Source: Carpediemonas membranifera BICM (Eukaryota > Protista > Fornicata). From it: 64,000 bases of DNA. The notes under the pieces were generated by a model. The model made no database searches. It had not been told where the DNA came from and saw only the letters and a program-made list of their open reading frames with translations. Shown in pieces: positions 1-64,000 of the stretch. Location: positions 729,333 to 793,332 of the forward strand of contig JAHDYR010000007.1 of assembly GCA_019828565.1 (NCBI GenBank), written 5' to 3'. A program made the translations under genes and the position numbers. The first letter of the stretch is position 1. Every line of letters starts with the position of its first letter.

Positions 1-1049
1 CGAGTTCTGACACGCGTAGGAACACGAACTGCACTGGACCCGGGCTTTGACTGATACTTTTCCCTGACGAAAGCAGCTTCTGTTGCCGAAGAGAGAGTCC
101 TCATCATCTCGGATGGCGCGAGGAGGCTGAGATAGTAAAGCGCACGTACACCTCACTGTCAGGTTAACTACTAGCTAAACGGATTTAGTCTGGTCAGACT
201 TCACTTGCCACCCAGCAGCATAAGCCCTCACTCCAACCATGCACTTTCCAGCAGAGTGGTTCAAGCGCCTTTGTATGTGCCACATTGTGCACCTAGACTC
301 CTCGCCGCAGTCTTCAGTTTTGAGGCACCCCTGCCAATTTCATCTGCCAGGGTCAAGTTTGGTCGCAGGGGAAGAGTGCCCTGCCTGAATCTCCGAAGGC
401 AAAAAGGAACGTAGGGGCGATGGTATCGGTCTACGGCAAGGTCTGAGATGATAGCTGCTTCGAGCCTGGAGTAGGGGCGGCGACAGAAATTGGCGGGACG
501 TCGAATTTTGAGGACGAAGTGGAAATCCGATGATTTAGAAGCTTGAGCTGCGGAAACGAACGCCGGGGCCTGCAAAGCGGTTTGCGAATGCAGGGACTAC
601 TGTCTCGTTTGTGATGGGTTGATGTCGGTCATTAGACGAATCAGAGCCGCCTGAGAGCGTGGCGACGGCCTTCTGGAGCCATGCTGATGGACTCCCGAGG
701 CTTTGGATGAATGTACTGCTTTGCTTATCGCCAAGAAGGTGCATCGATGAAGGTTGTGATGTTTTGACGCTGTTGCGTTCTCTTGCAACTTGATCGCGCC
801 CCGATCATCAGGCTAGATCTCGCCAAGATCAAAGTGCTGACATCCCGATATTCAGAGGGGCAATAGGCTATATATGCCCAACTAAGCCTGGCCAGCCCTT
901 GACTTTTGAGCCGAATCTCTGATCACGCTTACAGGACACAAAATAGCCCGCCTATTTCAAGCAATATCGCCCGACATCAATTCCCAGGCTACCCCAAAGC
1001 CACCACTAATCCTATAAACCTCAGCTCATTTACAGTGCTCCTTGCCCTC

Positions 1050-2591
1050 TCAGAAGTGGAACTCATCATCGTCTTCGAAGTCGAAGTCGTCGTCGCCATC
1101 ATAGTACGTCTTCAGCAGCTCATCCGCCCTGCTGGCGACGTCCAGCTTAGCATGGTGCGATAGGGCAGTCAGCCTGTCGTACCCGCCAGCGCTCTCGAAG
1201 TAGACTGCATATGTGTTGTTCAGCGTGGACGCCTCGAGCATGAAGACATTCTTAGCTGCGTCCAGCACGCTCACCAGGAGCGTGGTGTCCGCTGTGGGCT
1301 GACAGACCTTGGCCAGAGTCTCGAGGAACTCGTACTCCTGCACGGCGATGTCGATCGCCTCCTGCGTCGCGTTGCTCGTGAAGTTCAAGAGACACAATGC
1401 GGCCTCGCTCTTCACATCCGCGTCCGACTTGCGGAGGCACTGAATGATGATGGGGAGCAGGCCTTGCGCAAGGGCGGCGGCCATATGCTCCTCAGTCCCG
1501 GCAAAAATGTTCGAGATCGCCCAGAGAGACTCCCGCTGGATGCCGGAGTAGTCGCTCTGCAGCGAGTGCTCCAGGCCGGGCAGGACGCTGACATCGATCA
1601 GGTGGGTCACAAAGGCATCGTTATCTCCTGATGTAAGGTTGCCGATGATCGAAATGGCCCGCCGAGCGAGCTTGTTCACGCCATAAAGAAGCTGGATCAC
1701 GGGCTTAGCGAACCCTGCGTTGAGGACCGCACCGATATCCTCGTCGTCGCCACTCGAGAGATGCCCCACGGTGAGCAGGATGTCGTGCACGGCAGAGAGG
1801 GTCTGCTTGTCCATCGCCCGATGGTCCAGGTTGGTCAGGGCGGCGAACAGCTGCTGGTCGACCACGTGGCAGGCGTGGTGGAGCTTGACGGTCTCTGTTG
1901 TGCTCGTGGCAAGCCGTGCGATGGACCCGATCGCCCAAGCAACCGTGGAGGTGTGCTTGGGGACGCACTTGGGGTGAGCGAAGAGAGCGGCGAGGGAGGC
2001 TGGAACGCCGGATCGAATGAAGTCCTGGCGGTAGACATCGCCCTCGTTGGCGAAGTTGCCAAGACACCAGGCGGCCTGTATGGCGACGTCGAAATTGGGG
2101 GAAGTGAGGGTGCGCATCATCACTGGAATAGTGCCCGCGGTGATCACAAGCTGTGTGAACTCGTCGTTGCTGGCGAGGTTCGTTAACACCCAGGCGACCT
2201 CGACCTTGCCCCTGTCCGACGTCGTCTGGTCCAGGAAGGTGACCGCAGTGGGAACGATGCCCGTGTCCACTATAAGCTGGAAGATCTTGGTGGTGTTCTT
2301 GGCCGCGGCCTTGCGGAGGCTGAACGCACCCTTGAGTTGCTCCATGAGGTCGTTCGTGCGGAGTTGGTTCGCACAGAACATGAACTCCTCGGGCGTAGAT
2401 GGGACCATGCATGCGTCGAACATAGTCTCGTCAATAGACTCCTCGACGCCGTGGAAGTCCACACTCATTGAACTGCTCATCTTGTCGAAAGCGTTGTCCC
2501 TTTTCTTCTTCCGAATGCTGTCAAGCTCATTCGTACGGCTTCTACGCCCAGAAACAGCGTCAAAACCTTTCCTGACGTTATGGTCAGCCAT
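1050..2591 (-). CDS. Importin subunit alpha (karyopherin alpha)
   Basis: N-terminal IBB-like basic segment (RRSRTNELDSIRKKKRD) followed by ARM repeats (VAWVLTNLAS, AAWCLGNFA, ESLWAISNIFAG). The ATG at 2591 is the likely start; the longer ORF call runs into the adjacent mobile element. Confidence 0.93.
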   Translation of the reverse strand: MADHNVRKGFDAVSGRRSRTNELDSIRKKKRDNAFDKMSSSMSVDFHGVEESIDETMFDACMVPSTPEEFMFCANQLRTNDLMEQLKGAFSLRKAAAKNTTKIFQLIVDTGIVPTAVTFLDQTTSDRGKVEVAWVLTNLASNDEFTQLVITAGTIPVMMRTLTSPNFDVAIQAAWCLGNFANEGDVYRQDFIRSGVPASLAALFAHPKCVPKHTSTVAWAIGSIARLATSTTETVKLHHACHVVDQQLFAALTNLDHRAMDKQTLSAVHDILLTVGHLSSGDDEDIGAVLNAGFAKPVIQLLYGVNKLARRAISIIGNLTSGDNDAFVTHLIDVSVLPGLEHSLQSDYSGIQRESLWAISNIFAGTEEHMAAALAQGLLPIIIQCLRKSDADVKSEAALCLLNFTSNATQEAIDIAVQEYEFLETLAKVCQPTADTTLLVSVLDAAKNVFMLEASTLNNTYAVYFESAGGYDRLTALSHHAKLDVASRADELLKTYYDGDDDFDFEDDDEFHF

Positions 2592-2659
2592 ATCGGTAAG
2601 GAATGCCGATTCTTCGCACTTTAGTGACACCACATATGTGGTTGGACTGCCCACCTTTA

Positions 2660-2685
2660 GACTCAACAATTCTAATCCTGCGCAG
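2660..2685 (+). repeat. Left terminal direct repeat GACTCAACAATTCTAATCCTGCGCAG (copy A)
   Basis: Identical 26-mer at 2660, 4017, 43587 and 45862. Confidence 0.95.
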
Positions 2686-3053
2686 GCCACTACCTCCACT
2701 CACCCACTTCAGCCCTCGTCTGTACCATCGGGCTTTCGTGCTTTCAGTCGTCGGTCTGCACGAAAAGATGCGTCGTCTGTCGTCCATCGTCTGTGTCTAA
2801 CGCTGCTGTCATCTTTCGCGTCTGTGCTCGTCTGTTACGCGCTCATCTTCCGTCCATTGCCGGTGTCTGAAGCTCATGACGTCGTCTTCGTCATCTTCGT
2901 CTGTTGTGAGAGACACTAGTGGTGGAAAGCGGTTGTAGCTAGTAGTAAAGACGCTTTGTGCTGCATGATGCTGGTTTCTTGTGTTTTGAGGGATGCTGCT
3001 AGCTGATGAACCCTGAAAAGAAATGATCGATGCAGGCAGCTCAATATACTCCG

Positions 3054-4060
3054 ATGCCTTCCAAGATATACACGGTGAAGGCTTCCGTTAACAAGGCCAT
3101 TGGCGAGATTAACGTAACGTGACGGTTTGAGTGGGTCGCGAGAAATACCGTGGCGGTCGGGTGGCTGACCGGCCCACGTACAAAAAGGGTAGCAGCAACA
3201 AGCGCTCGGTCAGGATGACGCCGAGGCTACTCCTGCCCCGGACATTCAAGCTCTCATGGGCTTCGACCCTGGTGCTCGGTCGCTGGACGGCTACACGATC
3301 CGCCGCCCAGACGGGCAGAGTGTATCTGGCGAACTCGCTAAGTGTGGCTACACTGCCACCCCCTCTTTCCGCGTGAATATGAGCGCAGCATCGTTCAAAA
3401 CGACAAGTCTAGAGGCTCTCAAACAGTCGATTAGGTTTGTCCATGAGAACATCGTTCAGATCATCAACGAGGGGACGAGAAAGTGTTTCCGCCGGGCGAC
3501 TTTTGCCAATCACTGTCTGCGCCTGAAGCACTTCGCCCGGGCTGGACGTCAACTCCTGGATGATCTCGGCGGGCGCCCCCCGGAGCCTTCACCTCGAAGT
3601 CGCGTATGGGGCACTGTTCGGTTCTGCCGGCACTCCCTCGTGTGCTCCGTACCGCCACTTTGCTCGAGCTCTTCCTGGCATCATGCTCCGGCACAACGTC
3701 GTCGTGAGTGTCACGATGGTCTCGGAATTCCGCACTTCCATCGTGTGCCCATACTGCAAAGTACACTTCAGACGTGTGGTGCACACACACCGCACCATGC
3801 TCTGCCAGAATCCCGCGTGCGAGGGAGCTCCATGGCGCGTTGAACGGCTACGTCGGCATCCCGAGCAGAGAGACATACTTCTCAATCTCTCTCACCGAGA
3901 TAAGAGCGCCAGCGAGAACATCCTTTGGTGCACCTTCGATGCAACTTCAGATCGATTGATAGAGTATGATAAACCACACTGCGATCCTGATGCTGCTTGG
4001 ATCACTGTCTGTTCTGGACTCAACAATTCTAATCCTGCGCAGCACAACATGTGCTATTGA
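3054..4060 (+). pseudogene. Fanzor1 (TnpB-like RuvC nuclease) pseudogene, N-terminal region deleted
   Basis: RuvC-I GFDPG, VAYGxLF, RuvC-II/Zn-finger EFRTSIVCPYC...CQNPAC and RuvC-III HRDKSASENI, spread over several frames. Confidence 0.88.
4017..4042 (+). repeat. Right terminal direct repeat (copy A), followed by the terminal CACAAC
   Basis: Identical to the left repeat. Identity with copy B stops after CACAAC (4048). Confidence 0.95.
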
Positions 4061-4084
4061 ATGAATAAATCGATAAGGCTCGTT

Positions 4085-5999
4085 GGGTCGAACAATGTGT
4101 TTACACTGCGCAACACTGCCCTTTCTCCCTCCTACTCACGTCTTAAGTCGGCAGGGAGATCGTCTTCTCCAGGGCTTCCACAAAGCGTCTTCTTCGTGGA
4201 CGTCAGCACAGCTGCAAACATCACAATCGCTCACACGTCGTCTCATTGTCTTCTATTCCACATTAAATTCACTTCTACACTTGTATAGGCTGGTAATGGT
4301 GTTCATCGTCGCATGCTCATGGCTCATCGTATCGTCGTATGGATTGAGTCCCAGTCTCCGGGCGTGGTTCACCCGATACGCCAACTCTGTGAAGCTGTGG
4401 CTCGCCCGCACAGTGAAGACGTACCGTGACAGGCTACAGGGCAGCCTCGCCCGACTCGAAGAGGCTCTCGCAGGTGTTGGCTCTCCGGCCTTCTTCCAGC
4501 AGGAGTTGGCCGGCATTCACGCCATCCTCAACATGGTCAACCCTGTGATCCTCGCGTGTCTCCCCTCGCTGTTCTGGGCGGCTCACATGGGTGAGAACGA
4601 CGGGCTCCCAGTCTCCGAGGCTGCCCCACGCATTCTCTCTTGTGTCTGGGCAATTGCTGACGGAGTGGAGACGTTGAGTGGCCTCATCAGCCACTTCAAC
4701 GGGGAGTACTCGATGTCGCTCCGCCAGCCTCGCCTCGTGCCGATCGTGCCCATGGCCCCCGTCCGACCGGGCTTCATGGCCTACAGTGAAACGATGGGCC
4801 TACTGAACGGGAACTTCTGTCATCGTGTGGGAATTAATCCCACACTCCCACACGCCACCAAACCGTTGACAGAAGAGCAGGAGGAACTATACCAGAACAA
4901 CCCCAGGTCAATGGGCCGTCTGCTCAGCCTGAGCACCGATGGGGTCTGTGTGGCGGTGACGATTAAGAGAGGCTTCGGCCACTTTCGGCCACAGCATGAT
5001 GCGAGCATGGCTGTTCGAAAGCGAGCGAAAGGGCGGGAGAAAGAGCGCCCCCGACTCGGGGCCAATAATGCCGATGCTCCGCTCGCGCCGGATCCTGATG
5101 CCCACCTCATGGGGTTCGACCCCCCCGGGCGCGAGGTCCATCGGAGGGTATTACATCAGGCACCCCGATGGCTCCACCAGCTCCGGCGTCCTTCCAAAGT
5201 GCGGATACACTAAGACGCCAAGTTTCGGCTTTGATATGACGGCCACGTCGTTCAAGAGCACAAGACTAGTGAGTATCAACAACTCTATTAGGTTTGTGCT
5301 GGACAACGCGAACGACATTTTCGAGGCTGGAATGTGTAAGTCTTTCCGCTGAGTGCGCTTTGCGAACCACATCCTTCGCCCGCTGCGGCCAACAGTTGGC
5401 TCGGGAGTTCGGTTGGCGTCGCCACCATCCCATCGCCACCCCCATTCGCCTGAAAGTCTTCTACGGGAGCTCGGAATTCACCACGCCTGCTGGTATGTTC
5501 ATTCCTTGCGCGCCATATCGAAAGTTCGCGAGAGAGATAGTTCCCCTTCTCAAGGGGTATAACATTGTCGTCGATCTTAACATGGTTGACGAGGACCGCA
5601 CCACCGTCGTCTGCCCTCACTGCCACGCCCCCTACAAGCGAGTTCGTCCGCGTGATGACCAGCACGTTCACCCACATCGTGTGATGCTCTGCGAAAATCC
5701 ACAGTGCCGTGGTGCTCAGTGGCGCGCAACAGTTCCTGATGCTCTGAATGTTGATCATCGGGACAAAAGTGCTGCAGAGAACATCCTGTGGCGTTCTCTT
5801 GCCACGGAAGATGAGCTCAGTGGCTCTCCGTTCAGTCGCACATCGATCCCACGTCTTCAAACATCATTCCGGTATCATCAATTGGCTAACCGAACCTAAC
5901 ATTCGTCTACGGACGGATGATGTTGTACAGTTTGGCACTTTGATCGTTCCTTTCAGGCCCTGTCTAGAGGTTCAAAAAATGTTTATACTGCGCAACAAC
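4085..5999 (+). mobile_element. Divergent Fanzor1 element (copy C), degraded
   Basis: Fragmented ORF with PIVPMAPVRPGF, STDGVCVAVTI, GFDP, VFYGSSEF, DEDRTTVVCPHC, CENPQC and HRDKSAAENI. Imperfect terminal direct repeats TGTTTACACTGCGCAACA (4098-4115) and TGTTTATACTGCGCAACA (5980-5997); ends in CAAC. Boundaries are inferred by analogy with copies A/B. Confidence 0.8.
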
Positions 6000-6106
6000 A
6001 TATTGAACGATTTACGTGTCTGTTTCATGTGAGAATAAACCAGTTAATGGAACCGCATGATTTACTCAGTATGGCGCGGCAAATATGTGTTCAGCATAGT
6101 ATTACT

Positions 6107-7081
6107 TCACTTTGGCGAGGGTCTGAGGGCGTTCTGTACCGCCCGGACATGCTCCGCCACGACTCGGTACTGCCTCACAAACAGGTGCAAGAACGAGTAC
6201 TGCCCGACAGTCTGGACCATCAGCGGGTTCCTCTGGCTCCTGAGCTTGGCCACCATGGCCTTCACGTCGAACTCAGCCTCGAGAGGGAACGGGTCGGCCC
6301 TGAATCGCCGGATAATCTCCCGGACGAGCACGTATGTGCCTGTACGCCCGACGCCAGCACTACAGTGGACGGCTTGACACGGTTTGGCGCCTTTGTGGCA
6401 GCCCTGTCGGCCCAGCCTAGTGTGGTGCGCGTCGGCAATCCCAACCAGGTTGGCGAGCTTCTCCCCGTCGGGGACGTCGCAGTCAGGCCAGCCTAGGAAC
6501 TGAACCTGGCATATTTCTCGGGATCGTCCTCTGAAGGTGACGCTCATCCTTCGTACGAGAATGTCGCCGAGAATGAAGTGGTCGCGGATCAGCTTCACAG
6601 TAATGACCTCTGACCCGATCGGGAGCTCCAGCGGGGTGTTTCGGGACTCTGGCCAGTACCTAGAGGCCTTCTCCTTGCCGCCTTCCTCAACAGCTGTGAG
6701 CATCACCACAACGGTGATGTGTTCAGCCAAGAGCATCAGCCAGAACTTTGCATGCTCGGTGGGGATGTCTAGGGGGGCTTGGCAGCAGACATAGCTGTCA
6801 TCTAGCTGGACTTTCGAGGCGTTAATATAGTCTGATGGAGAAGGCTCTGGCAAAACCACGCGAGTGGAGTCCAAGGGGAGAGCGTTCAGGTAGCGGTTGG
6901 TATCAACGTTCTCATCCGCATGCGCTGCTGTGTACTTCCTGCTGCTGTACGAATTGTTCATATAGTCTTGTTCCATCAGCTTCGTGAACTCCTTTGTGTA
7001 TCGCTGCCTGTCTTCAGTGGAAATACTGTAGCCATCAGCTCTATAGGGGAATGGGCCGAAGATTTTAGCCCATCCACTCAT
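6107..7081 (-). CDS. Classical protein-tyrosine phosphatase
   Basis: NRY, DYINAS, WPD loop, HCSAGVGRTG catalytic motif and Q loop (MVQTVGQY). Confidence 0.95.
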   Translation of the reverse strand: MSGWAKIFGPFPYRADGYSISTEDRQRYTKEFTKLMEQDYMNNSYSSRKYTAAHADENVDTNRYLNALPLDSTRVVLPEPSPSDYINASKVQLDDSYVCCQAPLDIPTEHAKFWLMLLAEHITVVVMLTAVEEGGKEKASRYWPESRNTPLELPIGSEVITVKLIRDHFILGDILVRRMSVTFRGRSREICQVQFLGWPDCDVPDGEKLANLVGIADAHHTRLGRQGCHKGAKPCQAVHCSAGVGRTGTYVLVREIIRRFRADPFPLEAEFDVKAMVAKLRSQRNPLMVQTVGQYSFLHLFVRQYRVVAEHVRAVQNALRPSPK

Positions 7082-7258
7082 GTTTCACAAATGTTGTTTT
7101 GGAGCGCGTTTCTGGCCAATTGTTGGCGCGGAAAAAGTGAGACTAAACGTCTGTCCGAGGCAGTATGGGCGCGTGTAGACTCCAGTTACTCCCGCCCTGG
7201 GCCATTTTGGCCTCTTTTCCGGTTGTGCAGGAAAAAAACTGAGTGAGCGCCAAGGAGC

Positions 7259-8770
7259 ATGTCTGAAGCTGCTGAGAGCGCTGGGCCCAACGTGGACACG
7301 ATTCCACACACGTTGTGCTCTTGCTACTCCCGTTCAATGATCGATAAGGCAATAGTCGATCAAATTGCCCGAGTTGTGCTGGGCGTCCACTATGCTCATG
7401 ACAAGGACGCCAGCATGCTTGAGGAGTCCATCCGAAGCACTTATCAGTCCGCAGTAGCGCATGATGTGGCATGCTGCGCCAAGTGCGGCGTCTTTTTGAA
7501 CAAGAACAAGATGTCTTCCCACGCAAAGAAGAAGAAACACACCCGTATCATCACATTCACTGGCTACGTACGCTGCCTAGTGTGCGGCAGAAGCACCCGC
7601 GACCCAGAAATCCAGTCAATATGCTCTGCTCTCGAGCGCCGCATCCGCCACGCCTACGTCCAGCGCCTTGCACCGTCCACTCTGCCTACCCCCCTCTTCT
7701 CCCACGTCCAGGCCGACGTGGACGAGAACAGACACGACCCCAGAGTCCCACCCGCAGTTTTAGACCACTGCAGCCAAATCTCGGTCACATCCGTCATGGG
7801 AGGCCGGCCCGACGTGCGCGGGGTGGTGAACCTCGGCCTCACGTGCTACTTCAGCAGTGTGATCTGTATTCTCGTCCATAACCCCCATCTCCGCGCCATG
7901 ATTCTCGGCGGGGCTCTTGCCCCCAGCGAGAGCATGCATCCCTCCCACATGCGGACTGTCAAGCCGACCTCGTTCACGGCAGCGTTCAGCAAGCTCGCGT
8001 GCCAGATGTACCGCCCGCCCAGCCCCCCAACCGCTGTGATTCCGGCCGAGTTCCTCACGTCGTTCTGGTCACTGCCCACCGTCTGCGCCATCCGCAACGG
8101 CGAGCAGCAGGACGCACACGAGGTGCTGCTCCACTCCCTGAACGCCATACACGCTGACCTAGGCGGTACAAGCGCGGTCAACTGCCACTGCGCGATCCAT
8201 TCTCTCTTCGGCGGCGTCATCCAGACAGCGACGTACTGCAGCAAGTGCGGCCTCGTCGTCCAGCGGAACTTCGAGCCGTTCCTGATCACGTCGGTGCCAG
8301 TGCCGCCTGGCAAGGACCCGTCGCTGCTCGGTGCTCTTGGCGTGCTCATGCAGGGGCAGAACGCACCGGGCAAGTGCCCCGGCGAGGGGTGCCCCTCGAC
8401 CTCCCTGGTCCGCAAGAGCGAGCTGTACAAGCTCCCCCGTACCTTCATCATGCACATCAAACTATTCGAACTCACGTCATCCCGCGTCCGGAAGAACGCG
8501 GCCACCGTCAAGTTCCCCCTCGAACTATGCCCCTCGGCAGACATATCCCCCGCCCACTCCCCCGCGGCCGACGGGATCGTATATGACCTCCAGGCAGTGA
8601 TTGTGCACGTCGGGACCCGCATGGACTCGGGCCACTACATCACATACGTCCTGGTACGAGGTAAGTGGCACCTGATCGACGACAGCACCGTGACCGTGGT
8701 GGACATCAGCACAGTGCTCGCTGTGTCCCCGTATCTGCTGGTATATGTGCTCAGAGAGGGCGTTTGTTGA
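7259..8770 (+). CDS. Ubiquitin-specific protease (peptidase C19; USP22/Ubp8-like layout)
   Basis: Cys box GVVNLGLTCYFSSV, QQDAHE and His box HVGTRMDSGHYITY; Cys/His-rich N-terminus. The start may instead be 7337. Confidence 0.9.
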   Translation: MSEAAESAGPNVDTIPHTLCSCYSRSMIDKAIVDQIARVVLGVHYAHDKDASMLEESIRSTYQSAVAHDVACCAKCGVFLNKNKMSSHAKKKKHTRIITFTGYVRCLVCGRSTRDPEIQSICSALERRIRHAYVQRLAPSTLPTPLFSHVQADVDENRHDPRVPPAVLDHCSQISVTSVMGGRPDVRGVVNLGLTCYFSSVICILVHNPHLRAMILGGALAPSESMHPSHMRTVKPTSFTAAFSKLACQMYRPPSPPTAVIPAEFLTSFWSLPTVCAIRNGEQQDAHEVLLHSLNAIHADLGGTSAVNCHCAIHSLFGGVIQTATYCSKCGLVVQRNFEPFLITSVPVPPGKDPSLLGALGVLMQGQNAPGKCPGEGCPSTSLVRKSELYKLPRTFIMHIKLFELTSSRVRKNAATVKFPLELCPSADISPAHSPAADGIVYDLQAVIVHVGTRMDSGHYITYVLVRGKWHLIDDSTVTVVDISTVLAVSPYLLVYVLREGVC

Positions 8771-9060
8771 GTGCAGTTTATGGCATGAGATCAGCGATGT
8801 TGTACTATTAGTGAATGCAAGTGACAGTAGTAGTTTGTAAAGAACGTGGCCAATCGCCGTTACACACGCCTCCATGCCCCCTTTACCAGCCCACACTAGC
8901 AACACAAGGTCTGGATTTGTTCGATTCGAAGGTGCTGCCGATTGTACTAGACACGAATAAATACGTAAAGCTTTACATTCTCAGTCGATTATGAGGTCAC
9001 CGCCGGTAAGATGGGCTCGGGCGTCCAACCCCACCGCTGAGCATCTCGAGTCTGGCCTAA

Positions 9061-9723
9061 TCACTCGAACCACTCGTCGACATCGTATGTAAACCCGTAC
9101 TCCTCAGCTGTGAACGCCTCTTCGACCTCGGCAAATCTCTCTTGCCTGGCTTCCGTGGGACCCGGGCGTGTCGTATCGCGCTTCTCATTGCGGCGTTCGA
9201 GCTCTTCTACGACTTCGGGCATGGGGGCGATGTTCTTGTTTCCGCACAGTGTGATGTGCTTCTCGAGTGTTGGCCGGCTGACGTTGCGTGGGAAGTTCGG
9301 ACTGCGGACAATGGCGCAACGGTCTGTTGAATGATCTGTAGCACCGGCATGGAAGCGGCAGCCGCGCTCAGTCTTCTCGATCTTAGCCTTGGGAACATAG
9401 AGCTTGGGTGTGCTCTTTGAGACGGCGGTGCTTTTGCTTGCGTAATCAGCGGCATCCTCATTTGTTTCGTTCAAGAACTGATCGATCATGATGTTAGCCT
9501 TTTCAACAACAAGGCTGCGAAGCTGAGCTTTCCACTGCAGCGGGGTCTCCATTACACCAGTTTCAAGCAGCTTCGAATTCGCTGTCTCGATAGCATCGAT
9601 GGCTGCTCGAATTTTCTCTAATTTCTGATCAAGGCCGCTATTCATCAAACGTTGGTTTCTAGCAGCTTGTTCTTCGGTTCTTACCCGTTTGGCGTTGCTT
9701 CGACAGCAATACATGCTGTCCAC
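9061..9723 (-). CDS. Hypothetical protein with coiled coil and CxxH-x5-H-x4-C knuckle (gag-like)
   Basis: 220-aa ORF containing the motif CRFHAGATDHSTDRC. Confidence 0.45.
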   Translation of the reverse strand: MDSMYCCRSNAKRVRTEEQAARNQRLMNSGLDQKLEKIRAAIDAIETANSKLLETGVMETPLQWKAQLRSLVVEKANIMIDQFLNETNEDAADYASKSTAVSKSTPKLYVPKAKIEKTERGCRFHAGATDHSTDRCAIVRSPNFPRNVSRPTLEKHITLCGNKNIAPMPEVVEELERRNEKRDTTRPGPTEARQERFAEVEEAFTAEEYGFTYDVDEWFE

Positions 9724-9759
9724 ATAAACCGTAAATCAAATCGCAGTTTAAAGATACAC

Positions 9760-10848
9760 TTACAGCACGCTCTTGGGGAAGAAGCCCTGCTCCACGTACT
9801 CGTTCACCATCTGCCGCAGCTTGCCCTCCGTCATCTGAGTAACACGGTACTTGAAGCCGGTGGCGGTAATGGCGGTGCCGTCGACGTTGAGGTGATTGTT
9901 GCCAAGGACCTCCTTGTCGAGGAACGGGGAGAGCGGCGTGTCGAAGATACCGTCCTTCTTGCACAGCTCGGCCCAGGGCTTGAGGTGCTTGTCGTTGACG
10001 ATGCCGGTGACCATCGAGAGCTTCATCTTGGCGGCCGTGTTCTCGACGGCGGAGACAAAGCCCGTCTTGATGCCGAACATGTTGCCGAGGATCTCGTTGA
10101 TGCTGCCGGCGGTGGTGCACCCGCTGTCCGCGATGTTGTACACGGCCCCGCTGGGAAGCTCCTTGCATGCATGGACGATGGCACGGGCGATGTCGGTGAC
10201 GTGAACCGTGTTGATGCCGAGCTTGCCGTCCCACAGGAACTTCATCTTCTCGCCAAGGTGCTTGTAAACAGCGGCGCAGACGAGGCGGGAGGCAATGACG
10301 CCGTTCTGGTCACCGGGGCCGTAGACGACGGCAGGGCGGAGGATAACATACTGGAGGTCGGGGATCTGAGTCAGCTCGGCTTCAGCCGCGAGCTTGAACT
10401 TGGCGAGGTTGGTGGTGGGGTCCTTGCTGGCGTCCTCGGGGGCGGGCTTCTTAGACGGCTTGAGCACGCGGGCGTCAGAGACCTCAATGAACTTGCTGCC
10501 GGCAGCAGCGGCAGCCTTGGCAACGTTGACGGTGAGGCCTTGGACCTTGTCCTTGTATTCGGTCTCCGCGAGCCCCAGCTTCGTCTCAGCGGCGAGATTG
10601 ATCACGAAGTCGAAGGGGCCGTCTTCGAAAGCGCGCTCGATGTGGTCAGCGCGGGAAAGATCAGCCTGCTTGAATGTAACAATCTCGTTGTCGTAGAGCG
10701 CCTCGTAGGACTCGTGCATGTTGCACATCATGGGCAAGGTCCTGTCAGCGACCTTAATCTTGCTGGCGAGCTTCTCATCGAGCAGATACTTGATGAGATG
10801 GCGACCAATAAAGCCGCAACCACCTAGAATCAGGTAAGAGGAGGACAT
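9760..10848 (-). CDS. NAD-dependent epimerase/dehydratase family protein
   Basis: Rossmann motif ILGGCGFIG, INLAA and LRPAVVYGPGD; strong codon bias. Confidence 0.9.
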   Translation of the reverse strand: MSSSYLILGGCGFIGRHLIKYLLDEKLASKIKVADRTLPMMCNMHESYEALYDNEIVTFKQADLSRADHIERAFEDGPFDFVINLAAETKLGLAETEYKDKVQGLTVNVAKAAAAAGSKFIEVSDARVLKPSKKPAPEDASKDPTTNLAKFKLAAEAELTQIPDLQYVILRPAVVYGPGDQNGVIASRLVCAAVYKHLGEKMKFLWDGKLGINTVHVTDIARAIVHACKELPSGAVYNIADSGCTTAGSINEILGNMFGIKTGFVSAVENTAAKMKLSMVTGIVNDKHLKPWAELCKKDGIFDTPLSPFLDKEVLGNNHLNVDGTAITATGFKYRVTQMTEGKLRQMVNEYVEQGFFPKSVL

Positions 10849-10998
10849 TGAGGGATTTGAGAGTGGTTTGGTGTTGACGTGGCGACTCGGTCACAGTCGC
10901 TCATCCTGACGCACCCGGTTGACGCACTCAAATCTCACAATATCAACCCCACATCAACCTGCACCATTGAATCATCCATTATAAATTTGGTTGTAATT

Positions 10999-11964
10999 TT
11001 ACTGCCCTCCCATGCGACCCATGAGCATCGAAAGCTCGGACTCCAGCATAGCCATGCGGGTCATCGCCTCGTCCTTGAGCGCCGTGGTCCGCTCTATCGC
11101 ATCCTTATCGAGACGCGCCAGCTCCCGCTCGGCCGCAGCCTGCCTCTTGAGCAGACTGCGCTGTCTAGCCGCAAGGACGCGGTTCTTCCCAATCAACGCC
11201 TCCATATCCCGGTCAATCTCCTCAATGGCCGCCTCCATGGCCCCAGACTGCGCCTCCTTCTTACCCAGGATCTTCTCTAGTCTGAAATAGTCGTCGAGGC
11301 TGACGTGCTTGCCCGACTCGTCCTGGTAGATGATAGTGGGCTTGTCAGTGTGCGTCTGGCGGGCGGAGCGGACGCCCACCGTGATCTCAGCCTCATCCTT
11401 GCCCGAGTTGGCCTCTCGCACGACCGCGGCAATGCGGTCGTGTTTGTCCTTCTGGTACAGCAACACCTGGCGCTGGCTGGCAAATGACGCCTCTTTTTCT
11501 TTCAGCAAGGTCTGGAGCCTGTCGCGCTTCATCTCCAGGTTCCTGGTCTCGTTCAACAGAGACATCTGGGAGGTCCCCCCGTCAGTCTCGTTCTGCTCAG
11601 TCAGGCGGACGATCTCCTTGTTCTTGACGCCTTGGAGCACTGAAAGGGCCTTGATCTCCTTCTGGAGGGTCTTAATTTCGTTCTGAGTGGTGTGCAGCTC
11701 GCTCAGCAGGGTCGTGGTAATGTCGTTCGATGCAGCTGGGATGTCGTAATTGTCGAGCATATATGAAGCCTGTTGAATTGTGCGGTCCTTACGGCGGATG
11801 ATGCCCTTCAGGCTTGTTATGGTTGCTTCGTGGGCCTTGACGAGCTCCTTTTGCATCATGATCGTGTCCTGCGTCGAAAGAGAGTCGAAGAGATGATCGC
11901 TCGCAGATTGAGAATCAAGAGACGTTAAATGGTGGTCGCTGCCAGTTTGTGGTTTCAGCGACAT
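10999..11964 (-). CDS. Coiled-coil hypothetical protein
   Basis: Long heptad-rich ORF; ATG at 11964. Confidence 0.6.
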   Translation of the reverse strand: MSLKPQTGSDHHLTSLDSQSASDHLFDSLSTQDTIMMQKELVKAHEATITSLKGIIRRKDRTIQQASYMLDNYDIPAASNDITTTLLSELHTTQNEIKTLQKEIKALSVLQGVKNKEIVRLTEQNETDGGTSQMSLLNETRNLEMKRDRLQTLLKEKEASFASQRQVLLYQKDKHDRIAAVVREANSGKDEAEITVGVRSARQTHTDKPTIIYQDESGKHVSLDDYFRLEKILGKKEAQSGAMEAAIEEIDRDMEALIGKNRVLAARQRSLLKRQAAAERELARLDKDAIERTTALKDEAMTRMAMLESELSMLMGRMGGQ

Positions 11965-12172
11965 TGGATCAAGGTGTTGTTGTGTCGTCGACGTTTTCTG
12001 CGCCAGAAAAATTGACACACGCCCATATAGCGGGTACAGGGGTCTGCGAGGGGCGTGAGACAGGTGTATGGGTCTGCACACGAAGTCTAATGCATCAGGC
12101 AGCACCGGTGCAAGAAAAAATGGCTTGCGTGAAAAAAGCTGGCGATCGAGTGATCAAGGTCGAACTCACCGA

Positions 12173-13255
12173 ATGGCGAAGAAGGCCGGAGGAAAGGGAG
12201 CCCCCGCAGCTGGTACGTATCATTTCAATCTCTAGAAGCGAATACTGTGGTGAGAAGGTTGCAACTTGAGGACATCTGATGGGTCCATCCATTGTGACGG
12301 AACCATCGCAGTGCAATTACCATCCAGTGGTTGCACCGACATGCTCTCATGACCTGCAATCAGTACTTCCCAGGCTTGCTTCAAGGATTAACCTACCAAC
12401 TTTTCTCACGCAGGCAAGAAGGCGACAGTGATGAAAGCCAATATGAAGGAGGTCGAGGACAAAACCTTTGGTATGAAGAACAAGAACAAGTCCAAGAAGA
12501 TCCAAAAGCAGATTGCGGAGATGAAATCCCAGGCCCGTGCCAAGGCTGAAGGGACCCGCCCCCAGTCGATGTCGGCGATCAGCGCGGAAGAGAAGAAGCG
12601 CAAGGAGCAGGAGAAGAAGAAGAAGGAACTCGAAGCACTCATGCGCTCCCTCGGATTCGCCCAGGAGTCCAAGAAGAAGGAGGTGGACAAGACGAAGAAG
12701 CTCGACATTTACCTCGACCCTAGAGACATGGCCAAGGCCCAGGAGGAGGCAGAGAAGGAAGAAACCATGGAGGACTGGGACCAGGCGAAGCTGGAGGATG
12801 TTATTCGCCAGAAACACTCACACGAGGGCAAGAAGGCCCAGACGACCATCGTCTGCAAGTACTTCCTCGATGCCCTCGAGAAGAGGCGCTACGGGTGGCG
12901 CTGGAAGTGTCCCAACGGCGATACGTGCATCTACAGACACGCCCTCCCGCCCGGCTTCGTGCTGCAGGATAAGGTGGCTGTTGTTACGAATGATATGGAC
13001 GAGAACAAAATCGAGGAGATCATCGAGGAGAAGCGGAAGCTGATTACGAACGGCACGCCCGTTACACCAGAGACGTTTGCGGCATGGAAGGAGAAGCGCG
13101 TAGCCAAGGCCAAGCAGGCGAGCGATGAGCAGGCTGACCGCAAGAAGGACGCCGCGCAGAAGAAGGAGTTCTCCAGGCTCTTCGGGTTGTCAGGTCGGGC
13201 ACTGTTTGCGTATCAGCCCGAGGCGTTCCAGGACGACGACGGGACGGGGGAGTAG
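12173..13255 (+). CDS. ZC3H15: ZC3H15/TMA46 (DFRP1) CCCH zinc-finger protein; intron 12213-12413
   Basis: EDKTFGMKNK, DIYLDPRD, MEDWDQAKLEDVI, VCKYFLDALE...YGWRWKCPNGDTCIYRHALPPG. Exon 1 (MAKKAGGKGAPAA) splices in frame via GTACGT...CTCACGCAG. Confidence 0.9.
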
Positions 13256-13358
13256 AGGCATGTTAAATACACAGGCTTAGGGGCACACACAGTATGCTGC
13301 CAGTCGGCATGGTTGTCGCGGCATAATGCGGCCGGCCGCAGGTTATGCGCGAAGAAGA

Positions 13359-14357
13359 ATGGCTTTTCACGCGTTTGCATCAGAAGCACCGTTTGAGTTC
13401 ACCGATTTCAGCAAACCTAAGCTTTCTAGGTGGACTGATGTGGAGGACGATTTCTATACATCCCAGAAGGAAGTGGTACCGGGATTCAAAATCGGAAGTG
13501 AGATCCCGCCGAACCTGCCCGCTGGACTCTCGGAATATGAGCTCCGTGCAATTGAAGCAACCGTTCGCGTGCATGATATCGCTCAGAAGCTTGAAAACGG
13601 CGTGATCACGCCGTACGATGAGGAGGCTGCTGTCCTCGACGATTTGCTCAAGAACTCGATGCAGAGCACCGCAAGAGGCTCTGAAGCACTCACCAACTGG
13701 ATGCATGAGACCATAGAGCAAGCGATGACCACCAACCACCTCTTCTTTGTCCCATCGAACCGCATCAACCGGCCCGACAAGATCCGGACCAAGGTCATGC
13801 TTGGCTCCGTCCAGGCCCAGCACCCCGATATGAACTACTCTGGGCAGATCATCGGACCGAAGGGGGCGACCCTCAAGGCCATGGAAGCTGAATCTGGGAC
13901 GAAGATCTCCGTACGAGGCCAGGGTGCGAGTAACGACGGGGCAGGCCGGGCAGAGACGGACGAGGAGCTGCATGTGGCTATAGAAGGTGACACTATCATC
14001 CAAGTGCTCCGGGCCCGTCGGATGATCTGGGAAGTCATTGAGGACCCCGAGCTCAAGCAGGCGCAGCTGAGAATGCTTGCGGCGATGAACGGGACGAAGA
14101 ACTTCCTTGCCTGCCGGTTCTGCGGTGGCCAGCACAACTCGGAGGATTGCCGGTACGCCCCGTCGGTCACCAAGGACGTCGTGCTCAAGGAGGAGGTGGA
14201 TGCCGACAAGGACCTCGACGCCTTCCTCGACGACATCGACGGCGTGGGCGATGTTGTCGCCCACCCATGGCTTGCGGAGGCGGCTGAGAATGCGGCCCCC
14301 GAAGCCCCGCCGCCGCCACCCGCGGACGACTTCATGCCGCCCATGCCTGGGCTGTGA
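13359..14357 (+). CDS. SF1: Splicing factor 1 / branchpoint-binding protein
   Basis: ULM-like KLSRW, KH domain NYSGQIIGPKGATLKAMEAESGTKISVRGQG, QUA2-like LKQAQLRMLAAMNGT and a Zn knuckle CRFCGGQHNSEDC. Confidence 0.9.
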   Translation: MAFHAFASEAPFEFTDFSKPKLSRWTDVEDDFYTSQKEVVPGFKIGSEIPPNLPAGLSEYELRAIEATVRVHDIAQKLENGVITPYDEEAAVLDDLLKNSMQSTARGSEALTNWMHETIEQAMTTNHLFFVPSNRINRPDKIRTKVMLGSVQAQHPDMNYSGQIIGPKGATLKAMEAESGTKISVRGQGASNDGAGRAETDEELHVAIEGDTIIQVLRARRMIWEVIEDPELKQAQLRMLAAMNGTKNFLACRFCGGQHNSEDCRYAPSVTKDVVLKEEVDADKDLDAFLDDIDGVGDVVAHPWLAEAAENAAPEAPPPPPADDFMPPMPGL

Positions 14358-14584
14358 GGCTGGGATGAGAATATGATGGAGTATAGGCAGGTATATTGTT
14401 GGCAGGAAAAGGGGGATGGCCAAGGAAACCAGTTGCAGCATGGTTCGCCAAGTGGAGGTGACCCTATGAGTTGGTCCAGCAATGACGCAAGCAATGATTC
14501 GGGAAGAGGCCAGGCTCGCGATTGGTTAAACAAATGTCTCTGTCTCTTTACTTGGGTCTATTACTTTACAGCCGCCTCTCCACC

Positions 14585-15154
14585 CTAGCATAGGGGGATG
14601 TAGCTCTTGTGCTTCACCTCCATGGCATGCTCGCAGAAACCGCAACGCATCATCGACGAATGCCTGCTGACCTTGGTTGTGCGGCGGCAACAAGGGCAGA
14701 CGATGTCGTGGAAGTCGGGCATCTGGCCGTGGCAAAGCGTGTGCCGCATGCCTCGATGGGCGGGCGAATGCATCTCCGATTCGAGGGGACGACGGGTATG
14801 GGATTGTTGCAGCGGCTTATTAGCGCCATTAGTGCTGTTCTGAGAGTGATGGTGGCTGTCAATAATGATGTTGGTGATCATATCGCTGTTTTCGAGCTGG
14901 TTGCTGCTGGCCATAGCAACGTGTCGCGTATCGGCGTGTCTCGTGCTTGATAATTCGGAGGGAATGAAGTCTTCAGTGCTAGTATGAACCATGTTTGTCA
15001 GTTTTGGGGCTTTCCTGGCGGTAGAAATTGTGGCGTGCATCGTCGTCCTCGTGACAGGCTGGCCTTGAAATATCTCACAAAACGGTCTGAGTGAATCTGC
15101 TATATTGTGACCGGGTTGGGCTAGCTGAGATCGTTGGGTCTTTTTGCTTGACAT
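14585..15154 (-). CDS. Hypothetical protein with C-terminal Zn ribbon
   Basis: CPCC...CGFC motif. Confidence 0.45.
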   Translation of the reverse strand: MSSKKTQRSQLAQPGHNIADSLRPFCEIFQGQPVTRTTMHATISTARKAPKLTNMVHTSTEDFIPSELSSTRHADTRHVAMASSNQLENSDMITNIIIDSHHHSQNSTNGANKPLQQSHTRRPLESEMHSPAHRGMRHTLCHGQMPDFHDIVCPCCRRTTKVSRHSSMMRCGFCEHAMEVKHKSYIPLC

Positions 15155-15356
15155 TTTCGACCCTGCAATGCAATGACGCAGTTTAATACAGCAGCAGTCG
15201 GGAAGGGGGAGAAAAGAAGGCGAGGCAGGCAGATTCATAGCATCTGCTCACTCTAACAGCCCCCTTTGACCGGTTTCCGGTCGGATGCATCCGGGCATCA
15301 AGATGATGTTGATCCAGCCTGGGCAGCCCTGACCAAAACAACGACAGAACAACAAG

Positions 15357-16721
15357 ATGCTTCGTGGCGCTACTAAATTCCTCTCTGCAACCTCATACGT
15401 GAACCCAGAGACGCAGGTATTCACCACATACGCTGGTGATGCCTCCAACATGATCTCCACCTCCCACTGGGACTGGAACGACAAGATCAACATCCCCGAG
15501 CCCACATTCGAGCGGTACTACACGCACCACAGGGGCCCTATCACCAACCTCGTCTTCAACCCCGTCAAGGATGAAATGGTCTCGGCCTCGTGGGACCGCA
15601 CCATCGTCGTCCAGAAGGCCTCCACTGGCGATGAGATCATGGCGATGCGCGGCCACACCGACTTCATCAAGGACCTGCAGCCCCTGGGCGACCGAGTATT
15701 CGTCACTTCTTCGGCAGACGCCGAGCTGCGGTGGTGGGACACCAAGGAGGGCACGTGCATCGCCACCAGGGTCAAGTCCGAGGAGGAGGGCCACACCAGG
15801 TCCATCGAGTCCATCGCGGTGGTCCCCCTCCGCACGGCCCACCCCACCAAGGCCTCGTACGCCGTCTTCTCCACCGGGTCGGACCGCCGCATCATCCTCT
15901 GGCTCGTCTCATTCACCCCCGACACCCCGGCCGACATCGAGGTCAAGTTCATCGCCGCCACCACTCGCAAGGTCGAGGGTGGGTTGAAGCCCATCCACGA
16001 GACGACGATCTGGCACATCACGGCGAACGAAAGCATGCTCGTAACAGCCTCGGCGGACTACAGCGCCAAGATCTGGTCGATCGAGCGGGTGATAGCCCTG
16101 CTGGAAGATGATACCGACCCCCGCGACGCCTTTGCCGAGGCCTTCAGGGTCGAGGAGAAGTCCGTCGACGCTGAGGATGCGACCCGCTGGAACCCCAACT
16201 CCATGAGCGTCGCTGCCATGAAGGCCGCCCTCGCAACCGCCCCGATGCCGCAGCTCGACGGCCTCGTCCACGACGACTGGGTGGCCCGGACTTGCATCGA
16301 TCAGGAGGCCGGGCACGTTTACACGGCCTCCCGGGACGGGGTCATCAAGCAGTGGAGTCTGGCCGGAGAGCCGATCAAGGCCATCAAGGTCAGGTCGGAG
16401 GGGGCCGTCCGGGGTTCGATGACCAGCGGTGAAGACGACTCGAAGCAGATCAGCAGCATGCAGGTCGTCAAGTGGCGCGGGAAGAAGTACATCGTGATTT
16501 CGTCGCATGATGCTACGATTCAGCTCATCCCGACCGACTTCAAGCCGTTCGAGCCCAAGATTGAGCAGAAGCCCGAGGAGCCCAAGGAGGAGAAGGATGA
16601 CGACGATGACGACTTTGATCTCGACGAGGACGACCTCCCCGACGAGGTCAAGGAGATGCAGCGGCAGAGGTTCCTGGCGATGATGCGGGGCGGGTCGTGC
16701 ATGGGGTCCTGCCGCAAGTAG
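15357..16721 (+). CDS. WD40-repeat protein
   Basis: Several GH...S.D...WD repeats (SASWDRTI, GHTDFI, SADAELRWWD, SADYSAKIW). Confidence 0.85.
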   Translation: MLRGATKFLSATSYVNPETQVFTTYAGDASNMISTSHWDWNDKINIPEPTFERYYTHHRGPITNLVFNPVKDEMVSASWDRTIVVQKASTGDEIMAMRGHTDFIKDLQPLGDRVFVTSSADAELRWWDTKEGTCIATRVKSEEEGHTRSIESIAVVPLRTAHPTKASYAVFSTGSDRRIILWLVSFTPDTPADIEVKFIAATTRKVEGGLKPIHETTIWHITANESMLVTASADYSAKIWSIERVIALLEDDTDPRDAFAEAFRVEEKSVDAEDATRWNPNSMSVAAMKAALATAPMPQLDGLVHDDWVARTCIDQEAGHVYTASRDGVIKQWSLAGEPIKAIKVRSEGAVRGSMTSGEDDSKQISSMQVVKWRGKKYIVISSHDATIQLIPTDFKPFEPKIEQKPEEPKEEKDDDDDDFDLDEDDLPDEVKEMQRQRFLAMMRGGSCMGSCRK

Positions 16722-16831
16722 GGGAATGTACAGTGCTGGTAAACACGGATAGAATCGTAAACTCACGGGTGTTAACATTTCCAGTTGCACAACAAGTTTA
16801 TGTTCAAATCAAGCAGTTTACGACCCCAACC

Positions 16832-17764
16832 CTAGTAATAGTAGGGGCTGATCGGGTCCTCGCCGACCATGACTGTGTAGTGAAGGCCCGACTGGTGTAT
16901 GCGGCTTCGGTGATGGTCGTCCCGGCTGTGGTCGACAATCCGGGCCTGCTTGGCGTGTCTGATCATATCCGCCGCGCTGAGTCCGAGTCGTAGTGCGATG
17001 CTGGACGGCACTCCCGAGGGGCCATGGAGGGCAGTGAACCCACCACCCCGACGTCTCAGCTGTAGCTTCTCCCACCAGCCAAACTTGGCCTTGTCCCACA
17101 CCCCCGACATAGCCCGCTCGTGCTCGGTAAGACCATCCGGGCCAACCCTTACGGCGTTGTTGACATCGGGTGCAGGCTGCTCCAGACCGTCCTTACGAAG
17201 GAGATAGGAGCAGATGTGTGGCCCCTCTTCCGCAGTAACGACGACATATTCCGGGTAGAGGACGCTGTACGCGAAGTCAACGATGGTCTGACCGTCGGTT
17301 ACAGTGAACGACTTCGCCAGACGCCGCATAGTTTTGGCGTTGCATGTGTCGGGCATTACAAACCAGACCCCGAAGTTGTCACTGCTCCACGTGAGGAGAC
17401 GGCGAGTCGAGCCAACTGAGATGACTCCGAGCTGAGTGCCGTCAGTCGACCAGGTCGGCAGGCGGCCGGGCAGAGTGCAGATTGGATGGAGGTCGGAGAG
17501 GTGAAGACCTTGATAAATTGGTGGTATGTCTCTGTGATGACTTCCATCGCTAAGAACTTGCCGGCTGGGTCGAAGACGACGTTCTCGATGGTCTTGGCGA
17601 AATGTGTGTCGGGAAGGCATCGACTGTTCGTCAATGGCGAAGAAGGGCAGTGTGACAGTGCCGAACATCTGGTATTCGAGACGCAGCTCGGGCAGCTGGG
17701 CCATTGTGGAAGCGTAGGTCAGACGGTACTGGCGATCGAGCTTCGTAGCTAGAGTAGAAGTCAC
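16832..17764 (-). CDS. Hypothetical beta-propeller-like protein; possible compensating frameshifts ~17480-17605
   Basis: The alternative frame (IENVVFDPAGKFLAMEV) looks more propeller-like than the main frame in that interval. Confidence 0.4.
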   Translation of the reverse strand: MTSTLATKLDRQYRLTYASTMAQLPELRLEYQMFGTVTLPFFAIDEQSMPSRHTFRQDHRERRLRPSRQVLSDGSHHRDIPPIYQGLHLSDLHPICTLPGRLPTWSTDGTQLGVISVGSTRRLLTWSSDNFGVWFVMPDTCNAKTMRRLAKSFTVTDGQTIVDFAYSVLYPEYVVVTAEEGPHICSYLLRKDGLEQPAPDVNNAVRVGPDGLTEHERAMSGVWDKAKFGWWEKLQLRRRGGGFTALHGPSGVPSSIALRLGLSAADMIRHAKQARIVDHSRDDHHRSRIHQSGLHYTVMVGEDPISPYYY

Positions 17765-17807
17765 GAAGTCTTGTTGCCTTAAACTGCCGCCAGCAAAAGT
17801 TGATCAT

Positions 17808-19138
17808 TTACTGCACAAGCATGGCGCTGACTGTCCCTAGATCGGCCGCGCCAGTCTGCTGCAGCGCCACGTGGCCGTCGCGGGCCTGCTCGAGCAGCAC
17901 GCCGAACAGGGCGGCGAGCTCGTGGCGGCGATTGCCGGTCTCCTTCACGTGGTCGAGCAGGTCTGTCTTGACGTCGTGCTGCGCGCCGTCGCCGAGGGCG
18001 TTGAGGGCGCGGGCCCTGATCTCGTCTGCGGTGAGCTGGTCGAAGCCGGCGCCCTCGAAGTCGGAGTCTGGCATGAAGCCACGCTGGCCGCCGTCGAAGC
18101 TCTCGTTGATGGAGAAGTTGAACTCGTCGTCGCTCACGACGCTGCTCTTCTTGGTGCGCCGCTTGCGCCTGGGCGTCTTGGCAGCGGGCTCGGGGTCGGC
18201 GCTGGCGTCCGCGGCGAGGCGGGCGGCGATCCGCTTGGCCAGCCACGCGCTGGGCAGCACCTCGGTCAGGAAGCTCTCGTCGAAGCCGTTGCTCGGGAGC
18301 CAGCCGACGTCGCCGATGACGGGGCGGGGCTCGGTCGTCTCGTGCGAGTGGGCCAGCGCGTGCCGGATCTGATCGTCCGTGAGCGAGATGCGCTTGTCGC
18401 GCTGGATCTTCCTGGGCCGCATGGCGCGTCGGCGGGGCTGGCGGGCGGGCGTGGGCGTCGCGAGGTTGGGGGCAGGCTCGCTCAGAGGCGACAGCGGGGC
18501 GAGCGCCAGGCTGTCGTCGAGGTTGGTCGCGGGCATGGGCACGCCGTCGTCCTCCCAGAACTCGTGGACGGGCATGTCGTCGTCCGGAATGAAGTTAGGC
18601 GGGATGAGGCCCTGCGAGCCGGGCACGGACGCGTGCGCCGAGCCGTGCTGCGAGGACTGCGTCGTGAGGACGCGCGTGAAGAGGTCGGAGTAGTTGCGGA
18701 TGTCGTCGACGCCCGCCTCCAGGATGTCGTCGAAGTCGATATCGAGGTCGAGGTCGTTGGCGGCGGGCTCGCGGATGGTGCGGGGCTTGCGCTTCTTGTT
18801 CTTCTTGGTCTTAGTGGCGGACACGGTGGCGCGGAAGATGGTGTCGTCGACGTCCTCTGGGTGAGCGTGGCGGGGCGAACGAACTGAGAAGGAAGCGGGT
18901 TTTCGAATCGTGGATCCTCGCGGCGCCGCAGATGAGGATACCCAGTTGGGGTAGCAGCAAAGAGTCCAGGACCTCTTGCTGGCTGATCTTGTCGATCACA
19001 TCGCCAATTTTCACCCGATCGGACACTGCTCGGCTCACGGTAGCGCGCGAAAGGCCGCTCTTCCTACGTGAGTGTGTATATCTGTACATACCATACGGCC
19101 GTCACGTCCCTGTCGCGGAGCATCGTCGATGTGAACAT
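17808..19138 (-). CDS. Rad21/Rec8-family cohesin kleisin; two 28-nt introns (19064-19091, 18857-18884)
   Basis: The spliced N-terminus reads MFTSTMLRDRDVTAVWKSG...LGILICGAARIHDSKTRFLLKD. C-terminal winged helix RHELAALFGVLLEQARDGHVALQQ. Confidence 0.82.
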
Positions 19139-19504
19139 CTTTGCTCGATCACTTGCTCTTCAACTTTCCGGCATATGATTTGAACGCGTCAAACGGCCCG
19201 ACCGCGCCGGGGGCTGCGCGTGTGCATTGGGGAGTGGGACTCGGCGTTCATGCCCCCATGGCCTGCGGGAGCACCAACTGCGTGGCCTGGGTACGAGATC
19301 CGGTGGAAGCAGATTCATTCAGACAAAATCAAAGCTCATGCCTTGTATCCGGCATCCATCAACCAATGTAACCAATGTATACTCCGATCAACAAAGGGCT
19401 CATGCGGCTCAGCACCCCCTTCAGCTCTGAAGAAGGCGACCCCCTCATTCGAGTAAAGGATAAAGAATCGGGGATGCATGACAGTATGTCACACAGTATA
19501 ACCC

Positions 19505-22500
19505 TTGACTGGCCCTTCTGAGACCCACAGCCCGAGGGCATATTCTGCACCTCACCACATGAAGGACCTCGGCTTCGTGGACCTCCTCGATCGCTGCTAC
19601 ATTGGAGCTAATGTCGTGGCTCTTGGGAACATTTCCGATGCCGCCGTCCAGGAGTTCGTTCTCTTGATCCGTCGATTCAGCCACATTGACCTTCAAAGCC
19701 TGCATCCGACGCTTTTCGGCTCCAAGAGCCCATTCCTTTACGCCACTGGCAAGAACCAGTATCTACACTACCAGTTCATCCCTGCACATGCCTCCGAGCT
19801 GCTCCACCACACCCCATTCGTGGAGGACTACCCCGTCTCGGCCATCAGCGAGGACCTGCACAAGACGAGCGCCGTCCGCCTCATAATCGGTGTTATGACT
19901 GCTGAAACCGCGCGGACAGACGACCGAGCCCGTCAGAAGTGGGCAGCCCTAGTCGGCAGCGGCCCGACCCACGCCCGCCTCTTCATCGTGAACTGTGCCC
20001 CCTCTGTGGACGACAGGCCGCTGTGGGAAGAGGTGCTAGTCGACCACACCAGCAGCAACACGACCGTGAACCTGCGAGACAGCGTCGTGCACGTACCCGT
20101 GACCGACTTTGTCCAGATGACGAACTTCGTCGAGACCATCATGACAGACGTCAGCGAGCGAATGTACATGTCCCTCCAGACCCTGTTTGAGGCTGTCAGG
20201 TCGATGGAGTCGACCCCGGTGACGATCCTAGACGAGGTGTCGAGGTCTGGGCTCAAGAGGAGGAAGGCCGGCCGCATAGCAAAGCATCTGGGCGATATCA
20301 GCCTCCTCGCCGGGTCGCCGAGGGACGCGCTCCACTACTACAACAGCGCGGCCGCCGAGCTAGCAGGCTCTGATCCGCTCTGGCACGCGGCAGCGCTCGA
20401 GAGCGAGACGGCGGCCGTGCTCGTCGACAGCGCCACGTCACTGCTCGTCCCGCCCTTCTCCCCGACGTATATCCCCCCGGCCTCCACGGAGAGCACCATC
20501 CAGGCCCACCTGGAGGAAGCGATCGCCCAGTATGACTCGGTAGGCGCCGTCGCACGGGCGTTTTCATCTACTGCTGCCCTAAAACTGCTCGTGTTCAAAA
20601 CGGGCGAGCTCCGGCATCCGCTGCGGAACGTGGTCTTCCAGTACTCCGGGGACGCCCGCCCAGGCACGACCGCCCACAAGACACTGGATCCCGACACCCG
20701 GCGGGCCATTGGCCAGCAGCTGTCGGATATCGTCAGCAACGCCAGCCTGATCAACAACACGGACGACCGTACGGCGGTTCTGGTCGGGATAGCAGGCCTC
20801 GCATCGCGGCTGGGGTTCAAGCGCAAGGCCGCGCTGGTGCACTGGCTGGTGTTCTCGGACCCGGCCTGCTCGGACCCCACCGTCGGCTCGATCACGGAGG
20901 ATGAGACGGCCCGCGACTCCCGCCGCCTCTCCCGGTCGTCCTCCAGGTCCTCGAGGTCGTCCCGGTCGACGCTCGGCTTCCCACTCGCCTCCCACGAGCA
21001 CCAGCGTCTTGCCGTCGCCATCCTGCCCCGGCTGGTCCCCGTGTACGGCCTCGACTTCATCATCGACCCGGCCAAGAGAGATCTCCACGCCAACGGCCGG
21101 TGGGATCAGATGGCCCGGGCGCTGCTCGTTACACTCGTCAAGGTCCACCGCGCAGTCGGATACTCAACCTCCGCCGCGAGGATCGCGCTGGCCATGCTCA
21201 TTGCCTGCACCGACCTCCCCCGTGGCGACCAGGCGGTGTTGTTCGACGTCATCTCCGAGCATGTCACACAGCCCCGCGCCGGACCCGTGTTTGCAGGGGG
21301 CGGCACCCGGCCCACGCTGAGCACCAAGACGCTGTTCCCGGTCCAGGCGCCCATGCTCTCCTTCGTGCGCGTCCACTCGTCATCCGTGTCGAGACCGCGG
21401 CCGCTCAAGTCGGGCCCGCTGCTGGTGGAGCGGACGGAGACGCACGCCTTCCCCCACTGGGTATGCGGGATGATCGGGGTCATCAGCGTGGACATCAACA
21501 ACCACTGGGCATTCCCGGTCGCTCTGGCTGACTTCCACGTCAAGCTCGACAGCCCCAGCGTCACTCTGACCATCGTGACTCCAACCAAAGTCACACTGCC
21601 GCCGAACCGGGTCACCACCATCAAGATCTCATGCCACGTCACAGCCCACAAGATGGCAGACTTCGCCCGAGTCTCGCTCCGCTCCATCACGGCCTCGCTC
21701 AACGGTTTCCAGTCGCTAGACCTCTTCCACCCCAACACTCTCGTCAGGTTCGACGTCTTCCCGACTCTACCGAGCGCGGAGGTCGCCTTGACCACGTACA
21801 CGATCATCAACCAGTCGACCCGCGTGGTGTCACTGCCACTGACACTGCCGGTCGAGTGTAAGGTCACGCCAGACCTGTCCACAGTCAAGGTGAGCTCGGC
21901 ACATCTGGAGAAGGGCATTGTCCGACTCCACAGCGCAGTCATTGTGTCAGATCCTAGCTGCTCGTGCAAGTCGAGCCTCGAGCTCACGATTATTGCAGAC
22001 TCTGGGACAAAGATCGTGTCTCCCGTGCCGGTCGAGCTCCAAATGACCATGGACCTTGCGGTCGACACATTCTTTGTCCAGCAAGATATTGTAGTGAATC
22101 TATTGCTCGCCCCCGGCCCCGAGATCGTATCTAGTAGCATCCGTCGGATCACGGACGATGGTGTTGTCGTCATCGCCGAGGTCTCCTCCGCCTCAAATGT
22201 CCAGCTGCGCTGCTTCATCGACAAAGAGACGGGGAGCTTATTCGGGGACGGCGCCGTCGTCAGCCGGGCGGGCATCATGCTACACATCAAGCGGACGCCG
22301 CAGCAGGTGCTCGATTTCGTGTCGGGGAACGCCAAGCTATTCGATGGCGACGTACAGCTGTACTGGGAGGCGACGGCCGCGTGCAGGGGAGCTTTCGTGC
22401 TTGAGGATCCGGAGATGGACTCGACCGAGAACTTGCTCTATAGATCTTGCGCCGAATCTAGCTTTGTCAGTCCGCTGTCTAGATCTTTGGATACAAAACT

Positions 22501-22846
22501 CGAATTCCCGGATACAGTTGAACCGTTTTCTCAAGTCGATGTCAGGCTGACCGTGACAAATAAGGCTGCTTGCGGTCAGAAGATTGTCGGCTGGGTCATG
22601 CCGCTTGTTCCAGGGACGCCGGCACGCCAGAACTCGCCCGAGCTAACCCATACGGTCGTCTGGTGTGGCACGTATCATTTTGAGGCTACAATAGATTCGA
22701 ACGGGACTTGTGAGATCATCAAGTCAATGATTTTGGTACACGGAGGGAGATATGACATGACTGCTCTTGTCACGAGTGTGGAAGGGGATGCGCTCTGGAG
22801 CAACGTGCCCGTTGTGGCGATGAAGCCGCTCGTCTGCTCCGGGTGA
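19505..22846 (+). CDS. TRAPPC9: TRAPP II subunit TRAPPC9/Trs120
   Basis: Hallmark KRRKAGRIAKHLGDISLLAGSPRDALHYY...DPLWHAAALE and RLGFKRKAA; ~1100 aa. Exact start uncertain. Confidence 0.85.
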   Translation: MTGPSETHSPRAYSAPHHMKDLGFVDLLDRCYIGANVVALGNISDAAVQEFVLLIRRFSHIDLQSLHPTLFGSKSPFLYATGKNQYLHYQFIPAHASELLHHTPFVEDYPVSAISEDLHKTSAVRLIIGVMTAETARTDDRARQKWAALVGSGPTHARLFIVNCAPSVDDRPLWEEVLVDHTSSNTTVNLRDSVVHVPVTDFVQMTNFVETIMTDVSERMYMSLQTLFEAVRSMESTPVTILDEVSRSGLKRRKAGRIAKHLGDISLLAGSPRDALHYYNSAAAELAGSDPLWHAAALESETAAVLVDSATSLLVPPFSPTYIPPASTESTIQAHLEEAIAQYDSVGAVARAFSSTAALKLLVFKTGELRHPLRNVVFQYSGDARPGTTAHKTLDPDTRRAIGQQLSDIVSNASLINNTDDRTAVLVGIAGLASRLGFKRKAALVHWLVFSDPACSDPTVGSITEDETARDSRRLSRSSSRSSRSSRSTLGFPLASHEHQRLAVAILPRLVPVYGLDFIIDPAKRDLHANGRWDQMARALLVTLVKVHRAVGYSTSAARIALAMLIACTDLPRGDQAVLFDVISEHVTQPRAGPVFAGGGTRPTLSTKTLFPVQAPMLSFVRVHSSSVSRPRPLKSGPLLVERTETHAFPHWVCGMIGVISVDINNHWAFPVALADFHVKLDSPSVTLTIVTPTKVTLPPNRVTTIKISCHVTAHKMADFARVSLRSITASLNGFQSLDLFHPNTLVRFDVFPTLPSAEVALTTYTIINQSTRVVSLPLTLPVECKVTPDLSTVKVSSAHLEKGIVRLHSAVIVSDPSCSCKSSLELTIIADSGTKIVSPVPVELQMTMDLAVDTFFVQQDIVVNLLLAPGPEIVSSSIRRITDDGVVVIAEVSSASNVQLRCFIDKETGSLFGDGAVVSRAGIMLHIKRTPQQVLDFVSGNAKLFDGDVQLYWEATAACRGAFVLEDPEMDSTENLLYRSCAESSFVSPLSRSLDTKLEFPDTVEPFSQVDVRLTVTNKAACGQKIVGWVMPLVPGTPARQNSPELTHTVVWCGTYHFEATIDSNGTCEIIKSMILVHGGRYDMTALVTSVEGDALWSNVPVVAMKPLVCSG

Positions 22847-22975
22847 GGTTTTGGGGCATGGTTTGATTCATCAACGTTATTTTACCAATCCTGGTTTAAA
22901 TTATTTGGTATCTCCCAACGATGGACCGCTCAATCTTAAACAAAACTTTACTGCAGCGATATGTGACCAAGCCCC

Positions 22976-24982
22976 TCAAACAAACTCAAACATCGGCAAC
23001 TTGAAGAAGCCGGCGTCCGGGGTCCGCTGCACGGGGACAGGGGTGCAGACCCCCTCCTCGTCGATGCCCAGCATGCCCTGTTCGTTGCTCCCAGCCACGA
23101 AGCACCCTTCATCACCGATGAACGCCGTCGCGTCGCCCGCACTGTAGATGGTGCAGATACTCCCGGGGTCATCGAGCCGCACGGGAGTCGTCTCGGCAAC
23201 CACGTTGCTGCGGCCACCCACCCCGAGCTGTCCGAGCTGGTTGTCACCCCGAGCGAGCCATTGGCCGGTGTCCTCGCGCTGGACGAAGAGGCCACGGCCA
23301 CCGAGGGCAATGCGGCGAAGGGGGAAGGGGAACGTGACCTCAACTGGATCTAGGATCTCATCGCGATCTACTGGGAACTGGCGGTCAAAGTTCTGACCGC
23401 ACACAAAGATTCGCCGACCACAGAGGAAGATTGTGCTGTCTCCATCAGAGATACAGCCAGAGATCTCACCCTCGATCTTCGTCACGAGAGTCGGCTCTGC
23501 GATCCCGGTCTCCTCCTCCAACGGCAGCCCAAGCTGGCCGCGGGACATGCCGCAACCGTAGCACTTGCCGTCTGTCGTCAGGAAAGAAGCCGACCACGGT
23601 CCGCCGACCACCGAGCACACCGTGTCGGGCGCGGGGACGATGACGGGGGTGAAGCTCGTGGTCTGATCGAAGGACCCAATGCCGAGCTGGCCGACGTCGT
23701 TGGAGCCGCATGCGAGGAGCTCACCGTCGTCGGTCCAGGCGAAGGTTGACATGTAGTCGGAGTGAACGCGCGATATCCGACCAGACCCGGGTACCGGCTG
23801 CGGTGTGTGGACGATCGCCACATGCCCGAGCCCCAGCTGGCCAGAGTAGTTGGTGCCGCACGAGAACCAGCCGGCGTCGGTCTTGACGAAGACAGCCATG
23901 TGGGAAACACAGACGTCGACCACGCGGACGTGCTGGGGGAGCGGTACACGGTGGGGCGCGTGTACGATACGGTCGGGGAGGCCCAGGCCGAGCTTTCCAC
24001 CGTTGTTGTTGCCGAATGCGAAGAGACCTCTGTCGGTGACCACAAAAGTCGATCCAAAGTCAGATATCACGCGACACACTCTGCCAGGCAATCTGATCCA
24101 CTTATATTTGACCGCCCAAGCGTGTGTGACGGCGCCCGACTGCCCCATCAGGTTGTTGCCCCTGGTGATGAGTCGGTGGGCTGTGATGAAGAACTGCGTA
24201 TGATCGTACGTGATTGGCTTGAAGGAGGAGTAGAGGAGCTTGTAAATGCCGTACATCGACCTGTTTTGGATGAGGTACGTCGGGTCAAGGCCCGCATGGA
24301 CGAAGAGGATGGGGAAAGTCGACGTCTTGACCGTCGCCACGACGTCGTCGAGGAGGTACTGCTCGGACTTGAGCTTATCTATCCTGCTGGGGTCGAAGTC
24401 ATGGATGAATAGCACCTGCTTCAGCAATCGGATGCAGAAGCTAAGTGAGTTGGAGAACGCCGGGTCTATCTTGTCACCGCCGGATTCCTGGACGGCAATG
24501 AACTTGTCTAGAATGCTCTGGAACTCCACTATGCCGCTGAACTCGGCCACTGGGATGTAGTCGGGGTCCGCTGTGAAGGGGGGGATGGCGAGGGACAGAG
24601 AGGCCAGGCCAGCACGGAGCGTGTTGTCGAGCTTGGAAATAAACGATTTGACATGCTTGAGATCGTTTCCGTCGGTTACCATGACCGATCGACGGGCGAG
24701 AATCTCGGTTTCATGGGCGCGAAGAAAAGCTCTGACATTGCCCAGATGGGGGATGATTTCATGGAGAACTGGCTGCATTATCTTGCTCTTTAGCTGATCT
24801 GAAGCGTCTTTGATCCCGTCAAGGTCGCTAGCAGCCTCTGTGAGCTGGGAAATGATACTAGTCAGCGACCTTAGTCCTTCGTCATCGAATTCGCCAACAA
24901 AACGTTCGAGAGCTGCTTTAGCAGCATTTAGGCTGGCTTTAGCGTCCTTAAAGGAGACCGCCATTCCAGATATGCTCGCCAT
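22976..24982 (-). CDS. RCC1/BLIP-II repeat protein with N-terminal helical region
   Basis: Repeated G.N..GQLG.G motifs. Confidence 0.85.
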   Translation of the reverse strand: MASISGMAVSFKDAKASLNAAKAALERFVGEFDDEGLRSLTSIISQLTEAASDLDGIKDASDQLKSKIMQPVLHEIIPHLGNVRAFLRAHETEILARRSVMVTDGNDLKHVKSFISKLDNTLRAGLASLSLAIPPFTADPDYIPVAEFSGIVEFQSILDKFIAVQESGGDKIDPAFSNSLSFCIRLLKQVLFIHDFDPSRIDKLKSEQYLLDDVVATVKTSTFPILFVHAGLDPTYLIQNRSMYGIYKLLYSSFKPITYDHTQFFITAHRLITRGNNLMGQSGAVTHAWAVKYKWIRLPGRVCRVISDFGSTFVVTDRGLFAFGNNNGGKLGLGLPDRIVHAPHRVPLPQHVRVVDVCVSHMAVFVKTDAGWFSCGTNYSGQLGLGHVAIVHTPQPVPGSGRISRVHSDYMSTFAWTDDGELLACGSNDVGQLGIGSFDQTTSFTPVIVPAPDTVCSVVGGPWSASFLTTDGKCYGCGMSRGQLGLPLEEETGIAEPTLVTKIEGEISGCISDGDSTIFLCGRRIFVCGQNFDRQFPVDRDEILDPVEVTFPFPLRRIALGGRGLFVQREDTGQWLARGDNQLGQLGVGGRSNVVAETTPVRLDDPGSICTIYSAGDATAFIGDEGCFVAGSNEQGMLGIDEEGVCTPVPVQRTPDAGFFKLPMFEFV

Positions 24983-25138
24983 GCTCGCTTTCGATGGCAG
25001 TCCCTTAACCTGCGATTGGCCCAAACGACGGCGATCCAGCCGAACTGGTTCGAACTAGGCCCGTCACTCCACTCATTGAAGTGCCTTGGCAGGGCAATGT
25101 AACAGTTGATACCATCCCGCACTTTAGCACGGTTTTGA

Positions 25139-26773
25139 TCACGGTTGTGAGGGCGACCACGGATCAACGTCGACTGGGATGATGTCCTCCCATCGGTCGG
25201 GCGCCATATCCTCTCGCATGCAGGCCACACGGCCCCCCTCATAGGCCTTGAACGACTGGCCCGACTGGTTTCGGAAACACCTGTCTGACCCCCCGAACGC
25301 CGTTGCCTCGAATGGGGCTGACAGCAGACAACTTCTACGCCATGCGTGAGTGATGCCCTCGCTAACCCAGACGACCCAGCTTGAAAGCAGGAACCCCGTA
25401 ACCCTCGCCCGAAACCTCAGGGGGGTCGGGTTGGGGCAGACATCGCCAACACTGAGGCCGGGCAGCAGTCCCGAATAGCGGATCAGGCGAGGTATCGCGC
25501 CTGCAAAAAACAGCTGACGACTACCAGCGAAGATGCAGTAGCTCTGGGCCGCGATAATGACCCGGTCGACGGAGACGCCGGTCACCTCAAACCCCCGAAT
25601 CGTCCGGTCATGGCCGAGCCCCAGTCGGCCGCGCCTGTTCTCACCGCTGATCAGTTGTTGATCACCCATGGAGAGGATGACTGTCAAGCTGCATTGAATA
25701 ATGCGATCTGGGACAAAACCAGGGGGAACGGCGACTGGGTGGAAGAGGTGCTCTCCACTCCCGGTGAATTGGGTGGATCTGCTGCCGGCCATGACAGTTC
25801 CTCGGGGAGTGAGGATGAAGGTGCGACCGTGGCACAATGACACAGCTGTCACAAACTGATGTTTGGCCCACGGTGCCAACCCAGCTTCCAGCTCAGCCAC
25901 CTTGGGGCATAGTGGGAAGGTGAGGCGGGTCGGGTCGACGAAACCATCTGACATGAACCCCAGCTGACCCTTACTGCTATTCCCCCAGCCCCACAGGCCC
26001 TTGGGCGTCCTGGCGATGTGGGTGAACTCATCGCTGTAGACCTCAAGGGCCCTGGGCATCCTGGCCCTTATGAATGAAGGGCGCAAAGGACAGTGGCGCA
26101 TGAGGAGTCGGCCCATGTAACGGTGGTGCTGATAGTGCAGGCCGAACCACAGCTTCTCGTAGCTCTCACAGTCTCTATTGGCTACGTTCAACCTGAATAG
26201 GAACTTCTTGCATAGCATCCAGGGGCGCTTGGCCTCTGGCCCCTGTGCCCCGCTAACCTGCGCCAAGAGCGGCGACCCGTCCGGAGTCTGGTCTTCAAGC
26301 AACAGTGACGCAGCATCGAACGGTTCATTCTGTTTGATGTTGGCGAGCACGCTGTCCTCGAGGTCTGGGGTCGCTCCGCTCGCCATGAGGATGGCCCAGA
26401 GAGTGCCCTGGTTCAGCGTGTGCAGGGCGACCGGGAGCTCCTCGCCCTCCGCGAGCTCGATGTTCATGGACAGCGGGGGGCCGTCTGCGAGGATCGAGCG
26501 GGCGCGGTCGAGGAGAACTTGTGCGGTCGGAGCGAGAGGGGGGATCTCTGAGAGCATGGCGATGAGGGATTCGAGCATAGTAGTGTCAGCTGGTGGAGAA
26601 TGCGACCCTGCATTGCGAATTGAGTGCATATTCTCGTGGAAGTGCCTGGAGTAGGCATGAGCGAGGAGACTGGGGATGTCTCCGGGGATCCTGGCCGTAG
26701 CGGCGGTGGAAAGCTGATATGCGGCGATCAACGCCGCTTTGACGTCAACTGGCACAGAAATTGGAGCGTCCAT
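25139..26773 (-). CDS. RCC1-repeat protein, lineage-specific family
   Basis: GWGNSSKGQLG and GENRRGRLGLGH; N-terminal domain shared with 33429-35015. Confidence 0.8.
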   Translation of the reverse strand: MDAPISVPVDVKAALIAAYQLSTAATARIPGDIPSLLAHAYSRHFHENMHSIRNAGSHSPPADTTMLESLIAMLSEIPPLAPTAQVLLDRARSILADGPPLSMNIELAEGEELPVALHTLNQGTLWAILMASGATPDLEDSVLANIKQNEPFDAASLLLEDQTPDGSPLLAQVSGAQGPEAKRPWMLCKKFLFRLNVANRDCESYEKLWFGLHYQHHRYMGRLLMRHCPLRPSFIRARMPRALEVYSDEFTHIARTPKGLWGWGNSSKGQLGFMSDGFVDPTRLTFPLCPKVAELEAGLAPWAKHQFVTAVSLCHGRTFILTPRGTVMAGSRSTQFTGSGEHLFHPVAVPPGFVPDRIIQCSLTVILSMGDQQLISGENRRGRLGLGHDRTIRGFEVTGVSVDRVIIAAQSYCIFAGSRQLFFAGAIPRLIRYSGLLPGLSVGDVCPNPTPLRFRARVTGFLLSSWVVWVSEGITHAWRRSCLLSAPFEATAFGGSDRCFRNQSGQSFKAYEGGRVACMREDMAPDRWEDIIPVDVDPWSPSQP

Positions 26774-26849
26774 GCTTCTAAGCGCTCAGTCTGCTCGTCG
26801 CTATCTTGTGCTGGAGTCGGGACTCGCCGACCCCCGCCGGCTGACATGC

Positions 26850-27033
26850 TGCGGACGCCGAGCCCGACGCCCTCCTCGTTGCCGTAGACCTGGGCTGAGA
26901 CGATGTGGCGGTAGCCCATGGCGACGGCGGCCTTGACGGCCTCAGCGGCGTCGGCAATCATCCAGGTGCCGAGCCCGAGCTTCGGGATGGCGTTGCCGTT
27001 AGAGAGTGTGTATTTATGTTCGAGGATGCTCAT
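26850..27033 (-). pseudogene. Aldo-keto reductase 5' fragment, fused to the RCC1-gene upstream region
   Basis: IPKLGLGTW...GYRHI.SAQVYGNEEGVG; AKR similarity stops after GVR. Confidence 0.85.
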
Positions 27034-27183
27034 TTGCTATCTTCTGTGCTTCTAGATCTCTTGATCATCACATCACCAACGTCGCACGCACTTCACGAAA
27101 TCAACTGATGCCCGAGGCGAGCGACGCGTGATCGGCCGACCCGCGCCAGACAGAGCTAGGCAAAGTGCTTTACAAACGTAAAC

Positions 27184-27974
27184 TTAAACGGCAGTGTAGC
27201 CGCCGTCGATGGGGAGGGCGATGCCGGTGACGTACGAGGCCTCCTCGCTGGCCAGGAAGATGGCGCCGGGATTGATCTCGCCCTCCTTGCCCCAGCGGAG
27301 CATGGGGACGGAGGCCTTGCAGTAGTTGTCGAACATCTCGGTCTCCATGAAGTCCTCGGTCAGCTCGGTGGTGAAGAAGCCGGGGCAGATGGCGTTGCAC
27401 GTGATGTTGTACTTGGCGAGCTCGGCAGCGACGGCGCGGGTGAAGTTGATGACGCCACCCTTGGAGGCGTGGTAGGCGGGGGCCTCGAGGACCTTGTTGC
27501 CGACCAGGCCGTAGATGGACGCGATGTTGATGATGCGGCCGTAGTTGTGCTTCTTCATGATGTTGCCGAAGGCGCGGGTCACGAGGAAGACGGACTTGAG
27601 GTCGACGTCGATGGTGAAGTCCCAATCCTCGTCGGTCATGTCGAGGCAGCCGCCGTTCTTGCTGGCGCCGGCGTTGTTGACGAGGATGTCGACCTTGCCG
27701 AACTTCTCCTCAGCGGCCTTGGCGGCGGCGTTGACGGACTCGGTGGACGTGACGTCGCACTTGATGCAGAGGCTCTCGGCGTTGTACTTCTCCTTGAGGA
27801 TCTTGGCGAGGGCCTCGCACTTCTCCACGCGGCGGGCCATGAGGACGAGGGCGGCGCCCTGCTGGGCAAAGGAATCAGCCATCTGCGTAAGGGGGCGCTG
27901 CGGTGACAAACCTGGTAGCCGAGGCCGGAGGAGGCGCCAGTGATAGCAACAACACGGTTATCGAAGCGGAACAT
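27184..27974 (-). CDS. Short-chain dehydrogenase/reductase (gluconate-5-DH/KduD-like), copy 1, 29-nt intron
   Basis: TGASSGLG | intron | NNAG, YHASKG, IDGG. Confidence 0.9.
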
Positions 27975-28461
27975 GGATGTTTGGGATAGTTTCACGAAGC
28001 GGTGAACAAGTGGAGACGATTGGGGGCCCTTACGTCCATAGCGTATCGCATCGCATCTTCGAACGCGAATCAAGATGCCGAGTTTGACGAAGGCAGAAAA
28101 TCGGGCGTAATTTCGCCGTCACGAGCGGCATGCCCTGAAAACAGCGCAGCTCAGCTCCCAGAGGCATCAATCAAATTCCGCAGTTTATGCATCAGCCTTA
28201 GCCTGCACTTTTCCATCGATTACAACGTGACGTTTCGATTCTGCGCGCATAAACTGCACCAACTAAACTGCGCGGTGTTTGGAATGGGAATTCGGATGGG
28301 AAGTGGAGGATGTTCGAGGATTGCTGTAATCAGTACATGCAATGCTGCTCAGATGATGCAGACAGGCGGCTGAGGCATCGTCCTGGGCAATGGTCAGCAT
28401 GATCGTTGCCACAAACTGCACATTTATACAAAGCACCGCCAGCCACTCCAGCGGCCCCCTC

Positions 28462-30066
28462 TCACTCCTCTGAAGCCGCCAGGTAGTCGCCGATCTCATC
28501 CTGCACGGCGATGCACTTCTCGATGGCTCTGATGTAGACGAGGGGGTGGTGGTGGATGAGACAGGACTTGTGGACGACCAGCTTTCCAAACGACTCGTTG
28601 TCCACCTTATGGGCGAAGAGGTACTCCTTGTTCAAGCCGGCTAGGAGGCGCATTGCGTCCGTCAGGGGGTTCTGGAGGATCTCCCGGACCGGGAAGGGCT
28701 CGTCGACCCCGGGAGCCTGGGGCGAGGGGTGCCCCGCCTCCCTGTACGCCTCGACTCCGCGCCGCAGGGCCTCAGCGTCGGCCTTGGCCAGCCCGCTGAT
28801 CCTGATGGCCCGGCCGGCGGGCAGGAGCGGGGCGAGCTCGATCTCAGCCAGATCGTTTACCTCACCCTCGCTCATGACGTCCGCCAGCCTTTCGAGCACG
28901 CCACTGAGGGAGAAGCCCTCGAGGGCCCCGCCCCGGACCTCGCCCTCCTCGACGTTCACTGCGGCCGGCCTGGCTGCACGACTGCGCTTGTGCTGCATCA
29001 GCTCGTACTTCTTCTGCAGGTGCCTGTGGATGAGCCTGTGGACGACATGGGGCTGGAACCCGTGGCCGATGGAGGGGGGGTCGGCCTGCTCGAGCACGCT
29101 GATCACATCATCGGCAAGCCTCTTCACAGACTCGTAGGAGAGGCGCGGGACGATGTCTGTGCTGGTGGCGAGGGACGTGACGATCTCCTTGCTGCGATCG
29201 ACCAGATCGGCGCTGAACACGCTGGGGCAGGCGTAGGCGAAGCAGCGCACGTTGAACTCGTCCTTCAGCATCATCGCAAGAATGGAGCCAACGCTGGCAC
29301 CGAGCGAGTGCCCAGTGATCGTCACAGGGTAGTCTGCCCCCCTCACCGCCACCACGCGTCGCAGCTCATCCCGGATCTCGTCCACAATGTTCTCCGCTGT
29401 CCGCAGCATCCCCTTGTGGCACTGCCCGCCCATGAAATCTGACGCACTCGCCACGAGGTCCGTGATGGCGTCCGGGACCGACATCGTGCCTCTGACACAA
29501 ACGAGGATCTCCTCTTTGGCCTTGTGGTCCAGAATGAAGTAGGCGCAGCGGAATGCCTCCTGGTGCTCCGGGTAGGAGAGGCAGAGAATGTCCTCGCTGC
29601 GGCCGGTCGTGTGGGCGTTGATGATGGTCGTCACGTGGTCACCGAAAGATCCTCGCGCCCAGTCGACGACTAACGATGCACTCTCGATGATCGATTCGTT
29701 GGCAGCGGCCTGCTGGAGGTCGCCTATGGCTTCTGGGGTGTATACGAAAGAAGCAGAGCCGTAGCTCGCCAGACAGAAGGACATGTACTCGTGGAACTCG
29801 CGAAGTAGGTCTGGGATCACTGTATGCATTGGATTAGGGCACTTGGGGCTCTTAAACTTGGCCGAATTCTGCTTTTTGAGCTCGAACAGTGCGTAGCCGA
29901 CGGCTTCTGGCGGAATGCTGAGCTCGTCAAAGAACGTGGCAAAGGTATCGACAACTTCGGGTATCGCACCAAGACCGATGCGCTTTCCATACTCAATAGC
30001 GCCTTCAATCAGCATATTCATAATCACGATTGTTCTGGCGTAAGCTGCGTTGGTCGCGTTGACCAT
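28462..30066 (-). CDS. Class 3 lipase (DAG-lipase-like)
   Basis: VRGTMSVPDAITD, HKGM, TGHSLG nucleophile elbow and DIVPRLS. Confidence 0.88.
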   Translation of the reverse strand: MVNATNAAYARTIVIMNMLIEGAIEYGKRIGLGAIPEVVDTFATFFDELSIPPEAVGYALFELKKQNSAKFKSPKCPNPMHTVIPDLLREFHEYMSFCLASYGSASFVYTPEAIGDLQQAAANESIIESASLVVDWARGSFGDHVTTIINAHTTGRSEDILCLSYPEHQEAFRCAYFILDHKAKEEILVCVRGTMSVPDAITDLVASASDFMGGQCHKGMLRTAENIVDEIRDELRRVVAVRGADYPVTITGHSLGASVGSILAMMLKDEFNVRCFAYACPSVFSADLVDRSKEIVTSLATSTDIVPRLSYESVKRLADDVISVLEQADPPSIGHGFQPHVVHRLIHRHLQKKYELMQHKRSRAARPAAVNVEEGEVRGGALEGFSLSGVLERLADVMSEGEVNDLAEIELAPLLPAGRAIRISGLAKADAEALRRGVEAYREAGHPSPQAPGVDEPFPVREILQNPLTDAMRLLAGLNKEYLFAHKVDNESFGKLVVHKSCLIHHHPLVYIRAIEKCIAVQDEIGDYLAASEE

Positions 30067-30185
30067 CTTACAGGCCAGCACCGGTACAGAGGCTGACGCA
30101 GACTGCAATGAACGTCGTCTAAGTGCTCTAATTAGCCCAACCCTTCCTCCAAACCTCAACCGCCAATAAAACCAAACTTTACCAC

Positions 30186-32931
30186 TTAAACACCAAACTC
30201 AGGCTCATCGACGACGGCCTCCTCAGAGACCTTAATGAACACATCCTCGAGGCTGGGCGAGGTGACGCCCCACTCGATGTAGCCGTGCATGCCCTCTGCC
30301 TCCCTCAGGAGCCTGGCCATCTCAGACAGCGTTGGCTTGCCAGGAGAGGAAACCTCAGAGGCAGAGAACGTGAAGCCGAGAGAGCCGGCGACGTTCTTCT
30401 CGATGTTGAGGGAGTCGCAGATCGAGTTGAGATAGGAGATACAGCGCTCAACGTTGTCGGTCACAATCTCCTCGTGCTCGCTGACTGTGACACCGGCGGC
30501 GCGGGGCGGGTTGCAGTTAATGACAAGGGAGTATGTCGTGGCGCCGAGCTCCTTCTTGAGGGCAGCGGGGGAGCCGAGGACGGCGACACGCCCGTCCTTC
30601 ATGATGGAGAGCCTGTTGCAGAGGGCGTCGGCCTCCTCCATGGAGTGGGTCGTCAGCAGGATCGTGCGGCCGGCCTTCTTCTGGCGGATGATCTCCCAGA
30701 GGCCGCGGCGGGTCTCGGGGTCGAGGCCGGTGGTGGGCTCGTCGAGAAGGACGACATCGGGGTTGCCCATGAAGGCGATGGCCACGCACAGGCGGCGGCG
30801 CATGCCACCGGAGTAGGCAGAGACGTGCTTGGGCAGGTCGCAGGCGCGCTCGAGGCGGACGGAGGCAAGGCCCTCGTAGACCTCCTTGCCGAGGCGGATC
30901 GAGGGCACGCCCTTAATGCGGCCGAAGAAGTTGAGGTGCTCAGCGCCGGTGAGCTCGGGCCAGACGATGTCGTCCTGGGGGCAGACGCCGCAGATGTTGC
31001 GGACGTTGCCCATCTGCGTCTTGATGTCGTAACCGTGGACGTAAGCAGTTCCGGAGGAGGCGTTGACGGTGCCGGATAGGATGTTGACGGTGGTGGTCTT
31101 GCCAGCACCGTTGTGGCCAAGCAGGCCGAAGCACTCGTTGCGGCGGATGGCGTAGTTGATGCCGGCGACGGCCTTGACCTCGTGGCGCTTGAAAAATCCA
31201 AATGAGGTAAAAGACTTGCGAAGGTCGGCGATGACGATGCCGTAGTTGGAGGCGAGAGTCTTGCGGCCCTCCTTGCGCATCTCGATGGCGTCGCAGACGG
31301 TCTTGCCCTCGTGCTGGACGCGGCGCTCAGACAGCGAGAGGTTCTTCTCGATCTTCTCGCGGCTGGGCACCTTGGAGCGGACGGGCATCCAGGTGCGGGG
31401 GAGGAAAGGGAAATAGAAAGGCTCGACCGTGTCGGGAGTCGTGGGCATGACGCGGTCGAGATAAACGCCCAGGCCGCCGAGGATGAAGCCAGAGGCGACG
31501 AGGGCCCAAGCCATCTTGCCGTAGTAGCCGAAGGGGTCGACGGCGCTCTCTAGGGTCATGGGGTGGCCGGCCGAGGTGGTCGCCGTGCCCCAGCCCATCA
31601 CAGTCTCGCAGATGCCGATCGGGGGGATCCACCAGATGGTCCAGCCCTGCTGGCCGGCCATGGAGGCCTCGAGGGCGACGATGACGTACGACATGATGGA
31701 GATGATGAGCGTGTAAGCCCAGGCGAGGATGGTGGTGGCGCGTTCAGACGAGAACAGCGTGGACATGAAGATGGTCTGGCCGGCAGCGGAGACGGACCAG
31801 CAGAAGAGGATGAACTCCATGCCCCAGAGGTCCTGGGACGTGAACATGCTGAGGTCGAGAACATAGCCCATGATGATAAAAATGTTGTTCATCACGAAGG
31901 AAAGGACGAGGAAGAAAACAACCTCGACAAACCAGTACTCGGCGGCCTTAAGGCCGAGCATGCGCATGATCATGCGAAGTTTGTGCTCCTTCTCGTACAC
32001 GAGAGAAGTCGCGGTAAAAGGTAAAAGGAAGTGGAAGAGGGGGGTAAAGAAGTAGCCGGCAATCATGGCGACAATGTCGATCGAGTTATTACCGTCCATA
32101 GGATAGTGTGAGGTCGAGCTCTTGATGTCAGACGTGGCCGAGCCGGTGACCTTGCGGGTGAAGGCGGACTTGAGGATGTTGAGCGCCTGGCTCATCGTAC
32201 GGTACTCGTCAGAGCTGCTGGAGTAGGTGACGTTCGAGACCATGTCGAGGGCAAACTCGCCGTGAGTGGCGTTGACGTTAGCCTTGTTGAAAACAAAAGA
32301 GCCCATAGGGGGTGACGTGACGACGGTCATGATGCCGAAGGACATGGCATTTTTCTTATCCCATGTGGATGCGAGGTACGCCTCGAGCCCGGTGGTGGAG
32401 GCGAATGTGGTGACGTTGGGCAGGAGGGCGGTGTGGTCGACGCCGTAGGCGGAGGAGGTGATCTCGGGCATGTGGAGCATGGCACCGGACCCGGACTGGG
32501 CCAGAACATCCCAGGAACCCCAGTCGAAGGAGCTGCCGTCGGCCTTAGTCAGGTAAAAGGCGGGGCCAGTGTAGTCGAGAGCGTCGCCGACACCGAAGCT
32601 GTCGTCGACCTGGCCCGTGCGGAAGGAGGAGTAGTCAGTGAGGCCGAAGAGGTTTTGGTCTTCAATTTGGGCGGCGATGAAGAGGTCGAGACCCCTGAGT
32701 AAGAAAGCGCGAGAGAGGGACAAACTTGATGATTACCATTGCCGTTGCGGGGAGCAAAAACATGCAAATGAGGGTGAAAGTGGATCTACGCCAGCGGATG
32801 AACTGCTTGATGAAGAGGGCCCGGACGTTGTTGAAGAAAGAGGAGTATCTTGTGTAGATGACGGAAAGGATGGCTTTAAAATAGCCAATAACGAAAGAAA
32901 AGGGCGCAAAAACGCGCTGCAGCGATGGCAT
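30186..32931 (-). CDS. ABC transporter subfamily A; 31-nt intron 32695-32725
   Basis: YEKEHKLRMIMRMLGL, Walker A GHNGAGKTT, signature YSGGMRRRL, LLDEPTTGLDP, TTHSMEEAD and SLEDVFI. Confidence 0.93.
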
Positions 32932-33428
32932 GGCAAAACTTATGCAATCGACGCCTGTTCTGACTCCGAGGCGACTGTGCCGAGTTCGGCCGATAGAGTA
33001 CATCATATCAATACGAACGAAGAAAGGGCTGAACGCCGATTTAATCGTATGTAACGTGTGGTATGGAGTGCTATCCTCCATGATATGCCCTCAAATTACA
33101 AATGCTCGTTCTTGTCCTTAACCTGCGCAGTATTACTCAGGCCTCTTGGGGACGATGGTAGTGAAGAATAGTCTGTATTTACGTGAGAATAAGGTACAGT
33201 GTCAGCTATCTGCCAGTTCTAGCAGATTATAGAGTCTTCGGCGTCCTCTGGAGGTCGAGCATGGAGGCAGTTTTCAGTCATGGAGGACGGGGCGAACAAC
33301 GAGAAAGAGGCACATGGCCACCATGGTCGCTGGTTGACCTATACACACACCATTCTCGTTTTTGCAGTTCTTCCCCTGAAACAAAATGGAACGACGATGA
33401 GCAAAGCGATCTGAACCAGATGACGCCG

Positions 33429-35015
33429 TCAACCATCGCTACTCACTGAGTCCACCTCCATTTCCTCAATCTCGTACCAGTCAGCAGGCTCTAGGAGCCC
33501 TTCATCGCCCAGGACTGGGTCAACCCACACCCCGTCGTAAAAGAAGCCGGAACCATAGTCATGGCGGGTCGCCTCGAACGGCATTGTGTACATCCCATGT
33601 ATGCGGTGATAGAAGTGTGTCTTGCCCTCACCAACCCAGCAGACAAAGTCGCCCCGGCAGTGGAATCGTGAAATCCGTGAAGTGAAGGCGAGTGGAACAG
33701 GGTTTGCGCATATTGCGCATTGGTCGAGGCCAGGCAGCAAGTTAGTCATCGATAGAGAGAGGGGCACTTCGCCCGCAAACAACAGCCGCCGCCCGCTGAG
33801 GAAGATATTAAACCAGCCGTCCGAGGCAACAACTCGGTCGGTGCGGAATGGGACGGGCTGGAACTCGGTCACATCGTTACAGTGGCCCAGGCCAAGCTCG
33901 CCGCACCAGTTGGGCCCAGTGATCATTTGATGATCGCCCATGGAGAGCAGCACCGTCATGTCGTCCTGGATGAAGTCAGGAATGAAGTGGGCAGGGAGCG
34001 GCACGTGGTTGAATATGGTCCCATTGGCCCGCACTCCTTCGGCCAGCATGTTCTGGACATTACCGGCGACAACTAACCCAGCTGGAGTCGCGATAAATGT
34101 CCGGGAGTGGGACATGCTCAGCTGACACACAAGGTCAGACTTCCTCCAGGCGGGCAGGCTGGCCTCGTACGTCTCCACGCCGGGGCAGGCCTGACTGAAC
34201 CTAATGCGGGTGGGGCTCTCCACGTAGGACGCCGTCGACCCGACCCCGAGCTGTCCATAGTAGTTGTACCCCCAGCCCCACATCCCCTTGGGCGTCTGGG
34301 CGATGAATGAGTCAAATCTCGAGACTGAGTGGATCCTGGTGATGCGGGCAGTCGGAACTCGCATGAGCTTCCGGTGAGATGTTGGGAGCAGCTTGAAGAG
34401 CCGACCCGAGTAGATCTGGTGCACACTGAAGCCATCTGGGTTATATGCTGAGGTGTTCGCGATGCCTTCCTTCCCGGCCACATTGTAAGTGAAGAAGAAC
34501 TTCTTGCAGAGGAACCAGAGGCACCGTTCTGACCGCTTATAGTCGACTCTATGCTGGTCTGCCTCCATTGGTGTCATATCCAGGAACGGGTCAGCGCCTG
34601 CCTGCAGCAGGATGGCCCAGATGGTGCCCTGCAGCAGCGTATGCAGGGCGACGGGAAGCTCCTCGCCCTCCGCGAGCTCAACGTTCATGGAAAGCGGGGA
34701 GCCGTCTGTGAGGATGGAGATGGATCTGTTGAGGAGGTTCAGGGCTTTGTTGTCCTTCTTGCGGAAGAGCTTCAGACTGGGCTTGAGCTGAACAGCTGAG
34801 AGCAACGAGAGGAGGTCAGCGGCATCGTCGCCAATGCGATATGTACTTTCTATCTCTGGGATCGCTGATATATCCTCGTGAAACGCCGCGGTGTACGTTG
34901 CTTTGAGTAAAGAAGGAATATCACCCGAAATAGACGCTGTGGTTGTTAGAGAAATCAGATAGGCAGCTCTCAGCACAGCTTTGTTACGCATATCCCTTGA
35001 ATCGAAGAGTCCCAT
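33429..35015 (-). CDS. RCC1-repeat protein, same family as 25139-26773
   Basis: GWGYNYYGQLG and GPNWCGELGLGH; shared block PLSMN.ELAEGEELPVALHTL. Confidence 0.8.
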   Translation of the reverse strand: MGLFDSRDMRNKAVLRAAYLISLTTTASISGDIPSLLKATYTAAFHEDISAIPEIESTYRIGDDAADLLSLLSAVQLKPSLKLFRKKDNKALNLLNRSISILTDGSPLSMNVELAEGEELPVALHTLLQGTIWAILLQAGADPFLDMTPMEADQHRVDYKRSERCLWFLCKKFFFTYNVAGKEGIANTSAYNPDGFSVHQIYSGRLFKLLPTSHRKLMRVPTARITRIHSVSRFDSFIAQTPKGMWGWGYNYYGQLGVGSTASYVESPTRIRFSQACPGVETYEASLPAWRKSDLVCQLSMSHSRTFIATPAGLVVAGNVQNMLAEGVRANGTIFNHVPLPAHFIPDFIQDDMTVLLSMGDHQMITGPNWCGELGLGHCNDVTEFQPVPFRTDRVVASDGWFNIFLSGRRLLFAGEVPLSLSMTNLLPGLDQCAICANPVPLAFTSRISRFHCRGDFVCWVGEGKTHFYHRIHGMYTMPFEATRHDYGSGFFYDGVWVDPVLGDEGLLEPADWYEIEEMEVDSVSSDG

Positions 35016-35417
35016 TGTTCCTGGCAAGGGAACTTCGTTTATCGTGCATGCTTTGGTCACCGGAAGTCGTCTCGAGTCGGCTCTCTCTTCGGCTATCTTC
35101 CAGGTGTCAGGCAGAGCATAGAAGATCATGCACGTGGCGTGCTAGCCCCGGGGCGACCATCATGCGGTGCTCGGTCGACTTTGATGGATGTTGAGCATCT
35201 TCACGAGGCTCCGCAAACCCATGGTGACTTTCGATGCGCAGCTCGCCATAGTGCCAGTCGTTCCCCATTATTACCGGCCACATAACATTTCCCACTCGGC
35301 TGTTGCCCACAAATGTGCCCAAATCACGCTCGAATCACTCGAACTGGTGGCCCCGAGAACGAGACATACTGTCAGCCAGACATCCTCCTCGGCACACCTG
35401 ACGCGCGGTTTCAAGTC

Positions 35418-36388
35418 TCTGCCTTCGTCAAACTCGGCATCTTGATTCGCGTTCGAAGATGCGATGCGATACGCTATGGACGTAAGGGCCCCCAATCGTC
35501 TCCACTTGTTCACCGCTTCGTGAAACTATCCCAAACATCCATGTTCCGCTTCGATAACCGTGTTGTTGCTATCACTGGCGCCTCCTCCGGCCTCGGCTAC
35601 CAGGTTTGTCACCGCAGCGCCCCTTACGCAGATGGCTGATTCCTTTGCCCAGCAGGGCGCCGCCCTCGTCCTCATGGCCCGCCGCGTGGAGAAGTGCGAG
35701 GCCCTCGCCAAGATCCTCAAGGAGAAGTACAACGCCGAGAGCCTCTGCATCAAGTGCGACGTCACGTCCACCGAGTCCGTCAACGCCGCCGCCAAGGCCG
35801 CTGAGGAGAAGTTCGGCAAGGTCGACATCCTCGTCAACAACGCCGGCGCCAGCAAGAACGGCGGCTGCCTCGACATGACCGACGAGGATTGGGACTTCAC
35901 CATCGACGTCGACCTCAAGTCCGTCTTCCTCGTGACCCGCGCCTTCGGCAACATCATGAAGAAGCACAACTACGGCCGCATCATCAACATCGCGTCCATC
36001 TACGGCCTGGTCGGCAACAAGGTCCTCGAGGCCCCCGCCTACCACGCCTCCAAGGGTGGCGTCATCAACTTCACCCGCGCCGTCGCTGCCGAGCTCGCCA
36101 AGTACAACATCACGTGCAACGCCATCTGCCCCGGCTTCTTCACCACCGAGCTGACCGAGGACTTCATGGAGACCGAGATGTTCGACAACTACTGCAAGGC
36201 CTCCGTCCCCATGCTCCGCTGGGGCAAGGAGGGCGAGATCAATCCCGGCGCCATCTTCCTGGCCAGCGAGGAGGCCTCGTACGTCACCGGCATCGCCCTC
36301 CCCATCGACGGCGGCTACACTGCCGTTTAAGTTTACGTTTGTAAAGCACTTTGCTTAACTCTGTCTGACGCGGGTCGGCCCGATCACG
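35418..36388 (+). repeat. Inverted ~1-kb copy of the SDR locus (27126-28097)
   Basis: Reverse-complement identity covering the upstream region, CDS and 3' flank. Confidence 0.9.
35541..36330 (+). CDS. SDR, copy 2; 28-nt intron 35604-35631
   Basis: Same protein as copy 1. Confidence 0.9.
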
Positions 36389-36574
36389 TCAGCATCAGGA
36401 GACACCGAACCTGGCATAGCAGGCCAACCCTGGTGTGAAGCTCTTTGGGACAATTCATCCCGCTCTCACTGTCAGGTCGGAGTCTCATCCGGCCGTTGTA
36501 CTGATCTGGTCACCCCGTGCCCAAAACACATACAAAGCCGCGCACTATTATTAACACAGCGCTATTTATTTGCG

Positions 36575-39334
36575 TCAGACCCGGTCGTCCGAGTCGTACG
36601 AATAGTACGAATACGCCGAGTACGCCGACCCCTCCAGTGCCACTGCCTCTGTGCTGCTCGAGCTGCTCGACTCGGTGTTGCTGTGCGCGTCGACGATGTC
36701 CTGCGCGACCTCGGGGTACTCCTCCGGCGGAGGGGCGAACGCTGAGATCAGGGACGCCATCGGGTTGGATCTCGTGCCGTCGGGGAGCACGGGGGGGTTG
36801 GTGACGGATGCTCCCCTCGTATCCCGGGGCATGGCGTCGCGCTGGGCAGACAAAACCGAGGTGACCGAATGCGCCTTCGAATGGGCCGTTCCCGTAGCGG
36901 TGGAGGGGTTGTACCCCCCTTCAATGGCCTCGTCCCGCGTGACCTGGTTCCCGAATGCGGAGTAACACATCTGACAATGGGGGCACTTGATGTAGCCCTC
37001 GAGAGAGGAATCACCCCGGCCTGTGAGGAGGTGGTAGTCGCGCTTTGACAGTGGCTGGCGGCGTGCGGCCTTCCATATCTTGGGAACGAATGTGACTGCC
37101 TGGATCAGAATCACACCAACAGCGAAGACACCTGGGACAATCTTGGGAGGCACGAACGGATCTGAAGAGATCGCATAAACAAGAGCGATGACCGCTCCAA
37201 GCACAGCTGAGATCTGGATCGACAAACTTAGCACCTTGGTTTCCGTAATCGGCAGTTTCCTAGTCTTGAACACCAGGATCCCGTTGGGGGTGAGGAACAG
37301 CAGCACGCAGACCGCAACGACGATCGCCCAGAGCATGGCGTACGAGGACTCACAGACGGTGCACGTGGTGTAGTCGTCGAGTTTGTAGTCAGTCATCTTG
37401 AATGTATCGATGATGGTCCACACGATCACGACAACGACGGGCAGAGGGATGCCGACGAGGACCAGGGGCAGTAGGTGGAGGTCGTTAGGGACTGTGAACC
37501 GCTTCATATGGCTCCTGGTCGCCCTAAGTATCCAGTAAATGCGGGCCTGCTTGGCGAAGAGGGAGCCGAGGGCAATGGCTACGCCCAGGCCGATGAAGAG
37601 GAGCATGTTGACGCAGATGATGGTCGACTGCCAGACAAAGGAGAGGACAAAGAGGGCGATGCCGAAGACAGAGAGCAGCCAGCCGACGTTGCCGGCGATC
37701 AGGTAGTTGGGCGAGGCCAGCTTGAAGTTTCCATCGCGAAGGAAGTATCCAAACACGACGGTGGCGAAGATCGAGAGCAGGATTGAAATGGCAGCCACGC
37801 TGCACGCAAAAAACCCGAGCAGAATAAAGATGCCGTCGAGCGTGACAGACGTCAGAGGGTCGATGCCCAGCGTCATCCGGTAGTACAGGAGCTGTGTCGA
37901 CCGGCCGTAGTCGTCGGTGACTGCCTCCATATCTGTTTCAAGATTCACCAGCATCTCGTCAATCTCAGTCGACCCGTACAGGTAGCTGACAAAATTCGAC
38001 TCCATCGCGTCGACGTAGTCGCTGAATCCAGTGATCCTGAGGTCGAGCGCGACATTGCTGTGACTGACAATCGCTCCGATGGCTGACATGATCCACTCCT
38101 GGTCGTCGGCCAGCCCAGCGTCGGCCCAGAGAGTGTCGTCGTTGATAGACTGGCGGTAGGGCTCGAAGCCTGTGCCCTTGAGGCATATCGGGTCGATCAC
38201 AGAGGGCGAGGAGGCCCACTCGAGGAAGGCGAACATCTCCTCCTTGTGGTCCGCCATCACGGGGATCGCGAGAGACCAGCCGCCGTGGGCTGCGAAGGGC
38301 GCGCGGTTGACCAAGGCACCCTCGCCGGTGGTCTCCGTAGCGAATGGGCAGAGGTCGACCGTGCAGTCTTTCAAGGTCTTGGAGTCGCGATCATATACCT
38401 GAGTCGACCCGGGCACTAGGGCAGACTTGGTGTGGTTGGCAACCCCTTCGACTGTGGATTGAGACGACAGGAAGAGTATGTCGCCCCAGTCGATGGTCAT
38501 GGCGCACGTGCCATTGCCGTACGCCTCGCGGGACTCGGCGAGAGAGATGGTCACGCCCTCGCCGTAGCCGTACTTGTTCGCGTCAGCAAAGAGCTCCACT
38601 GCTCTCTTGAAGCCGGCGTTGTTCATGAGGGCGGTCATGTCCTCCGAGGAGAACCACCCGCCCTGGTCGGTCCCGGCGTACTGGACGTAGGGGAGCGCGA
38701 AGTCGATGATGAAGCGGTACATCTGCTCTGCGCCAGAGTTAGTGATACAAAAGGCGACGTCGGGCATTCCCGCGTCTGCGACCATCGTCGTCTCTTCCAT
38801 AAGGAATCGACCGGCCTCAATGAGTTCTTCGAGCGTCAGAGGCACATCGACACCGTAGGCTTCGAACACGTCATCGCGCCAGTAGAAGTAGTGGAAATCG
38901 CCGTCGAAGGGAATCAGATATATGTCCTGGTTGAAACTGGTGCCGACCGAGCGCGTGAACAGCGCGATATCGTCCCAGGAAATGACGTCAGACGAGTCAA
39001 CGAAGGAGGTAAGCGGCTGGAGCTTCCATTCATCCGTGTTGGCGGTGCTGGTTACGTCTGCGAGCAGCAGGTCGAGGAGTCCGACTTGGCCGAGACTCAC
39101 GGCCTGGTACGAGATGTCTCCAAGCGCGAGAGAGCCCTTGATCTGCGAGTAATAGGAGCTCGGTGGTATGTATTCAAAGGTTATGACCACGTCGCTTTGA
39201 ATGGAGTTGTAGGTGTTGATAATCTCTTCAAAAGCATCGGGTGCATTGCCGTTAAGTGCAATTGAGAGTGTTGTCACCGCAGAGCATGCAACAACGAGGA
39301 ATAGCAGCAGTATAACCCTCGTTTGATGCAGCAT
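36575..39334 (-). CDS. Receptor-like fusion: signal peptide + sugar-type solute-binding domain + 7TM (class C GPCR-like)
   Basis: IYLIPFDGDFHYFYWRDD, CAMTIDWGD, NRAPFAAHGGW and SNVALDLRI, followed by ~7 hydrophobic helices including FKLASPNYL and GSLFAKQARIYWI. Confidence 0.75.
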   Translation of the reverse strand: MLHQTRVILLLFLVVACSAVTTLSIALNGNAPDAFEEIINTYNSIQSDVVITFEYIPPSSYYSQIKGSLALGDISYQAVSLGQVGLLDLLLADVTSTANTDEWKLQPLTSFVDSSDVISWDDIALFTRSVGTSFNQDIYLIPFDGDFHYFYWRDDVFEAYGVDVPLTLEELIEAGRFLMEETTMVADAGMPDVAFCITNSGAEQMYRFIIDFALPYVQYAGTDQGGWFSSEDMTALMNNAGFKRAVELFADANKYGYGEGVTISLAESREAYGNGTCAMTIDWGDILFLSSQSTVEGVANHTKSALVPGSTQVYDRDSKTLKDCTVDLCPFATETTGEGALVNRAPFAAHGGWSLAIPVMADHKEEMFAFLEWASSPSVIDPICLKGTGFEPYRQSINDDTLWADAGLADDQEWIMSAIGAIVSHSNVALDLRITGFSDYVDAMESNFVSYLYGSTEIDEMLVNLETDMEAVTDDYGRSTQLLYYRMTLGIDPLTSVTLDGIFILLGFFACSVAAISILLSIFATVVFGYFLRDGNFKLASPNYLIAGNVGWLLSVFGIALFVLSFVWQSTIICVNMLLFIGLGVAIALGSLFAKQARIYWILRATRSHMKRFTVPNDLHLLPLVLVGIPLPVVVVIVWTIIDTFKMTDYKLDDYTTCTVCESSYAMLWAIVVAVCVLLFLTPNGILVFKTRKLPITETKVLSLSIQISAVLGAVIALVYAISSDPFVPPKIVPGVFAVGVILIQAVTFVPKIWKAARRQPLSKRDYHLLTGRGDSSLEGYIKCPHCQMCYSAFGNQVTRDEAIEGGYNPSTATGTAHSKAHSVTSVLSAQRDAMPRDTRGASVTNPPVLPDGTRSNPMASLISAFAPPPEEYPEVAQDIVDAHSNTESSSSSSTEAVALEGSAYSAYSYYSYDSDDRV

Positions 39335-39622
39335 TGCGAATATTTAGCGGCCAATAGTCAACGTACGATTTTCGGGCCAAAAGTGCGTTGCGAATAATCT
39401 TACGCTTACCTGTGGATACCACCTCCTCGGCCGCCAAGGGGTCTCCGAGCTTGTCCTATCAACTTTTCATACATTGGTCACGTATATACATGTGTACATT
39501 TCCATCCAACAGATTCGATTACATTCTATTTCGGATCATCTGCTCAAGAATATTGGAGACCAATCTGGAAACGAAAAACGAGAAAACAGAATCTTTAGCG
39601 ACAGAAACTATCGGCGCGCCCT

Positions 39623-40936
39623 TCACTTCGCCACAGGAATCACGAGTGTTCTCGGCATTCTAGCTCCGCTTCGGTCCACCTTGGCAGCGATGCGATGGGC
39701 AACAAGCTTCGCAGCCACCGGGGTTATCATGCTAAACGGCTTGAGGTCACTCTCATCCTCGATCTCCTCCTGAAGCAGCTCCTCGATGACGTCCTCAAGA
39801 GTGATGATGCCCACCGCCTCCGCCGTCGACCCAGAGTCAGCCTCGGATATCACAACCGCGATATGCGACCGCCCAGTCTGGAACAGGTTGAGTATGTCGT
39901 ACAGCGGGCAGTCAAGGGGCACGTGTGGGAGGTGCATGAGGGTGACCTGGTCCGACTTGATGGGGACCTCGTCGTCGGGGGAGAGGGGCACCAGGGCCTT
40001 CACTACTATGCCTCCAATTACATTGGTACGTGTGCCGTCGTAAATAGGCACTCTAGACCTTCCACTGTCCATAATCGACCTGATCGTATCCCAGTCCAGC
40101 CGACCTGTGACGGGGAGCATGAACACCTTGTCCAGCGGCATATAGGCGTCCTTGACAGTCTTGTCCGCCATCTCCAGTGCCCCCCTGATGATAGTGACCT
40201 CGTCTCCGTTCAGGGGCCTGTCGTCTGTGTGGGTCGGAGTGAGGCCGTCGGGCATCGCGTCCTCGTCATCGCCCAGAGCCTGGTATGGGTTGGACAGTGC
40301 TCTCTCAATGTCAGGGCCGTGGAATTTGATCAGTTCTTTCAGCTCAGCCCGTTTGAACAGGGCGGAGTGGCCCTTGCCGAGGACCAGGTCGAGGAGGAGG
40401 CCGAGGAGCAAGGAGAGGGGGGCGGTCACAATCATGAGGACAATGACAATGGGGACGCACAGGGAGCCAATGAGAAGGCCGTAGCGTGAGCAAGCCGCCT
40501 GAGGTATGATCTCGCCGAACAAGAGCACGGCCGTCACAGAGAGGAGGATGGCCACCACGGGACTGGAGATGCGGTCCAGGAAGAGGGGAAGCGCCTCCAT
40601 GGCTGCGGCGTTGCAGAGGAGCAGGGTAACAAGAAGCATGTGGTGTCTTTTCACGACGAGGAGAATCTTCTTCGCTTGCTTGCTTTGGCGCCGTGTGCCG
40701 CCGTCGATCATTACCTGAAGACTCATTGTGTCAAAGGAGAGAAGCGCAAGAGTCAAGCCGCTCATAAGTCCACCGAAGGACACAAGAAAAACAGAAACAG
40801 CACAGCAGATCCAAAAGGGGAGCTCGAAAAACGAATAGTGCTCCTTGTACTCAATATCAAAGAAATGCGCAAACAGGTGGTGAAAGTCAGGGATATGGAG
40901 CGGTATATTTGGCGTCATCACGTTCCCGGGATTCAT
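39623..40936 (-). CDS. CNNM/DUF21-CBS protein (MAM3-like)
   Basis: FGGLMSGLTLALLS, HHMLLVTLLLCNAAAMEALP, FGEIIPQA, GRSRVPIY and GIITLEDVIEELLQEEI. Start uncertain. Confidence 0.92.
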   Translation of the reverse strand: MNPGNVMTPNIPLHIPDFHHLFAHFFDIEYKEHYSFFELPFWICCAVSVFLVSFGGLMSGLTLALLSFDTMSLQVMIDGGTRRQSKQAKKILLVVKRHHMLLVTLLLCNAAAMEALPLFLDRISSPVVAILLSVTAVLLFGEIIPQAACSRYGLLIGSLCVPIVIVLMIVTAPLSLLLGLLLDLVLGKGHSALFKRAELKELIKFHGPDIERALSNPYQALGDDEDAMPDGLTPTHTDDRPLNGDEVTIIRGALEMADKTVKDAYMPLDKVFMLPVTGRLDWDTIRSIMDSGRSRVPIYDGTRTNVIGGIVVKALVPLSPDDEVPIKSDQVTLMHLPHVPLDCPLYDILNLFQTGRSHIAVVISEADSGSTAEAVGIITLEDVIEELLQEEIEDESDLKPFSMITPVAAKLVAHRIAAKVDRSGARMPRTLVIPVAK

Positions 40937-41353
40937 CCTTAAACTGCGCGTCATCTGTGTGACCGGGTCGGGACCAGCCCAGAGCACTAGTCGTAGCACT
41001 CATGGTCTCTTCTGCCTCATTCTCCCGGTGGTTGGTGGATTGAATGTGATCAACGCGCCCATCGCCTGAGCAAGAGACTAGCTTCAGTCGCCCCAGTTCA
41101 AGGTCCGCTGGCACTCGGCCGAAAATCACCCTATATCAACGCCGTGCTCTCCACCGCCCGTGGCACATCGCATTTGGACACGGTTCGGCAGTGACCCGAG
41201 CGGTCTCACCATGAATGTGGCGTACAAGCCGCCTCATGCAATATTCCATTGATTGGAAAGATTGTTGATTTGATTTACGCGAATACATGCCCTGTTATGT
41301 ACAGGCCGCATGGACTTCTTCGACGGAGATTGAGAGAACAAACATACCGTCAA

Positions 41354-41923
41354 ATGGCCAAGAAAATCCTCGCAATCAAGTCCAGCATCCTCGGTGCTAA
41401 CTCGCAGTCATCGCAGCTCATCGATTACCTTCTCGAAGGCCTTGACGGGGATGTCACGGTCCGGGACGTGGCCGCGGAGCCGCTGCCGATGCTGGATCTG
41501 GAGACAATGACTGCGCTGAGCGCAGAACCAAACGATATCCAGCAGCTTTCCGACAAGCTCATCCAGGAGGTCAAGGACGCCGACCTCGTCGTGATCGGTG
41601 CCCCAAACTACAACTTCGCCATCCCCACACAGCTCAAGAACTGGATCGACCTCATCGCTCGCGCCGGTGTGACCTTCCGCTATTCCTCCGGCGGCGGTGT
41701 TGAGGGTCTCGTCACCAACACATGCGCCCTCGTCATCGCCACCAGTGGAGGCATGAAAAAGGATAATAACAGTGAGCTCGGGGCGCCGTACTTGAAGAGC
41801 ATACTCGGCTTCATGGGGATCCCCACTGAGTTCATATTTGTGGAGGGGCTGGGCATGTCCAAGGTCAAGGAGGCCGCCCTGGCGAAGGCCAAGGAGGAGC
41901 TGAAGGCGTATAAGTGCAAGTGA
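41354..41923 (+). CDS. azoR: FMN-dependent NADH-azoreductase, bacterial type
   Basis: KILAIKSSI...SQSSQL, APNYNFAIPTQLKNWID, RAGVTFRY and PYLKSILGFMGI. Confidence 0.88.
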   Translation: MAKKILAIKSSILGANSQSSQLIDYLLEGLDGDVTVRDVAAEPLPMLDLETMTALSAEPNDIQQLSDKLIQEVKDADLVVIGAPNYNFAIPTQLKNWIDLIARAGVTFRYSSGGGVEGLVTNTCALVIATSGGMKKDNNSELGAPYLKSILGFMGIPTEFIFVEGLGMSKVKEAALAKAKEELKAYKCK

Positions 41924-42031
41924 GAGGATTACATGTAAATACCCGGGACCCGGGTGCCTGCCATGATGTATCGCGGCAGCACAAGTCTGAACGCCAACCA
42001 GCACGCGCAGAAAACTTTACTGATCTCCACC

Positions 42032-43390
42032 TTATTCGTAGCCGGACGTGTCGCGGTAGCGGCGGTGGACCTCCTCCGCGTGGGCCCGGACGTCAGCCAT
42101 GACCTTGGCCTCGTCGATCGTCTGCAGCTTGCGGTCGAGCATCAGCCACTCGCCAGCGCACATGGTGCTCTGGACACCGTCACGGCCCATGCCGAACATC
42201 ATGTGCCAGGGGAAGTTGCCCATTGACAGGGGCGTGGGGGCCTCGTAGCGGTAGATGATCAAGTCAGCGACGGCGCCGGCCTCGAGACGGCCGATGGTCT
42301 GCTTGAACCAGCGGGAGGCGAGGGCGGTGTTGTTGCGCCACAGCATGGTGAAGGGCTCCATGTGGCTCTTGCGGGGGTCTCTGTTCTCGTGCTTGTGCAA
42401 GAGGTAGCCGAACTTGTGCTCCTGGAACATGTCGGCGGTCATGCCATCCGTGCCGAGGCAGGCGGGGATGCCGGCGGCCATGAGGCCGGGGATATCGGCA
42501 CAGCCGACGCCGTTGTTCATGTTGGACTCGGGGTTGTGGACGACGTTCGTGCCGGTCTTCTTGATGACGGCGACCTCCTCCTCGTTCACGGCGATGCAGT
42601 GGGCGAAGAGAGAGTTGGGGCCGGTCATGCCGAAGCGCTCGAGCTGCAGGACGGAGCGGGGGTTGCCCTCAGCGGCGAGCTTCTTCTGGTCGGCATCGCC
42701 CTCCGCAACGTGGACGTGGAAGCCGACGTCGGGGACACCGCACTCGGCGACAGCCTTCTGGCAGGCAGCCATCGTCTCGTTAGAGAGGGTGAGGTTGCTG
42801 TGGAGGCCGAAGGTGGCGTGGAGACGGGGGTGGGGCTCCTCGTGGCGCTTCTTGAGGTAGCGGATGTTCTCTTCGATCGCCTCCTGGGTCTTGGCGGGGC
42901 CGTTACGGTCGCTGACCTCAAAGCAGGTGGAGACACGGACACCGGTGTCAAGGGCAGCGCGGGCGATGTCGTCGAGGGAGCCGTTGATCTCCTCAAAGGA
43001 GGCGTGGTGGTCGAGGAACGTCGTCGTGCCGCACTTGATGCCCTCAATGATCACGGGCATGGCGGTGAGGTAGTTGGTCTCGTGGTCAAGAGCCTTGTCG
43101 AGGCGGTACCAGAGCCGGTTGAGGACCTCCTGGAAGTTGGCAGCGGGTTCGCCAACGGTGGCCATACCGCGAGAGTACATGCCGTAGAAGTGGGTGTGAG
43201 CACAGACAAAGGAGGGCATCACAATGTTGCCCTCGGCGTCAAAGACCTTCTCAGAGGGGTACTTAGCAACCATCGCGTCGTTCTCGCCGACCTCGACGAT
43301 CTTGTCGCCCTCGATGAAGATAGCACCGTGAGAGAACTCGCGGTCTTCGCTATCGAACGTGAAAATGCGTGCGTTAGTGATAAGGACCAT
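42032..43390 (-). CDS. ssnA: SsnA-like metal-dependent amidohydrolase
   Basis: CAHTHFY, GTTTFLDHHAS, FHVHVAEG, HNPESNMNNGVG and LGTDG. Confidence 0.82.
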   Translation of the reverse strand: MVLITNARIFTFDSEDREFSHGAIFIEGDKIVEVGENDAMVAKYPSEKVFDAEGNIVMPSFVCAHTHFYGMYSRGMATVGEPAANFQEVLNRLWYRLDKALDHETNYLTAMPVIIEGIKCGTTTFLDHHASFEEINGSLDDIARAALDTGVRVSTCFEVSDRNGPAKTQEAIEENIRYLKKRHEEPHPRLHATFGLHSNLTLSNETMAACQKAVAECGVPDVGFHVHVAEGDADQKKLAAEGNPRSVLQLERFGMTGPNSLFAHCIAVNEEEVAVIKKTGTNVVHNPESNMNNGVGCADIPGLMAAGIPACLGTDGMTADMFQEHKFGYLLHKHENRDPRKSHMEPFTMLWRNNTALASRWFKQTIGRLEAGAVADLIIYRYEAPTPLSMGNFPWHMMFGMGRDGVQSTMCAGEWLMLDRKLQTIDEAKVMADVRAHAEEVHRRYRDTSGYE

Positions 43391-43586
43391 CTGGCAAGCC
43401 GTTTGACCGTTTGGGACTGGAGAAAATTGACGAGATCAATGAGAAACTGTAAGATCGGATCAAACAGGATGTATTCGGCCACTGCACACCAAAATACTGC
43501 CAATAGTCTACTTACAGAGTCCACCTGATGCCCATGATGCTATTTCGCAGTTTATGTTAGGCGGGTCATAACTCGTGTGGTATTTA

Positions 43587-45893
43587 GACTCAACAATTCT
43601 AATCCTGCGCAGGCCACTACCTCCACTCACCCACTTCAGCCCTCGTCTGTACCATCGGGCTTTCGTGCTTTCAGTCGTCGGTCTGCACGAAAAGATGCGT
43701 CGTCTGTCGTCCATCGTCTGTGTCTAACGCTGCTGTCATCTTTCGCGTCTGTGCTCGTCTGTTACGCGCTCATCTTCCGTCCATTGCCGGTGTCTGAAGC
43801 TCATGACGTCGTCTTCGTCATCTTCGTCTGTTGTGAGAGACACTAGTGGTGGAAAGCGGTTGTAGCTAGTAGTAAAGACGCTTTGTGCTGCATGATGCTG
43901 GTTTCTTGTGTTTTGAGGGATGCTGCTAGCTGATGAACCCTGAAAAGAAATGATCGATGCAGGCAGCTCAATAGACTCCGATGCCTTCCAAGATATACAC
44001 GGTGAAGGCTTCCGTTAACAAGGCCATTGGCGAGATTAACGGCGGAGGCGATAACAACGCGCCGCGGCGAGGAAATCTTGAACCGGGCATGCGTTCTTTC
44101 ACGCAGGCTAAGTACACATTCACTTGCCTGCGTCTCTGCATCTGCGCACGCGTTGACCCCACCGAGGACGGTCAACCTGTTCGACGAAGAGGTCCTCGCG
44201 CAGATCGTCAGCATTGCTCAGCAAAAGGTGTCGAAGGCAAAGGCAGCGGATCGGTGCAGGTGGATTTGCGACCTGGCGATGTGGAGGGACCCTGACATAA
44301 CCCCACTCGTCCGGGACTTCAGGGAAGCCTACGTTGGAATTGCATTTCCATTTCAGAGCTGGTTGGGCGAGTACTCCACAGCCACCCGGGTCTGGCTCTC
44401 GCGCGCGTCACCCGGGTACCTGACCCGTCTTCGTGCTGTATTAGAACGGGTGCGTCCGCTCCTCCATGATCCGCCGGGTGTTCGACAGGATTTTCTCGAC
44501 ACCCTAGGCGAGCTCGACACTGAGGTTGCCGCAATATCCGCCGATCATGACATGCATCATCGACAAATGCATGCATTGCCCGAGGGACAACGGGTGGGTC
44601 GCACTGGTACCGTGGCCGAGGCCCTCGTCGGCGTGCTGTCGTGCGTCACGCGCATGAGTGCTGCAGTGACCAAGCTGGTCACACTCACTCGTGCCGTGAA
44701 CCTCGAGTTCAGTCAGGCCCTGCCAGAGCCGAAGCTCGTCCCGTTCGTGCCGATGGCACCGGTCAGGCCTGGGTTCATGACCATCGAGCGCGGAGTAACA
44801 GTGCTCACCCCAGCGATGAAGCGGCGCCTGCGTGTGCACGTGAATTGGTCAGCAACCAAGAATTTGACCGACGAGCAGGTGGCTGAATACGAGCGTGATC
44901 ACGGCGACATCACCAAGCTCCGCAGAGTGCTCTCTGTGAGGACTGACGGGGTCTCTGTTGCTGTGACGGTTTGAGTGGGTCGCGAGAAATATCGTGGCGG
45001 TCGGGTGGCTGACCGGCCCACGTACAAAAAGGGTAGCAGCAACAAGCGCTCGGTCAGGATGACGCCGAGGCTACTCCTGCCCCGGACATTCAAGCTCTCA
45101 TGGGCTTCGACCCTGGTGCTCGGTCGCTGGACGGCTACACGATCCGCCGCCCAGACGGGCAGAGTGTATCTGGCGAACTCGCTAAGTGTGGCTACACTGC
45201 CACCCCCTCTTTCCGCGTGAATATGAGCGCAGCATCGTTCAAAACGACAAGTCTAGAGGCTCTCAAACAGTCGATTAGGTTTGTCCATGAGAACATCGTT
45301 CAGATCATCAACGAGGGGACGAGAAAGTGTTTCCGCCGGGCGACTTTTGCCAATCACTGTCTGCGCCTGAAGCACTTCGCCCGGGCTGGACGTCAACTCC
45401 TGGATGATCTCGGCGGGCGCCCCCCGGAGCCTTCACCTCGAAGTCGCGTATGGGGCTGCACTGTTCGGTTCTGCCGGCACTCCCTCGTGTGCTCCGTACC
45501 GCCACTTTGCTCGAGCTCTTCCTGGCATCATGCTCCGGCACAACGTCGTCGTGAGTGTCACGATGGTCTCGGAATTCCGCACTTCCATCGTGTGCCCATA
45601 CTGCAAAGCACACTTCAGACGTGTGGTGCACACACCGCACCATGCTCTGCCAGAATCCCGCGTGCGAGGGAGCTCCATGGCGCGTTGAACGGCTACGTCG
45701 GCATCCCGAGCAGAGAGACATACTTCTCAATCTCTCTCACCGAGATAAGAGCGCCAGCGAGAACATCCTTTGGTGCACCTTCGATGCAACTTCAGATCGA
45801 TTGATAGAGTATGATAAACCACACTGCGATCCTGATGCTGCTTGGATCACTGTCTGTTCTGGACTCAACAATTCTAATCCTGCGCAGCACAAC
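43587..45893 (+). mobile_element. Fanzor1 element, full-length copy B (2307 bp)
   Basis: Boundaries defined by comparison with copy A. 26-bp direct repeats at 43587-43612 and 45862-45887; preceded by TTTA, ends in CACAAC; no TSD. Confidence 0.92.
43981..45893 (+). pseudogene. Fanzor1 nuclease (~630 aa when reconstructed), disrupted
   Basis: YTVKASVNK, PMAPVRPGFMTI, RTDGVSVAV, GFDPG, SFKTTS, VAYGAALF, EFRTSIVCPYC, CQNPAC and RDKSASENI. Lesions: frameshift ~44080, TGA 44972, frameshifts ~45047, ~45420 and ~45630. Confidence 0.9.
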
Positions 45894-45927
45894 TCGAATA
45901 GCAAGCAGCACATCGAGGCTGATTGCT

Positions 45928-47769
45928 ATGATCGTCAAAACAGCGGCATGTGCCGAATTTAACATCCACGTAGGCACTGAGATCCTTGTTTCGTACCCCT
46001 GCGCCATCCCTCTTGCAAAGACAGCTCTGTGCGAGCTTGCCATCCCCGAGGGATCCCACCACCGCACATGGGACTCAACGTTCTTCACGATACATCCAGA
46101 AAGCCGCGATGACGTCAACATCGCCGTTGGAGAGCGCTCGTGCCCTCCGATTGCTGTCACGGCCTACCATTACGACGCGAACCAGCGCAAGTGGGTCATC
46201 ATAGGCACCAGCGCAGACTTCCAGGAGTGCATCTTCTCCCTCCGCGCCACTACTCCCAAGATGTACTTCCAGAACGTCTCGGACCACACTGTCGTCCTGG
46301 ACATGGTGCTGCATCCGAAGATCGAGATCACCAAGCTCAGCGATGAGCTCTGGTGCATGTATGACATCCATGATGTCGCGATAGGCATCGCCTTTGCCGA
46401 TGAGGATGCCCGCTACGCCTTCGAGTACCAGATAAGCACGTACCACCGTTTCCACAAGGCAACTCAGGCCGAGACAATTCCAAAACTGCCCGTGACGAGC
46501 ACGCTGTTCGGGATAGCGGTTGTCGGCACACGCCACGACGACTCCCTCGACCGTGGGGCCCTGGTCCGGTCCATCGTCGTCGTGGGGGGCAGTCCGCTCA
46601 TTGACGCACTCAGACCCCTCGTCAAGCACTACGTGCAGCTCGTGCTGGACGGAATGGACCCTAAAACTGCGCTGGGGAGTCTCATCACGGCAGCGAACAC
46701 GGCGACGCCCGCTATCCCCGACCGGATGCCCCCGCCCGAGCTGGTCCGGTACAACCGCCTCGCACTCCTCCATCCAAGAGTCGATGTGCAGTTTACGACA
46801 CCAGAACGGGTGATCACCGGGCAGTTCCACGAATACCCGTTCCCGCACGAGAGCTGCGCCGCCTCACTGCTGGACCTGCATGAGATGCTCGGGGCGAAGA
46901 TGTTCCTTGTACTCAACGCGCTCCTATTCGGGAAGAAGATCATCTTTCACACGAGCGGGCCGGCTGCCAAGGTGTGCAACGCTGTGCTGTCCGCCACGCA
47001 GCTGGTGGATCCGTTCGTGCCGAGTATCTGCAACCGGGCAATCCCGTACGCATGCCTCGCGATGTCGGATGATTATCTCAAGAAGCCGAACTATATCTTG
47101 GGGGTGACAAATCCAATATTCCGGACACATCCGGAATGGTACGATCTTTGGGTCGATATCGACTCTGGCGAAGTCACGATTATGCCAGACTGCAGGCAGG
47201 TCGCCATCTATGCCTCCTTCGACGAGGACGCCCACGCCCGCCTCACACAGCTCACGGTCGAAGTCGCCAAGCGCGACGGCCCAAACGTGCCCTCCGCGGA
47301 GACTGCCACCCGAGTATTCATGTACCAGTACGTGAAGGATATCCTCGAGGCGGCCACATGTGTCACGGGTGCAGCCATTCCCGAGTACGGCCTGGTGAGG
47401 CTCAACGAGCTCAGCATCCTCAGCCATATCATCGGGCTGCGGGGAATGCTGACTGGAAACTGGGTCGACGAGGCGGTGAGGCGGCTGCGGGGCGGGAAGT
47501 GCGGCGGTGATCAGATCCAGAAGATCTTGACCACACTGGCAGAATCTTCGGACAAAGAGATGGTGCAGATGTTGACATTGTTCCCACGTGTGGTTGAGGG
47601 GATTCAGCTCATATCTAGTGGATTATTCAGTAGTGTGGATGAGATTCGGACATCGTCATATCTCCTGATGCAGCGAGTTGGGCAGTTGCCCGAGGGCAAG
47701 CCGTATATCGACGACCTCAACTACTTCACTCTCTTCCACTACGAGCGCGTCAAACGGAAGCTGGGTTGA
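45928..47769 (+). CDS. Afi1/MesA-like (DENN-related) protein
   Basis: AEFNIHVG...YP, ELAIPEGSH..TWDSTFF, LNALLFGKKIIF and YILGVTNPIF. Confidence 0.75.
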   Translation: MIVKTAACAEFNIHVGTEILVSYPCAIPLAKTALCELAIPEGSHHRTWDSTFFTIHPESRDDVNIAVGERSCPPIAVTAYHYDANQRKWVIIGTSADFQECIFSLRATTPKMYFQNVSDHTVVLDMVLHPKIEITKLSDELWCMYDIHDVAIGIAFADEDARYAFEYQISTYHRFHKATQAETIPKLPVTSTLFGIAVVGTRHDDSLDRGALVRSIVVVGGSPLIDALRPLVKHYVQLVLDGMDPKTALGSLITAANTATPAIPDRMPPPELVRYNRLALLHPRVDVQFTTPERVITGQFHEYPFPHESCAASLLDLHEMLGAKMFLVLNALLFGKKIIFHTSGPAAKVCNAVLSATQLVDPFVPSICNRAIPYACLAMSDDYLKKPNYILGVTNPIFRTHPEWYDLWVDIDSGEVTIMPDCRQVAIYASFDEDAHARLTQLTVEVAKRDGPNVPSAETATRVFMYQYVKDILEAATCVTGAAIPEYGLVRLNELSILSHIIGLRGMLTGNWVDEAVRRLRGGKCGGDQIQKILTTLAESSDKEMVQMLTLFPRVVEGIQLISSGLFSSVDEIRTSSYLLMQRVGQLPEGKPYIDDLNYFTLFHYERVKRKLG

Positions 47770-47931
47770 GCAGCGTCTTGGCTTGTTGGCTTATTTATAA
47801 GGGAGCAATACTGAGGTAAACACAGTTTCAGACGGGGCGCGTGCCATTGATCTCACAGCACCAATTTAGCGAGGAATTTAATCTATAGAACACTATCGGG
47901 GTACTATACTATACTATACGTACAAAGGCTG

Positions 47932-50532
47932 TCACCCCTTCGCCTTGATCAAGGGTGGGCGACAGAACTCGGGTACCGCCTCCTTCACGACGAATGTTTC
48001 AAAGAGCGGGTCCGTCTCGTGGCCCCAGCCCACACTGCCGCTGTCGTTCGCTTGGGCGATCGGCGAGGTGGAGATGCTGGTGCAGACCCGGATCAGAGTC
48101 GACGACACTGTGCGCTGGTTGACAATCACCGAATCTGCCGCAGATTTGAATGAATCACAGCATTCGGCACGGAAATTGTCAATGATGGAACGCAAGTTCT
48201 TGGAAGCAAGCCTCGTGTGCGACCTGGCAGCAGCGAAGAGCGAAGCCTTGGTCTTCTCCGCCAGCCATGCGGTGTCGGTCATCCCTGACGCATGAAGCCG
48301 CGCAAGCCATGGAATCTGGGACTCGGGTGGAATCTTTTTCAAGATCGTGTGAATCAAGCTGACCCAAATAATCCGACCAATCTGACGCAACACCTTACGG
48401 TGGTGTTGGAAGTCCCACGTTGCCCCCGCCTCCTGCCAGAACGAGGACTTCTCGTGGCAGTAAACCAGCGGTCTATGCGGGTCGGGATGCACGGTGCTTC
48501 GGGAGAAGAGAGCCGCGAAGAAGGAGTAGACGAGGGCATTCACGTCTTCCGAGGAATCCGGGAGCGACAGGACGAGGTCCGACGTTGCCCGAACTATCGA
48601 CTCGAGGGTCGAGTCGAGCATCTCTGCTGAAGACACGAGGGAAGAAACCTTGCCGACCGCCGTCCACCGTCGCTCAGCAAGCATCGTGCTCACGAGGGAA
48701 GCCAGGCGGGCGGTACTGGGCGAGCTGGGGGTCCACTCCTCATTGCTAGCGGAGAATGCCAGGGGCGGCGCTGCTTTGTGGAAGATCCGCTCGAGCGTGG
48801 GCCTGATTGTCGCTCGGATGGCGGGCATATCTGGCGGGGGGAGTCTGAACCAGGCCTGAAGGATCAGATTCGACTGCGGGTGGAGTCTGGAACAAAGCAG
48901 GGATACGATCTGCAAGATTTGGTCGAGATTCTTCTTTCGAGAGGGAATGACAATGTCACGATGTGCGAAGACGCGGACCTTGACAAAGCGGCGGGCCATG
49001 ATCTGTAACGCCGTTCGGAGCACCCATGCGATGATCTCACCCGATCCTGAATCAGATTCGCACTGTGCAGCAGCGATCGCCCAAATCCCGTCATAATCGC
49101 CTGTGACAAGCTGACACACGAGTAAATCAAGCAGTGCCTGTCGTCTCGTCGCCTCAGATCTCACGCACGCCGCCCTTCGAGCCACAACCACAGCTCTGGC
49201 GAGGTCACCCACGAGCAAGTGTCGCGGGGGCATCGTCTTGTCCGAGTTCATGGCTGGGCCCGTGTTCAAGCCCTGACTCGACTCGACTCGGAGTCGGGTG
49301 AGGGGCTGCGGGGCGGGAGGCCGGAACAGGGCGAGGAGGAAGGCCGTCCTCGGTCGGGCGAGCAGGGTGGCGAGGACGGCGGGGTCCCGGGGATGGGCGG
49401 TGATCTCGCCGACGGTGGCAAGGGTGGGCTGGCCGGCGTGCTCTGGGTTGCCGGTCTCAGCGGTGGGTGCGGGGGCGAGGGAGCTGGGGATCTTCACGGT
49501 GGACGAGGCCGACTCAACCCAGGCACGGGCCCCGGTAAAGGGATCACGGGAGGCAGTGGGGCGGCCACGCAGGAGCGGGGTGGAGCTCAGGCAAGCTCCC
49601 CGTGGGGGCATCTCAACAGCAAGCAGATTCATTCCTGCGATGGCCAAGATGCTGTCACCGATCTGACACGCGTCAGTGATACCGTCAAATCGGAGATATG
49701 CCTTGAAATCAACTCCACATAATCCGAAGCGAACAAGCCCCATCTTGGTAACGATGGCACCGCTCGGCGCAACACTCCCCAGTCTCGGCTGAACGTCCCA
49801 ACACATCGACCTCGCGCCATGGGGCACATCAAATGATGAGGAAACAGTGGGCCTGGCTACTGGGACGATGACGAGCCTGCTGTGGCCGAGGACGGCGATG
49901 TGGGACCCTGATGGCGATACCGAGGCTGCAGCTGGACCAAGGGGCGCAAGAGTGACCTTGGCATGCGTGAACTCATTGCTGCTGAGGTCTATACTGTAAA
50001 CTGACAGGGTCGCCCCGTCCTGGTCGACCGTCGCGACAGTCGCCGTGGACTCGGTCGAGTCCAGGCGAATAGACGCGTTGGAGCAGTGGGTTTCAAGGGT
50101 AATCGAACGCGCGGCGGTCTCAGATACGATAAGGATTCGATCTTTGAACACTGAAAGAAAAAACTTGGAGGTTGGATCGAAATCGAGGCAATAAATGGTG
50201 CCAAAAGAGCGGGGCAGTGGGTAGCGGGTCGCGATTTCATCATATTCCCATACTACAAACGCGTTTGAGCGTGTCTCATAGCCAATGATCGTGGTGTTGT
50301 CGCTGCTGGCGACGCTGATGGTGTCCACGCCATAGTGCGCCGTCTTCTTCGTAAATGGAGCACTGCGCGGCGCTTCTGCCGTAGGCTTCACAAATGTACA
50401 TCTAGGCGGGTTTTCGGAAGCCAGGAGGACGCATGCGTCAACAAAACTCGAGGAAAGGGCGAAAACTCGTGAAAACGGCTTCTTCCTCTTAACTTTAAGG
50501 GCTGCTACTATTCTAGGTTCAGTTATAGGCAT
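47932..50532 (-). CDS. Hypothetical protein, N-terminal beta-propeller-like region
   Basis: 866-aa uninterrupted ORF. Confidence 0.6.
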   Translation of the reverse strand: MPITEPRIVAALKVKRKKPFSRVFALSSSFVDACVLLASENPPRCTFVKPTAEAPRSAPFTKKTAHYGVDTISVASSDNTTIIGYETRSNAFVVWEYDEIATRYPLPRSFGTIYCLDFDPTSKFFLSVFKDRILIVSETAARSITLETHCSNASIRLDSTESTATVATVDQDGATLSVYSIDLSSNEFTHAKVTLAPLGPAAASVSPSGSHIAVLGHSRLVIVPVARPTVSSSFDVPHGARSMCWDVQPRLGSVAPSGAIVTKMGLVRFGLCGVDFKAYLRFDGITDACQIGDSILAIAGMNLLAVEMPPRGACLSSTPLLRGRPTASRDPFTGARAWVESASSTVKIPSSLAPAPTAETGNPEHAGQPTLATVGEITAHPRDPAVLATLLARPRTAFLLALFRPPAPQPLTRLRVESSQGLNTGPAMNSDKTMPPRHLLVGDLARAVVVARRAACVRSEATRRQALLDLLVCQLVTGDYDGIWAIAAAQCESDSGSGEIIAWVLRTALQIMARRFVKVRVFAHRDIVIPSRKKNLDQILQIVSLLCSRLHPQSNLILQAWFRLPPPDMPAIRATIRPTLERIFHKAAPPLAFSASNEEWTPSSPSTARLASLVSTMLAERRWTAVGKVSSLVSSAEMLDSTLESIVRATSDLVLSLPDSSEDVNALVYSFFAALFSRSTVHPDPHRPLVYCHEKSSFWQEAGATWDFQHHRKVLRQIGRIIWVSLIHTILKKIPPESQIPWLARLHASGMTDTAWLAEKTKASLFAAARSHTRLASKNLRSIIDNFRAECCDSFKSAADSVIVNQRTVSSTLIRVCTSISTSPIAQANDSGSVGWGHETDPLFETFVVKEAVPEFCRPPLIKAKG

Positions 50533-51044
50533 GTTAGTCACGCTTGTGGCGGCTGTACTATGCTGGTTGCAGTGCTAGCTGCGTAGTTAGTTGATCCTGT
50601 CATAAGCTGCGGGATCCTGGTTCGGTGGTAGCAGGCGCGGGTGACCGCTCCTACTGATATCCCCCCTCCCGCTGACACCGCGGTCGCCCAGACCGTGGAC
50701 CCGAGTCAGAGTTTGATGTTTGATGTTTGATGTGTCGTCTCCTCCCGGTGACACAGTGGTGTCGCTCTGGCTGTGGACTTGAGTCAGTCGGACGTGCCGG
50801 CCTACATGCTTCCTTGCGGTGTATGTAGATGTGGTCAGTTAGCCTGTTGCTCGGGTGGTTAACAAGGGTGAGGGAATATAAAGATCCTGGTTCAGCACGC
50901 ATAGGCGCACATAGGCAATAACCGGACGTCACCGCAGAGCTTTCATCACTTTACTCGAACAAATAGCGGATTCCGCATGCGGCACTCACAACAGTCGCCA
51001 TCCCCGGGTGATCGGAGACGGGTCGGGCTAGCCCAACGCCCCCC

Positions 51045-51368
51045 TCACGGGCCCATGACCTCGTAGTACTCGTACGCCGGCTCCTCGAACGGGTGGGCGG
51101 CGAGCATGGCCTGGATGGACCCCACGATGGTCTCCTGGGTGCATAGGACTTCGACTTTCACGTCGCAGATCACCTCTAGAGTGCCTCTAGTACCAATGTG
51201 AGGATTGGCGTGCTCACCGGGCATGAACTGGCCTTGGCCTTCGACTTGCCAGCAGCAGCGGCTATAGTTGCCGATAGCACCGCCTCCCGCTGCGAATACA
51301 GCTTCTTTCACATTCTCTACATGCTCTGGAGGGCAGTAGAAGGTCAGCTTGACTCTCTTTGTGGACAT
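51045..51368 (-). CDS. Short NIF3/YqfO-like protein, bacterial type
   Basis: KLTFYCP...VKEAVFAAGGG.IGNYSRCCWQVEGQGQF...AHPFEEPAY. Confidence 0.82.
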   Translation of the reverse strand: MSTKRVKLTFYCPPEHVENVKEAVFAAGGGAIGNYSRCCWQVEGQGQFMPGEHANPHIGTRGTLEVICDVKVEVLCTQETIVGSIQAMLAAHPFEEPAYEYYEVMGP

Positions 51369-51669
51369 TTCTTCGTCGTGGCGATCACTTTTCGACTCTC
51401 GAGGAAGACTCACCCCAGGGCACTGCAGCATCTCCCATGCCTGGCACATGCATCAGACACTCGCAGTCGCCCTCAGCAGCAGTTATTGCTGTCTTGTTTA
51501 AATATGATGGCATCATTTGTCCAAGCCCAAACCAATCACCAAATACCGCAAGGAATGAAAGATAGCAGTGTCAGTGACATGCTCGCTCCGTTTCAGGGGT
51601 CATGCACGTGCATTTTGGGTGGTCAACGGCGGCAATCGAAATGACTTTGCCACAAAGTCGCACCTACCA

Positions 51670-63378: not shown

Positions 63379-63865
63379 GGATGTTTGGGATAGTTTCACG
63401 AAGCGGTGAACAAGTGGAGACGATTGGGGGCCCTTACGTCCATAGCGTATCGCATCGCATCTTCGAACGCGAATCAAGATGCAGAGTTTGACGAAGGCAG
63501 AAAATCGGGCGTAATTTCGCCGTCACGAGCGGCATGCCCTGAAAACAGCGCAGCTCAGCTCCCAGAGGCATCAATCAAATTCCGCAGTTTATGCATCAGC
63601 CTTAGCCTGCACTTTTCCATCGATTACAACGTGACGTTTCGATTCTGCGCGCATAAACTGCACCAACTAAACTGCGCGGTGTTTGGAATGGGAATTCGGA
63701 TGGGAAGTGGAGGATGTTCGAGGATTGCTGTAATCAGTACATGCAATGCTGCTCAGATGATGCAGACAGGCGGCTGAGGCATCGTCCTGGGCAATGGTCA
63801 GCATGATCGTTGCCACAAACTGCACATTTATACAAAGCACCGCCAGCCACTCCAGCGGCCCCCTC

Positions 63866-64000
63866 TCACTCCTCTGAAGCCGCCAGGTAGTCGCCGATCT
63901 CATCCTGCACGGCGATGCACTTCTCGATGGCTCTGATGTAAACGATCGGATAGTGGTGAAGCACGCACGCCTTATGGACGATGATTCGACCAAATGACTC
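63866..64000 (-). CDS. 3' end of a class 3 lipase paralog (continues beyond the window)
   Basis: ESFGRIIVHKACVLHHYPIVYIRAIE versus ESFGKLVVHKSCLIHHHPLVYIRAIE in 28462-30066. Confidence 0.75.
   Translation of the reverse strand, partial: ESFGRIIVHKACVLHHYPIVYIRAIEKCIAVQDEIGDYLAASEE

Follow-up and report, generated by a model that had tools for sequence, protein, structure and literature searches.

The repeated unit examined here raises the question of what kind of mobile element carries a Fanzor-like nuclease gene, related to CRISPR-Cas12, in Carpediemonas membranifera, and by which route such an element moves. Known Fanzor carriers are Mariner/Tc1, Helitron, Sola, IS4-like, Crypton and IS607-like elements. 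The DNA analysed (the window) is a stretch of 64,000 nt, and the initial annotation had read the unit as an element moved by a HUH-type or recombinase enzyme rather than by a DDE enzyme. The repeat unit is a real, multi-copy mobile element, with 86 matching pieces in the genome at 40 or more places.

The limits of the unit are wider than had been proposed. A 26-mer direct repeat occurs exactly four times in the window, as annotated (2660, 4017, 43587 and 45862, all on the + strand, with none expected by chance). The unit had been said to start with it; the actual start is at 43576, 11 nt further left, and the repeat of the family is 30 nt rather than 26, continued outward by a degenerate extension of 9-11 nt. 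At the other end the window copy stops at CACA (45891) and not at CACAAC. Contrary to the claim that no flanking sequence is duplicated, ACTCG stands on both sides of these limits, and the TTTA that the copies were believed to follow is internal to the duplication-bounded element (Table 1). Family-wide, 21 of 34 end pairs carry an exact 5-bp target duplication, and 23 of 34 match at four or more of the five positions, against a mean of 1.6 and a maximum of 7 in 1000 shuffles. The TGTGG... and ...CACA termini are identical across all full copies.

Table 1. Positions of the two element copies in the window, their parts and the neighbouring host features.
Feature	Positions	Strand	Remarks
Second window copy	2637-4046	+	internal deletion of ~915 bp
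Host motif GCAGTTTATG, promoter-like	43547-43556	+	16 nt before the target duplication of the window copy
5-bp target duplication ACTCG, left side	43571-43575	.	
Element copy in the window	43576-45891	+	starts TGTGGTATTTA, ends ...GCAGCACA
True left terminus TGTGGTATTTA	43576-43586	+	equals the first 11 nt of the resident Ty3/gypsy 96-nt LTR
Left 30-nt terminal direct repeat	43587-43616	+	26-mer plus 4 nt (GCCA here, CACA elsewhere in the family)
Purine-rich tract adjoining the left repeat	43617-43642	-	ends ...GGAGGTAG before TGTG; like the Ty3 polypurine tract
Fanzor/TnpB-like pseudogene	43981-45797	+	
Degenerate counterpart of the left terminus	45851-45861	+	reads TGTCTGTTCTG; most copies have TGTGTTTTG
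Right 30-nt terminal direct repeat	45862-45891	+	element ends at CACA
5-bp target duplication ACTCG, right side	45892-45896	.	
Host gene, SPA/AVL9/DENN-type	45931-47769	+	start codon 34 nt past the insertion

The second copy was correctly recognised as a near-identical unit within the window, though its limits had to be redrawn. Its flanks are ACATA (2632-2636) and ACATG (4047-4051), and its left end reads TGTGGT, 13 nt of filler, then TTTA. Many internal-deletion derivatives of this kind belong to the family. Full copies of the element, hereafter the vehicle, measure about 2.4-2.7 kb, and the longest among the roughly 30 best reaches 2.66 kb, the excess being a segment X described below. No transposase was seen inside any of about 30 copies inspected, as had been stated for the window, and the same set contains none of the longer copies with a Y1 or serine recombinase that had been envisaged. 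Logan contigs of four read runs, which are broken up in the repeat, held no empty-site junction and give no strand information; only internal-deletion joints of other copies appear in them.

The window copy of the cargo gene is a dead pseudogene. Deletions of 8, 7, 2 and 2 nt follow 44128, 45047, 45431 and 45628, a TGA stands at 44972, and the final ~20 codons are missing together with the 3' region. It is 96% identical to one other copy with an open frame of 642 codons (L013, 1442-3367, - strand). The C-terminal half of this intact frame contains GFDPG, SEFRTS, CPYC...CQNPAC and RDKSASEN, corresponding to the RuvC-I D, the RuvC-II E, the zinc finger and the RuvC-III D, and paralogues with about 50% identity retain these motifs. 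The annotated TDGVS is present too, and the assignment to a Fanzor/TnpB-type nuclease is supported by the motif order and suggested by ESM Atlas features and fold. Searches of Pfam, NCBIfam and PDB (by sequence and by profile, querying the intact protein and its alignment) found nothing above threshold, those of PDB coming back empty. Sub-threshold matches to PF07282 were obtained for 11 of 22 paralogues (4/14 plus 7/8; best E 0.003, cut-off 26.3 bits), and a PF07282 scan of the genome picked up the zinc fingers of Ty3 integrases, not Fanzor. Among 1.84 billion representatives only fragments of 29-96% identity were recovered and no distant family, and the 42 matches of a wider profile search consisted entirely of C. 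membranifera proteins and of two transcripts that cluster with these. In the ESM Atlas, feature scores of 0.96-0.97 (181-200 of 256 shared) linked the protein to PF07282 clusters from giant viruses, eukaryotes, archaea and bacteria, and the Atlas's own model gave a TM of 0.55-0.65 to these clusters over residues 385-635. AlphaFold models from shallow alignments had a pLDDT of 42 at full length and of 36 for the C-terminal domain, values too low to support a fold search. By its motifs and its ESM Atlas features and fold, the cargo thus looks like a Fanzor/TnpB-type nuclease, below Pfam thresholds. An Rfam search of L013 yielded no match relevant to a guide RNA, only a sub-threshold U7 match, and the copies resemble one another too closely for covariation to be informative; the 30-mer was considered as a guide and rejected. 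Substitution in the cargo is near neutral and disabling lesions are common to several copies, supporting that copies with a dead cargo went on moving.

The ends of the vehicle combine several marks of LTR elements: TG...CA termini, a 5-bp duplication of fixed length and a polypurine-like tract before TGTG. The genome has a resident Ty3/gypsy element that encodes reverse transcriptase, RNase H, integrase and a chromodomain, and its 96-nt LTR begins with the 11 nt TGTGGTATTTA of the vehicle. GGGGTAG precedes TG in the resident Ty3 families, and in this element it ends the polypurine tract before TGTG; the vehicle has GGAGGTAG there, read antisense to the Fanzor gene. In the same orientation the inner boundary reads ...GAGUCUAAA. 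The target duplication of the Ty3 element is also 5 bp (TGTCG). What the vehicle and the Ty3 family have in common is one 11-nt end, the duplication length, a host motif and a 7-nt spacing from it, and the Ty3 family examined matches the vehicle at one end only. No autonomous partner carrying both vehicle ends was found in the sequence fetched from the genome. Neither vehicle repeat adjoins a TGG-type primer-binding site, and the 64,000-nt window has no tRNA gene; a classical primer-binding site is likewise absent from the resident Ty3.

Within a copy, the left and right terminal repeats are unlike each other, and the difference is constant and inherited. At the left end TGTGGTATTTA is combined with a variant A of the 30-mer; at the right end stands TGTGTTTTG, with a variant B of the 30-mer in seven copies at different loci, and the outer 9-11 nt are unequal between the two ends in all copies. 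A two-jump LTR cycle gives identical repeats, and with this difference inherited we rejected the classical cycle as the source of the terminal repeats.

The conserved host feature at the insertions is not the TTTA that the copies had been said to follow, but an 8-bp motif, GCAGTTTA, of promoter-like sequence, found upstream of 20 of 23 verified insertions (control frequency 1.4%). The gap between motif and insertion is 7 nt in 14 of the 23 and 8 nt in another four. Within the window the motif is enriched, with 21 matches against 3.1 expected; GCACTTTA lies at 2616-2623 by the second copy, and the inserted window copy separates the SPA/AVL9/DENN-type gene from its motif GCAGTTTATG. For eleven of the 23 insertions, an ATG-started ORF of at least 100 aa begins no more than 35 nt downstream (control 12.6%, p = 4e-5). 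The relation between motif and genes is based on these insertion loci rather than on the gene-by-gene test of the window, where the small, under-powered sample of 26 genes had the motif upstream of two and downstream of three. In four of eight flanks of the resident Ty3, GCAGTTTA or GCACTTTA follows after 5 + 7 nt, in such a way that the vehicle lands 7 nt downstream of GCAGTTTA and the Ty3 element 7 nt upstream, on opposite sides of it.

The left end contains, in 28 of 31 cases, 28-468 nt of the segment X, with 26 different break points; compared as a tail common to vehicle and X, the stretch measures 11 to 468 nt. TTTA directly precedes the 30-mer in 27 of the 31 left ends, none of the 28 breaks has a TTTA continuation in X itself, and the junctions carry 0-4 nt of filler. 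At the junction, short pieces of the beginning of the vehicle are present twice, e.g., TTTAGAC then TTTAGACTC. X corresponds to the 3' end of an ORF in antisense, at least 303 aa long, whose C-terminus holds a CCHC knuckle and a PD-(D/E)xK-like stretch; this ORF resembles zf-RVT clusters (ESM Atlas features 0.94). It has no similarity to Ty3 pol, and no reverse transcriptase domain was seen in this partial ORF. Matches to X number 109 in the genome, almost all of them ending at the ORF C-terminus and starting at different points, like 5' truncations, and the genome sequence fetched holds no full-length parent. The density of private mutations, with variants counted against the per-column majority of aligned copies, is 1.4% in X and 0.5-0.6% in the vehicle.

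Taken together, the element has the anatomy of a stripped-down LTR-type retroelement, with TG...CA ends, unequal direct terminal repeats of about 40 nt, a purine tract and a 5-bp duplication, and with moderate confidence we read it as a non-autonomous vehicle of a Fanzor/TnpB-like cargo, inserted by an integrase of retroviral type (Ty3/gypsy). The vehicle has no gene for its own mobility, the nuclease gene being cargo, and we infer that the integrase acts in trans. A factor bound to GCAGTTTA may hold this integrase at the site, since the vehicle and the Ty3 element lie at the same distance on either side of the motif, and the insertion point falls between the motif and a host gene's start codon. 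Copies probably arise by reverse transcription of an RNA that runs antisense to the Fanzor gene; the reaction would begin at the 3' terminus of the X RNA before passing over to the vehicle RNA. Such template switching would explain why the length of X differs in almost every copy. A more specific scenario, which we put forward only tentatively, has the Fanzor gene riding on a retroelement vehicle without promoter or enzyme, which a Ty3-type intasome would place 7 nt behind a core-promoter motif, as a mirror of the Ty3 site; from there the host promoter would read into the Fanzor gene, and the left end would be rebuilt each round by template switching from a helper RNA.

A different account, which we regard as unlikely, gives X the leading part in a SINE-like mobilisation by a non-LTR-type element: its reverse transcriptase/endonuclease would nick 7 nt from the motif, begin copying the X RNA and then move over to the vehicle RNA at its 3' end, each insertion being a fresh chimera as in U6-L1. 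Much in X suits this, namely the CCHC knuckle and the PD-(D/E)xK-like stretch, the likeness to zf-RVT clusters and not to Ty3 pol, the 109 matches that mostly share the C-terminal end while their starts vary, the 26 break points in 28 copies with filler at the joints, and a mutation density by which X does not look younger than the vehicle; the two unequal vehicle ends are also passed on unchanged. However, it makes coincidences of the TG...CA termini, of the 11 nt identical to the start of the Ty3 LTR, of the polypurine-like tract and of the 7-nt spacing that mirrors a Ty3. The duplication is fixed at 5 bp, an A tail is absent and the vehicle body shows no 5' truncation, and the acceptor RNA must end at UAAA, minus the outer 7 nt that are present in every copy. 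The X sequences at hand, moreover, show neither a reverse transcriptase domain nor a full-length element.

X could also be a site-specific non-LTR element that inserted after the vehicle had landed, and the chimeras would then be uninformative on how the vehicle is copied. Such later insertions into the left end are part of a further proposal, that the vehicle is a DNA transposon and that an integrase-like transposase of the DDE class, Ginger-type or similar, moves it. The TG...CA termini and the duplication of 5 bp suit such enzymes, both ends are inherited unaltered, and internal-deletion derivatives are numerous, the copy at 2637-4046 included; but the terminal repeats are direct and not inverted, a Ty3-like purine tract sits at the expected position, the junction repeats short pieces of the vehicle's beginning, and none of about 30 copies, the longest of 2.66 kb owing its excess to X, contains a transposase of this type, which makes the proposal improbable. 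An IS200/IS605- or IS607-like Fanzor element inserting 3' of TTTA by a HUH enzyme or serine recombinase, a model drawn from the TTTA before the 30-mer, the direct repeats and the lack of an internal transposase, has next to no chance, because the 5-bp duplication and a TTTA internal to the element, parted from the flank by TGTGGTA and often by X of up to 468 nt as well, rule out movement without duplication, and what is conserved on the host side is GCAGTTTA, 7 nt upstream. TTTA was also rejected as a TAM or target, and the TG...CA ends, the 5-bp duplication and the motif 7 nt upstream are marks of a retroviral-type DDE integrase or a retroelement endonuclease, not of HUH or IS607 serine enzymes as the initial annotation had proposed.

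We compared the vehicle with known systems. No Fanzor is known in retrotransposons (Bao and Jurka 2013, PMC3627910; 2026 review PMC13565253), and the latter review names cut-and-paste transposons as fitting Fanzor carriers; a carrier of the vehicle's type is not described in the Fanzor literature searched. Like the DNA-transposon elements of Fanzor1 (PMC3627910; 10.1101/2023.06.13.544871), the vehicle is multi-copy, carries a TnpB-derived cargo and, as is often the case there, lacks a transposase of its own. The order of RuvC D...E, zinc finger and D, and the length of about 630 aa, also agree with Fanzor1, whereas the TG...CA ends, direct terminal repeats, purine tract, 5-bp duplication and Ty3-like targeting set the vehicle apart, as does a protein whose divergence keeps sequence searches of Pfam and PDB below threshold.

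TRIM and LARD elements lack pol and have TG...CA ends, terminal direct repeats, a purine tract and a fixed short duplication, and Ty3 and Tf1 target promoters by integrating at a set distance from a transcription-factor site. The vehicle resembles both, being without pol, with the same ends, tract and duplication and a fixed distance to its motif. Unlike TRIM and LARD, its repeats of ~40 nt are unequal and not regenerated each round, no primer-binding site is recognised, the cargo is an antisense nuclease gene and a different retroelement contributes its 3' end to a mosaic left end. Chimeric retrocopies of the U6-L1 type join a variable 3' piece of one retroelement, filler and the exact 3' end of a second RNA; the X joint, the filler bases and the single target duplication around the whole are alike in the vehicle, but its joint is regular (28 of 31 copies) and not a rare by-product, and its duplication length is fixed. 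With IS200/IS605 and IS607 the vehicle shares a TnpB-family nuclease and an AT-rich tetranucleotide before the repeat; those elements lack a duplication, insert at a host tetranucleotide and possess subterminal hairpins or repeats bound by a recombinase, and the vehicle shows none of these traits.

Current models link TnpB and Fanzor nucleases to transposons that excise, the nuclease cutting the empty site and so bringing the lost copy back. If our reading of the vehicle is right, a copy-and-paste, integrase-type Fanzor family needs another role for the nuclease, or the gene is a mere passenger; near-neutral decay and shared lesions favour the passenger view for this Fanzor subfamily. Should the tentative promoter-trap scenario be true, the vehicle would be a promoter trap of natural design and the first retrotransposon to carry an OMEGA nuclease. 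The mirror-image spacing of two families round one 8-bp motif offers a handle on the tethering of integration sites and on core-promoter architecture in a deep-branching metamonad.

Two minor observations concern the retroelements of this genome. A profile search with RVT_1 returned 1519 candidates, and one host gene, P0034, is fused to a scrap of X.

The repeated 26-mer of the initial annotation is real: it occurs exactly four times in the window (at 2660, 4017, 43587 and 45862), always on the + strand and with a chance expectation of 0, and the two window units are nearly identical, with around 915 bp of internal sequence absent from the first. When the genome assembly (69 contigs, 24.2 Mb) was searched with the unit, 86 matching pieces were found at at least 40 places, from 215 first-look candidates, a full copy being typically around 113 bp longer than that of the window, with the difference near the 3' end. 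The ends of this many-copy element (the vehicle of the putative nuclease gene) were set by aligning 20 full copies, in which the direct repeat is 30 nt long, the sequence beyond CACA is unlike in each copy, most copies share a further stretch upstream of the repeat, and TGTGGTATTTA or a near variant is found further left in every copy. With TGTGG taken as the start and CACA as the end, the 5 nt outside each end were compared, and 21 of 34 end pairs were identical, 23 agreeing at four or more of the five positions, against a mean of 1.6 and a maximum of 7 in 1000 pairing shuffles. As TTTA lies inside an element bounded by target-site duplications (ACTCG on both sides of the window copy), the initial claims that it lacks such duplications and inserts after TTTA are wrong.

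The motif GCAGTTTATG (up to 2 mismatches) was detected upstream of 20 of the 23 duplication-verified insertions, compared with 1.4% of random 40-nt stretches, and the gap between GCAGTTTA and the duplication was 7 nt in 14 cases, 8 in 4 and 6 in 1; in the window copy it is 16 nt. In 11 of the 23, an ATG-started ORF of at least 100 aa in the same direction begins within 35 nt past the insertion (control 12.6%, p = 4e-5), and the window copy has the motif (43547) on one side and the ATG (45931) of a SPA/AVL9/DENN-type gene on the other. We read the host motif, which is enriched in the window (21 matches versus 3.1 expected), as a core-promoter or initiator-like element for a subset of genes; a gene-by-gene test within the window had too little power to strengthen this reading. 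A sequence of around 30 nt, gaacaatgtgtttacactgcgcaacactgc, adjoins three unrelated insertions (window 4090-4121 and the flanks of loci L005 and L016), and could be a terminus of a different repeat family.

The 12-mer GTGTGGTATTTA has 25 sites in comparison to 3 for a control pattern, and around 10 of them are the start of a 96-nt LTR, TGTGGTATTTACATG...ACTTCA, belonging to resident Ty3/gypsy elements in which the 3' LTR is preceded by an integrase-chromodomain ORF and a purine tract ending in GGGGTAG. In four of eight flanks, the end of the Ty3 LTR is followed by 5 nt, then by exactly 7 nt, and then by GCAGTTTA or GCACTTTA, in such a way that the Ty3 position around the motif is the mirror image of that of the vehicle. 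On the strand opposite to the Fanzor gene, the vehicle has a purine-rich tract ending in GGAGGTAG directly before TGTGCTGCG..., and the same kind of junction is present in a second Ty3 family. The TG...CA ends, the 5-bp duplication and this Ty3-like junction therefore point to insertion of the vehicle by a retroviral-type integrase. At locus L034 (G000:C6:1725666-1728677), a Ty3 3' LTR precedes the right end of a reverse-oriented vehicle with 4 nt between them, an arrangement that is two insertions at one hotspot.

Coordinates of the vehicle copies, related retroelements and other window repeats
Feature	Position	Duplication, flanks or orientation
Window copy of the vehicle	43576-45891	ACTCG at 43571-43575 and 45892-45896
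Copy 1 of the vehicle	2637-4046	ACATA / ACATG
Resident Ty3/gypsy element	C16:151496-155830	5-bp duplication TGTCG
Ty3/gypsy chromovirus family, 96-nt LTRs	L039:1002-1097, L040:1002-1097 (G000:C16:151496-155830); also L031, L034, L037, L042-L044, L048	
X parent ORF, CCHC + PD-(D/E)xK-like C-terminus	L049:8037-8948	+
Identical segmental repeats, up to 1.7 kb	window 26468-28191, 61873-63595	direct
Third copy of segmental repeat	window 35418-36380	inverted

A classical two-jump LTR cycle does not account for these copies. In classical LTR elements both repeats of a new copy are identical, whereas those of the vehicle differ from each other in all copies: reading along the Fanzor strand, the 30-mer is preceded by TGTGGTATTTA on the left and by TGTGTTTTG on the right. 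The 30-mer itself exists in two variants; in seven copies, which lie at different loci and have separate duplications, the left 30-mer is of one variant and the right 30-mer of the other. Therefore, either both ends pass unaltered into new copies or one of them comes in trans. A classical primer-binding site could not be recognised in the vehicle.

The left end is a mosaic. In 28 of 31 left ends, TGTGGTATTTA is separated from TTTA plus the 30-mer by a variable piece of another retroelement (X, 28-468 nt), which is missing from just three left ends, among them that of the window copy. The first base of X is constant, and its other end shows 26 break points in 28 copies, at none of which X itself continues with TTTA; the junctions have 0-4 filler bases or 1-3 nt of microhomology, and small stubs are found at them (for example TTTAGAC then TTTAGACTC, or a 6-nt X start ahead of a full X). 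X is the 3' end of an opposite-strand ORF (at L049, 303 aa within a 392-codon open frame) with a CCHC knuckle and a PD-(D/E)xK-like stretch, which had no match in Pfam or PDB and no similarity to Ty3 pol; its ESM Atlas features resemble clusters with zf-RVT (0.94). The retroelement from which X derives is nearly extinct, with no full-length copy seen, and the 109 genomic matches to X end, with few exceptions, at the C-terminus. Each new copy of the vehicle could arise by DNA synthesis that begins on X RNA and switches to the 3' end of vehicle RNA (...UAAA). A site-specific non-LTR element that struck resident copies also fits. Private-mutation density (1.4% in X vs 0.5-0.6% in the vehicle) gives no sign of a later arrival of X. 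Short elements consisting solely of the left terminus, X and a single 30-mer are present at L045, L050, L051 and L053, each bounded by a 5-bp duplication of its own. At L047:1002-1700, the sequence directly after a solo left terminus (with 95 nt of X and a single 30-mer) is the 3' half of a gene from a second Fanzor family (around 50% aa identity), so the same terminal module serves more than one cargo lineage. At L055 (307, 2388, 4467), host flank and X are in tandem triplicate with a period of around 2080 bp.

Regarding the cargo, all the motifs initially listed are present in an open 642-codon frame (L013:1442-3367:-), and, as 15 of 19 copies have TAG at codon 6, translation probably begins at the Met at window 43981, for a protein of around 633 aa. 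Searches with the protein in Pfam (above threshold) and PDB gave no matches; weak PF07282 matches, below threshold, recur at the zinc finger. By ESM Atlas features, residues 385-642 resemble PF07282 clusters of giant viruses, fungi and arthropods (0.96-0.97), and the structure model of the Atlas can be aligned to such clusters too, as well as to archaeal and bacterial IS605 OrfB clusters (TM 0.55-0.65). The cargo is likely Fanzor/TnpB-like. Substitution among subfamily members is near neutral, with synonymous to non-synonymous counts of 57:126 for private changes and 51:114 for shared ones. Many disabling lesions are common to several copies, and therefore copies with a dead cargo went on moving; that of the window has five private ones and a terminal deletion. 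An internal-deletion derivative of the family with the joint of L032 (window 43765 to 45516) appears in contigs of runs from three studies, one of these being filed under another organism label. In a EukProt transcriptome labelled Copromyxa protea, ORFs P0048 and P0058 fall into clusters (90% identity or more) with Fanzor-like paralogues of C. membranifera, probably through cross-contamination; these ORFs show that Fanzor-like genes are transcribed.

Bao and Jurka are said to have described Fanzor carriers as DNA transposons. Our literature search found no paper describing a retrotransposon carrier, and none is reported by Bao and Jurka (PMC3627910). This analysis adds the 7-nt gap mirrored between vehicle and Ty3, the constant difference between the two terminal repeats and a list of the junctions formed by X. 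The presumed RNA intermediate may be antisense to Fanzor, as indicated by the purine tract and the orientation of X; a sense-strand intermediate would also fit the 11 nt in common with the start of the Ty3 LTR and the location behind a host promoter. Elsewhere in the window, the segmental repeats include a short-chain dehydrogenase gene (35560-36330).
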